From a virus: a stretch of 64,000 nucleotides of DNA. Each line of letters starts with the position of its first letter. The first letter of the stretch is position 1. The stretch is taken from positions 4,417 through 68,416 of IMG/VR virus record IMGVR_UViG_3300037247_000353. The stretch is one strand, 5' to 3'. The position numbers were made by a program, and so were the translations under genes. Shown here in pieces: positions 1 to 64,000 of this stretch. The notes beneath the pieces were generated by a model. That model made no database searches. It saw nothing but the letters and a program-made list of their open reading frames with translations, and was not told the DNA's origin.

Positions 1-198
1 AATAGGAGCTATCGAACAGATTTTTCAAGTCCGCCAGACACGCTCTTTACAGTCCAAATGAGTTGTGTGGCCGACATGGATGCGTCGGATACGGCGACTG
101 TGGTGGCCATTGTCTCCGGCATGGCGGGGGATACAGCCGATGTTCTCGGCAATGCGACCACCTTGTTAACCCATTTCTCAGGTTGTTTACTTGCATAG
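1..198 (+). CDS. 3' end of tail fibre protein, C1q-like C-terminal domain (5'-partial)
   Basis: Frame 1 open to TAG 196-198: ...VADMDASDTATVVAIVSG...THFSGCLLA*; D-MD-x-x-DT...FSG-x-L ending typical of phage C1q-like tips; not in ORF track. Confidence 0.6.
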   Translation, partial: NRSYRTDFSSPPDTLFTVQMSCVADMDASDTATVVAIVSGMAGDTADVLGNATTLLTHFSGCLLA

Positions 199-215
199 GA
201 GAGAGAGAAAAAAAA

Positions 216-509
216 ATGGCAATATATACGTTCACTATTGGCAACATTACGGTTACAATTAATTTACCAGTTCTTGAAGAATCTATTCTCGCTGATCAAG
301 TGGTTAGTCCGGCAGACTGGATTGAAGGCTTTACTAATCATATTTCGGCTAAGATTGAACGGCATAAGCAAATTATTGTTGATAACGAAATCACAACAGC
401 GCGAAAGTCTGGGAGATTAAACCGACTTTCAGCAACAGACGACGCAATTGTTCAATCTTTGTTTAACCGTCCTGGTTATAAAAATCGTAATCAACGAGAA
501 AATGGCTAG
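216..509 (+). CDS. Hypothetical protein (possible tail fibre chaperone)
   Basis: ATG 216 after AGGAGAG; MAIYTFTIG...; the track's upstream extension (63-215) overlaps the previous gene. Confidence 0.55.
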   Translation: MAIYTFTIGNITVTINLPVLEESILADQVVSPADWIEGFTNHISAKIERHKQIIVDNEITTARKSGRLNRLSATDDAIVQSLFNRPGYKNRNQRENG

Positions 510-547
510 TGCTGAAAGCAACAACTAATTTAAAGGGTCTAAATTAA

Positions 548-1879
548 ATGGTAGATATTTTTCCAGAATTTCCCCCTAGTGACGAACAAAGGCAGCTGGA
601 TATTTTTGGCAACCCAATTAATTTTGATAATACCCAACAAGTAGGAGATCTAGTTGGGAATTTAGTTAATCAACCCTCTTTACCTCCTGGCACTGAAATA
701 GTTCCTGAACTACTTGAACCTGGGAAGGATGAATTTTTACAGCCTGCTCCTGTGTTAGATACAGGATTAGCTGCTACAGCACCAACAGTAACAGCCCCAG
801 GAGTAGAATCACAATTTGATGTGAGTGGTGATGTTAGTGATGTAGTTGCACCAACACTTGATGTTGATGCACAAACTGCTGAAGTCCTTGATCCAAATGC
901 ACAACAAGCAGCTACATTTGAAGCTTCTCTATTAACTCAAGAACAAATTGAAAGTGCGTTGGTTAGCACTGAATTATCTAAGCTTTTGGACTTTGAGGCT
1001 GGCGATGTACCTAAAGAGTTTAAAGGCGCAATACTAGCAGCTACAGCAGCAGCTAATGCTCGTGGACTTGGTTCAAGTACCATAGCAGCAGAAGCTATAG
1101 CGGCAGGACTTGTAAATGCTGCTTTACCAATTGCTCAAGGCAACTCCCAAGTTCGTTTATCTTCTATGTTATCTAATCAAGCAGCAGAAAATGTTGCTAA
1201 ACAATTTAATGCAACTAGTAAGAATCAAGTCCGACAATTCTACGACAGTTTAAAATCACAAATAGATCAATTTAATGCTTCTGAGACAAATAGAATTAAT
1301 TTACAGACAGCATTAAGCCAAGCACAATTTGATATCAATGCTCAGATCACAAATGCACAGAATGATCTTGCTGCTGCAACTACAGAGGCAGAACTATCTG
1401 CTGCTTCTGAGAGACTTGAATCACAATTAGCATTACAGGCAGCTGTACAAAGTGCCCAACTTCTTGCACAAATAGAACAATTTAACACGGGACTTGCAGA
1501 TTCTAGACAACGATTTAATATTGACAACCAATTAATAATTGATCAAAGCAACACCCAATGGCGAAGATTAATTAATACAGAAAATACTGCTGCCACTAAC
1601 GCTGCTAATCAGGCCAATGCTATGAACTTATTAAGTCTTTCTAACTTTGCATTATCTGCATTGTGGCAACAATTTAGGGATGAAGCATTTTGGGCGTGGA
1701 CTTCTGGAGAAAATGAAATAGACAGAGCGCATAACCTAGCTATTGCTGCATTTAATAGGCAGACATTGTTTGATCAAATTGATGAACAACAAGAGGCGGA
1801 TTTGTTTGAACAGATTGGACAATTTGCTTTAAATCTTATTGGGAATATTTTTGATGATTCAGAAGAAGAAGAAGAGTAA
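548..1879 (+). CDS. Putative internal virion (ejection) protein
   Basis: 443 aa, Ala/Gln/Asn-rich helical protein with recurring QFN motifs; lies between tail and lysis genes. Confidence 0.6.
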   Translation: MVDIFPEFPPSDEQRQLDIFGNPINFDNTQQVGDLVGNLVNQPSLPPGTEIVPELLEPGKDEFLQPAPVLDTGLAATAPTVTAPGVESQFDVSGDVSDVVAPTLDVDAQTAEVLDPNAQQAATFEASLLTQEQIESALVSTELSKLLDFEAGDVPKEFKGAILAATAAANARGLGSSTIAAEAIAAGLVNAALPIAQGNSQVRLSSMLSNQAAENVAKQFNATSKNQVRQFYDSLKSQIDQFNASETNRINLQTALSQAQFDINAQITNAQNDLAAATTEAELSAASERLESQLALQAAVQSAQLLAQIEQFNTGLADSRQRFNIDNQLIIDQSNTQWRRLINTENTAATNAANQANAMNLLSLSNFALSALWQQFRDEAFWAWTSGENEIDRAHNLAIAAFNRQTLFDQIDEQQEADLFEQIGQFALNLIGNIFDDSEEEEE

Positions 1880-1884
1880 TATAT

Positions 1885-2226
1885 ATGTTTGATTTTATTG
1901 GGGATCTTATTGATGATGTTCTATCTATCTTTGGCGTAAGTGGTGGAGACGTTATTAGTGGTCTTATCACAACAGCTAGTGAGTTTATAATAGGCGGTCC
2001 GTCAGGACAACAACGCCAGACTCAGCGTCAACCTGAAAGTAAAATTGCAGGTGGTGTTGCTACTGGGAGAGTACCTCGACCGGATGTTCCTGGCGCTCCG
2101 GGTGTAGCTGATGTAGATGCTTTTCATGCAGAATGGTTAGCAAGAATGCGCAGATTCGCTTCACTAGCAGCAATAGTAGATACTGGTGGGCCTCGAACGC
2201 TTGGCACACAAGCTAGGAGAAACTAA
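1885..2226 (+). CDS. Hypothetical virion-associated protein
   Basis: 113 aa ORF, coupled within the late operon. Confidence 0.5.
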   Translation: MFDFIGDLIDDVLSIFGVSGGDVISGLITTASEFIIGGPSGQQRQTQRQPESKIAGGVATGRVPRPDVPGAPGVADVDAFHAEWLARMRRFASLAAIVDTGGPRTLGTQARRN

Positions 2227-2726
2227 TGGCACATCAACAAGGTTTTGCTTCTAAACCTGAAACCCCTCAACCTCAACAAAATAATCCTCAAATTGATCCT
2301 AAAGCACTTCAACAACCGCGAAAACGCCCAAGTAGATTTAGTGCTCCTGTACCTGGAGAATCTTTAACTTCAACGCCACAAAATATGGTGTTTGAAAAGC
2401 CTCCACAGTTTACTGATCTTGAAACTGCTACAGAATTTATTTGGGAGCAATTAAATAAAAGAGGCAGCATGTTAAAATTATTAGCTATGCTAGATAAACA
2501 AGTACCTGTTGATGGGATTGTCAAAACAATTCTTTTTAGCGGGTTTGCATCTGGTAAATGGACTCCCGATTTAGCTATCCTAATGGCAAAGCCTATTATA
2601 GCAATGGTAATGGCTATTGGTAGAGGTGCAGGGATTAAACTACGAAACAAAACAGAAAAGAAATCTAAAGGACAAAAGGACTTAGAGACTATTATTAACA
2701 TAGATACTGGAAAAGTAAATGGCTAA
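2226..2726 (+). CDS. Conserved phage virion-module protein
   Basis: 166 aa; APVPGESLT...FEKPPQF...GKWTPDLAIL motif recalled from marine podophage late modules. Confidence 0.55.
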   Translation: MAHQQGFASKPETPQPQQNNPQIDPKALQQPRKRPSRFSAPVPGESLTSTPQNMVFEKPPQFTDLETATEFIWEQLNKRGSMLKLLAMLDKQVPVDGIVKTILFSGFASGKWTPDLAILMAKPIIAMVMAIGRGAGIKLRNKTEKKSKGQKDLETIINIDTGKVNG

Positions 2727-3720
2727 TTTTCTTAGAAGCTTTGGAACTGGGTTTTTAAGTGCAGCCAATCAAAGATTTGCTGAAGATCGTAAATTACAAA
2801 TAGCTAATGATGCTGCAAAAGCAAAACTTATTAGGGAAAAGATTTTGCCTGATTTTCAGGCATTAAAGATTAGTGGCCCAAAATCTAAAAAAGATTTGGA
2901 AAACAGTCTATCTATAATTAATCAATTGGGTGGCGCAGGAAGTGGTGTAGCACAAGCGGCAGTAGCTGGTGGATTAATAACTACTGGGGAAGTTCCAGAA
3001 TTTCTACAAAATATACCGTCTGAAGTTAAAGAACGTTTAGCTGCTGATCCTTTTTCGTTTACTCCAGGCCAGACAGGTAAACCGTCTTTAGAAGAGTTTG
3101 CAAGACAACGTGGTGTTTCTGTTAATGATCTTATAAAAGCTGGAATTGATCCTAGTCAATTTCCTGGCACTCCTGGTGTAGCTCCACAAGTTACCAGAGG
3201 TCCAGAGGATCGGGTACAAGGATTTGATATTACACAAGCATTACCTTCACCACAAGAACAACGGGTAGAAAAATTAGCAACAGCTTTTGTTGGTAAGGCG
3301 AATATGTTTGCTTCTAATCAAGATTTTAATCAGGCTAAACGGGCGTTTAGACAGGGGGATTTTGAAACAGTTTTAGATTTAACTGCACGTTCACCTAATA
3401 TACAGAATAATATCTTCCTTCCTATTTTAGAACAGATTCTTGAATCTGGTATTGATAGTCTTAATCCCAATCAAATAATACTTTTAGATTTATATAGACA
3501 ACGAGATCCATTAACTCAAATGATGAATATGTTTTTATTACAAAATAAAGATGAATTTGAAATAATGATGAAAGAACTTGTAGCAACTGAAGAAATTACA
3601 GAACCGCCAGGGCCTGATGCTTCTGATGAAGAAAACTTTAGTTGGTGGGAACAGAATATAGCCCCAATACTTAATTGGGCCACAGAAAGATGGAATAAAA
3701 TACGTGGACGTAAACAATAA
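2719..3720 (+). CDS. Putative internal virion protein
   Basis: 333 aa; amphipathic N-terminus (FLRSFGTGFLSA); coupled to neighbours. Confidence 0.5.
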   Translation: MANFLRSFGTGFLSAANQRFAEDRKLQIANDAAKAKLIREKILPDFQALKISGPKSKKDLENSLSIINQLGGAGSGVAQAAVAGGLITTGEVPEFLQNIPSEVKERLAADPFSFTPGQTGKPSLEEFARQRGVSVNDLIKAGIDPSQFPGTPGVAPQVTRGPEDRVQGFDITQALPSPQEQRVEKLATAFVGKANMFASNQDFNQAKRAFRQGDFETVLDLTARSPNIQNNIFLPILEQILESGIDSLNPNQIILLDLYRQRDPLTQMMNMFLLQNKDEFEIMMKELVATEEITEPPGPDASDEENFSWWEQNIAPILNWATERWNKIRGRKQ

Positions 3721-6700
3721 TGCCTGATCCCCGGAAACTTGAGGGGGGGCTAGTTCAACCAATTCCCCCTGAACAGTTAGAACCAACTGTTCCTGAATTA
3801 ACTGGTCTAGATCAACTAAGACAATCTCTTCCTGAAGCTATGGCTCGTGGTGTTAGCCAAGGTCTTATAGGCTCTTTTGAAATAGGATTAGAGTCTTTTG
3901 CTTTAGAAATGCGTCAATCTCGTGGTATGACTATAGATTTTGCTAGTCGGGGTAGGGCCGCTGCTGTATTAGATGAAGATGAATTTCAACAATACATTAA
4001 AGATGTTATGGGTAGTCAATTCACAAATGTAAGAAAAAGCCAACTTATTAGGGGGGCTCAAGCATTACGTGAGGGAACAGGAACACCTGAAATATTTGAT
4101 AAAATTCTTTCGCTTGCTCCTAAAGAAGATAATACAGTAACTCGGGCGCAAGCAGCTATGCGTGCTTTCATTAAAGAAAATCTTGACATTGATCCTGAAT
4201 TACAAGAAACTCTTGCTGTTGAAGTTGCTACAGCTGCTGGGACCGGAGTAGCTTTTGTAGCTATGCGATTTATTCCAGGTATAGGTCAAGTATCTATGGG
4301 GACTTTCGCTGCTTTAGTAGGTTCTGGAGAGTCTATTAAACGGGCTGTTGAAGCTGGTGCTTCTAATGAACAACAAGCCAGAGCAGGGCTTCTTGGGGCA
4401 ATGGCCGGTGCAACTAATATAATTCCTATTGAAAGATTATTCAAACCCTTCAAACGTATCAAAGGATTTAAGGGTGCATTATATGCTATAGCACAGAGAA
4501 TGGTCTCTCAAGGACTTCTAGAAGGCTCTCAGGAGGCTGTAGAGGGCTTTATGCAGAATGCTATAGCCAGAGTACATACCTCAGATCAAGATTTATTAGA
4601 GGGTATTGAAAGACAAGGACTAGTAGGCTTTCTTGTAGGAACATTATTCGGTGGTGTTGGGGCTATTCCTCGTTCTCAAGCCGTTACATCTGAATTTATC
4701 CGCAAGGGTCTATTAGGCTATCCTACTGCTACTGATCTAGTCAATCAGCAAACTGGTGAATTTCAATCAGTTCCTGAAATTGTAGGTAATATTCGTATTG
4801 ACAAATTTGATCCTGCTGATATGCAGAATCTTATTAAAGAAAGAATTCAAGTTGCTGGAGTATTATCTAGTACTGCGTTAGATGAGTCTTCAATTACATT
4901 AACAGAGCCTGAGTTTGCAGAAGCCAGACGTGGAGGTAGGGATGTAGAAGGAGCCCTAGTTCCAATAGAACTTATTAACAAATTAGCAGCAGAAATTGGT
5001 GCTGATCCTGCTAAACTTGGGCCTGTATTAGAGAGAGAATTTGGACAGGCTTTAAACGCAGAACAAATAATGGCTCTACGTATTACCGTCGCACAGGCTG
5101 GTAATGACTTTTTTGATAAGGGGGATATTTATAGAAACAATAAAACATCTGAAAATAGAGCACAGGCAGTATTAGCCTTACAGAGATTTGAAGCTATTCT
5201 AGAAACTTTATCTGGTGCAGCCGCAGAAGCTGGACGATCTGTAAGGATATTTAGAGAGCCTGTTTCTGGTGAAGAAAGAGCAAAAGGCATTGAACAAATA
5301 TTAAAATTAGTAGGTACAGATAAATTTGATGCTGCTATGGATATGTTTTCAAGTCTAGAAACACCCGGACAAATAGCTGAACTTATTGAGACAGGGCGAA
5401 TTACTAAAGCTGGACCAATGGATATGCTAGTAGAAGCATATATAAACTCTTTACTTTCTGGTCCTCAGACACATGCTGTTAATATTATATCTAATACCGT
5501 AACAGCAATCGGCTCTGTATTTGAAACAGCAACGTCTGGTATACTAGGTAAAACTGTTTATATTGGTGCTAAAGATAAAGTTTATTTAAGAGAAACTAGT
5601 TCTCGTGCCTATGGAATGATAGCTGGTTTTGGTGACGGTATGGTAGCACTAGGAAAAGTTATTTGGGACGAAAGACGAGCTAGTGAATTATTAAAAACAG
5701 AAGCTCGTTTTAAACGGGCCATTCCCTCATTTAAAGTAGGACCATTTAATTTAGGAGGAAGTACAATTCGTATTCCTACTAGATTGCTTGCTGCGGAAGA
5801 TTCTTTCTTCAAGGCTATTGGATATCGTATGGAACTACAACAATTAGCCAAACATGAAGCTATTGTTCGTGGTCTAAAAGGAGTTGAGCACAGGCAATTT
5901 ATAAGGGACTTTCCAAAAATATTAAAAGAAATGAATAAAGCCGAACAGCTTGCTATTAAAGCGGGAGTCTTAAATAAAAAAGGTCAAGATAAATTTATCA
6001 GAGCTAAATTAGAAGAAGCTGGATTTCCTCTATCACAAGAGCAACTTGATCGTTATCAAGATGTTAATTTACAAGCGATAGAAGCGGCACACTATCAAAC
6101 ATTCACAAAGCAGCTGGGAAGAACTGGTCAGGCCGGTTTAAACTTCCTTAATTCACATCCTGCACTTAAATTTATTGTGCCTTTTGCTCGTACTCCTACA
6201 AACATTGTTAAGTTTGCTGGTGAACGTACACCATTTTCTTTGTTTTCTCCCAGAGTACGGGCAGAACTAATAGGTAGAAATGGGTTTTATGCCTCACAAC
6301 GTCAACAGGGTAAATTAATATTTGGCACAAGTCTTATGACATGGGCAGGTTCCTTGGCAGCACAAGGATTATTAACAGGAAGTGGGCCAGAAGACCCAGA
6401 AGAAAAAGCTAGTTGGTATAACACTGGTGAATGGCAACCAAACTCTGTTAGATTTTGTAAAGATTGTCCTTGGATTTCCCTTAGTCGTGTTGAACCACTC
6501 GGAATTATACTTTTTACGGCGGCAAACTTTCAACAAATAGCCAGCAAACTTCCTGAAACAACTGCTGATGAATTAGCTGTAGCAATATCAGTAGCTATTA
6601 CAGATAACTTAGTTAGTAAAACATGGCTTACTGGGCCTGCGGCATTAGCTCTTGCTATTAACGATCCAAACAGATACGGTAAAGCGTTTATGGAACGTTT

Positions 6701-7355
6701 TGTTGGTTCTTTAGTTGTACCCACAGGGATAGCTCAAATAACCAGAGTTGAAGATCCGGTATTAAGAGAAGTAAATAGTATAATGGATGCAATTAGGCGT
6801 AGACTTCCATGGTCTTCTCCTAATCTTGAACCTAATTACAGATGGGATGGAGAGATTATATCTTTCCAAGGTAGTTTTGGTCCTGACTTAGTATCTCCGT
6901 TATACAAAACGGAAAGACCAGAACAACCTGATGTAGTTAATAGAGAGCTTGTTAGTTTGGGAACAGGAATTAAAAAGCCTACGCCAGAGATTGAGGGAGT
7001 GGATTTATTAGAGCTTCCTGGGGGTGCAAGACTTTATTCTCAATACATTGTAATGGCTGGAAAACCTGCTAAAAAAACTCTTGAGGCTCTTATCACAGTT
7101 ATGCGAAATGGGCCTCAAGGAAATATATGGGATATACAAACTAATGAAGAGAAAGAAAAACGAATTAGAAAAGTTGTAGATAGATTTAGAGACGCGGCTA
7201 AAACAGTAATAATGTTTTCTAACCAAGAGCTTTTTGCAGCAATTACTAAAAAGAAAATAGATAGGGCTACAGCAATTAGAGCAGGAAAACAACTATGGCC
7301 TGACGAAACAGTCAAAGCTATTTTTGGTAGCTCTCCCCCAAAAGGAGAGCAATAA
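3720..7355 (+). CDS. Large internal virion (DNA ejection) protein
   Basis: 1211 aa; LLSGPQTHAVN and FIVPFARTPTNI motifs typical of podophage large core proteins; last gene before the lysis cassette. Confidence 0.7.
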   Translation: MPDPRKLEGGLVQPIPPEQLEPTVPELTGLDQLRQSLPEAMARGVSQGLIGSFEIGLESFALEMRQSRGMTIDFASRGRAAAVLDEDEFQQYIKDVMGSQFTNVRKSQLIRGAQALREGTGTPEIFDKILSLAPKEDNTVTRAQAAMRAFIKENLDIDPELQETLAVEVATAAGTGVAFVAMRFIPGIGQVSMGTFAALVGSGESIKRAVEAGASNEQQARAGLLGAMAGATNIIPIERLFKPFKRIKGFKGALYAIAQRMVSQGLLEGSQEAVEGFMQNAIARVHTSDQDLLEGIERQGLVGFLVGTLFGGVGAIPRSQAVTSEFIRKGLLGYPTATDLVNQQTGEFQSVPEIVGNIRIDKFDPADMQNLIKERIQVAGVLSSTALDESSITLTEPEFAEARRGGRDVEGALVPIELINKLAAEIGADPAKLGPVLEREFGQALNAEQIMALRITVAQAGNDFFDKGDIYRNNKTSENRAQAVLALQRFEAILETLSGAAAEAGRSVRIFREPVSGEERAKGIEQILKLVGTDKFDAAMDMFSSLETPGQIAELIETGRITKAGPMDMLVEAYINSLLSGPQTHAVNIISNTVTAIGSVFETATSGILGKTVYIGAKDKVYLRETSSRAYGMIAGFGDGMVALGKVIWDERRASELLKTEARFKRAIPSFKVGPFNLGGSTIRIPTRLLAAEDSFFKAIGYRMELQQLAKHEAIVRGLKGVEHRQFIRDFPKILKEMNKAEQLAIKAGVLNKKGQDKFIRAKLEEAGFPLSQEQLDRYQDVNLQAIEAAHYQTFTKQLGRTGQAGLNFLNSHPALKFIVPFARTPTNIVKFAGERTPFSLFSPRVRAELIGRNGFYASQRQQGKLIFGTSLMTWAGSLAAQGLLTGSGPEDPEEKASWYNTGEWQPNSVRFCKDCPWISLSRVEPLGIILFTAANFQQIASKLPETTADELAVAISVAITDNLVSKTWLTGPAALALAINDPNRYGKAFMERFVGSLVVPTGIAQITRVEDPVLREVNSIMDAIRRRLPWSSPNLEPNYRWDGEIISFQGSFGPDLVSPLYKTERPEQPDVVNRELVSLGTGIKKPTPEIEGVDLLELPGGARLYSQYIVMAGKPAKKTLEALITVMRNGPQGNIWDIQTNEEKEKRIRKVVDRFRDAAKTVIMFSNQELFAAITKKKIDRATAIRAGKQLWPDETVKAIFGSSPPKGEQ

Positions 7356-7621
7356 TGGAATATACTATCTTCTTAACACTTCTTGAACAATCACCAGGAC
7401 TTATTGGTGTTATAGTAATTGCTTTGGCCTTTATAAAATATATTCAAAAACGTGATGGACTTATGAAAACTCTTACAGATAGTTGTAATTCAGTGCAACA
7501 TGAATCAAACCAAGTAATGCGAGAGACCAAAGAACAACTTGGAAGAAATGCTGAAGTCTTATCTGAAGTATTTCACACTATTAAATATATAAATGAGCAG
7601 AACGGAAATAGGAACCATTAA
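7355..7621 (+). CDS. Putative holin
   Basis: 88 aa, single N-terminal TM segment then coiled tail; directly upstream of the endolysin. Confidence 0.5.
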   Translation: MEYTIFLTLLEQSPGLIGVIVIALAFIKYIQKRDGLMKTLTDSCNSVQHESNQVMRETKEQLGRNAEVLSEVFHTIKYINEQNGNRNH

Positions 7622-7921
7622 ATGATTAAAAGAGGAGTTAATGCTGACGGACTTCAACCCGAAATTCTATTAGCTATTATAGAAGCTCGTGAAATATACA
7701 GAGATTTAAATGCGGAATTAATTATTACAAGTTTACTAGATGGTAAGCATATGCCTGGCTCTTTTCATTACAAAGGGTTGGCTGTTGATTTAAGAACCAG
7801 ACACTTAACTAAAACTGATCGTGCTCTTGTAGCAGCGAGACTTAGGGTAGCACTAGGACCAGAATATGACGTTGTATTAGAAAAGACTCATATGCATGTA
7901 GAATATGATCCAAAGGAATAA
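7622..7921 (+). CDS. Endolysin, peptidase M15 family
   Basis: SFHYKGLAVD (H-x6-D) and HMHVEY zinc ligands. Confidence 0.8.
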   Translation: MIKRGVNADGLQPEILLAIIEAREIYRDLNAELIITSLLDGKHMPGSFHYKGLAVDLRTRHLTKTDRALVAARLRVALGPEYDVVLEKTHMHVEYDPKE

Positions 7922-8627
7922 ATTAATGCTTCCAGTCGTACTTGTTCATGGATATAAATATGATCCAACCGCTACAAATGAAAATAACCCCCATGCTACG
8001 ATCTTCAAAAAATGGAGAAAGCAGCTTAAGGGTTATTCTGTAATCGACTACGGGTGGTTTTCTGTACCACTGACCGTATGTAATATATTTAAATCATGGT
8101 CGAACGGCTGTTACAATACCTATAGATGGGCATGGCGTCTAGCTAAGGAAGAGTCAAATAAACTAGAAGATGTAATAAATGATATAGGAGAATGTAATAT
8201 AATTGCACACTCCCTAGGCACTCGTGTTGCCTTACAGGCGATTAAGAATAAGGCCAATGTTCACACAGCTATCTTTCTAAATGGCGCAGAATATTCTAAC
8301 ACAGCAGCTAACATTGCTGAATTATCACAAACAAATTTTCATAATATGTATGTTAAAACTGATGATGTATTAAGAAAAGTAGGGAGATTTGCTCCCCCAT
8401 TCTTTGGTGATGATATTTTTATTGGGCAGGCAGGGCTTCAAGTTCGTTTAGATAATTGGAAAGATTACCAACTTGATAGCAAAAAAACTCAGCTATGGGG
8501 GAAAAACAAAGGCTATGATTTACGCGGGGATAATCCCGATAGTATAGGGGACCATGGGTATAGTCACACATGGCTACCTAATTGGGAACTGTATAGAGAT
8601 ATATTAACAGAAAAGGGGAGCTTTTAG
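7905..8627 (+). CDS. Alpha/beta hydrolase (esterase/lipase-like)
   Basis: VLVHG, nucleophile elbow AHSLG, DDVL, C-terminal DH; real start may be the second Met (MLPVVLVHG). Confidence 0.75.
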   Translation: MIQRNKLMLPVVLVHGYKYDPTATNENNPHATIFKKWRKQLKGYSVIDYGWFSVPLTVCNIFKSWSNGCYNTYRWAWRLAKEESNKLEDVINDIGECNIIAHSLGTRVALQAIKNKANVHTAIFLNGAEYSNTAANIAELSQTNFHNMYVKTDDVLRKVGRFAPPFFGDDIFIGQAGLQVRLDNWKDYQLDSKKTQLWGKNKGYDLRGDNPDSIGDHGYSHTWLPNWELYRDILTEKGSF

Positions 8628-8634
8628 CTCCCCT
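8611..8634. terminator. Intrinsic terminator between the convergent late and replication arms
   Basis: AGGGGAGCT-TTT-AGCTCCCCT 9-bp stem; A-run on left gives a U-tail on the minus strand; possibly bidirectional. Confidence 0.75.
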
Positions 8635-9078
8635 AATTCATATCCAGCCCGGTTCAGGAATAAAGCATCACCTCCAAATATTTAATAGCTTTATATAAAA
8701 CCATATTTTAATTGGTCCAACATGTAGTTGAATTGCTGGTGCACATAAACAGGGCCAATAAAGTAATGAAAGTCCTAATGAAATACGATAAGGATAAAAT
8801 GTAAAGCCGCCGCCGATCCGACCAATAAAAAAATCTCTTTGTTTTATTTGCAACATAAACTTCTCCTAAGTAGCAAGCATGCGTCTGAGTGTATGACCAG
8901 ACATACCAGAATAATAATGACACCCACAAGTAACTATATATACCTTACAATCATTGCAGCGTTTCTCTGTCCATTCGCAATAAGGAGTTACACAAGAACC
9001 AAAATCACAATAAGTTTCAGAAATATTTTCATGTTTACATTCTCTAACCCCATCCCAAAATTTCATATTACTCATACT

Positions 9079-9576
9079 TCACTCACTAAATGTTAATTGT
9101 TGTCCTATATTTAAGCCCCATGTGAACCATGCAGTAGCAAACCAACTACCGCTACCTTGACCTGATGGGGTCTCAAAGTTAATTCTTTTAGGTAAGAATA
9201 TAACCTCAACGCCATGTTCTCTAAATAGAGCTTGGCGTCTTTTAGTTTCAAATGTAGTTAATGGGAGTAACAGAGCAAAGGGTTTTCCTAGTTTATAACA
9301 CCGTGCAAGGAATTCATTCTTTAAAGAATATGGGGGATTTGTAATAATACAATCAAAGTCTTTACCACAATCCTCAATTAAGAAATCACACCCAACAGTA
9401 ATATCCGTACCAAAACATTCTGTTACAAACTTATAAAGCTCATTAACTAAATTCCCATTCCCACAAGCAGGCTCCCAAATACTCCAGGCCACATCTAGAT
9501 AAGGAATAAGAGGATGTACAGCATGTGCAGGGGTTTGAAAATCATCACTACTCACTACATTCTGAGGAAGTTTCAT
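9079..9576 (-). CDS. DNA N6-adenine methyltransferase-like protein
   Basis: WEPACGNG SAM-binding motif and TNPPY catalytic motif. Confidence 0.8.
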   Translation of the reverse strand: MKLPQNVVSSDDFQTPAHAVHPLIPYLDVAWSIWEPACGNGNLVNELYKFVTECFGTDITVGCDFLIEDCGKDFDCIITNPPYSLKNEFLARCYKLGKPFALLLPLTTFETKRRQALFREHGVEVIFLPKRINFETPSGQGSGSWFATAWFTWGLNIGQQLTFSE

Positions 9577-9929
9577 AGCTTACTCCGTGTGTTAAGAAGA
9601 AAAATTGATCCAATCCAATCAGGTGGTGTAGTTCTAGCAAACACAACAGCCCCTTTTGCATATCTTTTATTCCTTTGTTGGTCCATACTAGCACCAGTAG
9701 TAAATACATCGTCTACAATAAGTACTGGTCCTTCTGTTATATAATCTTTTAATCTATTTGCTAAAAGTAGCCCACCTCTTGGGACACCCTCTACAGAACC
9801 AAATGAACCAACCATATTTGAAACTAACCAAGCTAAACATTCCCAATCTTTGTATGTAAGATTAGCACATTCTATTTTAAATGGTAATGTTAATCCGCTA
9901 TGGGATACAAAATCTTTTAATACAAACAT
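9573..9929 (-). CDS. Type I phosphoribosyltransferase (orotate PRT-like)
   Basis: FVSHSG, GVPRGG, PRPP-binding loop VLIVDDVFTTGAS; start reassigned to ATG 9929 (AGGAAAG upstream). Confidence 0.75.
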   Translation of the reverse strand: MFVLKDFVSHSGLTLPFKIECANLTYKDWECLAWLVSNMVGSFGSVEGVPRGGLLLANRLKDYITEGPVLIVDDVFTTGASMDQQRNKRYAKGAVVFARTTPPDWIGSIFLLNTRSKL

Positions 9930-10291
9930 TTCTTTAATCTTTCCTATAAGGTGACTTAGTTTTAGGTGGATATCGCTCTGCTTCATGCCACCATCGCACA
10001 CACATAGGACTATCAAAATACTCTTCAGGTGGCCCCCAAGTATCAACAACATAGTCTGGCTTTTCTATTATAGTACCATTTGTATGTTCATAGTAATACA
10101 TTACTTCATACTCCTATATTCCCAAAGCCAACTGCCATCAAAACCATCAAAATAGTATCTACCCTTTCTTTCAAAAGTTTCTAACCATCTACAATCACTT
10201 GTAGCCACACGTGTTGGTAACCAAGCAAAATATTTATGCCAGATCTTTTTCGCCTCGTGCCGCTCATGGTGTGATCTTCCACAATTGAATT

Positions 10292-10510
10292 TCATCGCAA
10301 ATAACTCCTCATGGTTTCATTAATACCAAACAAATCTCTAACAACATTACGTATCATACAGGCAATTGCGGGTGTGGCCTCGTATTCATGATTCCATTCA
10401 TCCATTATTATTTGAAAATGTTCAGAATTTATATATTCTAAATCTGTTTGAATATCTCCACTATCCGTTAAGCTAACAGAAAAACTAATTAATTTGGTCA
10501 CGCCCCACAA
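10292..10510 (-). CDS. Hypothetical protein
   Basis: 72 aa ORF overlapping the RNR 3' end. Confidence 0.4.
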   Translation of the reverse strand: MWGVTKLISFSVSLTDSGDIQTDLEYINSEHFQIIMDEWNHEYEATPAIACMIRNVVRDLFGINETMRSYLR

Positions 10511-12180
10511 ATACCCCCTCTTTGAGTCAATTCACAAATATCTATATACTCAATAGATTCCTCAAAAACCTCTCCAATTTTCTCTCGTGCTTCTTTATAC
10601 GATACAGGTGTGAGGGGTTGCCCGCCCCTAGAGCCATCAGCATAACAAGTAAACCCACGTAACCTATGAGCATAAGATGCCAAACAATCAGCAAAAGGCT
10701 TAACGGTATCTGGATTATTTTTCTCACTACCCCATTTTGGGATATTGATTGTTGAAGATATTGCTTGGTCCACATAATCTTGAATATCTGCTTGAAATTT
10801 AATTCTTTTTTCATAATCGTTTGCCAATTGTAAAGCAGTTTGTAGGCTGTCCGGCTCAACACCATACCGTTCAATTAAATCTTGACCAGCAGCATCAATA
10901 ACTATTTGGTGATGCCAGCGCGTTCCTTTGAGGTATCTCCTTTTATACGCCACCGCAAAAATGGGCTCAATGCCAGTAGTAGTACCAGCAAGAATACCAA
11001 TAGAACCAGTAGGTGCAATAGCACAGGTAGCAATAGGAACACTAATACAAAGCCTATTACTAAACCGATTAGCAGTGGCGCGAGAAACAGACCTATAGAT
11101 TGTAAGCCATTTTTGCAACTCTGGAGTAACTTCATATTCTGATCCTCTTTGCACAAGCCACTCATGTAGCCCCATAAGACCTAAACCAAGGCGCCTATTC
11201 TTTTCTCTAATTTGATAGACTTTTTGATAGGGTAAGTGAGCACCTAAAGTACCACACACTAAAAATTTAGTGGCCAAATTAACTACATCAGTGAATTCGT
11301 ATATATTTTCAATACGACTAAGGTTAATACTACCAAGATTACAAACATCACTATCATCTTCGGAGGTAATTTCGGTGCAAGCATTTCTTAATGTCTCCTG
11401 TTCTTGATCGAAAAAGTTGAATGAAAATCCTGGTTCAGAAGTTGATAGAGCCTGTTCACAATTCTTTAAAAACACTTCACCATAATCACCAGTATTCCAA
11501 TAATCACATAACCATTTTGTACCATAATTAACAGATATATTAGTCATATCTAATGGGGCGCGACAATTAAAATCAGCCTCTTTTAGTTCAGCTAAAGTTT
11601 TATCTGTACCGCCTACCTTTATAGTATGCCAATTCTTTATTTCTAAAAACCTATCAACATCAGCATGTTCTAAACTAAGGGAAGCATAGATTGCACTACG
11701 TCTTGATCCTCCTTGCATAATGAACCGCCCAATCTCATTGAGCATTTCCATTTTAGCTATTGGCCCGGAAGCGTAACCTCCAGTACCACGTAACAAAGAA
11801 CCAGAAGGGCGATAAATACTATAATCCACTCCGATGCCGCCCCCTGTAGATAAACAGAGTTCAGCTTTCTTAGAAAGTTCCGCCCAATCTTCACGATTAT
11901 CCTCCAATGCTTTTAATAGATAGCAGTTATTAAAGAATTTTCTTTTGCGACCTGCGTAATATAGGTAGCGCCCACCAGGAATGAAAAGCATCCTACGTAT
12001 ATATTCTTTTAACTGTTCTTTTTCATCTTCTTTCATATAAGTTGAACAAACATCATCAACTAATGTATTACATAGTTCATCCCAAGTCTGTGCCCCCTCG
12101 TGAGCATATTTTTGATTAAATATATCTTCACTAAACCTACTCCTAAATGCTGGATTAAGTTCCGATTTCCACTCTCCCAC
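10498..12180 (-). CDS. nrdJ: Ribonucleotide reductase, probably class II (adenosylcobalamin-dependent)
   Basis: PGGRYL, FNNC, RNACTE finger loop, CNLGSINL, IAPTGS, C-terminal Cys pair; no NrdB/NrdG partner in the window. Confidence 0.85.
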   Translation of the reverse strand: MGEWKSELNPAFRSRFSEDIFNQKYAHEGAQTWDELCNTLVDDVCSTYMKEDEKEQLKEYIRRMLFIPGGRYLYYAGRKRKFFNNCYLLKALEDNREDWAELSKKAELCLSTGGGIGVDYSIYRPSGSLLRGTGGYASGPIAKMEMLNEIGRFIMQGGSRRSAIYASLSLEHADVDRFLEIKNWHTIKVGGTDKTLAELKEADFNCRAPLDMTNISVNYGTKWLCDYWNTGDYGEVFLKNCEQALSTSEPGFSFNFFDQEQETLRNACTEITSEDDSDVCNLGSINLSRIENIYEFTDVVNLATKFLVCGTLGAHLPYQKVYQIREKNRRLGLGLMGLHEWLVQRGSEYEVTPELQKWLTIYRSVSRATANRFSNRLCISVPIATCAIAPTGSIGILAGTTTGIEPIFAVAYKRRYLKGTRWHHQIVIDAAGQDLIERYGVEPDSLQTALQLANDYEKRIKFQADIQDYVDQAISSTINIPKWGSEKNNPDTVKPFADCLASYAHRLRGFTCYADGSRGGQPLTPVSYKEAREKIGEVFEESIEYIDICELTQRGGICGA

Positions 12181-12322
12181 TTATATTAAGTCTCCTTTCA
12201 TTTAATAATATCGTATCTTGTCCCCACTATTTTGTCCCCACAATGTTTACACACCATTGCCCCGAAATTTTTATACAGAGGATGCCAAAAATATGAGTGG
12301 AAACCTAATCGGCAACGAACTT

Positions 12323-12754
12323 TCATAATTTCCTCACTTGAATTTTTGAGCCTGTATAAACATCACATAGACTAGCCATTTTTACAGCCTCTTTAGCAGA
12401 AGCACCCATACGCATTGCAGTTATAGCAGCCTCTTTTCCAGAACCAATGGCCCAAAACTTTTCATGCACTTTTACTAATGGGCCATAAAAACCTGTAGCT
12501 AAATACAATCCTTTTTTATTTAATAGAAGATAATCAAAATCATTATCATTTTTATCACTACTATTATTCTTTCTTATAATTTTCTTATCTTTTTTATAAA
12601 GCCTAACAAATTCTACTGCATTATCAAAATTACCACAGGTGCCAATTAACTCATCCCTTACACGAAATATTTTATGCATTTCCATTATAACACTCTCAAA
12701 CACCCCCTGAGTATCTGCTGCCATTACATTATCACATACTGCCACTGTTGTCAT
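12323..12754 (-). CDS. HslV/proteasome-beta-like Ntn hydrolase
   Basis: N-terminal MTT, AADTQ, AIGSG, D-x-YTG. Confidence 0.75.
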   Translation of the reverse strand: MTTVAVCDNVMAADTQGVFESVIMEMHKIFRVRDELIGTCGNFDNAVEFVRLYKKDKKIIRKNNSSDKNDNDFDYLLLNKKGLYLATGFYGPLVKVHEKFWAIGSGKEAAITAMRMGASAKEAVKMASLCDVYTGSKIQVRKL

Positions 12755-13112
12755 AATGATTCCTTTAAAGATCTATTAACTTTCTCTTGTAATGCCCTTA
12801 TAAAGTGATACGTTTCCATACAAAGCGGATCACCTGGAGATAAATCTAATCCCATTGACCCTGCTTCTTTTAATCTTTCTAACAGTTCTTCAACATAATT
12901 GCTATCTAGCACTAGTTTCCCTCCAATTCAACCAGGAACATATATCTAAAAGTAAATCTAAATTCCTATTATAAAACTTCCCAACAACACTATCTCTATA
13001 ATCTCTAGAAAAATCATGTAAATAGTAAACAGTATCTTGTAATCTCTTATTAAAATGATAGGTTACGCCAAATTTAATCCCATCCTTTTTACATAATTGA
13101 CATGCTATAAAC

Positions 13113-13478
13113 TTATTCTTGTGGAATATGAATCCTTTTTTTATTATACTCTTTCTCAGATATTTTTCTAATTCCATTTAAAAACTCTACACATAAGTTT
13201 GCTTCAGTTTCTACAGTAAATCGTGCTATAATTTCTGGATATATTGCGCCACGGTTAAGGTCGTATATAAAATAGTATTTTATAAAGGCATCCATAGCAT
13301 CTGTTTCTACTCGTGAACGTAATATATAACGATTATCTCTTCTACTTGATTCAGCTACAGCCTCTATAATATCGTCATTAGGAACATGAGCAGGCAGAAC
13401 CTTTCTCTTATTTTTACTGCCCTTTGGTCTACCTCTTCTTCTCTTAACCGAATTTTGTTTCACCATATTTAGTTTCAC
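13113..13478 (-). CDS. AT-hook-containing hypothetical protein
   Basis: RRRGRPKGSKNK motif. Confidence 0.5.
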   Translation of the reverse strand: MKLNMVKQNSVKRRRGRPKGSKNKRKVLPAHVPNDDIIEAVAESSRRDNRYILRSRVETDAMDAFIKYYFIYDLNRGAIYPEIIARFTVETEANLCVEFLNGIRKISEKEYNKKRIHIPQE

Positions 13479-13491
13479 CTGTAAGGGTTAC

Positions 13492-13818
13492 CTATTTAGC
13501 ATCTGGAAATAATTCTACTTGTTTTGATGGGCTCTCTTGCTCTTGTACTTTTTCATTTGGGTGTGGCATCAAACTCATTGCGTTATGATATACCTCCCCA
13601 TTATTCCATAGTTTAACATCTTCATAAGGTACCGCAACACGGCGATACAATTCCATTTTAGCACACTCAAGCACACCAATTATCTCATTAAGAGTTGTAT
13701 AAGATAAGCCACTATCTCTAATATACCCATCCAGGATGGTGGATATTTTATAGTTTAATTCTCCTGGCCTTAATGGGATTAAAGCATCGTCTCTATCTTC
13801 TTGTTTTACATATGGCAT
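13492..13818 (-). CDS. Conserved phage protein (DUF6899-like)
   Basis: MPYV...GELNY...GVLECAKMELYRR...PYED.K...NGEVY. Confidence 0.65.
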   Translation of the reverse strand: MPYVKQEDRDDALIPLRPGELNYKISTILDGYIRDSGLSYTTLNEIIGVLECAKMELYRRVAVPYEDVKLWNNGEVYHNAMSLMPHPNEKVQEQESPSKQVELFPDAK

Positions 13819-13991
13819 TAACTAATCTCCCTTTCTTCCCTAATAGCATCTAAAACATCAGCAGCAAGTCCAGACTCATATCCTAAGCGACACAAACTAC
13901 TGAATGCTTCCTCATATGTTATATCCTCATTATAATAAGACTCTTCAATCTCATCAATTTTAGCTTCCCAAAGTCTTTTGACTTTACCCAT

Positions 13992-14375
13992 TTACACGAT
14001 CTCCAGCGGCCATTCCAAATATTCTACAGGCTTTTCTTGTTGTTTAAACATTTCTATCTCAACCGAGATTCCATAACTGTCTTGCCAAGTTGGCATTTGA
14101 TATACCAGTAACCCCATTGCAGTATTCATAAATGGTGTATCAGCAGGTAGCCATATCTCATGGTCAAGAGGATTCATCCCACCATGAATAGCAATAGGAT
14201 GCGTATGAGCGATTGGACAATATAACTTAACCCCTTTAGAAATTAACCAAGCTGCACCTTTTGATACCTCTTTAAATGCAGCCTCAATACCATCTGGATA
14301 TTTACTATAAGGACTTGCTAAATACCAAAACTCATTTGGCTCAATATCTTGAAGTTTATTAATTAATACTTTCAT
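13992..14375 (-). CDS. DUF1937 / nucleoside 2-deoxyribosyltransferase-like protein
   Basis: YLASPYS, CPIAHTH, W-x-x-S-x-G-x-x-x-E motifs. Confidence 0.7.
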   Translation of the reverse strand: MKVLINKLQDIEPNEFWYLASPYSKYPDGIEAAFKEVSKGAAWLISKGVKLYCPIAHTHPIAIHGGMNPLDHEIWLPADTPFMNTAMGLLVYQMPTWQDSYGISVEIEMFKQQEKPVEYLEWPLEIV

Positions 14376-14524
14376 CTAATAGGTTCCTCCTTTTCTTTCT
14401 CATAACCTGTACCATCACAGCGAGGGCAAATTTCTGTCGTAGAATACCAGAAATGACAAATATATATTTTGCCCTCGCCGTTACATTCAATACAGGTATT
14501 CCGTAATGCCTGTGATTCAACCAT
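14372..14524 (-). CDS. 50-aa DnaJ-type zinc-finger mini-protein
   Basis: Manual translation MVESQALRNTCIECNGEGKIYICHFWYSTTEICPRCDGTGYEKEKEEPIR; two CXXCXGXG motifs; fills the gap between coupled genes. Confidence 0.6.
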   Translation of the reverse strand: MVESQALRNTCIECNGEGKIYICHFWYSTTEICPRCDGTGYEKEKEEPIR

Positions 14525-14803
14525 CTATGCAGGATTCCAATTCTTCTCCATTACATTAAGCCTACCAGTAAGTCTCTTAAGACGCTTGCGAACAGCATCT
14601 ATCTTACGCTGTACGACCTTACGTTTCTGAGTAAGCTCACCAACTAATGTAGTTAGCTGAAACTCTTGCCATACTTTGTCAGCATATTCATCAAATGAAG
14701 AATCCATTACAACCGGAATAGGGTCGTCACCACCAACCATAGTATACATTTCTACTTTAGCCATTTTTATTTCTCCTTTCAAGTTCTCTATCGGTCCATT
14801 CAA
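14525..14803 (-). CDS. Hypothetical coiled-coil protein
   Basis: Probable start at MAKVEMY after GGAG. Confidence 0.45.
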   Translation of the reverse strand: MNGPIENLKGEIKMAKVEMYTMVGGDDPIPVVMDSSFDEYADKVWQEFQLTTLVGELTQKRKVVQRKIDAVRKRLKRLTGRLNVMEKNWNPA

Positions 14804-15074
14804 TAGCAGCCACAGCTAGTGCTGCTGTTTTAATCATTGATTTCCGGAAGTTCTGCAACACATTATCTGTATATGGAGGAAATCCACCAGGAAACCAAAT
14901 TGTAGCGTATCGAGTAATGTAAGTAACCCAATCATTCAGGCCATTGTAGCTATCATCTACCTCTTTACTATATCCAATCTTTTGCTGGAAGTCCCGCTCA
15001 TTACTAATTTCAACAAAAATATCTTCTTCTGTAAAATCATCATCAAACTCTTCTACACTTTCTATTTGTGCCAT
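14757..15074 (-). CDS. MazG-like all-alpha NTP pyrophosphohydrolase-fold protein
   Basis: EI-x-x-ER-x-x-Q...W...FRKSMIKTAALAVAAIE pattern; canonical ExxE motifs degenerate. Confidence 0.45.
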   Translation of the reverse strand: MAQIESVEEFDDDFTEEDIFVEISNERDFQQKIGYSKEVDDSYNGLNDWVTYITRYATIWFPGGFPPYTDNVLQNFRKSMIKTAALAVAAIEWTDRELERRNKNG

Positions 15075-15430
15075 CTATCATCCTCTCCTATGTTATTTTT
15101 TTCAAACCAAGCCAAAGCTATCGCACACCATATCACAGATATTAAGTGTCTTTGACCATCTTCTCTATCATACTTCTCTCCCATTAACCATCGTGTCAGA
15201 TGGCTCATAAGGGCTCTTACTACACGCCCCCATTTAAATCCTTTCTGCCAATTTCGATCATCGTATTTCTTAGCCCCCATCCCATATAACTCTGCTAGTT
15301 CTAACAATATATCTGGCGGAATAAGATCAAACCTATCAAGCTTCTCTTTATCATGCTTTGTGCCTTGTTTAACTATAATTCCTTTTTCTATGATGGCCCC
15401 ACCAAACACTAAATCCTGAGTATCATCCAT
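15062..15430 (-). CDS. dATP/dGTP diphosphohydrolase (DUF5664)
   Basis: GTKHDKEK...DLIP...GAKKYDDRNWQKG...H...GE..D.EDG..HL. Confidence 0.8.
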   Translation of the reverse strand: MDDTQDLVFGGAIIEKGIIVKQGTKHDKEKLDRFDLIPPDILLELAELYGMGAKKYDDRNWQKGFKWGRVVRALMSHLTRWLMGEKYDREDGQRHLISVIWCAIALAWFEKNNIGEDDRWHK

Positions 15431-15431
15431 A

Positions 15432-15683
15432 TCAGCCCTCTTTTAAGAACTCATAAAATTCTTTTGCAGTATTTAGCACAGACTCAGGACCATAGTAATA
15501 ACAATCACGAGACCAATATGCAACTGATAGCGATAATGCATCCATACGCATTTCGTAATCATCAGGCTCAATCGTGTCTAAGAAATCCTTAAGCTGTTCA
15601 AAATCAACATCATCCCCAGTAATTACTACTTCAACCACACGTTTCTCTCTTTCTTCGGCGAGATTAAATATATTATTCATCAT
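15432..15683 (-). CDS. Hypothetical protein
   Basis: 83 aa acidic ORF. Confidence 0.45.
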   Translation of the reverse strand: MMNNIFNLAEEREKRVVEVVITGDDVDFEQLKDFLDTIEPDDYEMRMDALSLSVAYWSRDCYYYGPESVLNTAKEFYEFLKEG

Positions 15684-16455
15684 ACAACTCCTGTAGCCTA
15701 TTCATTGAGAATACTTCAAGATCATATTCTCCGTCTTTAACATTATGTTTTAACACAACCCCAGACCACCACATGAATTGGGTATTAAGAGCATACTTTT
15801 TAGTATATGAAGTATCAATAAAACAACCCGCGCTTAAGCCGTGTATTCTTTTTCCATTTGGTAGTGCTCGCGTTGCATAATCGAACAAATGATTATGACC
15901 AACGGTACAAGAACACATCATTTTAGCCAAAAGACTTGCTGCAACATTGGAACCAGATATTGGATCTCCCTTAATCCCACTTGGAAAAAAATGACAATAC
16001 CATATACCATTTATTTCTATTGGAATACTAAATGGAATAACCTCCCAACCATATTCTTTGTAATTTAAATCAGAAAATCCTATAGTTCCTTCTAATTCAG
16101 GGCTACATTCAATAGCTCGTTCTATTCTTTGTTCATGGTTCCCTAAAGTAAGAACTTTTCGAGGTTTGTATTGACTTTTTTTATTTTTTCTTTGTTGTTC
16201 ATTATAATAATTAATTGGAACCTGAATAAGATCTAATGCTTTATGAGCAGCAGTAATATCATTGTTATACCGCCGGCCTTCAAAGTCTTTTTTTCCTCTA
16301 TCATAAGAACACAATGCTTCCATAGCAGAAAAATCACCTAAACAAATAATAACATCTGGTTTTTTATCTACTATAAACTGCCCTAAGTGTTTAAATCGTC
16401 TGTTATCTTCATCAGGTTTCACATGAGCATCAGGTATAATTAGATGACTTGTCAT
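15673..16455 (-). CDS. Calcineurin-like metallophosphoesterase
   Basis: PDAH, LGD, GNHE, GHNH motifs. Confidence 0.85.
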   Translation of the reverse strand: MTSHLIIPDAHVKPDEDNRRFKHLGQFIVDKKPDVIICLGDFSAMEALCSYDRGKKDFEGRRYNNDITAAHKALDLIQVPINYYNEQQRKNKKSQYKPRKVLTLGNHEQRIERAIECSPELEGTIGFSDLNYKEYGWEVIPFSIPIEINGIWYCHFFPSGIKGDPISGSNVAASLLAKMMCSCTVGHNHLFDYATRALPNGKRIHGLSAGCFIDTSYTKKYALNTQFMWWSGVVLKHNVKDGEYDLEVFSMNRLQELYDE

Positions 16456-16473
16456 ACACGCTAATACCCCTTT

Positions 16474-16857
16474 CTAGGCATTACCCTTAATCTTAACATT
16501 CGCTAAACTAATTACATTTGTATAATCTATATTATCCTTTTTCTCTAATGCTTCCTCGGGCATTTTTTGCATCTCATTAAGATCTATACCACTCTCCAAT
16601 AGTTCTTTTTGTAGAGCCCCTTGGCCTGCCTCATAAAGAACTAACGGGTTGGTTTGTAGTATCTCCATAATTCCACGAACTAATAGCAATACATGGGAGT
16701 TTCCTACGTGCTCAACATTAGTTTTAGCGTATGCTTGAAAGCCTCCCTGAGTTGCTACTATATATACTCCACCACTTTCATCTTCTAAATCAAATATCTT
16801 TTTTTCTTTATCTTTTGTCATTCTACCTCCTATATTCTTTAATAAAAAACTTAGCAT
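16474..16857 (-). CDS. Hypothetical protein
   Basis: Likely starts at MTKDKEKK after GGAGG. Confidence 0.45.
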   Translation of the reverse strand: MLSFLLKNIGGRMTKDKEKKIFDLEDESGGVYIVATQGGFQAYAKTNVEHVGNSHVLLLVRGIMEILQTNPLVLYEAGQGALQKELLESGIDLNEMQKMPEEALEKKDNIDYTNVISLANVKIKGNA

Positions 16858-17161
16858 CTAATACAGCCAATGGTCTATGCCTATCTTGCCTTATTATAAC
16901 TAGAGGTTCTCCCTTTCCTGAATGATTTTTACACTGATTGTATGCCTTATAGACAGCAGAAAAACCATCTTTTTGAGATTTACATTCAATTTTAAAATCA
17001 AATAAGTATCGTTTATCTTTTGTTAATTTAACATCAACACCACTTTCTCCCATTATAGCAGTAGTTATATCATCAAATGATATTCCTAATGCAAGAAATA
17101 GCTCATCCCTTACCCAATTCTGCAATCTTCTCCCTTTAGCTTTGGCTGATTTTATTTGCAT
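16823..17161 (-). CDS. PD-(D/E)XK endonuclease, Holliday-junction resolvase-like
   Basis: SAKAKGRRLQ...GVDV...IECK...EPLVI. Confidence 0.7.
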   Translation of the reverse strand: MQIKSAKAKGRRLQNWVRDELFLALGISFDDITTAIMGESGVDVKLTKDKRYLFDFKIECKSQKDGFSAVYKAYNQCKNHSGKGEPLVIIRQDRHRPLAVLDAKFFIKEYRR

Positions 17162-17748
17162 TTTCTTTACGTCTTCTTTCTAAAATAGCTGCTAAATCAC
17201 CACGTAATCTGTCTACATGACAGGCCCTACATACTCGTTTAATAGGTCTACCCATACGCTCACGATCTGGAACCTCAGCAGGATTTTGTCTGCAAATAAT
17301 ACAAAGCATAATTACACTTTCACAGCCATAAAATGTTTCTTAATTTCATCGGGCATTCTTTCATATGTCTCTGAAGGTACATTAACCCCAATGATATTTA
17401 AAACATACGCTAAATGACTGGCATTGATCGACAAATGATTTCCAACAAATCGCCATACTACTTTTTGAGGTTCTTCAACAATCACCTCTTCTGGAACAAT
17501 ATCAATTACTTCATCTACCATTTGTATTCCTTTCTATTTCCACTCATATTCTTTTAGTCTATCAGCAGTATCAATTCTAATATTTCCACCGACAGAAAAC
17601 CCATCTGTAATGTCACAAGTGGAGATATCATAGTCTTCAAGATTTCTTCCAGCATCAGTAAACCATAGTTTCTTTAGTTTTTCCCTATCTTTTTTGAGTC
17701 CAACAATAACTTCATCTTGCCCTTCAAAAATTATAATTTTGGTCATTT

Positions 17749-18615
17749 TCATTCCTCACTGATAAATGTGTAAAATTTCCATGGTTTGTTCTTAGCAGTA
17801 CTAACAGGACTTGGAAGATACTCTGCATCTGGCCAACAATGTCTCTTGAACTGACAAAAACTACAAACCATAGGCAAAACCATATTCCCTGTTTTCTTCT
17901 GGTAATAAATTTCCTCAATGGGCTTAAAGCACTTTTTAAATGGCGCATCAGATGTTAATGAAATAATCTTATCTTCAACATCTTGTAGCGCCTTGAGTCT
18001 ATATTGCTTATCATATTGAGGAAATTCTAATATCGTTAGCACACCGCTATTCTTATTTAATACTATCCATCCACCCACAGGCTTACCTGTAGCCTCAGAA
18101 TATAGATACAACTGAGGTATGTATCCAAATGTATCATCTTCAAGTATCTTTTTAAATCCTCCCCTATCTCCAAACTTATTATTAAAGGCAAAGTCAGAAG
18201 CAGATTTTATATCCCAAATCTTTCCATCTATTTCCACATCATAGGAACCTGAAAGATCTATTCCTCCAATCTTTAAAGTAACTTTTTGCTGTTCAGATTG
18301 TATCTCTATCCCAGCGTTACGCATGAGGAACATTATATATGCTTCTGAAATATCACCCCAAAGATTTCGCGTAATTGAATTGTATTCTCTACTCTCTTTG
18401 GGTAGATTATATTTCTCAGCTTGAAGTTGGCATAGTGGTCTACCTATAGAAGACATACGGATAGTAAACTTCTTTTGTTTGTAGCTTTCAAACTGATTAA
18501 ATAAGGCACTTGAACAGGCAACAGCAAATTGTTTAACAGTATCTTGATTAATTAGTTGCCGATCATTTGTAGCCCTATGCAAAAAGTCTTGGAGCTTTGT
18601 TAAGAGTAGCGACAT
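17749..18615 (-). CDS. PD-(D/E)XK (Cas4-like) exonuclease
   Basis: RMSSIGRPLCQL, GSYD...WDIKS, YIPQLYLY, CSFCQFKRHC. Confidence 0.8.
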   Translation of the reverse strand: MSLLLTKLQDFLHRATNDRQLINQDTVKQFAVACSSALFNQFESYKQKKFTIRMSSIGRPLCQLQAEKYNLPKESREYNSITRNLWGDISEAYIMFLMRNAGIEIQSEQQKVTLKIGGIDLSGSYDVEIDGKIWDIKSASDFAFNNKFGDRGGFKKILEDDTFGYIPQLYLYSEATGKPVGGWIVLNKNSGVLTILEFPQYDKQYRLKALQDVEDKIISLTSDAPFKKCFKPIEEIYYQKKTGNMVLPMVCSFCQFKRHCWPDAEYLPSPVSTAKNKPWKFYTFISEE

Positions 18616-18827
18616 TATTTAATTAGTTCCTTTATCTTATCACGGATTCTTATTGCGCGCATCTTTTCAGCACTGGCCTTATTAAGACGAATTTCTGCTT
18701 GGGATAGCGCATGATCTTCAAGTTTCATCGTCTCGCCACAAGCAATAACACAAGCCTGTAACTGAGTGGCAAGTTTCTCTAAACCTTTTACAATTTTATC
18801 AACACTCTTAGTCATCTTACTCTCCAT
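18615..18827 (-). CDS. Hypothetical coiled-coil protein
   Basis: 70 aa ORF, coupled. Confidence 0.45.
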   Translation of the reverse strand: MESKMTKSVDKIVKGLEKLATQLQACVIACGETMKLEDHALSQAEIRLNKASAEKMRAIRIRDKIKELIK

Positions 18828-19674
18828 CTTTCATAGTTTCGGGAAGTTCATCATTAAGTTCCAAATCTTTTAGAGTTGCCTTTGGAATATCAACATCAAA
18901 TGGGATTGGATTATTAGTCTTTTCATATTGCATAAGAATTTCTGTATTCTCAAAGTCAATAGTCTCTTGGAACTTCTTCATCATATCAAAATGCTCAGGG
19001 GTAAACTCTAACTCCGTTGCATCTATCTTTACCTGGGCAATATAAAACGTATTACTACCTCTTTTCTCACGTTTAGTAGTCATAAGAAATTGATGGTAGA
19101 TAAACTTTTTACCACGCCTAGTAAAACTATCAATAGCACCATCAACAATTTGGTAATTCATACCTTGAGCATAGAAGACACAAGGCTCTTCAACAACAGT
19201 TACTGTATTGTTTTCGTTATCTACAGCCTCTCCTGATACAAGTCCCCAAACCATACGAGCACATTTGATTAGTTTTTGTTCAACTTCTTCGTCTTTGGTA
19301 AGATCTTTCTTTAAGGCCCCACGTACTTTACCACAGGCTACTCCCCCCTTTTCGTCAAGAGCCTCTTCATTCCAATTCTTAAATATAATAGAACGATTAC
19401 TATATTTACTCTCAGCATTATCCCATACACGGTATTGAAAACCACTTAGTAAAGGCCGAAATTGTATTTCTTTAAAGAAAACAACCTTTCCTAATTCAGA
19501 ATTATACAGAGAATAAGTTCCTACAGGTATCTCCTTTTCATCATCATCTAGGGATTCTCTATTGATCTTTAGACGTTGCAGATTATTCTGCGTGTTCTTG
19601 GTTTGTCCTAAAAACTCTAGAAGTTCTTCATCATTTACAGATTTTTCCATAATCGCAGGTACATTAGATTCCAT
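18817..19674 (-). CDS. Putative single-stranded DNA-binding/annealing protein
   Basis: 285 aa, beta-rich, acidic tail; upstream of the exonuclease; GGVACGK motif recalled from this phage group. Confidence 0.55.
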   Translation of the reverse strand: MESNVPAIMEKSVNDEELLEFLGQTKNTQNNLQRLKINRESLDDDEKEIPVGTYSLYNSELGKVVFFKEIQFRPLLSGFQYRVWDNAESKYSNRSIIFKNWNEEALDEKGGVACGKVRGALKKDLTKDEEVEQKLIKCARMVWGLVSGEAVDNENNTVTVVEEPCVFYAQGMNYQIVDGAIDSFTRRGKKFIYHQFLMTTKREKRGSNTFYIAQVKIDATELEFTPEHFDMMKKFQETIDFENTEILMQYEKTNNPIPFDVDIPKATLKDLELNDELPETMKDGE

Positions 19675-19756
19675 AATATATTATATTTCTTCCTTTCATA
19701 AAGATTTATACAGTTTTTTTATTTTAGGTATTTTATATATATACCCTTCTCTTTAA

Positions 19757-19785
19757 GAGGTAACATAAAAATTAGTGTTTGTCAA
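19757..19785 (-). promoter_or_regulatory. Promoter TTGACA-17-TACCTC (atypical -10) upstream of the SSB/exonuclease/RNR block
   Basis: Perfect -35, 17-nt spacer, TG extension; near-duplicate at 40555-40583. Confidence 0.55.
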
Positions 19786-20193
19786 GCACTTTTTTCTTAT
19801 AAATGTCAAAATCTTTATAATTTATCCATTTTATGTAGAGATTTCCACACATAGGGCACTTACTAGGGGGGGAATTTGGGTGAATTGCAAGGCCCTCTCT
19901 GTTCCAACCAACACTTGGACCTTGTTTTTGCTCCCATTTACAGCTACATCTAAGACATTCATAAGATGCTAGTTTAAGTTTCATTTTCTTTATGCCACTG
20001 TTCTATTTCCTTAAATCTCATAAAAGCTCTGTCTAATTGGCGTATAGCAACACTATTTGTATGGTGAATACAACACCTATCAGCATCTAAAATATTATTA
20101 AGCTTAAACTCATAACCTTCTAATAGCTCTTCAACACAATTAACTAAAAAGGTTATAGCATCTTGTTGAGTTTTTAACTGTTGCATTGGAGAT

Positions 20194-21405
20194 TTAGTTT
20201 TCATAGCGACTAATTTCACTCCTTAGTCTTGTGATAGGATGTGTATGTATCCCTGTAACTTTATTCTTTAACACATTGATTTGTCTAATAGTTTCATCTT
20301 CACCACCATGGCGCATACCTATACCAATAATCAAATCACCTTCAGCAGCCTTACCTGTACGACTGTTCTCAAACTGATCTAAGGTAACATTTAACTTACC
20401 CTCAGCCTCCGCAGACAACTGAGAAATGGCTATAGGAGCTACGTTAAACCGCTTCCCAAGCTCCCTGGTGCGTATGTATATTTCTCGTAGCCTTTCATGC
20501 GTTCCATTAAATGTTCCTGCAATTTCCACCTTATCAAGCTGATCAATTACCACAATATCTGGTTGAAATTCTTCCACATATCCCTCAATCTGAGGTATAG
20601 TTAGGGTAACTGCATCATAAATCTTTAAATTAGTACGAAGAAGCCCACATTGTCTTTTTGTATCCTCTACTGTAGCTTGTATTTCAGAGAATGTTTTACC
20701 CGTTAAGGCAGAAACTAATCTAATCTTAGTTCGTACTGCTGGTTCTTCATTAATAAACGCAGCAACCTTAGCGCCCTGCTGTAAAAAACCTCCTGGGGCA
20801 GCCACAAGAGATATCCACATAGCTGATTTACCTACCTCTGGCCTTGCTCCAATGATAGTAAAAATACCTGGGCCAATACCACCGACTACTGATTGAAGTT
20901 CCACCAAATTGAACCTATATTTAGTTGTGTGTTTTACTAGCTCTATAAGTTCTTCAATATCTGCTGTTACCTCTACAACCTCTGTTTGTAATGGCGTATT
21001 CTTTTCTAGTTTGGCGATAAGATGTTTTAATTCAGGGATTTGTGCTACATCACCTTCTATTAGCTCTAGGGAAGCACTAGCTATTTGCCTGCCCATTTCT
21101 TTTCTATAAAGCCCCAATAAAATATCTGCAATAAGTTCTTTCTTAGGTAGCGCAACCTCTTTAAGTTCAGTAATTAAAAACTCTATATTCATTTTTGCAG
21201 CAGTTGTTAAAGTTGGATTATTCTCCTTATATAACATAAAGATTTCATCTTCACTTAAATCAGTTTTATATTTTTTATGCGCTTCTACAATAGTTTCATA
21301 TAATCTATTCAATCCTTCTGGAAACATGGCCCTTAAAAGCCGACACTCGTGCTCCTTGAAGAACTCATAATTTAGCAGAAGTTTTAATAATTGTTTTTCA
21401 ATCAT
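20194..21405 (-). CDS. Replicative DNA helicase (DnaB/SF4)
   Basis: Walker A GARPEVGKS, VVIDQLD, ISQLS, KNK motif. Confidence 0.85.
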   Translation of the reverse strand: MIEKQLLKLLLNYEFFKEHECRLLRAMFPEGLNRLYETIVEAHKKYKTDLSEDEIFMLYKENNPTLTTAAKMNIEFLITELKEVALPKKELIADILLGLYRKEMGRQIASASLELIEGDVAQIPELKHLIAKLEKNTPLQTEVVEVTADIEELIELVKHTTKYRFNLVELQSVVGGIGPGIFTIIGARPEVGKSAMWISLVAAPGGFLQQGAKVAAFINEEPAVRTKIRLVSALTGKTFSEIQATVEDTKRQCGLLRTNLKIYDAVTLTIPQIEGYVEEFQPDIVVIDQLDKVEIAGTFNGTHERLREIYIRTRELGKRFNVAPIAISQLSAEAEGKLNVTLDQFENSRTGKAAEGDLIIGIGMRHGGEDETIRQINVLKNKVTGIHTHPITRLRSEISRYEN

Positions 21406-21600
21406 AGCTATCTTCTTGTTTTATTTTTTTATACATAAATGAATAGGTATCAATTACCTGGCTATCAGACATAATTGGTAAATCATCTAAATCATCATAA
21501 AAATAAAGTTCATCTGGTGTCGGTATTTTATGGCCACTAGATGTTGTTGGTATTCTCCATGGATGATTCCCTTTTGGTTTTTTCATTATAGACCCTTTTC

Positions 21601-21813
21601 TTATTCTTGTTTGTATTCATAATAATTTTCAAGCTGTATGCTTTTATCTATTAGCACCATTCTTAAAAATTCATTAATATTTGTTGGATAACTAGAGAAA
21701 TAATGAAGTCTAGTTTTTACTATTCCAGTACGTATTTGTAAAGTGGCAACAGGAGTCCAAGTTGTTGTACAATTCGTGAAACTATACAAATTACTCGGCA
21801 TAACTATCACCAT
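21601..21813 (-). CDS. Small ORF, C-terminal helix family
   Basis: NINEFLRMVLI motif. Confidence 0.45.
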   Translation of the reverse strand: MVIVMPSNLYSFTNCTTTWTPVATLQIRTGIVKTRLHYFSSYPTNINEFLRMVLIDKSIQLENYYEYKQE

Positions 21814-22004
21814 TAGTATATTTTATATGTAATCCTTGTATTAAAGCATACCACATAATAAAACTTTGTAATTCCTCTTCATGAGATAGGTAAATTGTTT
21901 TTGGTTTATTTATCCCTTTATATTTTGCGTCTTGAAGGAGCTTGTAAAATATAGAATACGCCATCTGCTCTTCTTGGGTTGTTCCAAACTTTAAGTCATT
22001 TCTG

Positions 22005-22355
22005 TTAGACATCAGCATATTTTGTCTCTTTATTTATTAAATCTAATGTCCAACCTAGGGGATAATTACCAATCATAGGATAGCCCTCTAAGCGTGTTGA
22101 ACGAAGATTTCTACTATATTTGATAACATCAGTGTTATTACCTTTACTTTTTAAAGAAATAGTTACCATATTAATTATATTAGTAATTGCTCTTAAGTCT
22201 TTAGCTTTTGCTACATATGTTGTCGCTCTTTTTATACTTATTATACTATAAGGATGTGTGCTACCTGTTAAATAATCATAAATATAAAAAAGAGTACTGG
22301 ACTCATGATTAACAGCACATACAAATTCTCCAATAGAAAATCTTGGTTTACTCAT
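22005..22355 (-). CDS. SH3/KOW-like small protein
   Basis: RFSIGEFV start; internal NIINMVTISL. Confidence 0.45.
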   Translation of the reverse strand: MSKPRFSIGEFVCAVNHESSTLFYIYDYLTGSTHPYSIISIKRATTYVAKAKDLRAITNIINMVTISLKSKGNNTDVIKYSRNLRSTRLEGYPMIGNYPLGWTLDLINKETKYADV

Positions 22356-22594
22356 TATGATCTCTCTATTAATCTATGTTTTACATATTCTAAAATATTT
22401 TCTGGGTCTGGATATATCTCTAATTCTTTTTTCTCAAATAGAAAATCCCTATCAGTAGTTTTATCTGTAAACCCACTATCTAATTTTACTCTATAATACA
22501 TTCCTCCTTTAGTTATAGTTCCAATCTTATAAAATGTACAAGAAGGGCTGCATCCATTTGGTAATATTTTAACTCTATCTCCCACATGAAACAT
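22355..22594 (-). CDS. SH3/KOW-like small protein, C-terminal helix family
   Basis: MFHVGDRVKI...IGTI...YRVKLD...F.KKELE; ends NILEYVKHRLI. Confidence 0.55.
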   Translation of the reverse strand: MFHVGDRVKILPNGCSPSCTFYKIGTITKGGMYYRVKLDSGFTDKTTDRDFLFEKKELEIYPDPENILEYVKHRLIERS

Positions 22595-22597
22595 AAT

Positions 22598-23470
22598 CTA
22601 AATCCTATTATATTTTTTATTAAACCATTTTAGTTTTTGCTCATCAACATTGGCTTGACTATTTCTCATTCGTCCTTGAGTTAAGAACATTTCTACTGCT
22701 CTTTCTTTTGAGATTAAGCTATTAGCTTTGTTATCCTCATGAGGGCTCCAGCCTAATCTTAAAAGAAAGTTTAACAATGCTTCTGGATTGTAATCAACAT
22801 ATTGAGAAAGAGAAAAACTACTATCACGTTTACTTAATTTCTTCCCGTCCTTGAAAAGTAACCCAACATGAGCAAATTTAGGTAGCTTTTGCGCTCTGTC
22901 TGGAAAACATTTATTTAGAGCATTCCAAATAGCAATTTGTTTCGGAGTATTTGAGATATGGTCTGTCCCTCTAATGATATAGTTAATAGTGTGATCCCAA
23001 TCATCCACCACACTAGCCAACTGATAAGTAGGACTGTTATTAGACACATCCCCCCGTAAGAGAATAAGCCTCTTATCAATTTGCTCATAATTTGTTTCAG
23101 TGATGGGAATATCTCCTGCAATTTCATCATACCATGCCTCCGGGAGTTCAGGATTGTGAAGAGCTATCGCACCATTAGGTAATCTTATTGCTACTTTTTT
23201 GTCTAACAAGATTAATGCAAATCCCGTGTATAAATCTATGTATTCACTCTGACAAAACTGTTTATCAAAGTCTAGCCCAAACCAACCTATCACAGTAAAG
23301 ATTGCTTTAGATACAGCCTCCTGATTACGTCTTGCATCCGTATCATCCACCCTAACTAAAAATTTACCACCACTAGCCCTTGCAGCCAACCAATTAAAAT
23401 AGGCTGTTCTCATAGTACCTAAATGCATTTCACCAGTGGGTGATGGTGCTATTCTAGTGTTATATACCAT
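22598..23470 (-). CDS. gltX: Minimal glutamyl-tRNA synthetase (catalytic domain only, no anticodon-binding domain)
   Basis: RIAPSPTG, HLGT (HIGH), RTAYFNWL, PTYQLASVVDD, IRGTDH, KKLSKR (KMSKS), PEALLNFLLRLGW; ends KLKWFNKKY at the domain boundary; 290 aa. Confidence 0.85.
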   Translation of the reverse strand: MVYNTRIAPSPTGEMHLGTMRTAYFNWLAARASGGKFLVRVDDTDARRNQEAVSKAIFTVIGWFGLDFDKQFCQSEYIDLYTGFALILLDKKVAIRLPNGAIALHNPELPEAWYDEIAGDIPITETNYEQIDKRLILLRGDVSNNSPTYQLASVVDDWDHTINYIIRGTDHISNTPKQIAIWNALNKCFPDRAQKLPKFAHVGLLFKDGKKLSKRDSSFSLSQYVDYNPEALLNFLLRLGWSPHEDNKANSLISKERAVEMFLTQGRMRNSQANVDEQKLKWFNKKYNRI

Positions 23471-23685
23471 TATTCAACCTTTTTATTTAATAGCACAACT
23501 TTCACTAAATTATGCATATCTTGTATAATTTCTATATAGTTCATCCTTTGAAGGAATGATAATTCATCACACTTTACTCTCCATCCAGTAATTAATTCAT
23601 TTTCCTTATATATTTTTCCTTGTATATAATCCTTTTGATATTGCACAGAAAGCGTAAATGTCCTAAGCACAATAAAATATTTCAT
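23470..23685 (-). CDS. Small ORF, C-terminal helix family
   Basis: Ends DMHNLVKVVLLNK. Confidence 0.45.
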   Translation of the reverse strand: MKYFIVLRTFTLSVQYQKDYIQGKIYKENELITGWRVKCDELSFLQRMNYIEIIQDMHNLVKVVLLNKKVE

Positions 23686-23933
23686 TTGATTGACTCATTA
23701 AATAATACACACTTTATTAAATCTTCTATATTTTTAGGCTCAGTTATTGTAACCCACCCATCTCTAATAAGATACTTTATTCGCTGTATTAAAGACATTC
23801 CCGGACAAGTAGTATTTAAATCCACAAATTCTAATGCGGATTGACAATATATAGTCCCTGGTTGAAACCACACATAAGATCTATCACTTAATTTTTTTAA
23901 ATAGAATGCGCGTCTAGGGGTAAAAAATAACAT
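23682..23933 (-). CDS. Small ORF, C-terminal helix family
   Basis: Ends NIEDLIKCVLFNE. Confidence 0.45.
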   Translation of the reverse strand: MLFFTPRRAFYLKKLSDRSYVWFQPGTIYCQSALEFVDLNTTCPGMSLIQRIKYLIRDGWVTITEPKNIEDLIKCVLFNESIK

Positions 23934-26071
23934 CAGCCAATCTCTTCTTTAACAACAGTTTCTAAATTTAATAAATTTGTTCCGCGCTTTATTTCAATCA
24001 TCAGGGGGGTATCAAGCTCTATATCGTACCTTCTTTTTAACGCCGCAGGAATCTGTCTATGAGATTCAAGAATTAAATCTCGTACAAGATCTAGTTCATC
24101 TGGATGTGTATCAATTACTCCATCATCATGGGTTGTAAGACATAACAAAGATTTTGGTTTATATTCTTGCCAAAGATACCATAATTCAATTAACCATACT
24201 GGTACTATATCTGCTGTGGCAAACCCTTGAACTGGATAATTCTTAATTTGTGTTGCGTTAGTTGATGTTCCCCATTTAGTACGTTTAGCATTTGGAAAAG
24301 CATACTCTCTACCAGATGGCAACACAATCTTTTTAGTTGTAATTGCTTCAGTTTGTAATCTATCATGCCACCTAGCAATATCTTCATGCTTCTCTAAAAA
24401 GAATTTATAATACGCCCTTTCATTGTCAGTACCAGTAGATCCGCCGTATAAAGGCTTGAAGGTATGGGGTTTAGCATCTTGCCTAGAGCATTCAATAATA
24501 TCTGCTGTAACTTGATGTGCATCAACTTTATTTTTAATATCTTCACGTCCTGCTTTATCATTAGCTAAAAATACCGCTGTTCGATACTCTAATTGACCTT
24601 GATCTGCATCTGTTAATACACCCCCATCAAACCGCGATATAAACACTTTTCTAATGGGAAATGTATGTACTCTTGGTTGGTTTTGAAGATTAGGACTCCT
24701 ACTCGTTAAGCGTGCAGTTGCTGCTACGCATTGTAAGTATTGTTGATGTAATATATCATCTTCACCAACAGCTTTTTCAATACCAGCTACAAAAGTGTTT
24801 AAATACGTCTCAATTGCATTTAATCGTGTCACCCCAACAAAAAATTCCTTTTCCGGCCCTAAAGAACTTTGAGCTAAATATTCTAACGTTTCTTTACTTG
24901 TTCTAAACCCACCCGCTGTTGTTTCATATGATCCACGAGGAATCTTTTTAAATCCTGCAATCTGTGCAAGTTGTTGATAAATAATTCCAACTCCATTACA
25001 ATCTCTACATGATGTAAGCTTTTTGGCAGCTTCACCAGTTTTATTAATTTTTCTGGATTTTCCTGCGCCCTGGCAAGCAGGGCATTGGTTCGCAGTAGTT
25101 CTGTATATAGGGCATGTGTATCTTTTAACATAGTGTACAAACTCCTTTTCCTTCATTCGGGTTCGGTATTTCTGCCGAACTGTGGTGCCTGTTTGTTCTA
25201 TCCCAATATTAAATATTCTCTTCCAAACAGGTTTATCAGTTACCTTACGACTGTAAATTAATTGAGAAAGCTGTTCAGGACTGTCTAAATTAATTGGTGT
25301 ATCTCCCATAACATTAGCTACCATTTTTCCTAGTTTATTTTTCAATACTATTTGTTCTTTTAAATACTCTTTCTTAACTTTTCTAAGGGCCTTTTTATCT
25401 ATTTTAATTCCATTACCTTCCATATCAATTAATACTTTTGTGTACTCATTCATCATTTTTATAGTTGGAATTAATCCTTTATTTTCTTTCTTTTTAAGTT
25501 CTTCTTGTTGCTCTAACCAAAGACATAAAAGAGCGTCAATATCACTTATATTATATTCAGAAAGAATTTCAAATGGAACATTTTCCATACTAATATTTTT
25601 ATCTAGGTATTCTTGTATCAAATCAGCCCTTTTAGTTGCACTTAAATTATACTGTCTACCAAGTGCTTCTAATGATATGGCCTTTTTTATTCCTCTATTT
25701 AAAACATATTGTCGTATCATAGTACAATCAATATCACAAACATATTTAAACCCACTTTCCCACAACCACGCCAAATCAAACTTCGTATTGTGACAGACTA
25801 ATAAAGATGTATTATCAAGAATTTTTTGAATTTCTTCTTTACTTTGTAATTGCTCTTTAACAAAAACAGGCTGTAATTCATGATAAAATAATCGAAATTG
25901 AATTTTTATCTCAGTTTGAGACATTTTTAAATAGTATTTTAGAATATTACTTAATGAAAGCGATAGATATGCAACACTTACAAGTTTATTTTTAGGATTA
26001 TACGGACTCGGATCTTTTTTCCCATTAATAACTTGATAGGTTGTTTCACAATCTAAGAATGTTATGGTCAT
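23933..26071 (-). CDS. polA: DNA polymerase family A with inserted DnaJ-type zinc finger
   Basis: Exo I DCET, HNTKFD, YNISD; CPACQGAG and CRDCNGVG insertion; motif A DQGQLEYR, motif B KPHTFKPLYG (Phe762 type), motif C HDD. Confidence 0.92.
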   Translation of the reverse strand: MTITFLDCETTYQVINGKKDPSPYNPKNKLVSVAYLSLSLSNILKYYLKMSQTEIKIQFRLFYHELQPVFVKEQLQSKEEIQKILDNTSLLVCHNTKFDLAWLWESGFKYVCDIDCTMIRQYVLNRGIKKAISLEALGRQYNLSATKRADLIQEYLDKNISMENVPFEILSEYNISDIDALLCLWLEQQEELKKKENKGLIPTIKMMNEYTKVLIDMEGNGIKIDKKALRKVKKEYLKEQIVLKNKLGKMVANVMGDTPINLDSPEQLSQLIYSRKVTDKPVWKRIFNIGIEQTGTTVRQKYRTRMKEKEFVHYVKRYTCPIYRTTANQCPACQGAGKSRKINKTGEAAKKLTSCRDCNGVGIIYQQLAQIAGFKKIPRGSYETTAGGFRTSKETLEYLAQSSLGPEKEFFVGVTRLNAIETYLNTFVAGIEKAVGEDDILHQQYLQCVAATARLTSRSPNLQNQPRVHTFPIRKVFISRFDGGVLTDADQGQLEYRTAVFLANDKAGREDIKNKVDAHQVTADIIECSRQDAKPHTFKPLYGGSTGTDNERAYYKFFLEKHEDIARWHDRLQTEAITTKKIVLPSGREYAFPNAKRTKWGTSTNATQIKNYPVQGFATADIVPVWLIELWYLWQEYKPKSLLCLTTHDDGVIDTHPDELDLVRDLILESHRQIPAALKRRYDIELDTPLMIEIKRGTNLLNLETVVKEEIG

Positions 26072-26511
26072 TGATTTGCTTCTAAAGTTTGATAGTAGAA
26101 ACTATGTAAAAACCCGAGTGGGGCTTTACCACCAATTTGCCAAAGCCATAAGGCCCTACCAGAGCGCCCGTTGCCATCCGTGAATGGATGAAGTTGCTCG
26201 TAAGCTAAATGGGTTTGGTAAGAGTTTGAAGAGCGATTTGGATGAATACTATGTAATAAAACTTCTAATTGTTTTTCAATTTGTGGGCCGCCCGCCGGTG
26301 GGTAGAAGCTTCCTACGCGAACATCAAGCCCTGAACGGGCTCTAAGTATTGCTCCTGGTTGTATAATTGATACAAAGGCTTCAAGGTCTCTTACTGTAAT
26401 CTCTTTATTCGCTAAAAGAACCTCATGCGCTGCTATTTCTTCTTGGGTTGGATTTCTATTTATCCCTTCAATTCTATTACTTTCTGTTATAAAATCTTTA
26501 AGAGTCCACAT
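26068..26511 (-). CDS. Fic-domain protein (AMPylase)
   Basis: Canonical HPFTDGNGRSGR. Confidence 0.88.
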   Translation of the reverse strand: MWTLKDFITESNRIEGINRNPTQEEIAAHEVLLANKEITVRDLEAFVSIIQPGAILRARSGLDVRVGSFYPPAGGPQIEKQLEVLLHSIHPNRSSNSYQTHLAYEQLHPFTDGNGRSGRALWLWQIGGKAPLGFLHSFYYQTLEANQ

Positions 26512-26514
26512 AAT

Positions 26515-26835
26515 CTACTCCATAGTTGGTAGAGTTGAAGTTATAGTCTTAAACTGCTCAACAGTCATTCTTTTATTCCATTCTAACATTGCAACAATAA
26601 ATCTACCAAGAGAAAATTCTTTTTCAAGAAGATCTGCATTAATAGTCCATGAGCGCCCATCATGTAATTTTGTGCAACACATTAATCGATATCCAGGGTT
26701 TGTGTGAATCTCAATAATTTTAACAGGCATAAAAGGAAAATAATGACAGTACAAACAAAAATGCCCTTTATAGCTCCCATTACTCCAATTACCACGAAAC
26801 ACAAAATAGGCCGTATCCCCTATATTAAACATCAA
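26515..26835 (-). CDS. SH3/KOW-like hypothetical protein
   Basis: MFNIGDTAYF start. Confidence 0.4.
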   Translation of the reverse strand: MMFNIGDTAYFVFRGNWSNGSYKGHFCLYCHYFPFMPVKIIEIHTNPGYRLMCCTKLHDGRSWTINADLLEKEFSLGRFIVAMLEWNKRMTVEQFKTITSTLPTME

Positions 26836-27679
26836 ATAATCTCCGTATCTCTTCTGAATTATAGCACTTTAAATCTTCTGTTAAAAGATGAATAGTTGTT
26901 GGCCTATAATATTGCAATTCTTTCTGCATACTAAGTGCTAATTTAGAGGCATCTTTATCTAATGCAATAATGAATCTCTCATATTGTAAAAACTCTTTTA
27001 AATAATTAGCCTGTAAAAAAGTCCCTAATAAGGCTGCACTATCACAATAGGCACTGGCTGCACAAGCAGAACAACAATCTTCAACAATAATTAAAGTTTT
27101 ATATATTGGATCTTGTTTATGCCTATTCGTTGGACAAATAAATGCCTGAGAAGATTTTCCGTAACGTCTCCATTTTGGAGCGCCTCCTTTTGTAAGCCTT
27201 TTCCCAACAGCATCAATAGGTACCCCAGTAGATAAATCCCAAATCATAAAAACAATTCTATCATCGTATGGATCATAGCGAATATCTGCCAAATCCTCCC
27301 TGTAGGCATCCCAACAGTTATTATCATGCAAAAATTTATTAATTCTTTCTCGTCCAACTGTTTCTGGTATAAAAATAAATCTATCTAATGAGAAACTACT
27401 GTTAGATTTCTTATTTACAACAACTTCAAACTCTCTTTTTAAACTTTCTGTGCTAATATCTGTTTGTCTTCTACCCTTAAGTTTACAAGAAGCTTTAAAA
27501 CAATAAAATAATATTACGGTACCTAAATTAGTTACACTAAAAGTATTTTTACCCCCACAACTTGGACAATCCATACGCCTACTTGTTTGAGGCTCTGGAA
27601 TATCTTTAAGAAGATGTTGTAATTTTATTTCTGATTCTATTAAGTTCATTTTGTACATCCGGGTATGTGTCATAACCAA
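26825..27679 (-). CDS. DNA primase (zinc finger + TOPRIM)
   Basis: CPSCGG...YCFKASC, IVED, IALDKDA; real start may be a downstream Met. Confidence 0.82.
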   Translation of the reverse strand: MVMTHTRMYKMNLIESEIKLQHLLKDIPEPQTSRRMDCPSCGGKNTFSVTNLGTVILFYCFKASCKLKGRRQTDISTESLKREFEVVVNKKSNSSFSLDRFIFIPETVGRERINKFLHDNNCWDAYREDLADIRYDPYDDRIVFMIWDLSTGVPIDAVGKRLTKGGAPKWRRYGKSSQAFICPTNRHKQDPIYKTLIIVEDCCSACAASAYCDSAALLGTFLQANYLKEFLQYERFIIALDKDASKLALSMQKELQYYRPTTIHLLTEDLKCYNSEEIRRLFDV

Positions 27680-29249
27680 GATAAAACCAATTATCTTTAA
27701 AGAATTTAATACTTTGTATAATTATGGCTGAAATATCATCAGAATCAAAATTAGCTTCCTCTACTAGTGTTGTATTAACAACAAGAATATTTGCTAATAT
27801 CTCCTTTATTGTTGAAAATAGCTGTCCCATGCTGAAAGAAGTATCATCATATTTAGAGAAATCCTCCCATGCCCATTTTAATATTTCTGCGTAATCAGAA
27901 ACTTCAATTGTGTATAGCGCCGAATGATCGTTATAAATTTGAAAGTTCCTATTAGTTAACATAATCAATGTGTTATATAATTCTTTTTGTTTGCTCCCAA
28001 GATCACCAGTGTCTGTTTTAGACTCAGGGATTACAGCAGGAAGGGTTTTATCTTTAGACTGCTGTTTTAATAGGGCATTTTCCTTTAACAAATCTAAAAT
28101 AGCTTGTTGTAATTCAAAGGCAGATTTTGTTTGTTCAATATATTGTCTAATTAGCCGCCGCATACCTACCTCACTACATGAGTTAATAAGACCCTTAGAA
28201 AGCACCCAAGGAGGAAGTTTATTGGAGTCAGTATTATAATTTATATCTTTATAAGACGTGTATTTTCCAATAGATGTCACATTGTCTCTAGGCCAGCCTG
28301 TACCATACACAGGAGGGGCTTTATATAATGATCTTTCAGTTGGAAGATCCTCCCAATCAACTTTTATTAGGGCAGGTGTTAATATAGTAGTAAGCCAAGC
28401 AGTATTTAAGCATTCTTCAGAGCTATGTTGACAAAAGTATCCAACAGATAGATTAGTACACTCTGAAATCAAGCCAGTATAATTTGCAGTATCTGTAAAC
28501 GTTCCTATTGCCCCTTTAAACCTCCTATTTATTTTATTTGGAGTTATAATTAAGTCCGTTAATTGATCTGCAAACGCATTTACGAATTTGTGTGAGCAAC
28601 ATACACCCCCCCTTTGTCTATCTATAATATCTAAATAGTCCATTCTATCAAATGCAATAGCTCTTTCTATGCCAGCTACAAGCCCAGGCTTTCTGTTTCT
28701 AATATCGGATGAACCAACCCCGCCAACCTCTTCACCAACATGAAAAATATAAAGTCCAGGTATCTTGGCCCGTATTAAATTAATTAAGATAAAAATTCCT
28801 GCTTTATCATCAGCACCTAAAGTGGTAGGAGTATACAAATAACGCCCATCTTTATATTCGTTTGTTATACCCCCCCAAACAAAACTCTTTTTTGCTCTCT
28901 CACTCTCTTGAGCTATAAATAAATCTAATTTTTTAGGTTTACCTTCTAGATCAGTAAAATATCCTTTCCTAAACACCATATCTATATGGCAAGAAAACAT
29001 TGTTGTATGGTTTCCTCCGACTTTAACTATAAGATTGCCTACCCCATCTTTATACATTTTTTGCCCTTTTGGGAGGTATTTTTTTATGGTGGCTGTTATT
29101 GCTTCATATAACGGATGAGGAGCTATGCAGGATAACAGATCATACAGCATAAAGGGTATTATTTTTTCTTTTCTGATTAGTTTACAGACTTTTGTATCGG
29201 CTTTAGGTAAAAAGCTCTGTTTATTGCGCCAAGGTGTCTTGCTACCCAT
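27606..29249 (-). CDS. M28/M20-clan zinc peptidase with C-terminal helical extension
   Basis: CHID, LGADDKAG, GEEVGGVGS, AFDR, GYFCQH. Confidence 0.8.
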   Translation of the reverse strand: MGSKTPWRNKQSFLPKADTKVCKLIRKEKIIPFMLYDLLSCIAPHPLYEAITATIKKYLPKGQKMYKDGVGNLIVKVGGNHTTMFSCHIDMVFRKGYFTDLEGKPKKLDLFIAQESERAKKSFVWGGITNEYKDGRYLYTPTTLGADDKAGIFILINLIRAKIPGLYIFHVGEEVGGVGSSDIRNRKPGLVAGIERAIAFDRMDYLDIIDRQRGGVCCSHKFVNAFADQLTDLIITPNKINRRFKGAIGTFTDTANYTGLISECTNLSVGYFCQHSSEECLNTAWLTTILTPALIKVDWEDLPTERSLYKAPPVYGTGWPRDNVTSIGKYTSYKDINYNTDSNKLPPWVLSKGLINSCSEVGMRRLIRQYIEQTKSAFELQQAILDLLKENALLKQQSKDKTLPAVIPESKTDTGDLGSKQKELYNTLIMLTNRNFQIYNDHSALYTIEVSDYAEILKWAWEDFSKYDDTSFSMGQLFSTIKEILANILVVNTTLVEEANFDSDDISAIIIQSIKFFKDNWFYLGYDTYPDVQNELNRIRNKITTSS

Positions 29250-30850
29250 TAGGTAACTCCCGATTCTGTAGAACGAAGTGTGCTATTACTTGAAAGTAAT
29301 CCAAGAGAATATAATTTTTCACATAGTTCTTGTTTCATAGAATAAGATTTACCCATATACGCAACCCTATAGCCCGATGTAGAAAATTCATTAGGTTCTG
29401 TTTTAATCGAATTTATTGTTTTATTATCTATAGATACATAATCATGAATAACAAGAACCCCACCATATTTCATACAGCTATGCTTATTAGTATAAATGAG
29501 TGTTCTATTAAAATAATCTAGATAACAAGTATTCAAAAGTCGTAATTGTAATTGCCCATCAGAGTTACGAGCATAAACATAACCATGATCATGGGCGCAT
29601 TTCTTGCTACAAAATGTTTTACCCCCCTCCCAAGAACTATGACGCCTTTCTTTGCAAATAATACCACAGTTATAACATCTAATAGTTTTTATATGTGATT
29701 CTCTAATAAATCCTCCAGTAGAACCTGTTGGAATATTAGCTAAAGAAGATTCGGAACAGTCAAAGGTTAAAATAAATTCTTTACTCTTAGTGTCAAAGTC
29801 TCCATGAATATTTGTAGATATATTATCCATATAGGGCATGGGTAGCAAGTGTTCTTTCAAAGTTTTACTATAAAGCCCCGGAACCCTAATTTGTATAGGT
29901 TTAGAAAACCTATCATTTAGTTTGTTGTATCCAAGATCGTTAAGTATATTTATGAATTTTGAAGCATAAAAATTGTTTATGGTAAACACACGTCCGTATT
30001 TCCAAATACCAGGGCTTGTTTGGTAAATACAAGTTCGTGCTACAACTTGTTTATTTTTAACGCAATAAACCCCTTTAATATCAGGATGATAGGCTAATAA
30101 AGACATAGGGTGGTGTCCATGCTTTAATATTTCGCTCCAAGCCGTTATTTTATCATCAGTTAATGTCATACAGGTGCCAACCCCGTTGTTCCTAAACATA
30201 TCCACATAGTCTTTGGGTTTCTCTGCATATATTAATTCAAGTGGTCTAGTTAATTCGATATAAGAATCAGCCAAAGCATTTATTTGATCATTTTTAAGAT
30301 ATTTTCTAATGTTTGTATACCTAGTAAGTGCTCGTATTACCGAGATTTCTTCATATCTTTTAATTTTTTTCCATGCTCTTGAAAACGGACTCCAACTATT
30401 GGGCTTATCATACCTAATTTTATTAAATGTTTTTAGACCATCAAAACAAATGATCCAACAAATATTTTTTAAATCCGATAAATTAATTGTATCCAATACT
30501 AAATTTGGAAAAACACAAACATTACCAGGAGTCTTACTAGCAATTATTATAGGGGAATGTTCAAAAATCTTATCCATTTGTAGGCTCATATTAAGTCTAT
30601 TATTTTGTTCACCAATTTCCAAATCCTCTTGAAATTTTAGATAGCGGATATGCAAAAACCTAGTTAATCTGGCAGCCGCGTTAAACACTGGATCATTTTT
30701 TAAAATCTTTTGAGTTTGTAATAATTCTTTATATTGTATTTGTAATTCCTTTGACACTAGAGGTAAATAATCCTTTTCAATTAATTTTAACTCCTTTGAA
30801 AGACCAGCAAAATTAATCCTACAGTGATCTCTATTAGCTACTTGTGGCAT
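29249..30850 (-). CDS. Conserved phage protein, (S/T)CM...AR...YG...PY-x-D family, paralog 2
   Basis: GTCMT, KGVY...VART, YGRVF, LPMPYMD; C-terminal CxxC/FCS zinc ribbon. Confidence 0.55.
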   Translation of the reverse strand: MPQVANRDHCRINFAGLSKELKLIEKDYLPLVSKELQIQYKELLQTQKILKNDPVFNAAARLTRFLHIRYLKFQEDLEIGEQNNRLNMSLQMDKIFEHSPIIIASKTPGNVCVFPNLVLDTINLSDLKNICWIICFDGLKTFNKIRYDKPNSWSPFSRAWKKIKRYEEISVIRALTRYTNIRKYLKNDQINALADSYIELTRPLELIYAEKPKDYVDMFRNNGVGTCMTLTDDKITAWSEILKHGHHPMSLLAYHPDIKGVYCVKNKQVVARTCIYQTSPGIWKYGRVFTINNFYASKFINILNDLGYNKLNDRFSKPIQIRVPGLYSKTLKEHLLPMPYMDNISTNIHGDFDTKSKEFILTFDCSESSLANIPTGSTGGFIRESHIKTIRCYNCGIICKERRHSSWEGGKTFCSKKCAHDHGYVYARNSDGQLQLRLLNTCYLDYFNRTLIYTNKHSCMKYGGVLVIHDYVSIDNKTINSIKTEPNEFSTSGYRVAYMGKSYSMKQELCEKLYSLGLLSSNSTLRSTESGVT

Positions 30851-30852
30851 TG

Positions 30853-31857
30853 CTATCTCCGTGTCAATGTTTCGTGTGCAGGTTGCATATCTGAATCGAA
30901 GTATCCGCGATAATAATATGAACTACCTAGCAGCTTAGCTGATTTTGGTAAAAGCTTTTTTGGACCAAAATAAAACATATTTTCTTTTTTATTAAAATGA
31001 CAATAATATCCTCGGCTTAAACAGTCGTGGTAAGGCAAAGGACATATTGGTTTTTCCAATATTTGTATTGCTGGAACCTTAAAAACACTATTTATATTGG
31101 GGCGATTATCGTAGCAACTAGCGGTAAAACCCTTATTTTTCAAAATCGCCAAAAATAAAGATCTATAAAAGCCGGATTCTGCATAAATAATTCCATAATA
31201 TTTTTTAAATTTATGTGTTGGATTTTTTCTAATTAAGATTGCCCTAGCAACCCCTCTATTTGCAACTTTCAAATACACACCCTGCGTATATGGACAGTGA
31301 GAATACCACATAGACGGCCATAAATTATGTTCTTTATACAAATAGTTCCGTAACCAAGTATTATATGATGTACTTTTAGGAGACATACAACTAAGTGCAT
31401 GAACCTCATACAAAGCAATATGATCTTCAGGAGTCTCACAAATTACCATCTTTGCAGAATTTTTTAATATCTTATGCATTATTTTTTGGGAGTAGTCTCG
31501 TATTTCATTATCCTTAAGTCCACTTTTATTTAACCTTAAATATTTAATCAGAAAAGAAGTTAGTTTTACAGTCTCATTAACTTTTAAATAGTTAGTTTCT
31601 GGAACTGTTTTTAGTTTTCTTTTTAGCCCAATTAAAGTAGGTTTAAATGTGTCTTCATCTATTTTAATCTTACGTTTAACTAGTTTTGTATTAAATTGAA
31701 TATGCTTATACACACGCACACGACCCTCCCCGTTCAGAGAGGCTAATGGCAATTTTATGGGAATGGAATCTGGGAATTCTTTGCGAATAATACGAAATAT
31801 AACATATGCTTCAGGGCACGTACTGTCCAATAACGTTTCAATAGATTTGGAAAACAT
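30853..31857 (-). CDS. Conserved phage protein, (S/T)CM...AR...YG...PY-x-D family, paralog 1
   Basis: LSCMS, QGVY...VARA, YYGIIY, CPLPYHD; aligns by eye with 29249-30850. Confidence 0.55.
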   Translation of the reverse strand: MFSKSIETLLDSTCPEAYVIFRIIRKEFPDSIPIKLPLASLNGEGRVRVYKHIQFNTKLVKRKIKIDEDTFKPTLIGLKRKLKTVPETNYLKVNETVKLTSFLIKYLRLNKSGLKDNEIRDYSQKIMHKILKNSAKMVICETPEDHIALYEVHALSCMSPKSTSYNTWLRNYLYKEHNLWPSMWYSHCPYTQGVYLKVANRGVARAILIRKNPTHKFKKYYGIIYAESGFYRSLFLAILKNKGFTASCYDNRPNINSVFKVPAIQILEKPICPLPYHDCLSRGYYCHFNKKENMFYFGPKKLLPKSAKLLGSSYYYRGYFDSDMQPAHETLTRR

Positions 31858-31882
31858 TTAAAGCTCCTACACATTTGATAGG

Positions 31883-31977
31883 TGGCGTCCCAGGCTGGAT
31901 TTGAACCAACGTTTCACTCTCTAGTTATCCACTAGTGACTCAAGAGAGAGCGTCCTAGACCGCTAGACGACAGGGAC
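31883..31977 (-). tRNA. tRNA-Glu-like RNA with expanded (24-nt) anticodon loop, encoded CCA
   Basis: GTCCCTG TC GTCT AGCGGTCTA GGAC G CTCTC [TCTTGAGTCACTAGTGGATAACTA] GAGAG TGAAAC GTTGG TTCAAAT CCAGC CTGGGAC G CCA; acceptor and D arms nearly identical to bacterial tRNA-Glu. Confidence 0.85.
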
Positions 31978-31980
31978 ATA

Positions 31981-32025
31981 CGGGGGAATCTCTTCCCCCG
32001 ATTAACCACTAAGAATTTAGCGGTT
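31981..32025 (-). other. Two stem-loops immediately 5' of the tRNA-like RNA
   Basis: AACCGCTAA-ATTC-TTAGTGGTT (G-U pair only on the minus strand) and CGGGGGAA-GAGA-TTCCCCCG (GNRA loop), ending 3 nt before tRNA G1. Confidence 0.65.
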
Positions 32026-32029
32026 TATG

Positions 32030-32467
32030 TCACGCTTGCCCTGAGAGCTTGTAGGAGCCAACAACAGTAGCCTTGCCTCGCCCTGGTCCTACCGCGAAAT
32101 CACGCGACCGGAGATTGAGGGAAACACAGTCACCATCACGATTTGTGCCAAGGTGGGCATAGACATTATTACCCTCGGCAATCGTGAACAGCATATCATC
32201 TGCAACCTTTGAACGGGCCATCTTCTTATGCTGACTTGGGGGAAGGAAGTTCGCCTTAATGTCGTAGGAGCCCACGACAATTACCTTCTTACCAGCCCCT
32301 GAGACTGATGTGAAGGCCAGATTACCATTCGCCATATTGATGCTGGCGAACTTTCCGTTTTGACCAATAGCACCGTAACGTTTTTGGCCAATACGACCGC
32401 TGGCCATGCTGATACCAAAAATTGCACCAACAGGGACACTACGACGAGTAGTTTTCTTATTCGGCAT
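32030..32467 (-). CDS. Basic protein with two tandem beta-rich repeats
   Basis: 145 aa; halves end SIN...VIVVGSYDI and SLN...ATVVGSYKL; GC richer than neighbours. Confidence 0.6.
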   Translation of the reverse strand: MPNKKTTRRSVPVGAIFGISMASGRIGQKRYGAIGQNGKFASINMANGNLAFTSVSGAGKKVIVVGSYDIKANFLPPSQHKKMARSKVADDMLFTIAEGNNVYAHLGTNRDGDCVSLNLRSRDFAVGPGRGKATVVGSYKLSGQA

Positions 32468-32473
32468 TTACAA

Positions 32474-32709
32474 TCCTATCTGGATTTGGGTTTCAACATT
32501 ATAGGACAGTAACCTTACACCAGGGCGTCATGGCGACCCGATGCGACTTCGCTGCCCTTCACCAAAGTCAAGGTGTTCGATGACGAGACCTGTTTTGTCA
32601 CCTACAGGGAGGCGGACCCATGTATCTCGCCTTTAGGGGTGGTAGCCTTATTCCTAGGATGGCATCTGCCGAGCCAAAACTACCACGCAGAACGCTTCTT
32701 TCATCCATT
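32474..32709 (-). ncRNA. Candidate structured RNA / 5' leader
   Basis: GC-rich intergenic region after a clear promoter; several helices and a possible H-type pseudoknot (see findings). Confidence 0.55.
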
Positions 32710-32715
32710 ATCTAA

Positions 32716-32744
32716 ATAATACCATAATGAATCAATTAAGTCAA
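32716..32744 (-). promoter_or_regulatory. Sigma70-type promoter TTGACT-17-TATTAT (extended -10)
   Basis: Direct motif match; points into the structured RNA/tRNA operon. Confidence 0.7.
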
Positions 32745-32942
32745 ATCAGATATAATAGTATTTATAATAGTTTGAATGTTTGTTACTTCTTTACACCTAA
32801 ACCCAGCACCTATGCTTATTGTAGAACCAATAATCATAGATATATGTTGTTCATGTATTATTTTAGAAACTATATCATTATCATCCACTATATACATATT
32901 CCCTTTATGGCACCTGCAACCACATATAATTAATTTACTCAT
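32736..32942 (-). CDS. Small ORF, weak member of the C-terminal helix family
   Basis: Ends NIQTIINTII. Confidence 0.35.
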   Translation of the reverse strand: MSKLIICGCRCHKGNMYIVDDNDIVSKIIHEQHISMIIGSTISIGAGFRCKEVTNIQTIINTIISDLT

Positions 32943-33385
32943 AATTTATCGTACCCATCTTTTGTAGTGTAGTACACATTTTCAATTTTAGCAAGTTTGA
33001 TTAATTCTTGGCATATTTTGCAAGGTCTAGCCAAAGCAATTTCATCTTGTTTAGTTATCCTTAAAGTAAATAAACTAAGTCCTTCACAATTATCTAACCC
33101 CTGAAATAAAATTACAGCCTGCTCTGCATGTAGATAGGGATAAGGAGTAAATTTCACTAATGCAGGGTGAGTTTTATAGCTATTATACCTTGATATAATT
33201 CCTACTGGGCCATTAACAAGCACAGCACCTAACCTAAATGTGCTGCCATCTCTACCACCTACACCTGGGCCATCCAAGGCTATCAATCTAGCTATATCGA
33301 ACATACGTTTGTGCCGGGCTATTTCTATACCCGATATGAAATCTTTAAGTTGCATTATTTTTTCCAGCGATTCTAATGGCATCAT
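32939..33385 (-). CDS. Zinc-dependent cytidine/deoxycytidylate-type deaminase
   Basis: LGAVLV, HAE, ARPCKIC, VYYT. Confidence 0.8.
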   Translation of the reverse strand: MMPLESLEKIMQLKDFISGIEIARHKRMFDIARLIALDGPGVGGRDGSTFRLGAVLVNGPVGIISRYNSYKTHPALVKFTPYPYLHAEQAVILFQGLDNCEGLSLFTLRITKQDEIALARPCKICQELIKLAKIENVYYTTKDGYDKL

Positions 33386-33523
33386 TAATCATATCGCGAA
33401 CTTGATGAAGCTCTTTATACGTCAAATATATTTCATATCTAGGTATATCATCAGGATTACCTTGAAGACAATAAAAATTTGTTGATTTATCGAAAGATAA
33501 GGTTATCAGACATTTCATGTAAT

Positions 33524-33847
33524 CTACTCCGGGGGTTTCAACATTTGTTGTATATTTTTAAACGCATGTTTTTTATGAATATCAGACATTTTAAATTGAT
33601 TATCCTCTAAATCAGTTCTGTAATCTCCCTGCAAGACAGCACGATGATACTCAATTCTATTAGTCCACTTACCAAGAAATAAATGAATACAGCCAAGACT
33701 TAATTTTTTGTCATAATAATTATACAATTGTGTTTTAATATCATAAGTTAAGGGTTTTGGCATAAGGGGATTAAATAAATGAGGAAAGTCTGTTGTAAGG
33801 ACGCAAAATATATTTGTATATATATTTAACCTAGTAGGACTTTTCAC
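33524..33847 (-). CDS. ProQ/FinO-domain RNA chaperone
   Basis: FPHLF...PKPL..DI...LS...LFL.KWT...EY...V......R.DL......H..HA follows the ProQ/FinO pattern. Confidence 0.65.
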   Translation of the reverse strand: MKSPTRLNIYTNIFCVLTTDFPHLFNPLMPKPLTYDIKTQLYNYYDKKLSLGCIHLFLGKWTNRIEYHRAVLQGDYRTDLEDNQFKMSDIHKKHAFKNIQQMLKPPE

Positions 33848-34157
33848 GTTGTTCCTCCCTGGAAGAATGTATAACTGGTTTTAAACCATCCCCATAATAA
33901 AGTAGACAATATATACCCGCCATATTTAAAGAAACAAAAGACCAACTACCAGTTTCTACATTAACAAAGAAATGTAAAGTATGTTTACTATCACCAAAAA
34001 CCCCTGTAAGTAAGACAATTTCTCCATATGTTTCATATAGATCAAGCTCTTTATTACAATCTATTGATATCGTTGTGTTAATTCGTTCAGCAAGACTAGA
34101 AGTAGGCACAATAGCAGCAACACAAGCAATAGCTAATATCTTCAATATTTTTAACAT
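33831..34157 (-). CDS. Secreted/periplasmic hypothetical protein
   Basis: Signal peptide MLKILKILAIACVAAIVPTSSLA; FVNVETGSWS...C motif. Confidence 0.55.
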   Translation of the reverse strand: MLKILKILAIACVAAIVPTSSLAERINTTISIDCNKELDLYETYGEIVLLTGVFGDSKHTLHFFVNVETGSWSFVSLNMAGIYCLLYYGDGLKPVIHSSREEQREKSY

Positions 34158-34185
34158 GGTGCTAATCCTCCTTTCACCATGTCTT

Positions 34186-34214
34186 ATTATACTATTACTA
34201 AACCCTTATGTCAA
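34186..34214 (-). promoter_or_regulatory. Consensus sigma70 promoter TTGACA-17-TATAAT
   Basis: Perfect consensus; preceded by GGTCGCTGACC. Confidence 0.85.
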
Positions 34215-34225
34215 GGTCAGCGACC

Positions 34226-34259
34226 AAAAAAATAGGGCCGCCCACTAGGGCGGCCCCTA
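34226..34259 (-). terminator. Intrinsic terminator after the 423-aa gene
   Basis: GGGCCGCCC-N4-GGGCGGCCC followed by a U7 run on the minus strand. Confidence 0.85.
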
Positions 34260-34274
34260 AGTCTAGACAGAGAT

Positions 34275-35546
34275 TTATGCAGCAGCTTTTCCGATCTGTT
34301 CATGTAACACTTTGTAGATACTCATAATCGGCAGACGTTCTTCCTCGGGCAACTTGAAGATATTTGGAATATCCTCAAGACGCTCAACAGCCTGTTGGAA
34401 GCAGTTTGTAGCAATGCCGTTCGATTCACATTGGACCTCGATAGCCGCCTGAAGGTTGACCAAATCACCAGCAAGTGATTCAACACCCTGTTTATCCAGG
34501 CTTTCAATCATTTCCTGAACTATTCCACACACCTGCTTTTGAACCTCTTCCGGGATTTTAACTTCCCCGGTTTTCATTTCACGAGTCATGGCCTGCATAC
34601 CTTGCCAAACATCTTCAGGGGTTGATCCTTCCCCAAGATGCACTTCAACCGGAGTAGCCGAGGAACTGGAGATAGTTGCCTCACGTTGTTGCTTCTTACG
34701 ACGTAGTTTACCTGTCTTTTCATCGGTTTCAATCGACGAAGAAACAGTATTCTTGCTGAACACCTTATCATGTAGCAGGTCTGCATTATCCGCTGACATG
34801 TAAGTGAAGTAAGAATCAATATTAGGCTTTACAATAGGCTCTTTCTTTTTGCCTTTGGCCTCATAGACTATTTCAGGTTGAAGCATATTATACGGGGCTG
34901 CTGGGGCTACAGCATGCTTCTTGGGGTTGAACTTGGTCCCATCAGCCTCTGCGGGGGTACCAAGCATAGGCCGAGGCGACTTCTTAAAGATCTTATTCTC
35001 AGCAATACCAAAACACATGAGGATACCCGCCCTGTAGCATTTAGGTAGAGTGCTTTTGAGCGTTGGGCTCTCAAGAGTGTCCTTGAACGCAACTCCAGTC
35101 TCAGTGGAAGCGTTCTCAACTTCCTCCAAGAATGCAGCTTTTAATTCAAGCCATGCATCTTCTTTCGGTACTGGACCTGAAGGGGTCAGATTTGAAAGGG
35201 CGATACCCCTAACCTCAACCGTCTTATCTCCCTCCTGCTTCACACCCTCTTTGACGCCCATGCCTTCAGTGGAACGCCACATCAACTCAGCCATATGTGA
35301 CATAATTTGAGCATAGATACTCGTATCGCCCTTGAGCGTGAACCCTTCCAAGTCCCTCAGAAGCTTAATAGCGTCCTTCTGAAGCTCCATAGCATCGGCG
35401 AGCTTGGGCTCGAAGGTACCTCTATCAGGGGCAATTTCGTCAAGCATAGGAAGCCCAAACGGCGGCAAATTATCCCCGGCCTTTGGGGCATCTTCAGTGG
35501 CCGATTTAGCTGCTGCTTCACGCTGTACTTTGTTTGGCTTACCCAT
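34275..35546 (-). CDS. Monocistronic 423-aa hypothetical protein
   Basis: Own promoter, GGAG RBS and terminator; GC-richer codons; Lys/Glu-rich. Confidence 0.7.
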   Translation of the reverse strand: MGKPNKVQREAAAKSATEDAPKAGDNLPPFGLPMLDEIAPDRGTFEPKLADAMELQKDAIKLLRDLEGFTLKGDTSIYAQIMSHMAELMWRSTEGMGVKEGVKQEGDKTVEVRGIALSNLTPSGPVPKEDAWLELKAAFLEEVENASTETGVAFKDTLESPTLKSTLPKCYRAGILMCFGIAENKIFKKSPRPMLGTPAEADGTKFNPKKHAVAPAAPYNMLQPEIVYEAKGKKKEPIVKPNIDSYFTYMSADNADLLHDKVFSKNTVSSSIETDEKTGKLRRKKQQREATISSSSATPVEVHLGEGSTPEDVWQGMQAMTREMKTGEVKIPEEVQKQVCGIVQEMIESLDKQGVESLAGDLVNLQAAIEVQCESNGIATNCFQQAVERLEDIPNIFKLPEEERLPIMSIYKVLHEQIGKAAA

Positions 35547-35619
35547 AACATATCTCCCATATTGGTAAACCCTATTATCACAATAGGGGTAAATTTCGGG
35601 AAATCCCGAAACTGCCTAC

Positions 35620-35648
35620 AAAATACGCCATAGGGAAATCTATGTCAA
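35620..35648 (-). promoter_or_regulatory. Sigma70 promoter TTGACA-17-TATTTT
   Basis: Motif match upstream of the 423-aa gene. Confidence 0.65.
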
Positions 35649-35763
35649 GGAGAAGAAATTCCTAGAAAAAAGCTAGGAAAATCAGGAGGATGGCCAAAAA
35701 TTTTAGGAAAATAGGATTGGGGGGAGGTTGACCTGTTGCGGGTTTGTTCCCGGCACGTTTTAT

Positions 35764-36003
35764 TTAAGAATAAAGATTCCGTATACATCTATAAAGCCAA
35801 CGAGAACCAAGGCCTAATGTCAAATATATCAAAATAGCGGGAAGGGAGAGCGGCCAAAAGGCACCTGCCCACGCCATCAAAAGAGGAGACTTTCCAACAA
35901 TATCGTTTGGGTCAGAGGAGGCGTAAACTATAGCTGTAATCACAGACATTACTAAATATCCAAATATTATCATTGAAGTAATCATCACCTTCTCCCTTCC
36001 CAA
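35764..36003 (-). CDS. Small two-TM membrane protein
   Basis: Two hydrophobic segments, FWPLSLP. Confidence 0.5.
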   Translation of the reverse strand: MGREKVMITSMIIFGYLVMSVITAIVYASSDPNDIVGKSPLLMAWAGAFWPLSLPAILIYLTLGLGSRWLYRCIRNLYS

Positions 36004-36008
36004 ATTAC

Positions 36009-36029
36009 GTCGCTAAAGTATTTAGCGAC
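36009..36029. repeat. GTCGYTAA palindrome family, copy 1
   Basis: GTCGCTAAA-GTA-TTTAGCGAC. Confidence 0.65.
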
Positions 36030-36341
36030 AAACCCGGTCTTAATCCACCAGGGCTTCCAAAATTCCCACTATTTCCTCATCGGATTTCTTCTTTATATGT
36101 GAGTGTCACCCCAAAATTAGCTATGTGATTTGGCTTAGAAAAATAAAAACAATAATCCTTAACATTCAGACTTGGTAAGTCAATATTTAGTGAACGTAAC
36201 CAAGTAAACAAAGCCTCCTGAACCTGATCAGGGTTCATTTCAAAAGTCATTGTTCTTATAGTACTATCCTCGATGCATATTGTAGGACGTTTATCAGTAA
36301 TCACAGAAACCTCCTGGGTTTGGATTAAGCTTTGCGACCAA

Positions 36342-36370
36342 ATACTACCAAATATATACCATTGCGTCAA
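36342..36370 (-). promoter_or_regulatory. Sigma70 promoter TTGACG-17-TAGTAT (leftward)
   Basis: Motif match; preceded by GGTCGTTGACC as at 34215-34225. Confidence 0.6.
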
Positions 36371-36454
36371 GGTCAACGACCGGCCCCGGAAAAAATTCCT
36401 GACAGGCTGCTAGTCCCTTGATTTTTCTGAAAAATTTTCAAGAATTTAAACTTC

Positions 36455-36483
36455 TTGACAGACTTTTCGGAAAGGTATATTTT
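36455..36483 (+). promoter_or_regulatory. Sigma70 promoter TTGACA-17-TATTTT (rightward, early genes)
   Basis: Motif match with AT-rich upstream region; divergent from 36342-36370. Confidence 0.65.
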
Positions 36484-36525
36484 GGATAACGAAATGCCAG
36501 AAGCCTATTAACAGGAGTAAATACT

Positions 36526-36732
36526 ATGCAACGCAAACGCCACCTTCAAATCCTAAAAATGCTTAAGGAAGCAAGGCAAAGTAGTGCAACATTTAGCGCG
36601 ACTTGGCAAACCCAAATCAGAAAAGCCTTCATTGACCTGGAACATGCTGCATTTAAAGCCAGGGCAATATCCCAAACACGATCTCAGACCACTAAAGACC
36701 AAATCAAAAACTTCGTCAAATCTCAGGGATAA
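36526..36732 (+). CDS. Early hypothetical protein
   Basis: AGGAG RBS; first gene after the promoter. Confidence 0.55.
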   Translation: MQRKRHLQILKMLKEARQSSATFSATWQTQIRKAFIDLEHAAFKARAISQTRSQTTKDQIKNFVKSQG

Positions 36733-36904
36733 GGAGTAAGCAAGTGGCTTATGTTACTGAAGACAAGCGCGTCCAGCAAATTATCAACCGCCTAAACGCT
36801 CACAAAATAACCCGCGAACAAGCCGCCCAAGAGATCAAAGCCTTGCCACCACAAAAGGGCGCTCGTTGCAGTTTTCTTGATTGGGAAATTGAAGAAGCCC
36901 TATC

Positions 36905-37180
36905 ATGAAAGTATTTAAAATCATAGTTCGAGGTCATGGGCCATTTCCCATAGACCTGTTAAGACGAGAGCTATGTTGGCCTCGTGCAACATGGGATTCA
37001 CTAGCCATAATAGAATCCTTACAGAATTTCAATACGGTCGCTAAACAATTAGCGACCTACACAATCACCTTGACTGGACTAAAAATGCCAGTTATAATGC
37101 TTTGGAGGGAGTGTGGGTATTGTGTAGTTAAAGTCGAAGGAACTACTCTGAAGCGTGCTGAACACAAACTAGGAGTATGA
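36905..37180 (+). CDS. Conserved phage early protein
   Basis: F...V.G.G.FP.D.LR...CWP motif. Confidence 0.55.
   Translation: MKVFKIIVRGHGPFPIDLLRRELCWPRATWDSLAIIESLQNFNTVAKQLATYTITLTGLKMPVIMLWRECGYCVVKVEGTTLKRAEHKLGV
37036..37057. repeat. GTCGYTAA palindrome family, copy 2 (inside CDS)
   Basis: GGTCGCTAA-ACAA-TTAGCGACC. Confidence 0.6.
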
Positions 37181-37183
37181 AAC

Positions 37184-37471
37184 ATGAAGTTCAATGATCT
37201 TGAATTTGGCCCAGGGTCTCCATTTACAGGGGGTATACAAGCCAAACACTTCTTCCCTAACGGATATGGCGCTTCTGTAATACTAAGTCCCGTATCTTAT
37301 GGGAGTGATCAAGGACTGTACGAATTGGCAGTCCTAGAAGGCAATGAAAGGAAATGGCGTCTATGTTATGATACACCTGTCACAGAAGATGTGATTGGTA
37401 ACTTGACTGAGACGGGAGTAGAAAACCTTCTCGCCACAATTGAAGCACTAGAACACAAAATAGGAGTGTGA
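37184..37471 (+). CDS. Conserved phage early protein
   Basis: FPNGYGASVI...YG...GLYELAVL...YDTPVT.DV.G.L motif. Confidence 0.65.
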   Translation: MKFNDLEFGPGSPFTGGIQAKHFFPNGYGASVILSPVSYGSDQGLYELAVLEGNERKWRLCYDTPVTEDVIGNLTETGVENLLATIEALEHKIGV

Positions 37472-37477
37472 CTAGCT

Positions 37478-37807
37478 ATGGAACAGGAAATAGGTTATAA
37501 GGTACTTACAATATACCGTAAATCAGCAATAGTATCTAGAGTAAGTAGGAAGGGACAAGGGAAAGGTACCGTTTATTATCCTCCACATAAGAAAGTTGTA
37601 CCTAACAGCGGGTGTGGCCCGCTATGCATATTCACTAAACTTAGTCAAGCTATGGTCTTTAAGAAAATACAAGCCCCATCAGGAATCGTTGTTAAGTGCA
37701 ACTACGAGAAATCATTAAAAAACCATATTTGGATATTTGAATATTTATCTATTAGTTTTTTGCCTCGTGGGACAATCTTAGCTGATTCTGTAACCTGCTT
37801 GGAATAA
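37478..37807 (+). CDS. Early protein, paralog A
   Basis: MEQEIGYKVLT...CGPLCIF...LPRGTILADSVTCLE. Confidence 0.6.
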   Translation: MEQEIGYKVLTIYRKSAIVSRVSRKGQGKGTVYYPPHKKVVPNSGCGPLCIFTKLSQAMVFKKIQAPSGIVVKCNYEKSLKNHIWIFEYLSISFLPRGTILADSVTCLE

Positions 37808-37830
37808 GTCTTTTTGAAAGGAAAAAGACC

Positions 37831-38088
37831 ATGATCGGAAAAGGAACTACAAATAACTCACTGGCTAAATACAATCGGTCTCAAATGCAAGCCTGTATTA
37901 CGGTGGCTAGTAAGCAACGTGCAGCTAATCCTAGTGATCCATACACATATGATCGAGTTATGACGCACTTACTCGGTGGACTGTGTATGATTTCAGATTA
38001 CGAAGTAGAGTTTCGTAATGAACCAAGGACTACTGAAACTGGTAAGCCATACAATATTCAGATTCCTTGTAACCAGAAAAGGCCGTAG
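37831..38088 (+). CDS. Early hypothetical protein
   Basis: 85 aa with RBS. Confidence 0.45.
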   Translation: MIGKGTTNNSLAKYNRSQMQACITVASKQRAANPSDPYTYDRVMTHLLGGLCMISDYEVEFRNEPRTTETGKPYNIQIPCNQKRP

Positions 38089-38092
38089 GAAC

Positions 38093-38419
38093 ATGTCAGC
38101 AGATAATTGTATAGCTATCCTGAAAACTACCGACAAATTCAAGATAGTCGGGCCAGGGCATCTAAAAAATCTATTTGGGGAGGGTATTATTGCATACCGT
38201 GTAGCTCATATCCAGGCTCATGATAACTACGAGTGGTATAAAGACAATGAAATCCATAACTTAGGCTGCTGGTTTGCAGACCTATTTAAGAAATCAGAAG
38301 TATTTTATTCTAAGGACGAGGCAGCTAAAAGAGTAGTAGAACTATTACGCAAAGTTGATTATGTAGAATATGGTATAATTGACCTAGACGCATCAGAATA
38401 CAACTTCCCAGGCTGTTAA
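38093..38419 (+). CDS. Conserved phage early protein
   Basis: Start reassigned to MSADNCIAIL; YRVAHIQA...YVEYGI motif. Confidence 0.55.
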   Translation: MSADNCIAILKTTDKFKIVGPGHLKNLFGEGIIAYRVAHIQAHDNYEWYKDNEIHNLGCWFADLFKKSEVFYSKDEAAKRVVELLRKVDYVEYGIIDLDASEYNFPGC

Positions 38420-38429
38420 GGGGACTATC

Positions 38430-38588
38430 ATGAGCATCTGTCAACAAGCTATAGCATCCCGTCGCAAGGCTCGTAGAGATACACGCTACAAAGGGCTTAA
38501 GTTAGGTGATGCTGGTGTATCTAGGCGTCGTCTTGAGGCCAAGGTACGACGGGAATATGAGCGCAGTATGCGTAAACACAGAAAATAG
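38430..38588 (+). CDS. 52-aa Arg/Lys-rich protein
   Basis: Manual translation MSICQQAIASRRKARRDTRYKG...RKHRK; GGGG RBS. Confidence 0.45.
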   Translation: MSICQQAIASRRKARRDTRYKGLKLGDAGVSRRRLEAKVRREYERSMRKHRK

Positions 38589-39001
38589 GAGTAAATACCA
38601 TGAAGAACGTGATCTCAATGTTACTTGTACAAATAGGAGGCCTGCTTGTCCTATCCGGCCCTGTTATGGCTTATCTTGAAATAGGGCTTTGGGGAGTCCC
38701 AATGATGTGGGGAATAGCGATACTACTTATGGCAGTCGTCAACCATAATCTGGACTACAGACAATGAAAACCTTAACAGGTCGAACAATATGTCCAATAT
38801 GCCTTTGGAAAGCACTAAAGATCCAATGTTGTTGTGAGCCAGATAAAGCAAAGAGAATACTTATACTTTCTGAATCAAATTATGCTGCTGCTGCCAAAAC
38901 ATTAACTGGTAAATGTCCTCATAGGAGTACAGGTGATGCAAGAGCTACTTGAACTACTATTAAGCCTACTTTGGCTTTTCCTCTTGTAAGGGAGTAAGAC
39001 A

Positions 39002-39331
39002 ATGGAACAGAAAATAGGTTATAAAGTGCTTACCAAAGATAGATGGTCATCAGTTATGAAATCTGAACATGGGGGACGTAAATACGACATAAACAAAGAA
39101 GTAAAACCAATATCTGATTGCGGGCCATTATGCGTATTCGACACTTACAACAACGCGGGGCGCTTTAGAGAAATGTTTTGTCTTGGGAGAGCCTTAACAG
39201 TAAAGTGCAAATATATACAGTCCAAACAAATTTATATATCCTTTATATACTTAGGAAATGAAGAAAGACGAATCTTAACAAAACTACCAAAAGGCACTAT
39301 TTTAGCTGATTCCGTAACTTGCTTAGAGTAA
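39002..39331 (+). CDS. Early protein, paralog B
   Basis: MEQKIGYKVLT...CGPLCVF...LPKGTILADSVTCLE. Confidence 0.6.
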   Translation: MEQKIGYKVLTKDRWSSVMKSEHGGRKYDINKEVKPISDCGPLCVFDTYNNAGRFREMFCLGRALTVKCKYIQSKQIYISFIYLGNEERRILTKLPKGTILADSVTCLE

Positions 39332-39484
39332 AACAATGGATAATGATCCCAATAATATCTCAAGCAACTATTCTACTGGAAACAAGAGCTATTGGAAGTG
39401 TATCAATCTGGACAGATCCAATAAACTTTATGCAAAACTTATGAACGGCAAGAAGTATGAGGATGATCCTCGTGCAAACTAGGA

Positions 39485-39736
39485 GTGAGTAAAATGAATA
39501 TCTACGGAATCCCAGTTTTTGGTTGGTTAATTGGGGCCATCATCCACATTAGCTTAGCAATTCCGTTCTACTTCATCTGGAATGCACTAGCACCGACTTA
39601 CTTCTATTTCGTTCCCCTTATCTACCAGCAAATAGGGTTTTGGGAATGTGTTGGCCTGTTCATAGTTATCTCAATCCTTAAGACTGTTCTAATCCCACGC
39701 TTAGTGTCCTCCAGCAGTTCATCAGGAAGCAAATAG
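39485..39736 (+). CDS. Small membrane protein
   Basis: Two to three hydrophobic segments. Confidence 0.55.
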   Translation: MSKMNIYGIPVFGWLIGAIIHISLAIPFYFIWNALAPTYFYFVPLIYQQIGFWECVGLFIVISILKTVLIPRLVSSSSSSGSK

Positions 39737-39750
39737 AAAGAACATACAGC

Positions 39751-39942
39751 ATGACCATCAAGGTCGTTAGTTACACTAATCGACTATGCTTACGTTGTCA
39801 AGACCCCAAAGGATTTGAGAGCAAAGGAATTCATAATAGAATTTGTAAGAAATGTAAAAAGCGTGATGGTGAGAAAGTAGATTTACCGCATCAATTTTTA
39901 TTAGCTAATAAGCCAAAAGGGCCTAGAATAATATCAAACTGA
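39751..39942 (+). CDS. Small zinc-finger protein
   Basis: R.CLRC...FES.G..NRICKKC. Confidence 0.55.
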   Translation: MTIKVVSYTNRLCLRCQDPKGFESKGIHNRICKKCKKRDGEKVDLPHQFLLANKPKGPRIISN

Positions 39943-39954
39943 GGAGTAGAAACT

Positions 39955-40173
39955 ATGGCAGACCGACAAGTTTTGACCTATGAGGACCCCAGTGGGATAG
40001 GGGACCGCATAGAAATTATTGTTCATGCTGGGGGAGTTTATTTCATGATTGAGTCCGATTGGGCGGGAGATACAGAGAGAGGTTTTGGTGAGTCGTGCTC
40101 AATCACAATCCCACAAAAAAAGGCGATTGAGTTTTTGAGCCAATTAACTAAAGCCTTGACTAATAAGGAGTAA
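39955..40173 (+). CDS. Early hypothetical protein
   Basis: GAGGAG RBS, 72 aa. Confidence 0.5.
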   Translation: MADRQVLTYEDPSGIGDRIEIIVHAGGVYFMIESDWAGDTERGFGESCSITIPQKKAIEFLSQLTKALTNKE

Positions 40174-40554
40174 AGACCATGGAGTGCGTATCTGATTGGC
40201 AACCTGTAATTGATGCCCTGGCCCTGGTTTTAGGCGTGATTGGAATGGCCGGAGTAATTGGAGTTTTTTGGTTGATAATAGCAACTCTTAGATAAGGAGT
40301 TAAGAGCATGACACGAGAAGAATGGATAGAGTTTGATCGGATCAAATATACTCCAGATGTGCAATTAGCTATGCGAGCACGTTGTGAGGAACAAAGACAC
40401 GAATGGGAGAATTGTGCAACAATTATGTTTGAGTTTTACACAGCCTGCAAATGGTGTGGAGAACGTCAATAATTTGCGGGAATTAAGTATTTGTATATCA
40501 CCCTAAAAACAAAAAAGAGTAAAAAAAATACTTATTACATGACCCTCTAACTTA

Positions 40555-40583
40555 GAGGTAACAGTAAAAATACCCCTTGTCAA
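40555..40583 (-). promoter_or_regulatory. Promoter TTGACA-17-TACCTC facing antisense into the early cluster
   Basis: Same architecture as 19757-19785; overlaps hairpin CCTCTAA-C-TTAGAGG. Confidence 0.5.
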
Positions 40584-40652
40584 GAACTATTTTATAAGCT
40601 ATTGATATCATTACTTAATCTATACTATGTAATAAAGGAACAAACCATGATT

Positions 40653-40678
40653 TGGTCGCTAATATAATTAGACGACCA
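40653..40678. repeat. GTCGYTAA palindrome family, copy 3
   Basis: TGGTCGCTAATATAATTAGACGACCA; 25/26 identical to 42812-42837. Confidence 0.7.
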
Positions 40679-40960
40679 CTATTGAAATAATAATAAACGG
40701 GCCTTTAAGTATTCTGTGATGTTTCTATTATCTTCTACAATAGTGCATCTTTGAATACCCTTTAAGCTAACTTTTGCATATCCTAGTTGTGAAAAGTGTG
40801 AACTTCTATAATTTGGCCTATCCAATAGTTTTATTTTAACCATTATATCTCCGTGATAAAATTCTAATTGTTTTATCACTATGAATTTTACTATTCCTGT
40901 TCCCCAATAACTAGGGGATTGGTATATAATACCACTATGTTTGGCAAGTATATCATTCAT
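40679..40960 (-). CDS. Small ORF, C-terminal helix family (tandem paralog)
   Basis: KIKLLDRP...GYAKVSLK..C.I...NITEYLKARLL. Confidence 0.55.
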   Translation of the reverse strand: MNDILAKHSGIIYQSPSYWGTGIVKFIVIKQLEFYHGDIMVKIKLLDRPNYRSSHFSQLGYAKVSLKGIQRCTIVEDNRNITEYLKARLLLFQ

Positions 40961-40980
40961 ATTCTACACTCCCAAAGATT

Positions 40981-41250
40981 CTACTGTATTAACATGACTT
41001 TTAGATATTCCATAATATTGTTACCTGATATTATTTTACAGTCTTTAAGACTTTTTAAACTAATTACTGCATGACCTTTCATTACATCACAACAACTGAT
41101 AAAGTCTGGTCTATTTAATAGTTTTATTTCTATATGACTGCCTATTGGATATTTCCTTATTACTACAAACCTCCAATTGTAGTAATTTTCATAGATATTA
41201 TGCTTATATGATTCTATATCCATGACGAGCCTGCAAGCTGTTGAAAACAA
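40981..41250 (-). CDS. Small ORF, C-terminal helix family (tandem paralog)
   Basis: EIKLLNRP...GHAVISLK..C.I...NIMEYLKVMLI. Confidence 0.55.
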   Translation of the reverse strand: MFSTACRLVMDIESYKHNIYENYYNWRFVVIRKYPIGSHIEIKLLNRPDFISCCDVMKGHAVISLKSLKDCKIISGNNIMEYLKVMLIQ

Positions 41251-41366
41251 ACAAACAAAAAAATAAATCTGGCTAGACCCCTTGACATTTCAAGATTCAT
41301 CCTAAGTGCCTTTTCAGGCACTCCGCCAAAACCCGAAAGGGTATGATCCAACGGAAGGTAAAACCT

Positions 41367-41627
41367 ATGTCAGATTGGACAAAGATCGATACTACCAAGT
41401 TCACTGGCGAACTGGCCAAATCCTACAAGGCTTTCGACGCCACGCGCCAGGATATGATACTGGCCAGGGAAATCTTGGAGACGGAAATGGTTAAGAAGCT
41501 TTCCAAGTCCGGCAACATTCCCAAGGGACAAGAACCAAAGTTCTCGTACAAATGGGGCCTGGTATCGTTCCTCATGGCTGATAAGAAGCGTACTCCCGCC
41601 GCAACATCCGGCGGAATCACTCTGTAA
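41367..41627 (+). CDS. Monocistronic 86-aa protein
   Basis: GGAAGG RBS before MSDWTKID; GC-rich codons; followed by a terminator. Confidence 0.6.
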   Translation: MSDWTKIDTTKFTGELAKSYKAFDATRQDMILAREILETEMVKKLSKSGNIPKGQEPKFSYKWGLVSFLMADKKRTPAATSGGITL

Positions 41628-41652
41628 CCTGCCAATCTCACCACATACCTTT

Positions 41653-41685
41653 GAGGGTCGCCCTAACAGGCGACTCTCTCTTTTT
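41653..41685 (+). terminator. Intrinsic terminator
   Basis: GAGGGTCGCC-CTAACA-GGCGACTCTC-TCTTTTT. Confidence 0.75.
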
Positions 41686-42114
41686 GCCTGGATTCCTTGC
41701 TATTGGAATAGCCACCAAAGCCCATAAATGGCCCCGACAATTGGGGTCACAACAAATAGCAAGAACCCTGCCAAAGCCACCCAGAACAGGCCGGCCCAGA
41801 CTATTAAATCCAGGAGCCATTTGCCTAGTTGCAACATCATTCATTCCTCCTTGATTTCGCCAGTTTAGCGGGCTGGCCAGTGTCCAGGGTCGCTTGGTTA
41901 CACCAACGACCTTCCACACTCCCCACAAATCTAGCCTAGAAAGCCCTGGAAGGCACCGTGTAGGCTCAAGCCAGGGTGCTAGGCTACTAGGGTAGCTCAA
42001 ACCCTATCCCAACGATTAAAGATTCGAGAATCATTGAAATATCAGAAGGGCCAATATGCTATGATCATGGCTATGAGAAAGCCTACAACAAACCCTATGA
42101 TGTATTCCATGATA

Positions 42115-42330
42115 CTATTTCATTCTTACTGGTGAACAGGGTTTCAAATCAATGATAACAGCCTCATAAGCGTATTTCTTTTTGTAGTCTTCAGCTCTAT
42201 CCTTCCATTTGAAAAGTGCAAATGTTATGTCATTATATCTGCTTACTACGGCATACCTGAGAGAAGAGATATCTAACTCTCTTTCATGGGTTTCGGTTAT
42301 AGTGATCTTACTTGGTAAGCCTGTAGTCAT
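42115..42330 (-). CDS. Hypothetical protein
   Basis: AGGTGA RBS; downstream of promoter 42464-42492. Confidence 0.5.
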   Translation of the reverse strand: MTTGLPSKITITETHERELDISSLRYAVVSRYNDITFALFKWKDRAEDYKKKYAYEAVIIDLKPCSPVRMK

Positions 42331-42463
42331 AGCATCACCTATTTAGTTGTTAAGGAAGGGTTCAAACTGTCCAGTTATGCCTAAAAGAAATATTGCGATA
42401 CCAGTCGCCATAAGTATTGCATAGATTGTGTTCATTGTTTTGTTCCTTGTGTTGATTATCCTT

Positions 42464-42492
42464 AGTATATCTTAATATCTTGGTTAAGTCAA
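42464..42492 (-). promoter_or_regulatory. Sigma70 promoter TTGACT-17-TATACT
   Basis: Motif match. Confidence 0.65.
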
Positions 42493-42811
42493 AGTGACTA
42501 TGGATATAGTTTAGGTATGTTCAGATATGTAGTTTCTACCCCTCCCTTGATCCCCCTATTCACCCTATCACTTATGCCCCTGTATCCCTTAATGGAAGCC
42601 AAGTATTGCCAAGGTGTTCCTTATGTACTTGCAAGTAATACAGGCCTAGGTTGAAATGCCTATTCCAAGTCATGATGAAGTAGTCCATAGGACTGGCCAA
42701 GTAATGATTGGGATTTTAGGGATATGTTAGGGGGGGTACAAGGGCCACTGGGGGGGTGCGGGATACGTTTGTATGACATATCTTGAAAATGCCCAATATA
42801 TCCTTAAACCA

Positions 42812-42837
42812 TGGTCGCTAATGTAATTAGACGACCA
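42812..42837. repeat. GTCGYTAA palindrome family, copy 4
   Basis: TGGTCGCTAATGTAATTAGACGACCA. Confidence 0.7.
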
Positions 42838-42935
42838 AAACATATCAAAAATATACAGAAATAACTAAAATATGGTTAAAGGATGTTATAGATGATCTAT
42901 TAAAGCCCTTCGGGCGGTACCTAAAAACATAACTA

Positions 42936-42976
42936 AATCAATACCTTATAGTATACCCCTTAGTAACCTATTGATT
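42936..42976. promoter_or_regulatory. Two inverted IHF-consensus sites
   Basis: AATCAATACCTTA (+, 42936-42948) and AATCAATAGGTTA (-, 42964-42976) match WATCAANNNNTTR. Confidence 0.5.
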
Positions 42977-43124
42977 TCATTGAGTTATTAGTAATAGTTC
43001 CCAAAACAGCCCTATTTGCCATTTTAGCCAAATCCTGTCAAGTAAAATCGTACTTTTTAGGGTAAAAAAAACCTAATGAAAACAATGACTTATAAAATAG
43101 TTTCAATTACAGGCATTTTTTTTA

Positions 43125-43153
43125 TTGACAACATGTATTTTGAGTGCTATACT
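43125..43153 (+). promoter_or_regulatory. Promoter TTGACA-17-TATACT at the head of the morphogenesis arm
   Basis: Near-consensus with TG extension. Confidence 0.75.
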
Positions 43154-43370
43154 AAGTATTAGGGGTTTTAGAAATCCCATTAGGTTTTTTTTTATAAAAA
43201 AAGCTTAAAGAAATTGAAATAAAAAAAAGCTTATACAATTTCCATAATTCTAGGTTTGGATTTAAGTAGGAATCTGTATATAAATATACCAGATATTATT
43301 TCTGTGAATTTATTGCTCTCAAGAGCACACAGACACTAAAATCATATAAAGGGCTCTGAGCTAAATCAAT

Positions 43371-43667
43371 ATGAAATTATCTGAAATATTAAATTCTCTA
43401 AAAAAGAAAAAAACCCCAAAAGTTTGGAGACCTAAATTATGGGTTCCAGAACCTATGGAATTACCTGTAACGGTATATATTTTATCCGATAAGAATTTTG
43501 AAATTTCTGCAAAACGTAGAGGTTTTAAAAAACGAAAAGGAGCATTTGCTGTATGGGGAAAGGATTCTAACGGGAATCCTGTAAGTAGAATTTATATGCG
43601 TTATCATAAATTACATCTGTTTTCCCACGAGATTCGCCATCTTCAACAAGGACATTTCCATGACTAA
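43371..43667 (+). CDS. Small HExxH (zincin-like) protein
   Basis: FSHEIRHLQQGH. Confidence 0.5.
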   Translation: MKLSEILNSLKKKKTPKVWRPKLWVPEPMELPVTVYILSDKNFEISAKRRGFKKRKGAFAVWGKDSNGNPVSRIYMRYHKLHLFSHEIRHLQQGHFHD

Positions 43668-43890
43668 AAGTATATTATTTGTAATTATAGGATTAGTCTT
43701 AGGTAGTTGTAGCTATTTACAAAGTGCTACACAATCTGTAAAAACTGTTAATGATACTATTGCACAAACACTTATAATAGGCATGTGTGGAATTACTGTC
43801 GGTGCTTATTATAGATTGAAAAACCCCCTTCATAAAGAGGCTATTAATAAGCTTTGTGGTGGGGATAATATAATTGAGTTAGGAGAATAA
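43660..43890 (+). CDS. Putative lipoprotein
   Basis: Lipobox-like LVLGSC after a hydrophobic stretch. Confidence 0.5.
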   Translation: MTKSILFVIIGLVLGSCSYLQSATQSVKTVNDTIAQTLIIGMCGITVGAYYRLKNPLHKEAINKLCGGDNIIELGE

Positions 43891-43891
43891 T

Positions 43892-44308
43892 ATGTTAAAA
43901 GGTATTGCTCCATTTTGTTTAGCTCTTGGGTTGTTTACTATTTGGCCTTCTGGGGCTCAAGCACTTCATATAGTTCCAGTTGAAGGGGAAGAAGTAATAG
44001 TAGGTAATTTTTGTTATGATACTTCAAAGTATTTTGAAGAAGTTAACAAACTTAATAGAGAACTGGGACTTGAAGCTGCTAAAAAACGCTATTGGGAAAT
44101 TATGGCTGATAAAGACACCCCTTGTTATGCGGGCAGGCAGATTACTGGTCGTTTAGGTAAAATGCTCAGCGAAGAGAAAAATCTTATAGGTAATGGGAAT
44201 CAATGTTTCCATTCTCAGATTTGGGAAATATTCCCTCTTTTTGGTGAATCAGATCGTAAAATCTATACGGTTTGGCACGTTAAATGTTCTAATCTCAATG
44301 AAGTCTAA
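43892..44308 (+). CDS. Secreted hypothetical protein
   Basis: Signal peptide ending AQA; four Cys in the mature part. Confidence 0.5.
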   Translation: MLKGIAPFCLALGLFTIWPSGAQALHIVPVEGEEVIVGNFCYDTSKYFEEVNKLNRELGLEAAKKRYWEIMADKDTPCYAGRQITGRLGKMLSEEKNLIGNGNQCFHSQIWEIFPLFGESDRKIYTVWHVKCSNLNEV

Positions 44309-45330
44309 TGCCCGACCCACGTAAACGTGAAGGTGGAACTATTAGATCTGTTCCAGCTAAATCTGGAATTGGATTTGAACAGTTTAGAGAACGAACCGAA
44401 TCTTCAGTTGAAGATTCACGTAAACAACTTCAAGAATTCTTTCTAGATCTTACTAATCAAGTTGGCGAAGTTCGTGAAGATTTATTAAATACTCCTTTTC
44501 CATTAGCTCCAAGTATCAATGATCAGATGAAAGCTCTTAGAGAGTTTATTGGGTTTCCAGAAGAACTTTCAGTTGGGGAACAGGCACTTGGTTTTGGTGT
44601 TGGAAGTATTAAAGGGATTAGAGGTGTTCCTGCTAATATTAAACTATCTGGTAAAAAAGTTCCGAATATTAATCCCAAGGCCTTAGAGTTTGGTCCCAAA
44701 CAAAAGATGGAATTGCAAAAATTAGTTTCTGAAACTGGACAATTTACTCAAACTTTTTCAGAAACTAAACCAGGAACTAGGCCTGCAAGAAGTTATTTAG
44801 AGGCTCAAGCTCGGGTAGTTCAAGAACGAAAACGTATTCAAACTAGAGTAAAAGAAGTTCAAAAAGATTTGGATAGATTGTCAATAGCAGAAGTTAATCC
44901 TTTAGTCCCGTTAACCTTAATCCAAGAGATTGCTAAAAAGGGACTACGGGCAAAGGCAAGTTATGATTCTGGAGCCCCTGGCCCAGAAGGTAGTGGTAAT
45001 TTTGTAATTGCATTTAAATCAAAAGATGCAGTTACAAATTTTAATGATGAATTTGTAATACTTCCTAATCCAGATGGCCCTATATTAGCTGTAAATTTTA
45101 ATAGTCCAACAATAAAAGCAGAATTACGACCGCAATTCAAAGAGGCATTTCCTAATAAATTTCTTGCTGATGAAATAGGTGAAGAGTTTCAGCCTGGAGA
45201 ACTTCAAAGAATGGCTGGTGAGACTGCAAAAGATGCTCCCCCACCCGATAATTTCAGCTATTATAATTTAAAGAATTTTGAAGATGGTTTGCAAGTTATT
45301 AATAAAATGTTGGATATAGCAAAACAATAA
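44308..45330 (+). CDS. Hypothetical protein sharing its N-terminus with the large internal virion protein
   Basis: MPDPRKREGG vs MPDPRKLEGG (3720). Confidence 0.55.
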   Translation: MPDPRKREGGTIRSVPAKSGIGFEQFRERTESSVEDSRKQLQEFFLDLTNQVGEVREDLLNTPFPLAPSINDQMKALREFIGFPEELSVGEQALGFGVGSIKGIRGVPANIKLSGKKVPNINPKALEFGPKQKMELQKLVSETGQFTQTFSETKPGTRPARSYLEAQARVVQERKRIQTRVKEVQKDLDRLSIAEVNPLVPLTLIQEIAKKGLRAKASYDSGAPGPEGSGNFVIAFKSKDAVTNFNDEFVILPNPDGPILAVNFNSPTIKAELRPQFKEAFPNKFLADEIGEEFQPGELQRMAGETAKDAPPPDNFSYYNLKNFEDGLQVINKMLDIAKQ

Positions 45331-45698
45331 TGAAAAAAAATCTTACAGATAAACAACAAAAGTTCCTTGATATTCTTTTTGGAGAAGCAGAAGGCGATCC
45401 CCAAAAGGCTATGGAACTTGCTGGTTATGTTTCAAGTAGATTTCATGATTTGTTAGAATCACTTCATGACGAAATTATACATAAGGCGGAACAATTCATT
45501 GCTATGCACGCCCCTGCCGCTGCTATGGGGCTTACTGGTATCCTATTAGGTACTGATGATAAGCCTAATACTAATGCGCGAATGGAGGCTGCTAGACAAA
45601 TACTTGATAGGGCCGGGATTGTTAAGAAAGATAAGATGGATATTAATATTGATTCGGAAAAAGGAATATTTATATTTCCCGCAAAGGCTCCTGAATAA
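45330..45698 (+). CDS. terS: Terminase small subunit
   Basis: LTDKQQKFL...AMELAGY...AARQILDRAG...GIFIFPAK. Confidence 0.7.
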   Translation: MKKNLTDKQQKFLDILFGEAEGDPQKAMELAGYVSSRFHDLLESLHDEIIHKAEQFIAMHAPAAAMGLTGILLGTDDKPNTNARMEAARQILDRAGIVKKDKMDINIDSEKGIFIFPAKAPE

Positions 45699-46087
45699 TG
45701 TTTGGTGAAGATTTTATAAAAGAGCCCTATCAGAAACAGGCTAATGATGATAGAATTGTACGTCGAAAGAGTTACAAAGTCCCATTTGGTTGGGCGAAAT
45801 TTCCAAAAAATCCTAATTATATTGTTCCAGTTCCTAAAGAGTTGAAGGCTCTAGAAATAGCAATTCAATACAGAGATACTGGTGAATATTCTTGGACAGA
45901 GTTAGCTGCTTGGCTCCATAAAGTAACAGGCAGAAAAATATCCCACATGGGATTTAAATATAATTATCAAAAAGCGAAGGAAAAAGAGAATGGTAGCACA
46001 TCCAGTCAAGAGACCAACATTGCCAAGGAAAGCGAACCCCCGAGCATTAGCAGCAGTAGCGAAAGTCCGGCCAGTCAAAGCACGTAA
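45698..46087 (+). CDS. HTH DNA-binding protein of the packaging module
   Basis: VPFGW...YSWTELAAWL...TGRKISHMG. Confidence 0.55.
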   Translation: MFGEDFIKEPYQKQANDDRIVRRKSYKVPFGWAKFPKNPNYIVPVPKELKALEIAIQYRDTGEYSWTELAAWLHKVTGRKISHMGFKYNYQKAKEKENGSTSSQETNIAKESEPPSISSSSESPASQST

Positions 46088-46169
46088 TAGACCTTTACTC
46101 CCTGCTAAAGCTAATCCCAGAGCAGTTGCAGCTGTAGCTAGGGTACGCCCTGTTAAAAGAGCCCGCTAA
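45990..46169 (+). CDS. 59-aa basic tandem-repeat peptide
   Basis: MVAHPVKRPTLPRKANPRALAAVAKVRPVKARNRPLLPAKANPRAVAAVARVRPVKRAR; stop overlaps the next ATG. Confidence 0.6.
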   Translation: MVAHPVKRPTLPRKANPRALAAVAKVRPVKARNRPLLPAKANPRAVAAVARVRPVKRAR

Positions 46170-46477
46170 TGGTAGGATTTATATTAGCAACTACTCAAGC
46201 AAATGGAACTACTACTGGTAAAAAAATAGTTGAACATGAGCGCGGACATATATCAAAACGTTATAGTTATACAATGTATATTTATGGCACAGTTGATAGT
46301 GCTGATATTCAACTTCAAGTTTCACATGATAATACAAATTGGGTGAATATGACTGGTGGAGCTTTTGCAAATACAGCATGGCCTATATCAACTAACGTTG
46401 AATTTTATGGAAACTGGGTACGAGTAGTTGTTGCTAACGGGTCTGGATCTGAATCTGTGAATGTGGTGTGGATATAA
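46169..46477 (+). CDS. Small beta-sandwich virion protein
   Basis: GT...IQLQVSHDNTNW...WVRVVV pattern. Confidence 0.5.
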   Translation: MVGFILATTQANGTTTGKKIVEHERGHISKRYSYTMYIYGTVDSADIQLQVSHDNTNWVNMTGGAFANTAWPISTNVEFYGNWVRVVVANGSGSESVNVVWI

Positions 46478-47043
46478 TTATGTTGAAAAGTCCAGTAATG
46501 CATGAAGATTTACCCTCTCTTGGGGGCATACAACAAATTGAAACTATTTATGACTTGATAAAAAATGAGATTGTGTATAAAAAACGAATAGCCTATTTAA
46601 AAAAGAAACGGGAGGAATTGGTTGATCTTATTAGTACTGTTGGTTCAGTTAACGCAATTCATGAGATACGAGAACAGGCTAAAATAGAAAAAATAAAGAT
46701 TACTGAAGAGTTAAATGCACTTAGGGATAAGAAAGAAAAGGCTGATGTAGTTATAGCTGAAGCACATACTAGAGCTAGATCTATTGAAGCTGATGCAGCT
46801 AGCCGTGCTAGAGATCAACAGACTACTTTGGATTATCGTGAAAAAGAATTAACTGAAAATAGAAAACAGTTTGGTGAACGTGAACGAATGTTACGATTGG
46901 CTGAAGTAAAAGTAGGTGAATCTCAAACTGCTGTGAATTCTGAATTAAAACGTGTTAAACAACTACAAGAAGCAGCCAATAAAGCACGTATGGATTTTGA
47001 AACACGCAGACAAAAAGTAGAGAAATTTATGGCAGGAGTGTAA
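46468..47043 (+). CDS. Coiled-coil protein
   Basis: 191 aa, heptad-rich and charged. Confidence 0.55.
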   Translation: MDIIMLKSPVMHEDLPSLGGIQQIETIYDLIKNEIVYKKRIAYLKKKREELVDLISTVGSVNAIHEIREQAKIEKIKITEELNALRDKKEKADVVIAEAHTRARSIEADAASRARDQQTTLDYREKELTENRKQFGERERMLRLAEVKVGESQTAVNSELKRVKQLQEAANKARMDFETRRQKVEKFMAGV

Positions 47044-47529
47044 ATGGCCGAGTTTTTAATCGCCAACCGCGACACCTCGGTCGCTGGCGGCTGTGCCATA
47101 GGTGACATCAGAGACGTGCGCCCTGACGGCTGGAATTGGTCTAAGGCCGAACTGCCGAATGTCGTGAAGCTCTCCGGCGTAGCTTATGACAGGAAATACA
47201 AACTCCCCGACCAGCGCGTGTATACCAAGCCGGTGATTGATCGGGCTGGGAACTACTACGACTTGGTAAAGATGGAGGCAGGATTACAGGGCACAGATGT
47301 TTTCGTTGCTGCCGACCCTGCCAAGATCGACGTGTACGAAGGCGATGTTAAGCAGAAGACCTTGGCCGATGGTAAGGAGTTGGTGAAAGATCGAGGCGAT
47401 GATGCACCCACAAAGACTGTAGTGCTGAAGTTTGGCGATGTTGTGCTTGAAACACGTCTCGATTCTGAGACCATCAATAAACGCCGCTATCGTATTTCCG
47501 GCGGTGTTATTATAGATAAGACTGTCTGA
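47044..47529 (+). CDS. Hypothetical protein, first gene of a GC-richer block
   Basis: 161 aa, GGAG RBS. Confidence 0.55.
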   Translation: MAEFLIANRDTSVAGGCAIGDIRDVRPDGWNWSKAELPNVVKLSGVAYDRKYKLPDQRVYTKPVIDRAGNYYDLVKMEAGLQGTDVFVAADPAKIDVYEGDVKQKTLADGKELVKDRGDDAPTKTVVLKFGDVVLETRLDSETINKRRYRISGGVIIDKTV

Positions 47530-48782
47530 TGGCTGTCGATTTCACAGTCACGATTAAATCCTCGGGCGGCAGCTACACCACGTTGAGTTCGGCTGAGTCC
47601 GCCATAGACAGCGATATATCCACGGCCGTTACCACCAGTCAGGTCTTCACGATCAGCGAGGCATCCGAGGCCGTCATCGCGGATGGTACGGCCATTAAGG
47701 GACAGACCTCTGCGGCGACTGGCACGCTACTCCACGCCACAACTACGCAAGCCTATATCATAAGCGTCTCCGGCACATTCCAGGCTGAGAACATAATCAA
47801 GACGGACGATAGCGGCAGCACCATAACCCTCGATGATACTGGCGATGTCATTGACAATTGCGTATTCGAGTGCCACGCACAAGATTTGGACGATTCCGTT
47901 GCGGTTAATGGCTGGACAACGGGAACCACTGTTGGTACCCACGGAATAGTATTCACTTGCCCAGTAGGCCAGCGACATGATGGCACTGACCGCGATTTAT
48001 CCGGGCAAGGATTTAAAATCTCTAGTTCAGCCGACAAGGTTATTGAGATTGCAGGTGTCGTAGATAGTTTTAAGATGGAATGGCTTAATGTTGAAGGTAT
48101 AAACCAGAGTGCATTTGCAAAAACAGGCAGTGGTGGTGATATTGAGATTAAAAATTGTGTTTGCTCCAGAAGTGGCACTACTGGAAATGAAATTGCTATC
48201 AATATTGCCGCCGCAAACGAATATGTATTAGAAAATATTATTTTAACGGTTGCTAACTATCGAGGCATCGATGCTCGCCTATCAACAAAACTCACGATGT
48301 CCCATTGCACCACTTTTGGCAACGAGACAGATTCAACATATGGTATTCTCTTAGATAACGATAACACGGACGTCGTCAAGAATTGCATAACAACTGGCTT
48401 TGTCACGACTAACTGGTTCAATAGCTCGGGCGCCGGAAGGCTGCACAGAAAAAATGCGACCGACGATACAAACGAGGCCGAAGACACAGACTCTCCGGAT
48501 AGTCTGTTGGTCGTCGCCACTGATGAATTTGTCGCCGTGTCGTCCGCTTTGGGAACGGCTGACTTTCACTTAAAGACGGCCTCTGAATCCGAAGGCGCTG
48601 GCGAAGCTGGCGTCTCCACAATCGATATCGACAATGACTCCCGAGACGGCAGCACACCGGATATCGGGGCGGATGAGTTTGTGGCGGCTGTGGGTGGCCG
48701 CATTATGTCAAGTTTGGCTGGCTCGGGGGGATTAGCTGGCTTTGGTGGCATTGCTGGGCAGGGTGGGGGGCTGGCCGCATGA
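47529..48782 (+). CDS. Beta-helix (pectin-lyase-like) virion appendage protein
   Basis: YTTLSSAE, repeated I.N.. rungs, DFHL...DID...R...PDIGADEF cap. Confidence 0.6.
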   Translation: MAVDFTVTIKSSGGSYTTLSSAESAIDSDISTAVTTSQVFTISEASEAVIADGTAIKGQTSAATGTLLHATTTQAYIISVSGTFQAENIIKTDDSGSTITLDDTGDVIDNCVFECHAQDLDDSVAVNGWTTGTTVGTHGIVFTCPVGQRHDGTDRDLSGQGFKISSSADKVIEIAGVVDSFKMEWLNVEGINQSAFAKTGSGGDIEIKNCVCSRSGTTGNEIAINIAAANEYVLENIILTVANYRGIDARLSTKLTMSHCTTFGNETDSTYGILLDNDNTDVVKNCITTGFVTTNWFNSSGAGRLHRKNATDDTNEAEDTDSPDSLLVVATDEFVAVSSALGTADFHLKTASESEGAGEAGVSTIDIDNDSRDGSTPDIGADEFVAAVGGRIMSSLAGSGGLAGFGGIAGQGGGLAA

Positions 48783-51700
48783 GTTCTGACTATCAATTAG
48801 AGGATACAATCTATCTGCCCTTCACAACGCGGGCTTTTGCAACGGGTATTCCCACGGCGCTAGTCAGTGGTGTGGTGGACATCTATGAGGATGTTACCGC
48901 GACTCCCATCATTACGGCAGAGACTTTGACTGTCAGTTTGAACGGTCATGCAGGTTTTAACATGATTACTGTTACGGCAACGGCAGCTACTGGATTTGGG
49001 GCAGGTCAAAGTTATACTGCCATTCTCGACGCCGGTACTGTTGATAGCGTGAGTGTGATAAGTGAGGTGGTTGCTCATTTTACCTTGGACATGTCTGCTG
49101 CTGCAAAGGACTTGGCGAATGGTAGTGATGGCCTCGGTGCGATCAAGGCCGAGACGGCAACGATTGTTACCGATACGAACGAAATTCAGGGGAAGCTGCC
49201 GACGAATAAGTTTATGGGTTCGTCTGACGGGGCCGACGACGACGGGACGCTGAATACTATTTCCACGAATGTCAGCAACGTGGAGACGGATACGCAGGAT
49301 ATTCAGGGCCGACTTCCTGCCGCGCTATCAAGCGGGAATATGAAAACCGACGTGCTGGCAATCTCGGGTGACACCACGGCCGCCGATAATCTCGAACTTC
49401 AGTACGACACCACGGGTCTGACAGGGGATACCTTCCCGGCGACTCAATCACAAGTTGGTAATATCGGTTCGTCGTCCGGCGGGTCGCTTTCGTTCCAAGT
49501 CGAGATTGACAATGCCATTACCGACACGATTGATAATGCGGCGGCAGTAGATAAGGGTTCGGGGCTGGTTGGGATTCCGGTTACGAGCCACGCCTTCACA
49601 GCCGATTTCGAGGTAACGATTGCCGGGTCAACTAATTATAACAATGCGTACACGATTGTCAGTGAGACGGCTAATGAGATCGTGATCACCGAAACTTATG
49701 CGGCGGAAACGTTCGGCGGGACAGAAACCATCATTTCGACCATCAAGACCATTGGCAAGGTTGGCACCGAGGCTGGGACATTCGCAAATACCGAAGCACA
49801 GGACAGTTCTTATCACGTCCTCACGAATGATGGGGATAATCTTGATTGGGTGTATCAGATCGATGTGGGCGGCGGTCGCACGGCGTCTCTTATCAAATTC
49901 AACGGCTATTTGACGGGCAATACCGACACCGTTAACATTCAGGCTTATGATTTCGTGGGGAGTGACTGGGAAACCAGAGCGGTTTTGCAGGGCACAGCAC
50001 AGACGACGGATCAGACGCTATCAATTAGCTTACTGTCGAAACATACAGGAATCTCTGGCGCCGACCTCGGCAAGGCTCTCATCCGCTTCGTTGACGCCAC
50101 CGCTGCTGGCCACGTTCTCGGCATTAACGAGTTGCTTATCGAGGCGGTTGGTATTGGGCAGACAGTTGGGTATGCCAATGGCCGGATTTGGATAGATACC
50201 GTTAATGGTATTGCGGGAACTGAGCCCTATGTTAATGGCTTGGCTGACAACCGCACAGACCTTCTTGCTAGTGCCAAAACTTTGTCCGCGCCGGGGGCGG
50301 TTGGCTTGACGGATTTCCATGTAACAAACGGCTCTACGATTACGCTGGCAGAAAGCACGGTTATGGAGTCGTATTTTGGCGACAACTGGACACTTGCGCT
50401 CGGTGGCCAGGATGTGGACGGGGCCTATTTCCAAGGTGCTCATGTAACAGGCGTTGGGACATCAGCAACAGAAGTACATTATGAGGGTTGTGATATTGGC
50501 ACAATGTCGGTCCAGATTGGACACTTTGATTTCTGTGCATTCGGCGGTACTGTCACTCAAACTCTTGCAGGTGATTATGAATACCATAATTGCTATAGCA
50601 ATGTTGCGGGATCTGGTGCCCCGACTTTCACAAAAACTGCGGGACAGGTAATTACTGCTGAATGGCGCAACTGGATGGATAGTATTACGGTTTCTGGATT
50701 GCAGTCTGGTGATACGATTACCATTAATGGTCGTCTCGGGACAGTGACATTGAACGGCGCAGATGCCACTGTTGAGATAAGAGGGTCTTATAAGAGCATT
50801 GTCAATAACTTAACCGGAAGCCCCACTGTGAATATAGATGGTGCATGGCAGGGTTCGGACATAGCGGACACTCTTACGGACACGACAGAGATCGGCACGG
50901 CTGGGGCCGGTCTAACTGACATTACTCTCAATGCGGCCAGCATCGATCTCGTGTACGATGAGCCACTTTCGGGCCATCAGACCCAAGGGACCGGCGGTGC
51001 AGCTCTTACGATGACAGCCTATGCTGGTCCTCACGGCCCGGGTGTTTATCTCGATGACGGGGTAGCAAACACGGGTACGACGCTTGGCGATGATGGTACG
51101 GTCGAGAATCCTGTCAGCACGATTGCTGCGGCGACTACCATCGCCTCGAACCTCGGAGTTCAGACGTTCTACTTAATCAATGATACTGTAATCACGCTGG
51201 CCCAGCCTTATGAAGGCTATACGTTTATTGGTCTTGGTGTCAGTAATAAAATTACGCTGGGCTCGTCAGATGTAGATAATAGCGAATTTCATAATCTTAT
51301 CCTGACCGGAACGCAGGGTGGTACTGGTCAAATGCATACGATAGGTTGTTCATTAACGGCGCTCGTTTCTGCCGAAATTATTGCACATGACTGCTGGTTG
51401 ATTGGGAACACGACACTTCGTGCTGCGACTACTCACATATTCAAAGCTTGTTGTAGTGCTGTAGCAGGAGCATCAACGCCTGACTTAACTTTCCCTGGCT
51501 CGGGAACGACGGAAGTGAGTTTCAGGCACTACTCTGGCGGGCTAACAGTTAAGAGTGCCACAACAAATGACACAATGTCTTTTGAAGCTGATGGCCAGCT
51601 TATCATCGATTCTACTTGTACCAGCCTTACTGTGAGTGTGCGCGGCAACTGTCAGATCACAGATAATGGCACGACGACCAGCTTGATCCAGGAAGCTGCG

Positions 51701-52135
51701 ATAAATCTGACGAATATTAATGCCGAGATGGACACTGCACTCAACACGGCAATCCCAGGCGGATCTACAGCAGATTCGATCAATGAACGTATCGTAGCAA
51801 TTGATGATTTGACCCAGGCTGCCGGGGGCGGCGATTTGGCGGCTATTCTGGGTGATACTAATGAATTACAAACGGATGATGTTCCTGGACTCATAGCAGC
51901 ACTTAACGATGTTTCTGTAGCAGATGTTTTAACAACGCAAATGACTGAAGCATACGCTGCTGATGGTGCAGCACCTACTGTAGCACAGGCATTAATGATG
52001 ATTCAACAATTGTTAGGTGAGTTTGCAATTTCTGGTACTACCCTAACTATGAAGAAAGTGGATGGTGCTACAACAGCTGCCACATTTACTTTGGATGATA
52101 CCACTAATCCAACTAGTCTTACTAGAGCTACTTAA
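48779..52135 (+). CDS. Large fibre/spike-like virion protein
   Basis: 1118 aa, Thr/Ala/Gly/Asp-rich; short coiled segments and a duplicated beta-helix module. Confidence 0.6.
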   Translation: MSSDYQLEDTIYLPFTTRAFATGIPTALVSGVVDIYEDVTATPIITAETLTVSLNGHAGFNMITVTATAATGFGAGQSYTAILDAGTVDSVSVISEVVAHFTLDMSAAAKDLANGSDGLGAIKAETATIVTDTNEIQGKLPTNKFMGSSDGADDDGTLNTISTNVSNVETDTQDIQGRLPAALSSGNMKTDVLAISGDTTAADNLELQYDTTGLTGDTFPATQSQVGNIGSSSGGSLSFQVEIDNAITDTIDNAAAVDKGSGLVGIPVTSHAFTADFEVTIAGSTNYNNAYTIVSETANEIVITETYAAETFGGTETIISTIKTIGKVGTEAGTFANTEAQDSSYHVLTNDGDNLDWVYQIDVGGGRTASLIKFNGYLTGNTDTVNIQAYDFVGSDWETRAVLQGTAQTTDQTLSISLLSKHTGISGADLGKALIRFVDATAAGHVLGINELLIEAVGIGQTVGYANGRIWIDTVNGIAGTEPYVNGLADNRTDLLASAKTLSAPGAVGLTDFHVTNGSTITLAESTVMESYFGDNWTLALGGQDVDGAYFQGAHVTGVGTSATEVHYEGCDIGTMSVQIGHFDFCAFGGTVTQTLAGDYEYHNCYSNVAGSGAPTFTKTAGQVITAEWRNWMDSITVSGLQSGDTITINGRLGTVTLNGADATVEIRGSYKSIVNNLTGSPTVNIDGAWQGSDIADTLTDTTEIGTAGAGLTDITLNAASIDLVYDEPLSGHQTQGTGGAALTMTAYAGPHGPGVYLDDGVANTGTTLGDDGTVENPVSTIAAATTIASNLGVQTFYLINDTVITLAQPYEGYTFIGLGVSNKITLGSSDVDNSEFHNLILTGTQGGTGQMHTIGCSLTALVSAEIIAHDCWLIGNTTLRAATTHIFKACCSAVAGASTPDLTFPGSGTTEVSFRHYSGGLTVKSATTNDTMSFEADGQLIIDSTCTSLTVSVRGNCQITDNGTTTSLIQEAAINLTNINAEMDTALNTAIPGGSTADSINERIVAIDDLTQAAGGGDLAAILGDTNELQTDDVPGLIAALNDVSVADVLTTQMTEAYAADGAAPTVAQALMMIQQLLGEFAISGTTLTMKKVDGATTAATFTLDDTTNPTSLTRAT

Positions 52136-52386
52136 TGGCTATCAGAACTGTTATCACACGGGGGTATGGTAATGGTACATTTAATGGAACAATAGCATTA
52201 GTTTCTCTACGTGGGTATATTTCATCTACTGTTGTACCCCCTTCACCTGAAGGAAATATAATATTTGGTCAAAGATACAACATGATTTACCCCCCAGTAG
52301 AAGATCCACTTAGACCTACCTCTTTAACAGAATTTACTATAAGAAAAAGAGATAAAAAGCCAATAATAACAGGTGGAGATCATTAA
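52135..52386 (+). CDS. Small virion-module protein
   Basis: MAIRTVITRGYG...KKPIITGGDH. Confidence 0.45.
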   Translation: MAIRTVITRGYGNGTFNGTIALVSLRGYISSTVVPPSPEGNIIFGQRYNMIYPPVEDPLRPTSLTEFTIRKRDKKPIITGGDH

Positions 52387-52462
52387 GATGAGAACCTGTA
52401 ACAAATGCGGAACTAAACAAAAACCCATCATTAGTGGTGGAGATCATTAAGGAGAAAAATAA

Positions 52463-53203
52463 ATGACAAGTCCAACTGTCTTTTTGGATGAACGATATAT
52501 GCTTCGTCCAGAATATGAAACTAGAAATTATGACTTAGCTACAGACAGTCGTACTATGGATTTCCCCGCTAGTGGTATTAAAATTGCCGGGACTGCTGTA
52601 AGTGCAACTGCTGCTGAACTTAATTATGTTGATGTTACCACAGTCGGCACAGTTCAAGCAACTAAGGCTGTAACTGTTGATGCAGATAAGCGGCTTATTT
52701 GGACTACAACTAGTTCAACAACTGTTAATCCCATTTCCTTCACTAGTACTATGACTGGTGCTGGTACCACAGGAGGTCGCGCTTATTTTGAAATGACTAC
52801 CAATGTTGCGCTCGGGGGCTGGGCAAACGCAATTAAAGCGTTTACTAATTTTGGTGCATCTGGGAGTGTTTCAGGACTAGGTTCAGCACTTGTTGCTGAA
52901 ATTAACCTAGAAGCTGGAACTACAGTTGGTACGTATGCCCCTCTGGAGTCAGAGATAGTTATGCCATCTGGTGCATCCACTGGAACATCTACTAGCTTTT
53001 TATATTGTAACATATCAGGTACTGATGAAGGAACTGCTAATGCAAATATGTTCCTCTTTGAGCTTGGTGCTGGGGTCACTATTAATACTGGAGATATGAT
53101 TCAAACCATCGCCGAGGCCACCGTTGCCTCGACCCATTCGATCAAGATTAAAATTGCCGGTACGACCTATTATATTCCGATAAATACCGCCCAAACCTTT
53201 TAA
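52463..53203 (+). CDS. Putative head fibre/decoration protein
   Basis: GTAVSATAAELNYVD...G.VQATKAVTVDA.K; ends IKIAGTTYYIP. Confidence 0.55.
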   Translation: MTSPTVFLDERYMLRPEYETRNYDLATDSRTMDFPASGIKIAGTAVSATAAELNYVDVTTVGTVQATKAVTVDADKRLIWTTTSSTTVNPISFTSTMTGAGTTGGRAYFEMTTNVALGGWANAIKAFTNFGASGSVSGLGSALVAEINLEAGTTVGTYAPLESEIVMPSGASTGTSTSFLYCNISGTDEGTANANMFLFELGAGVTINTGDMIQTIAEATVASTHSIKIKIAGTTYYIPINTAQTF

Positions 53204-53210
53204 TTAAATT

Positions 53211-54854
53211 ATGCCACTATTTGACGACGTTTTACCTTTACCAAAAAAGAAAACCAGACCGCTTGACCTTAAATTAGGCCCAGCTTCTGGTTCGACAAAT
53301 GAAGCTACTAAACGTCGTCATGAGACTAAACGTAAAAAGAAAAAGGCTGAACGAGATTTAAAAAAGCTACAAAAAGTAGATGCTGAAGCTCTTAAAGCCA
53401 AACAAATTCTTAAAAACGAGAAGATTATTGTAACTCAGGGTGAGTTTGATTCAGTACCTAGAAAAATTAAAGAATATTTAGCTGATAAAGAAATACTTTT
53501 TCAACCTCACCCTGGTCCACAAACAGCCTTCTTAGCTGCTTCTGAACGAGAAGTATTTTATGGGGGAGCTAGAGGTGGCGGAAAGTCTTACGCATTACTT
53601 GTAGATCCGTTACGGTTTTGTGGGAACGCATACCACACTGGTTTACTACTTCGTAAAACCATGCCAGAGTTACGAGACCTAATAGAACACTCTAAGAAAC
53701 TTTATCCAAAAGCATATCCAGGTGCAAAATGGAGAGAACAAGATAAGGAATGGAGATTTCCAAGTGGTGCTAGACAAGAGTTTGGATATGCAGAAACTAT
53801 CAGTGACGCCTTGCGATATCAAGGAAGAGCCTATAATTGGATTGGGATTGACGAATTACCACAATATGATAGTCCCAAAATATGGTACGACCTTCGAGGA
53901 TCACTCCGTTCCGCACATGGAATACCCCTATATATGCGAGCTTCCGGAAACCCCGGAAACATAGGTTCACATTGGGTTCGGGAAATGTTTATCAATCCCG
54001 CTGCACCTGGAGAAGCCTTTGAAATAGTTGTTAATCTACCAGATGGTAGAAAGAAAATTATTACTCGTAGATTTATTCAGGCTAAGTTAAAAGATAATCC
54101 CTCACTAATGCAGAATGATGATTATCTTATTATGTTAGCTTCGTTACCTGAAGTAAAACGTAAGCAATGGTTAGAAGGAGATTGGGATGCGTTTGAAAAT
54201 TCAGCCTTTCCAGAATTTAATAGAGCAGTCCATATTGTGGAACCATTTAAAATTCCAAATAATTGGACACGATTTAGGGCTTGTGATTTTGGGTATTCTA
54301 GTCCTGCTTGTATCTTATGGTTCGCCATAGATTTTGATAATAATTTAACAGTCTATCGTGAATATTATGGAAAAGGACTAACTGCTGATAAATTAGCTCA
54401 AAAAGTTTTAGAAATGGATCAAGGTGAGAATATACGTTCTGCTATTCTTGATTCATCTGCATGGTCTAAGAGAGGCGATGTTGGGCCTAGTATAGCAGAA
54501 GTTATGAATAGGATGGGTTGTCGTTGGCGTCCTTCAGATAGGTCAAAAGGAAGTAGGGTTGCTGGTAAACTAGAAGTACATAGACGTTTAGCAATTGATC
54601 CTATTACTGAAAAACCAAGATTACAGATAACTAACAACTGTAAAAATTTAATTAGAACCTTACCAACACTTCCGTTAGATGAAAACAATGAAGAAGATGT
54701 CAACACACATGCAGATGATCATGCTTACGACGCACTTAGATACGGGTGTATGTCACGGCCATTAAATCCGGGACAAGATGATAACTTTTTAGAAGATATG
54801 AAAAGAGGAATGGAACAAGATCGGATGATTGTGGATCATCAATTTGGATACTAA
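53211..54854 (+). CDS. terL: Terminase large subunit
   Basis: Walker A YGGARGGGKS, Walker B IGIDE, GNPG, DFGY, DDHAYDALRY. Confidence 0.93.
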   Translation: MPLFDDVLPLPKKKTRPLDLKLGPASGSTNEATKRRHETKRKKKKAERDLKKLQKVDAEALKAKQILKNEKIIVTQGEFDSVPRKIKEYLADKEILFQPHPGPQTAFLAASEREVFYGGARGGGKSYALLVDPLRFCGNAYHTGLLLRKTMPELRDLIEHSKKLYPKAYPGAKWREQDKEWRFPSGARQEFGYAETISDALRYQGRAYNWIGIDELPQYDSPKIWYDLRGSLRSAHGIPLYMRASGNPGNIGSHWVREMFINPAAPGEAFEIVVNLPDGRKKIITRRFIQAKLKDNPSLMQNDDYLIMLASLPEVKRKQWLEGDWDAFENSAFPEFNRAVHIVEPFKIPNNWTRFRACDFGYSSPACILWFAIDFDNNLTVYREYYGKGLTADKLAQKVLEMDQGENIRSAILDSSAWSKRGDVGPSIAEVMNRMGCRWRPSDRSKGSRVAGKLEVHRRLAIDPITEKPRLQITNNCKNLIRTLPTLPLDENNEEDVNTHADDHAYDALRYGCMSRPLNPGQDDNFLEDMKRGMEQDRMIVDHQFGY

Positions 54855-54883
54855 AGAAATAAATTAATAAAGGAGTATATATA

Positions 54884-55126
54884 ATGCCTACACATGTAGG
54901 AAAAAAATTACCTGATTTTACTCGCAGCAAACATAAACAAGGCGACTTTAACCCAGATTTATCTGGAGGTAGTGTTGAGAAACGAGAGAAAAAGGGTCAA
55001 GATTTCACCAAAAATGCAGACCCTGGTGGAGATCAAAAAGCTTTTCCAACAACTAGTGGGGGGTTAGCTAGCAATGATGTTCATCCCTCTGTAAATGACA
55101 ACTCATTAATAAAAGCATTTAATTAA
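54884..55126 (+). CDS. Hypothetical protein
   Basis: AGGAG RBS, 80 aa. Confidence 0.5.
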   Translation: MPTHVGKKLPDFTRSKHKQGDFNPDLSGGSVEKREKKGQDFTKNADPGGDQKAFPTTSGGLASNDVHPSVNDNSLIKAFN

Positions 55127-55135
55127 GGAGTTCTA

Positions 55136-55312
55136 ATGCCAAAACCGAAATCAAAAATTTTATCTGGCACACCTGGCTTAAAAGATACGGATGTACAATC
55201 CCAAAGAAAGTTTTTTAAGGACAGGATTAAAAAAGATACAAAATCTTTAAAAAGACTAGATAAAAAATCCGAAAAAGAACGAGCTAGACGCCATAAAGAT
55301 AAGGTTAAATAA
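55136..55312 (+). CDS. 58-aa Lys/Arg-rich protein
   Basis: AAGGAG RBS; MPKPKSKILSG...RHKDKVK; stop overlaps the portal ATG. Confidence 0.55.
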   Translation: MPKPKSKILSGTPGLKDTDVQSQRKFFKDRIKKDTKSLKRLDKKSEKERARRHKDKVK

Positions 55313-57417
55313 TGCCTTTTGAAGAAACTGAAGGCCCTAAAGTAACAGCTTTTGAAGATAAGGACAAAGCGGATTCTTCGCAAGGAGAATTACCGGGTCT
55401 AGTTGCGACTATTAAAGATCGTTTTACTCGTGCTGAAGATGCTAGATATAGGCATGAACAACGATGGTTAAATGCTTATAGAAACTATAGAGGCATTTAT
55501 AATCCATCTATGCAATGGCATGATGAGGAGCAATCTCGTGTATTTATTAAAATAACTAAGACAAAAGTTATAGCTTCTTATGGTCAAATATTAGATGTTT
55601 TATTTTCTAATAATAAAATACCATTAACTGTTGAACCCACTAAGGTTCCAGAAGGTGTTGCGGAATATGTTAATGTTCAACCAGAAGGACTTGCAGAACA
55701 AGTTCCTGAAGTAGAGAATCTAGATGTTTATGGATTTGATGGGGATGGTAAAGATCTTCAACCTGGGGCAACTCGTGAGACACTTTTAGGCGGATTGCAA
55801 AGTAAATATGAGGGATTGAATATTCAGGAAGGACCATCCCCTGATAAGACGAAATTCCCGCAACTTCAACCAGCTAAAATTGCAGCTAAAAACATGGAAA
55901 AAATAATCCATGATCAATTAGATGAGGCAAATGCACAAACAGTTCTGCGTCATTCTATTTTTGAAATGGTTTTACTTGGCCATTGTATAATTAAAGGCCC
56001 GTTTAATTATGATAAAACAGTGAATGATTGGCGACGAGGTGATAATGGCGGAATTGAACATTTTACTAGAGTAAAAACTATTCCTCTCCTAGAAGCTGTG
56101 AGTATTTGGGATTTCTATCCCGACCCTGACGCTGTAATTATTGAAGATGCTGAATGGGTTATTCAAAGACATGGACTTAATAGAAGTCAATTCCGTGATT
56201 TAAGAAATCGTCCGTTCTTTAGAGAATCAGCAATTGAAGAGTGCCTAGCTGAAGGTCCGAATTATGAGAAGCGAGGCTATGAAGATTCTCTTAAGAATGA
56301 TGAATCTGGAACAGAATTTAACCAACAGAGATTTGAAGTACTAGAATATTGGGGAATCCTTGATAAAGATTTAGTTGAAAAATCAGGATTTACAGCAGAA
56401 GATTTAGATATTGATGTTGAGGATTTTGATGAATTAGATGAATTTCAGGTAAATGCTTGGATATGTGGTGGGCGTGTTTTACGACTTGTATTAAATCCTT
56501 TCACACCAGTTAGACTTCCTTATATTTCTTGTCCTTATGAAATTAATCCCTATCAGTTTTGGGGTGTTGGGCTTCCTGAAAATATGGAAGATACACAAAT
56601 GGTAATGAATGGTCATGCTCGAATGGCTATTGATAATCTTAAATTAGCTGGAAACTTGGTGTTTGATGTAGATGAAACACAACTAGTTCCTGGCCAAAGC
56701 ATGAAGATTTATCCTGGAAAAATATTTAGACGGCAGACAGGCCAACCAGGACAAGCAATTCATGGTATTAAGTTTCCCAGTACTGCTACAGATAACATGC
56801 TATTCTTCGATAAGTTCAGACAATTAGCAGATGAAGAAACTGGTATTCCTTCATTTTCACATGGTCAAACGGGTGTTACGGCAACAACTAGAACTGCTGC
56901 TGGTATGTCTATGTTATTTGGTGCTGCTGCATTAAGTGTAAAAACAGTCGTTAAAAATGTTGATGATTTTATTTTACGTCCTCTTGGTGAATCATTATTC
57001 CATTGGAATATGCAATTCAACAATGACGATATTGAGATACGGGGCGATTTAGAAATTCGGGCCAGGGGGGTCTCTTCTTTACTGCAAAAGGAAGTTCGCT
57101 CTCAAAGACTATTAACTCTTGGTCAGGTTGCAGCTAATCCTCTAATCGCTCCGTTTCTTAAATGGGATAAATGGCTTAGTGAGGTTGCCACAGAACTTGA
57201 AATTGATCCTGAAAAGTTTGTTAATAATCCAGAAGAAGCTGCTTTATTTGCAACTATGATGGCTAAACAGGCGCAACAACTAGAGGGTAGTAGCCCGACA
57301 GGCCCAGAAGGACAAACAGGTGCGGGAAATACTGGAGACGTTGGAAGTGCTGCGGGACCATCCGAACCAGGTTTTACAGGCACTCCACAATTATCAAATG
57401 GACAAACATCTAGCTAA
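55312..57417 (+). CDS. Portal protein
   Basis: 701 aa after TerL; SRVFIKITKTKV, WDFYPDP, PYEINPYQFWGVG, RTAAGMSML. Confidence 0.88.
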   Translation: MPFEETEGPKVTAFEDKDKADSSQGELPGLVATIKDRFTRAEDARYRHEQRWLNAYRNYRGIYNPSMQWHDEEQSRVFIKITKTKVIASYGQILDVLFSNNKIPLTVEPTKVPEGVAEYVNVQPEGLAEQVPEVENLDVYGFDGDGKDLQPGATRETLLGGLQSKYEGLNIQEGPSPDKTKFPQLQPAKIAAKNMEKIIHDQLDEANAQTVLRHSIFEMVLLGHCIIKGPFNYDKTVNDWRRGDNGGIEHFTRVKTIPLLEAVSIWDFYPDPDAVIIEDAEWVIQRHGLNRSQFRDLRNRPFFRESAIEECLAEGPNYEKRGYEDSLKNDESGTEFNQQRFEVLEYWGILDKDLVEKSGFTAEDLDIDVEDFDELDEFQVNAWICGGRVLRLVLNPFTPVRLPYISCPYEINPYQFWGVGLPENMEDTQMVMNGHARMAIDNLKLAGNLVFDVDETQLVPGQSMKIYPGKIFRRQTGQPGQAIHGIKFPSTATDNMLFFDKFRQLADEETGIPSFSHGQTGVTATTRTAAGMSMLFGAAALSVKTVVKNVDDFILRPLGESLFHWNMQFNNDDIEIRGDLEIRARGVSSLLQKEVRSQRLLTLGQVAANPLIAPFLKWDKWLSEVATELEIDPEKFVNNPEEAALFATMMAKQAQQLEGSSPTGPEGQTGAGNTGDVGSAAGPSEPGFTGTPQLSNGQTSS

Positions 57418-57613
57418 AAAAGTAAATATAGTTCTTTACAATGATTCTTGGCAGTTCTTTGAACAATATTTGCAACAAGAATTAGATCGCGCATATGTAA
57501 AGTTTGATAACGCAAAAGAGCCGAAAGACTTTTACGCTGTACAATCTGAAATACGAGTTTTAAAACGTTTTCTTAATCTTAAAGAATCTATTAGACAAAG
57601 TTTGGAAAATTAA
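57398..57613 (+). CDS. Small conserved protein downstream of portal
   Basis: MDKHLAKKV...W...YL...Q.EI..L; start reassigned. Confidence 0.55.
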   Translation: MDKHLAKKVNIVLYNDSWQFFEQYLQQELDRAYVKFDNAKEPKDFYAVQSEIRVLKRFLNLKESIRQSLEN

Positions 57614-58564
57614 ATGCCTGAAGGTTTTGTTAATCCACAACATGCAATATTGCCGGAGTTTCCCACAGGAGAACAGAAACCTTTTGGGGGGCTTCTCAGT
57701 AATCAAAGTTCTGATGGATTTCAAACCCAACTATCAGAAACTTTTAATAAACAAAGACGTAAAGATCAACCCTTATTAGAAGCATTTCTTGATGCTAATG
57801 GTAGGCTAGCTTTTAGATTTGTTGATGCGGGTGGAAATGCTATTGCTCAGCCAAGAGTAACAACTCCAGGATTTGTCCCATCTTCTTTAGGAATCACACC
57901 ACCCACACTTCCTGGAACAACCCCTTCAAGCACTCCAAATGGAGTGGCTTCTCCAACTGCTTCTGAAAATTTAATTAACGATACTGGTGGATCTGGTCAA
58001 GACACGGCCGATCCTGCGCCCCCAAATACTGGCAATCTTTCTGCGCGGCAGGGATTCATGAATGCATTGGGGTTTACAAATCCAGTTACAGCAGCGATTG
58101 CGGTTGGGCGCGCCTTAGCAAATAGAGAAGATTTAACTATTACAGGGCTTATTGATGATGTCCGCGATTTACTCGGTATGTCTGAGGGTGAGGCTAGTCC
58201 GCCAGGAACAGGCGGTCTAGGGCAACAAAGTGGCCCCAGAGGCATGGGAGTTAGTCCAGCTGATGCACGTTCTAATAGACGTTCAAGAAGCGCATTCGAT
58301 GGTATGAGTGCTGCTGGTACATCTGGGCCTAGTAGTGGGGTTGGCTCCCAGGCTGGACAATCTGGTGGGCAAGGTCCGAGTGGGACTGGTGGCAGAGGTG
58401 GTGGTGGACCGGCGAGCGGGGGTGTTGGTGGGGCTACTGGGCAATCTGGTGGTCAAGGCCCTAGCGGATCTGGTGGTCGCGGTGGTGGTGGTCCTGGTGG
58501 TGGTCCTGGTGGTGGAGACCCGGGACCAGATGCGGGACCAGGTGGTCCTGGCACCGGATTTTAA
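57614..58564 (+). CDS. Gly/Ser/Pro-rich virion-associated protein
   Basis: C-terminal low-complexity region with duplicated GQSGGQGPSG.GGRGGGGP. Confidence 0.55.
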   Translation: MPEGFVNPQHAILPEFPTGEQKPFGGLLSNQSSDGFQTQLSETFNKQRRKDQPLLEAFLDANGRLAFRFVDAGGNAIAQPRVTTPGFVPSSLGITPPTLPGTTPSSTPNGVASPTASENLINDTGGSGQDTADPAPPNTGNLSARQGFMNALGFTNPVTAAIAVGRALANREDLTITGLIDDVRDLLGMSEGEASPPGTGGLGQQSGPRGMGVSPADARSNRRSRSAFDGMSAAGTSGPSSGVGSQAGQSGGQGPSGTGGRGGGGPASGGVGGATGQSGGQGPSGSGGRGGGGPGGGPGGGDPGPDAGPGGPGTGF

Positions 58565-58585
58565 ACACAAAAGGAATAAATAAAA

Positions 58586-59020
58586 ATGCCAATTACTTCA
58601 GGTGAGATACAACAAAATCTCAAAAACTTAAAACCAGAACAGTTACAGAAACTACAACGGTTTCTTACACCAGGATTTGCGACTGTTGCTGGTGTATTAT
58701 TTGGGGATGATGTTGGAGACTTTTTAAACTCTATTGCTAATCCGGCTATGCAATTAGTTCCTGTACCAGTAAAAGCTATTCAATTTCTAGGAGAAGATAA
58801 GGTTAACAAGTTTTTTCAAAAGGCAGCAGAAAATGCTGATCTTGTTGAACAAGAACAAATGGCAGCGCAGCCCCAACAGGGTGGATTTGCAGCGCCACAA
58901 CAAGCACAACAACAAGCTCCCGAGAGTCCTCCGGCTCCCACGGGCTTCTCTAATCGCCCTCAGCTACCATTACCCACTACTAGTAATGCCCTGAGTGTAG
59001 ATAATCAACCAATACAATAA
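58586..59020 (+). CDS. Hypothetical protein
   Basis: 144 aa with Gln/Pro-rich tail. Confidence 0.5.
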   Translation: MPITSGEIQQNLKNLKPEQLQKLQRFLTPGFATVAGVLFGDDVGDFLNSIANPAMQLVPVPVKAIQFLGEDKVNKFFQKAAENADLVEQEQMAAQPQQGGFAAPQQAQQQAPESPPAPTGFSNRPQLPLPTTSNALSVDNQPIQ

Positions 59021-59028
59021 TAGGCCAC

Positions 59029-59050
59029 GGTCGTTAAACTATTAACGACT
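59029..59050. repeat. GTCGYTAA palindrome family, copy 5
   Basis: GGTCGTTAA-ACTA-TTAACGACT just upstream of the scaffold RBS. Confidence 0.55.
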
Positions 59051-59066
59051 CCCCTAGGAGGAAGAA

Positions 59067-59972
59067 ATGGCAGACAAAACAAGTATTGTCAGACGCCCTT
59101 ATCATGGTGAATACCAAGAAGAGTTATCTGATGATAAAAAAACAGAAACAGAAATCAACGTATCTGATTCTGATAAACCTAGTGAAGAGGCAGCTACCTC
59201 TGAAGAGAACCCTTCTGATGATTCTGCTGATGCTGAAGAAACAGTTGAAGCTGGAGACAAGGCTAGTCAAGAAGAAGATACTGAATCAACAGAAGCAACT
59301 TTAACTAAGAGCCCTGAAGAACCTGAAGCTAAGGTTTGGAAAAAACGCCATGACGATGGAAGACGGTATCAAAGTAAGTTACTAGATCGTACTAAACAGC
59401 TAGAGCAACAGCTTAAAGAGAAAGGCACTGTATCACTTCCAAAAAGTAAGGAAGAAATAGATGAATGGAGACAGAAGTTTCCAGACGTTTATGATATAGT
59501 TTCTTCAATTGCTGCTATGCAGTCTGATGAAAGAACTTCTAATGTTCAGAAACAGCTTGAAGAAGTTAGTCAAGCTCAAGAAGAAGTAGTATTTGAACGG
59601 GCCTATAATAAAATCATTAAAGTTCATTCTGATTTTGATGAATTAATAAATGATACAGCATTTCACGCCTGGGCTGAAACTCAGCCTACTACAATTCAAA
59701 ATGCATTGTATGAAAATAGAAGTGATTCTGCTGCGGCTATTAGGGCTATTGATCTGTATAAATATGATCAAAAGTTAACTAAATCAAAATCTACTCCTAA
59801 AAAAGATGCTGCAAAAGCTGTTACGAAAACTAAAACTAGTGATCCCGTCGAAGGCAAAGAGCCCAAGATTTGGACTGAAAAAGAAATCCATGCTCTTTCT
59901 GCTGCGGAATATGAGAAACTCGAAGATGAGATTGATATTGCTGCAAGAGAAGGCCGTGTTGTCAGGGCGTAG
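59067..59972 (+). CDS. Capsid scaffolding protein
   Basis: Acidic N-terminus, WKKRHDD, LPKSKEEI..W...PDV, ends I..A.REGRV; precedes the MCP. Confidence 0.8.
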   Translation: MADKTSIVRRPYHGEYQEELSDDKKTETEINVSDSDKPSEEAATSEENPSDDSADAEETVEAGDKASQEEDTESTEATLTKSPEEPEAKVWKKRHDDGRRYQSKLLDRTKQLEQQLKEKGTVSLPKSKEEIDEWRQKFPDVYDIVSSIAAMQSDERTSNVQKQLEEVSQAQEEVVFERAYNKIIKVHSDFDELINDTAFHAWAETQPTTIQNALYENRSDSAAAIRAIDLYKYDQKLTKSKSTPKKDAAKAVTKTKTSDPVEGKEPKIWTEKEIHALSAAEYEKLEDEIDIAAREGRVVRA

Positions 59973-59984
59973 TAGGAGATAAAA

Positions 59985-60881
59985 ATGGTCTTTAGTTCAG
60001 CTGCTGGTCATACGAACCTCCCACAAGGGAATTGGGTTCCTACGATCTTCAGCAAGAAAGTCCTCAAGTTTTTCCGACGAGCTTCGGTAGCGGAGGACAT
60101 TACGAACACAGATTATTTTGGCGAAATCGCTAATCAAGGCGATACTGTCCGAATAATTAAAGAGCCAACAATTACTATATCAGATTATTTCCGTGGTACA
60201 AAAGTTATCCCACAAGATCTTGATGATACTGAGGATACTCTCACTGTCGATCAGGGCAAATACTTTGCATTTAAAGTAGATGATATTGAGGTTAAACAGT
60301 CTCATATTAACTGGGAAGCTTTAGCTACAGGTTCAGCGGCATATGCTCTTAAGGATGCTTACGATACTGCTATCCTTTTATATATTAGTGGACAAGTTCC
60401 GTCTGCTGCTGATTACGGAACTACTGGTGCCCCAATTGATGTTGGTTATGCGGCTGGGGAGGTTAGTCCTCTTAACGTCCTTACCCGCCTTTCACGACTT
60501 CTGGATGATAATGATGTTCCAGAAGAGAACCGTTGGTTTGTTGCGAAACCCATTTTTTGGGAGGTAATGGCTGACGAGAACTCGAAATTAATGGGTGTAG
60601 ATTTTACTGGTGATGCTAACTCCAAACTCCGTAATGGTAGAGTTACGGATGGACTAATTCGTGGTTTCCGTTGTTACAAGAGCAATAACACTCCAATTGA
60701 TACTGTGGAAGTTGGTCTTGCTGGTCATATGTCGTCTACCGCGACTGCTTCTCAAATCGCAAAAACAGAAATGATTCGCGATAACGATAGCTTTGCTGAT
60801 ATCGTTCGTGGTCTCCATGTGTATGGTCGTAAGACCCTACGCACTGAGGCCCTAACTCGCGTGTTATATTCGATTGATTAA
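59985..60881 (+). CDS. Major capsid protein
   Basis: NLPQGNWVPTIFSKKVLKFFRRASV.EDITNTDYFGEI...GDTVRIIKEP...FADIVRGLHVYG. Confidence 0.9.
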   Translation: MVFSSAAGHTNLPQGNWVPTIFSKKVLKFFRRASVAEDITNTDYFGEIANQGDTVRIIKEPTITISDYFRGTKVIPQDLDDTEDTLTVDQGKYFAFKVDDIEVKQSHINWEALATGSAAYALKDAYDTAILLYISGQVPSAADYGTTGAPIDVGYAAGEVSPLNVLTRLSRLLDDNDVPEENRWFVAKPIFWEVMADENSKLMGVDFTGDANSKLRNGRVTDGLIRGFRCYKSNNTPIDTVEVGLAGHMSSTATASQIAKTEMIRDNDSFADIVRGLHVYGRKTLRTEALTRVLYSID

Positions 60882-60892
60882 GGAGAAATAAC

Positions 60893-61336
60893 ATGGTCAC
60901 ACAAACAATTACGAAACCATTATTTGGAGCTAGTGGACACCCCACTAAACATAATCTACCCTATTTTACTTCGATTGTTTTAGACTTTGGTTCTACCTCA
61001 CATACAAACGCAGATGTATTTGAGGCAATAACAGTTCCTGCAAATACTATGGTAATTGCTGCTGGGGTTGATCTTCTGACTGCTGATGCGGCTGGAAATA
61101 GTGGTACACTTGCACTAGGCGATGGTTCTGTCGTTTATGTTGCTGCTGCTACTGTTGCCACAACTGGGCAGATGACTCACAGTGATGCAGTTGCTGAAAT
61201 GTTTGTATCTTATGATACAATCAATACATTAGATCTCACTGTTGCAACAGGTGTGTTGGATGGTGTGGTTAGAATTTGGGCGTTAATGGTTGACTATACT
61301 GATCCAATTATTGCTCAAAGAGTTACATTCGCTTAA
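60893..61336 (+). CDS. Capsid decoration / minor structural protein
   Basis: 147 aa beta-rich, directly after the MCP and before a hairpin. Confidence 0.6.
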   Translation: MVTQTITKPLFGASGHPTKHNLPYFTSIVLDFGSTSHTNADVFEAITVPANTMVIAAGVDLLTADAAGNSGTLALGDGSVVYVAAATVATTGQMTHSDAVAEMFVSYDTINTLDLTVATGVLDGVVRIWALMVDYTDPIIAQRVTFA

Positions 61337-61346
61337 ACTTAGAGGA

Positions 61347-61380
61347 TTATAAGGTGGGTGTTAATTCATCCACCTTATAA
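61347..61380 (+). terminator. Stem-loop after capsid genes (terminator/stabiliser)
   Basis: TTATAAGGTGGGTG-TTAATT-CATCCACCTTATAA, 14 bp with one G-U. Confidence 0.6.
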
Positions 61381-61434
61381 ATTAAATTTATAAAGATGCA
61401 TTTACTAATATAAGTAAAGGGAATAAATTTTTAG

Positions 61435-62535
61435 ATGGTTAGCTCATATCTTCAGCTTACAAATAGAGTACTAAGACGTTTTGGAGAAGTCGAATTAACT
61501 TCTGCTAATTTTGCAGCAGCTACAGGTTTTCATGCATTTGTTAAAGACACGATTAATGATTCCATTCAGGATATAAACGAGGCGGAGATAGAATGGAGTT
61601 TCAATATAAATACTAGAACGGATACCTTAACAAGAGGTATTGCTGAATATGTTTTACCAACAGGCTTTCGATCTGTTGATTGGGAGTCATTCTTTCTTTT
61701 TCCATCTGGCCTAATTACAAATGGAACTTTTGATTCTGCTATTACTAGTTGGACAGATAAATCTTCTGGTACTGGTTCTTCTGCACACACTACAGATGGT
61801 GGAGGTAGAGCTAGACTAGCAGGAGGTGCATCAGGTACTGGAGCATTAGAGGAGTCTGTAGTAACAGTTGCTAATAAAACCTATAGAGTTAGTTTCAGAA
61901 TATTTAGTGGTTCTATTACACTTAAGATTGGGACTACAAGTGGTGGAACAGAAATCCTCTCTGAAGAATTTACAATCACTAATACAGGAGAGGGAACGTA
62001 TTACTCGAAAACTTTTGTTCCGACTACTGCTTCAACTTTTATCGGTTTTAGTCATACTACTAATGCTAATCACGACTTTGATACTGTATCTGTAAAAGAA
62101 GACTTAAGACCAAATTATTTACAACATAGATCAATTGATATTTTTAATGCCTATTTTAGAGAGGATGATTTTCATTTAGAACCTAGTACTTTTAATACAC
62201 CCGATTTTGTCTTTCCAACAAATGATGATAAATATATAATTTCACCTGTACCAGATAATGAATATAAATTAGAATACAAATATTATGTACCTCCTACAAT
62301 ACTTTCTACTGATACAGACACAACTACTATTCCAACACGTTATGAACATGTTATAATTGATAGAGCAATGTTTTATGTATTTATGTTCCGTGAGGATGCA
62401 GAATCAGCTACTATAATGGATACTAGATCTAACATTAAAGTAGAACGAATGCGCATTGAATTAATTAATAAGCCAGATAGGATATATGCAGGCGTATGGC
62501 CCAGAATAATCGTAGACAGTTTCTTAACCGTATAG
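61435..62535 (+). CDS. Tail tubular protein A / head-tail adaptor with inserted beta-sandwich
   Basis: YLQLTNRVLRR..EV...; P...F...SPVPD..Y...Y.YY; insert starts LITNGTFDSAITSW (CBM4/9-like). Confidence 0.7.
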   Translation: MVSSYLQLTNRVLRRFGEVELTSANFAAATGFHAFVKDTINDSIQDINEAEIEWSFNINTRTDTLTRGIAEYVLPTGFRSVDWESFFLFPSGLITNGTFDSAITSWTDKSSGTGSSAHTTDGGGRARLAGGASGTGALEESVVTVANKTYRVSFRIFSGSITLKIGTTSGGTEILSEEFTITNTGEGTYYSKTFVPTTASTFIGFSHTTNANHDFDTVSVKEDLRPNYLQHRSIDIFNAYFREDDFHLEPSTFNTPDFVFPTNDDKYIISPVPDNEYKLEYKYYVPPTILSTDTDTTTIPTRYEHVIIDRAMFYVFMFREDAESATIMDTRSNIKVERMRIELINKPDRIYAGVWPRIIVDSFLTV

Positions 62536-64000
62536 TTGTACCTGCGGGTACAAAAGCTTCTCATGATACTTTTACTGGTTTGAGAGGTGAAATAACTTAT
62601 GTTATAGATAGTAATGATCTATATGTACACGATGGGGCTACTCAGGGGGGTTTTCAAGTCACCCCTGTTCCTAGTAGTTTGTCCAAAACAGATGGTAATT
62701 TTATTGTTGGGGACGGTACAGATTGGGTTGTTGAAAGTGGAGCAACTGCAAGAGCCTCATTGGGACTAATAATTGGGACTGATGTACAAGCTGATCTGGA
62801 TTTAGTACCACAAGCTGAAGCAGAGGCTGGGACTGCTACAACAGAACGGGTCTGGAATGCTGAGCGCGTAAAACAGGCCATAGCCGCATTAGAGACTGGT
62901 GGTGGGGGGTTGAGTGATCTTGTAGATGATCTTACGCCTCAACTTGGTGGTGATCTCGATCTAAATAGTAAAAATATTGACTTTCCGTCTACTCCAAACA
63001 TAAGTGATTGTTTAGATGAAGACACTTTGGTTTCTGATAGTGCAATTGCATTGGCTACTCAACAATCTATTAAAGCATATGTGGATAGCACCACGGGACT
63101 CGGCAACTTAGTTGAAGATATAACCCCCCAACTCGGGGGTGACCTAGACCTAAATGGTAAGAATCTAGATTTCCCTACTACACCAAATATCTCGGACGTA
63201 TTGGATGAAGATAATATGGCATCCAATAGTGCTACGAAGTTGGCTACACAGCAGTCGATCAAGGCGTATGTTGACACGAGTGGTGGGGGTCTTCCTGCTG
63301 TCGATACCACCTCAATTGTTGAAGACCCCGCAGATGCCACGAAGGAAATGCGTATAGACGTTGGTGCTGTTGCTACAGCTACAATTCGAGTACTCACGAT
63401 GCCGGATCAGGATATTGATTTAACACCTGTATCTGGAACATTCCAAAGCTCTTTAGAGTATGAAAACGTAGTCGATCACGGCGCGGTGAATGATGGCACA
63501 ACTGATAACGTTACGGCCTTTGCAGCAGCGCAAAGCGCGTCGAGCAGCGGTACTGTCTATGTCCCCGCAGGTGGAGAATATTTCCTTAACACTTGGACGG
63601 TCACAACGGATTTAAGACTTATAGGCCCTGGCACCATTGTCCCACCTAAAACAACGCCGTTTCTCAGGTACGATGGGCCTGCCCAAGTGACTGGGGATCA
63701 TCGCGCAATTACCGCCGTGGCCGTGGACACGTCCATCAACGATATGCCGCTGAGCAAGATTACCTGCGTCGTGACGGGATATAAGTTCGGCGATGTGGTT
63801 TCAATTCGTTCCTTTGACAACTACCCGTGGGCGACAAGCAACGAGAAGGCTGCGGAACTCGCGACCATTGCGGAGGTGGGGGTGGGGTTCGTCATTCTCA
63901 ACAAGAAACTGCACGACCATGACATCTTCGATGGTGGGACCAACCCTAAGATTGTGAAGCTCGCTGATACCGTTCTTGTGATCGACGGGCCGAAGATCAA
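62496..64000 (+). CDS. Tail fibre/spike (3'-partial): Mtd_N-like domain, tandem repeats, pectate-lyase-like domain
   Basis: Manual translation MAQNNRRQ...HDTFTGLRGEITYVID...VHDGATQGG; two TPQLGGDLDLN...LATQQSIKAYVD repeats; NVVDHGAVNDGTTDN; absent from the track because no stop falls in the window. Confidence 0.75.
   Translation, partial: MAQNNRRQFLNRIVVPAGTKASHDTFTGLRGEITYVIDSNDLYVHDGATQGGFQVTPVPSSLSKTDGNFIVGDGTDWVVESGATARASLGLIIGTDVQADLDLVPQAEAEAGTATTERVWNAERVKQAIAALETGGGGLSDLVDDLTPQLGGDLDLNSKNIDFPSTPNISDCLDEDTLVSDSAIALATQQSIKAYVDSTTGLGNLVEDITPQLGGDLDLNGKNLDFPTTPNISDVLDEDNMASNSATKLATQQSIKAYVDTSGGGLPAVDTTSIVEDPADATKEMRIDVGAVATATIRVLTMPDQDIDLTPVSGTFQSSLEYENVVDHGAVNDGTTDNVTAFAAAQSASSSGTVYVPAGGEYFLNTWTVTTDLRLIGPGTIVPPKTTPFLRYDGPAQVTGDHRAITAVAVDTSINDMPLSKITCVVTGYKFGDVVSIRSFDNYPWATSNEKAAELATIAEVGVGFVILNKKLHDHDIFDGGTNPKIVKLADTVLVIDGPKI

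What the first reader, a model, noticed from the sequence alone, without database searches (positions are those of the whole stretch)
22598..32744. Candidate non-ribosomal, tRNA-dependent glutamyl-transfer system: anticodon-blind GluRS, anticodon-less tRNA-Glu, Cys-motif paralogs and an M28 peptidase
Seen: a GluRS ending before its anticodon-binding domain (22598-23470), and a tRNA keeping the acceptor/D-arm features of tRNA-Glu but with no normal anticodon loop (31883-31977). The two losses match each other. Seen: that tRNA is downstream of promoter 32716-32744 and is followed closely by two paralogous unknown proteins (334 and 533 aa, conserved (S/T)CM Cys) and a zinc peptidase. Established: aminoacyl-tRNAs act as donors outside translation (Fem ligases, L/F-transferase, MprF, lantibiotic dehydratases using Glu-tRNA-Glu), and the M28/M20 clan includes glutamate carboxypeptidases. 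Related podophages carry ATP-dependent amidoligase clusters, but no amidoligase is visible here. Inference: the mini-GluRS charges the dedicated tRNA, the Cys-motif proteins transfer Glu to a protein, cell-wall or nucleic-acid target, and the peptidase reverses or trims it. Alternatives: Glu-tRNA supply for C5 tetrapyrrole synthesis (class II RNR needs B12), or decoys against host toxins.
Basis: partly seen in the sequence, partly recalled or inferred. Interest (0 to 1): 0.92.

Follow-up and report, generated by a model that had tools for sequence, protein, structure and literature searches.

The report
Phage glutamate tRNA mimic without anticodon
A marine phage carries a glutamate-charging enzyme that cannot read anticodons together with a glutamate-tRNA look-alike that has no anticodon, next to two unknown enzymes and a peptidase, which suggests a way of using charged tRNA for something other than making proteins.

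Summary
All parts of the observation are real. The window is a 68-kb marine podophage of the HMO-2011 type.

- **Short GluRS (22598-23470):** a catalytic core only. No anticodon-binding domain occurs anywhere in the genome. It belongs to a large family of about 290-aa phage proteins.
- **tRNA-Glu-like RNA (31883-31977):** it has a tRNA-Glu body, encoded CCA and a covarying cloverleaf, but no 7-nt anticodon loop. Ten such genes turned up in seven loci. In relatives the loop is replaced by tetraloops or long hairpins, so splicing into a decoder is excluded for those.
- **The 334-aa and 533-aa proteins:** they are paralogs with a GNAT-like core. The longer one also has an L24e/FCS-type zinc finger.
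- **Peptidase:** it is of the M28/M20 type.

The tRNA mimic, the SCM protein (named for its invariant Ser-Cys-Met motif) and the peptidase recur together in diverged relatives, usually with the short GluRS nearby. That supports a functional module.

Three results weaken the link:
- One complete relative has GluRS, SCM protein and peptidase but no detectable mimic.
- Most short GluRS genes sit beside normal tRNA-Glu genes in large phages.
- The SCM-peptidase pair also occurs in at least 123 cultured Klebsiella and Pectobacterium phages that lack GluRS.

Glutamyl transfer itself is untested. This scan had already noted short GluRS genes and anticodon-less tRNA-Glu scaffolds in other phages.

The parts
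32716..32744 (-). sigma-70-like promoter heading the operon
   Evidence: TTGACT-17-TATTAT with TG, 10 of 12 matches. It is conserved in L012. The number of such sites in the region is not above chance.
32468..32715 (-). G+C-rich leader RNA of the 145-aa gene. About 125 nt of it (32578-32705) are missing in relatives.
   Evidence: Sequence. L012 has the short form. Contigs of runs X2 and X4 skip 123-128 nt here (table 5). No Rfam match up to E 10.
32030..32467 (-). 145-aa protein of no known family, directly upstream of the tRNA mimic
   Evidence: No hit in Pfam, PHROGs or NCBIfam. It is 76% identical in L012 and 62% in L011, at the same place. A weak look-alike lies before the SCM gene of L016 (E 3e-4).
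31981..32000 (-). G+C-rich hairpin just before the tRNA mimic; no T run follows it
   Evidence: Sequence. A hairpin also lies at the same place in L012 and L011. No terminator-like site was found.
31883..31977 (-). tRNA-Glu-like RNA with encoded CCA and a long arm in place of the anticodon stem-loop
   Evidence: Rfam tRNA 36.8 bits. Own model R1 gives 71.2 bits. Body covariation is shown. Variation in relatives is confined to 31922-31936, and a 95-nt unitig equals these exact bounds.
30853..31857 (-). 334-aa SCM-family protein, the shorter paralog, without the zinc finger
   Evidence: Paralogy E 9e-11. 13 close relatives; S156, C157 and M158 are invariant.
29249..30850 (-). 533-aa SCM-family protein: GNAT-like core (about residues 204-314), L24e/FCS-type zinc finger (about 390-427), C-terminal beta domain
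   Evidence: 196 representatives. Model pLDDT 93.3. All top 50 VIA rows are GNAT folds. Zinc finger E 1.4e-4. Homologous to phrog_13313.
27606..29249 (-). 547-aa metallopeptidase (M28/M20/M42 type) with an unknown C-terminal half; its start overlaps the stop of the SCM gene
   Evidence: phrog_4191 at 1.7e-52. Homologs pass the Pfam M28 cut-off. It lies next to the SCM gene in L012, L014, L015, L016, L033, L071 and L009, and in cultured phages.
22598..23470 (-). 290-aa glutamyl-tRNA synthetase catalytic core without an anticodon-binding domain and with a shortened insertion domain

Best explanation
This is an accessory module of HMO-2011-type marine podophages. It is built around a non-decoding glutamate carrier.

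**Shown**
- (a) The GluRS core keeps the class I signature motifs but has no anticodon-reading domain.
- (b) The RNA keeps the acceptor stem, the CCA end, the T arm and the tRNA-Glu-specific D arm, but has no anticodon loop.
- (c) One or two GNAT-like SCM proteins and an M28-type peptidase lie directly downstream of the RNA.

**Inferred**
- The short GluRS glutamylates the mimic. A standard GluRS, which depends on the anticodon, would charge it poorly.
- The product cannot be used by the ribosome, so it is a private pool of activated glutamate.
- The SCM proteins bind this RNA, the long paralog perhaps through its zinc finger.
- The SCM proteins transfer the glutamyl group to an unknown acceptor by the chemistry known from Fem, Leu/Phe-tRNA-protein and arginyl transferases.
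- The peptidase prepares, trims or reverses the product.

In relatives without a mimic, host Glu-tRNA-Glu would serve as donor.
For: **GluRS**
- It is a catalytic core only.
- Of the best 120 relatives, 117 are 217-334 aa long.
- The HxGT motif and the KMSKR-type motif KK(L/M)SKR are conserved across 38 family members.

**The short GluRS family goes with tRNA-Glu**
- 8 of 35 short-GluRS loci have normal tRNA-Glu(UUC/CUC) genes within 4 kb on the same strand, in arrays in 6 of them.
- 3 more loci have anticodon-less tRNA-Glu-like genes.

**The mimic is under selection as a tRNA body**
- 97.9% of cells are paired, 12 of 16 pairs show compensatory change, and 0 of 500 shuffles reach this.
- D-stem pairs U11-A24 and U13-G22 are kept in 9 of 9 sequences, and CCA is encoded in 9 of 9.
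- These D-arm pairs, with G1-C72 and U2-A71, are GluRS identity elements in E. coli, where the anticodon is the strong determinant (PMC9976931, passages read).

**The anticodon loop is replaced in different ways**
- It is a CUUG, GCAA or GCUC tetraloop, or a 36-38-nt irregular arm.
- In other metagenomes only the tip of the arm varies.

**Gene neighbourhood**
- The mimic is followed by an SCM gene and then the peptidase in the window, L012, L033 and L009. L011 has the same order, but its contig ends about 50 codons into the second (533-type) SCM gene, so no peptidase is visible.
- In L071 the same genes lie within 3.4 kb of the mimic.
- L009 was found through a tRNA D-arm pattern, and L033 and L071 through GluRS, so these three were not selected for SCM.
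- GluRS lies within 4 kb of the SCM gene in L016, L033 and L071.

**Absence in cultured relatives**
- The 12 cultured HMO-2011-type records have no match to GluRS, either SCM paralog or the 145-aa protein.

**Fold**
- The SCM core is GNAT-like: all top 50 VIA rows, Z 7.3 to 5.3, about 85-100 residues aligned.
- Aminoacyl-tRNA users appear among these rows: FemA, Sbb17, and the aminoacyl-tRNA acetylase TacT.
- The long paralog carries an L24e/FCS-type zinc finger.
Against: - No charging, binding or transfer has been measured. No RNA data exist for this phage.
- The one complete relative tested, G001 (62 kb, holding L016), has GluRS, SCM protein and peptidase but no match to model R1. The mimic is therefore dispensable there, or too diverged to detect.
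- Only 3 of 35 short-GluRS loci hold SCM and peptidase within 10 kb. 19 of 35 show no tRNA-Glu-type gene nearby.
- The SCM family is homologous to phrog_13313 proteins (hhalign probability 97.6%, E 4.3e-12). These sit before an M28 peptidase and the primase in 123 cultured phage records, and none of those is among the 37 records with a GluRS match.
- All module members belong to one phage lineage with conserved gene order, so shared ancestry explains part of the linkage.
- The fold scores are middling: Z is under 8 and the best Foldseek E is 2.3e-3. The best rows are acetyl-CoA enzymes, with FemA only at rank 44 to 50.
- In the window, GluRS lies 7.4 kb from the SCM genes, with the replication genes in between.
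Confidence: 0.35

Rival explanations
1. The mimic and the short GluRS form a pair, but the SCM proteins and the peptidase are not its users. The RNA is a decoy, sponge or regulator. It could titrate a host factor that recognises the tRNA-Glu body or the GluRS-tRNA complex, such as a HipA-type kinase or another tRNA-directed toxin. It could also act as the RNA cofactor that GluRS-type enzymes need to activate glutamate. The SCM-peptidase pair would then be an older early-gene pair with its own job.
For: - The SCM-peptidase pair is widespread without GluRS or the mimic.
- The short GluRS is widespread without SCM (32 of 35 loci).
- G002 (holding L049) has GluRS and a tetraloop mimic but no SCM gene in its 32-kb fragment.
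- tRNA mimics without an anticodon loop that are not charged yet act on a synthetase are known (mascRNA and GlnRS, passage of PMC9976931 read).
- HipA phosphorylates GluRS (abstract of PMC8262856 in the listing).
Against: - The mimic sits directly before an SCM gene in 5 loci (window, L012, L011, L033, L009). Two of these (L033, L009) were not selected for SCM.
- CCA is encoded in all 9 aligned mimics, which fits a role for the 3' end.
- No host toxin or target is identified.
- G002 is only about 38% complete.
Confidence: 0.3
2. The SCM proteins are acyl-CoA-dependent GNAT enzymes that act on RNA or on aminoacyl-tRNA. They would acetylate the mimic, Glu-tRNA or another RNA, as TacT-type toxins, TmcA or Kre33 do. 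Alternatively they acylate a protein. In this reading the mimic is their substrate, guide or inhibitor, not an amino-acid donor.
For: - The best fold matches are acetyl-CoA-using GNAT enzymes.
- The RNA cytidine acetyltransferase Kre33 is the top Foldseek row for the full model, and TacT is in the VIA list.
- The zinc finger is of a nucleic-acid-binding type.
Against: - No Pfam GNAT family is hit by sequence in any of 16 family members scanned (10, counting both window paralogs, and 6, counting Gaspode gp14).
- By my reading of the alignment, the loop after the fourth strand lacks the usual acetyl-CoA pyrophosphate-binding motif. That motif is recalled, not tested.
- This reading explains neither the short GluRS nor the peptidase.
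Confidence: 0.15
3. The charged mimic feeds glutamyl-tRNA reductase (the C5 route to aminolevulinate), boosting tetrapyrrole or B12 supply for the phage's ribonucleotide reductase without competing with translation.
For: The phage has a single-chain ribonucleotide reductase (Pfam 4.1e-52). From recalled knowledge, glutamyl-tRNA reductase reads the tRNA-Glu body rather than the anticodon.
Against: - No reductase or aminomutase gene was seen in the ORFs examined.
- The nearest cultured phages infect Alphaproteobacteria, which by recalled knowledge make aminolevulinate by the C4 route.
- This reading does not explain the linkage with the SCM and peptidase genes.
Confidence: 0.05
4. The RNA is not a functional mimic. 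It is a decaying tRNA-Glu gene, an intron-containing decoder, or only an RNase P/Z processing signal in the operon.
For: - ARAGORN with introns allowed reads it as tRNA-Ser(UGA) with a 15-nt intron. Without introns it gives other anticodons for relatives.
- The element lies inside a long operon, after a hairpin.
- The folding energy is not better than that of shuffles (z -0.38).
Against: - The ARAGORN readings differ for each relative (Ser, Arg, Ala, Thr, Tyr, none) and have mismatched stems.
- Mimics of normal length whose anticodon loop is a tetraloop cannot be spliced into decoders.
- The body is invariant or covarying while the arm tip changes freely.
- CCA is always encoded.
- A processing role is not excluded and could coexist with another function.
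Confidence: 0.05

Closest known systems
Bacterial glutamyl-tRNA synthetase (GltX, TIGR00464) and its engineered C-truncated forms
   Same: The catalytic core is the same. The best PDB matches are bacterial GluRS (E 1e-45), and gltX_bact outscores every GluQRS model.
   Different: It ends at about model position 315 of 470, so it has no anticodon-binding domain. Residues 95-106 stand for about 54 model positions of the insertion domain. It belongs to a family of its own of about 290-aa, mostly viral proteins.
GluQRS / YadB (glutamyl-queuosine tRNA-Asp synthetase, TIGR03838, PDB 1nzj and 4a91)
   Same: It is a natural GluRS paralog of about 300 aa without an anticodon-binding domain that puts glutamate on an RNA for a purpose other than decoding.
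   Different: The window protein scores 138 bits against a cut-off of 276.7 on the GluQRS model, and matches 1nzj only over residues 3-82. The associated RNA has a tRNA-Glu body, not tRNA-Asp, and it has no anticodon loop to modify.
Aminoacyl-tRNA-dependent transferases with GNAT-type folds (FemX/FemA, Leu/Phe-tRNA-protein transferase, arginyl transferase, MprF, Sbb17)
   Same: The proposed chemistry is the same, and the core fold is GNAT-like. FemA, FemX and Sbb17 appear among the fold matches.
   Different: There is no sequence match. Fem proteins rank below plain acetyltransferases. The SCM family has an invariant Cys-Met motif and an Arg, a single GNAT-like domain, and an FCS-type zinc finger. 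The donor would be a dedicated non-decoding RNA rather than a cellular tRNA.
tRNA-like RNAs without an anticodon loop (mascRNA; viral 3' tRNA-like structures)
   Same: The RNA has a tRNA-shaped body and interacts with the tRNA machinery without decoding.
   Different: mascRNA is reported as not aminoacylated (PMC9976931, passage). Here the identity elements for one synthetase, the encoded CCA and a matching anticodon-blind synthetase point to charging. The RNA is a free-standing phage gene, not the 3' end of a viral genome.
phrog_13313 protein plus M28 'peptidase' of cultured Autographiviridae (Pectobacterium phage Gaspode gp14/gp15, Klebsiella phage NTUH-K2044-K1-1 ORF4/ORF5)
   Same: These are homologous proteins in the same order: SCM protein, peptidase, small ORF, primase.
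   Different: Those phages show no GluRS match, and no tRNA gene is annotated in the stretches fetched. Both genes are annotated only as hypothetical protein and peptidase.

Membership tests
Glutamyl-tRNA synthetase (bacterial GltX) | Class I catalytic domain of the Glu/Gln type with HIGH-like and KMSKS-like motifs | tested here: met
   PF00749 at 3.6e-51. HxGT and KK(L/M)SKR are conserved in 38 family members. The motif names are recalled.
Glutamyl-tRNA synthetase (bacterial GltX) | C-terminal anticodon-binding domain | tested here: not met
   The TIGR00464 match ends at position 315 of 470, and its 249.5 bits are below the cut-off of 289.95. PF19269 is absent from the whole genome, with the control positive in 12 of 14 genomes.
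Glutamyl-tRNA synthetase (bacterial GltX) | Glutamylation of tRNA-Glu | not testable with these tools
   This needs an enzyme assay.
GluQRS (YadB) | Score above the curated cut-off of the GluQRS models | tested here: not met
   Best is TIGR03838 at 138 bits against a cut-off of 276.7. All five GluQRS models score lower than gltX_bact.
tRNA (Rfam RF00005) | Cloverleaf with acceptor, D and T arms supported by covariation | tested here: met
   36.8 bits against a gathering score of 29 in the local scan. 12 of 16 pairs are compensatory and 97.9% of cells are paired.
tRNA (Rfam RF00005) | Seven-nucleotide anticodon loop with a conserved anticodon | tested here: not met
   The window has 25 nt where the model has 6. 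Relatives have tetraloops or long arms. ARAGORN's anticodons differ in every relative.
tRNA-Glu | G1-C72, U2-A71, U11-A24 and U13-G22 (E. coli identity elements outside the anticodon) | tested here: met
   All four are present in the window RNA. The D-stem pairs are kept in 9 of 9 mimics, G1-C72 in 8 of 9, and U2-A71 in 7 of 9. The rules are taken from PMC9976931.
GNAT superfamily | GNAT fold | tested here: inconclusive
   All top 50 VIA rows are GNAT folds in both the full model and the domain model. However, the best Z is 7.3 (rmsd 3.7, 99 residues aligned) and Foldseek E is never below 2.3e-3.
GNAT superfamily | Match to a Pfam GNAT family, or an acetyl-CoA binding motif | tested here: not met
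   No GNAT family up to E 1 in 10 members, and none up to E 0.1 in 6 more.
Fem / aminoacyl-tRNA transferases | Closer in structure to Fem-type enzymes than to acetyltransferases; use of aminoacyl-tRNA | tested here: inconclusive
   FemA scores Z 5.5 and 5.4 (ranks 44 and 50) and Sbb17 Z 5.3. Use of aminoacyl-tRNA cannot be tested here.
Peptidase family M28 (clan MH) | Score above the Pfam cut-off | tested here: inconclusive
   The window protein has no M28 hit, and its best hit is M42 at 17.4 bits against a cut-off of 23.2. Homologs pass the M28 cut-off: Gaspode gp15 29.1, L071 23.5, K2044 ORF5 22.9 bits against 21.3. phrog_4191 hits at 1.7e-52.
Peptidase family M28 (clan MH) | Metal ligands (His, Asp, Glu-Glu, Asp/Glu, His) | not tested
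   Motifs HIDM, GADDKAG and GEEVGG are visible in the translation. Assigning them as ligands rests on recall, not on an alignment made here.

The most novel reading that the evidence does not exclude
These phages run a natural aminoacyl-tRNA pair that is orthogonal to translation. An anticodon-blind GluRS charges an anticodon-less tRNA-Glu body. This private glutamate carrier is read only by a new family of GNAT-like, Cys-dependent transferases, which glutamylate a host or phage target. An M28 peptidase edits the product. The cultured Klebsiella and Pectobacterium phages that keep only the transferase and the peptidase would do the same with host Glu-tRNA.
Probability: 0.2. Interest if true: 0.92.

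Novelty: new variant of a known kind. Interest (0 to 1): 0.78.

Why it matters
If the pairing holds, it would be a natural synthetase-tRNA pair built to keep an activated amino acid out of translation. Synthetic biologists engineer such pairs, but my six literature searches found none reported from nature.

It would show how GluRS can select its RNA without reading the anticodon.

It would also give a first functional lead for two families that have none:
- the approximately 290-aa phage GluRS family, which has thousands of members;
- the SCM family, with 196 representatives and homologs in at least 123 cultured phage genomes.

The SCM-peptidase pair is present in cultured Klebsiella and Pectobacterium phages, so that part of the question can be tested with ordinary phage genetics.

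Tried and rejected
- **Close relatives among cultured phages.** Megablast of the whole region found no match. tblastn of the 334-aa, 145-aa and 533-aa proteins and of family member P0019 found no match in 50,697 records.
- **IMG/VR scans with the SCM alignments.** A1 gave nothing confirmed. A4 gave one weak locus, L015.
- **Stop-codon recoding.** I considered this because relatives L001 and L003 have UUA-suppressor tRNAs beside the short GluRS. I rejected it for this genome: all three stop codons end long ORFs, and reading any one of them through gives no clear gain.
- **Split GluRS.** Rejected.
- **Kink-turn reading of the long arm.** I tried this by eye and dropped it because the required G-A pairs are not there.
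- **Pairing of the arm tip with another part of the window.** No second match on either strand with up to 3 mismatches.
- **Complex prediction of the 533-aa protein with GluRS.** No verdict. This counts neither for nor against binding.
- **Sequencing runs.** No RNA holder is listed, so expression, RNA ends and splicing could not be examined. The four runs laid are DNA contigs.
- **ESM Atlas.** It returned only unnamed viral clusters. A PcfJ lead (score 0.83, carried by 44% of one cluster) was not confirmed by any Pfam scan.
- **Profile of the SCM family against PDB sequences.** Only the zinc finger matched.
- **Literature.** Six full-text searches found no paper on a phage short GluRS, a phage anticodon-less tRNA-Glu or the SCM family. 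I read passages only of PMC5628999, PMC5852040, PMC9976931 and PMC13434031, and otherwise only listings. Supplements were closed and could hold annotations of such genes.

Full report
**What the window is.** The window is bases 4417-68416 of a 68,416-bp record whose ends overlap. CheckV rates it 100% complete. Its DNA polymerase is closest to Pelagibacter phage HTVC033P (48.5%), then to Roseobacter CRP phages and Puniceispirillum phage HMO-2011. It is therefore an uncultured HMO-2011-type marine podophage. It uses the standard genetic code. The finding lies in the leftward early and replication arm.

**The synthetase.**
- The 290-aa ORF at 22598-23470 has the Glu/Gln class I catalytic domain (3.6e-51).
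- It scores 249.5 bits on the bacterial gltX model, up to position 315 of 470. The best GluQRS model gives 138 bits.
- Residues 95-106 stand for about 54 model positions of the insertion domain.
- Neither of the two ORFs downstream, nor any frame of the genome, holds the anticodon-binding domain.
- It is not an accident of this genome. Of the 120 best relatives, 117 are 217-334 aa and three are longer, at 430, 488 and 493 aa. Many lie on contigs of 60-70 kb or of 200-600 kb.
- The signature motifs are conserved in 38 aligned members.

**The RNA.**
- Default ARAGORN and Rfam at gathering score over the whole window find nothing. A local Rfam scan finds a tRNA of 36.8 bits at 31886-31977 with 25 nt in place of the 6 central loop positions.
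- Its D arm is letter for letter that of ordinary phage tRNA-Glu genes: 5 of 7 exact-pattern hits in IMG/VR were normal tRNA-Glu.
- The same element lies at the same place in two relatives. L012 is syntenic (SCM protein 61% identical), and L011 also has it. Its body is unchanged there but the arm differs. In L011 the arm is a long hairpin with a 3-nt loop.
- A covariance model of the body (R1) found more:
  - one in L071;
  - three in tandem in L033;
  - one in L049;
  - two in tandem in L009.
- Their anticodon position holds a CUUG, GCAA or GCUC tetraloop, an 8-nt loop, a degenerate loop with mismatched stem, or a stem of 5-8 pairs enclosing 15-24 nt.
- Over nine of them, 97.9% of body cells pair, 12 of 16 pairs show compensatory change, and no shuffle of 500 reaches this. 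The D-stem pairs U11-A24 and U13-G22 never vary, and CCA is always encoded.
- In four other metagenome runs, all listed differences inside the element fall at 31922-31936, the tip of the arm. One 95-nt unitig equals 31883-31977 exactly.
- ARAGORN can force other readings: Ser with a 15-nt intron here, and Arg, Ala, Thr or Tyr in relatives. Each is different and each has mismatched stems.
- The tetraloop forms are of normal length and leave nothing to splice.
- I conclude that this is a selected tRNA-Glu body that does not decode.

**The proteins downstream.**
- The 334-aa and 533-aa proteins are paralogs (E 9e-11).
- The longer one has 196 representatives in a library of 1.84 billion proteins. 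Cys227, Met228, Arg272 and two zinc-finger cysteines are invariant in 100 of them. The Atlas clusters nearest to it are viral.
- Its model is confident (pLDDT 93.3; domain alone 94.1).
- In both models all 50 best VIA rows are GNAT-fold proteins, aligned to residues 204-314. Z runs from 7.3 to 5.3. Foldseek agrees in kind but not in strength, with best E 2.3e-3.
- Plain acetyltransferases rank first. FemA, FemX, Sbb17, TacT and Kre33 also appear.
- No Pfam GNAT family matches by sequence.
- Residues of about 390-427 match ribosomal protein L24e and FCS-type zinc fingers (E 1.4e-4).
- The 547-aa protein matches phrog_4191 'peptidase' (1.7e-52). Its homologs pass the Pfam M28 cut-off, while the window protein reaches only M42 at 17.4 bits.

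**Do the parts travel together?**

Searching IMG/VR with the short-GluRS alignment gave 61 loci:
- 35 have a short ORF (222-325 aa from the start of the match).
- 24 have a full-length one (441-501 aa).
- 2 are cut or broken.

The 35 short-GluRS loci divide as follows:

| Group | Loci |
|---|---|
| Normal tRNA-Glu(UUC/CUC) within 4 kb on the same strand (arrays of 2-4 in 6 of them) | 8 |
| Anticodon-less tRNA-Glu-like genes | 3 |
| UUA suppressor | 2 |
| Another tRNA-like gene with 11-32 extra nt in the loop, just upstream | 3 |
| None of these | 19 |

The family is thus tied to tRNA-Glu in general.

Profile searches of all loci found the SCM protein followed by the peptidase in L012, L014, L015, L016, L033, L071 and L009. 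Gene orders are:
- L033: three mimics, SCM protein, peptidase, GluRS, all within 5.5 kb.
- L071: mimic, GluRS, deaminase, SCM protein, peptidase.
- L016: deaminase, GluRS, two small ORFs, SCM protein, peptidase.
- L009: two mimics, SCM protein, peptidase, tRNA-Gln.

L009 was found through the D-arm pattern, and L033 and L071 through GluRS, so these three are not biased towards SCM.

The 12 cultured HMO-2011-type records lack GluRS, both SCM paralogs and the 145-aa protein.

**What speaks against a closed four-part system.**
- The complete 62-kb relative that holds L016 has GluRS, SCM protein and peptidase but no R1 match.
- The fragment with L049 has GluRS and a mimic but no SCM gene. The fragment with L009 has mimics and an SCM gene but no GluRS. 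Both fragments are under half complete.
- Only 3 of 35 short-GluRS loci have SCM genes.
- The SCM family is homologous to phrog_13313 proteins (hhalign probability 97.6%, E 4.3e-12 over 204 columns). These sit before an M28 peptidase and the primase in Pectobacterium, Dickeya, Klebsiella and Acinetobacter podophages. In the Pseudomonas record no peptidase is annotated next to the gene.
- 123 records hold a match to this protein, and none of their organism names are among the 37 records with a GluRS match.
- The SCM-peptidase pair is therefore older and wider than the mimic.
- All module loci belong to one lineage with conserved gene order.

**Reading.** The match between an anticodon-blind enzyme and anticodon-less tRNA-Glu bodies is the best-supported link, and I give it about 0.6. 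It rests on these points:
- The mimics keep the identity elements outside the anticodon and an encoded CCA.
- By the E. coli rules, a normal GluRS needs the anticodon (PMC9976931).
- The short GluRS family is tied to tRNA-Glu in general.

That the GNAT-like SCM proteins use the charged RNA as glutamyl donor, with the peptidase acting on the product, is the most economical way to explain the gene order. It has known chemical precedents. It rests only on neighbourhood and a middling fold match, so I give the whole chain 0.35. The main rival, at 0.3, is a decoy or regulator role for the RNA with unrelated neighbours.

**Relation to earlier notes of this scan.** Other agents had already described the short phage GluRS family, usually beside normal tRNA-Glu genes, and anticodon-less tRNA-Glu scaffolds in giant phages. 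My own searches agree with this.

New in this report:
- the podophage module with SCM proteins and peptidase;
- the tetraloop-capped mimics;
- the GNAT-like fold;
- the link to cultured Autographiviridae.

Noticed in passing
window 32468-32715 (-): The G+C-rich leader of the 145-aa gene has no Rfam match. About 125 nt (32578-32705) are absent in L012 and in contigs of two other runs. A TCCTAT/ATAGGA pairing could hide the ribosome-binding site.
   Followed up: partly
window 33524-33847 (-): A ProQ/FinO-domain protein (Pfam 7.2e-11) lies about 1 kb upstream of the operon and is conserved in L012. It could be an RNA chaperone for the leader or the mimic.
   Followed up: no
window 26068-26511 (-): A small Fic-domain protein (Pfam 1.2e-6) lies between the primase and the DNA polymerase. 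It is shared with L012 but not with L016, L033 or L071.
   Followed up: partly
L001 8640-8715; L003 3878-3953 and 4375-4448: Short GluRS relatives (46%, and 86% over the N-terminus) lie downstream of tRNAs with anticodon UUA, which would read the stop codon UAA. A PTH2-like protein and a tmRNA are nearby. An anticodon-blind GluRS could charge such suppressors.
   Followed up: partly
L022 9482-9585; L030 8217-8320; L025 9536-9619: In large phage contigs, tRNA-like genes with non-Glu bodies and 11-32 extra nucleotides in the anticodon loop sit 0.4 kb (L022, L025) to 1.7 kb (L030) upstream of a short GluRS.
   Followed up: no
L018 9413-9752; L023 9512-9765; L026 9762-9997; L024 8887-9142: Arrays of 3-4 tRNA-Glu genes (UUC and CUC) lie directly before short GluRS genes. 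Some have bodies unlike tRNA-Glu.
   Followed up: partly
L012 15397-15468: The syntenic relative has an ordinary tRNA with anticodon CAU between the 106-aa gene and the Fic gene. The window has none there.
   Followed up: no
L008 3660-4772: A cluster of odd tRNA-Glu-type genes of 75-97 nt lies in a 195-kb viral contig. One D-arm match is followed by a long insert. These may be the elbow-hairpin mimics noted earlier in this scan.
   Followed up: no
window 23933-26071 (-), residues 325-366: The family A DNA polymerase carries an inserted CXXCXGXG-type zinc finger (Pfam DnaJ central domain 3.8e-4, below the cut-off).
   Followed up: no
window 27606-29249 (-), residues about 330-547: The C-terminal half of the peptidase has no family match. 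The cultured-phage homologs (327-348 aa) lack it.
   Followed up: no
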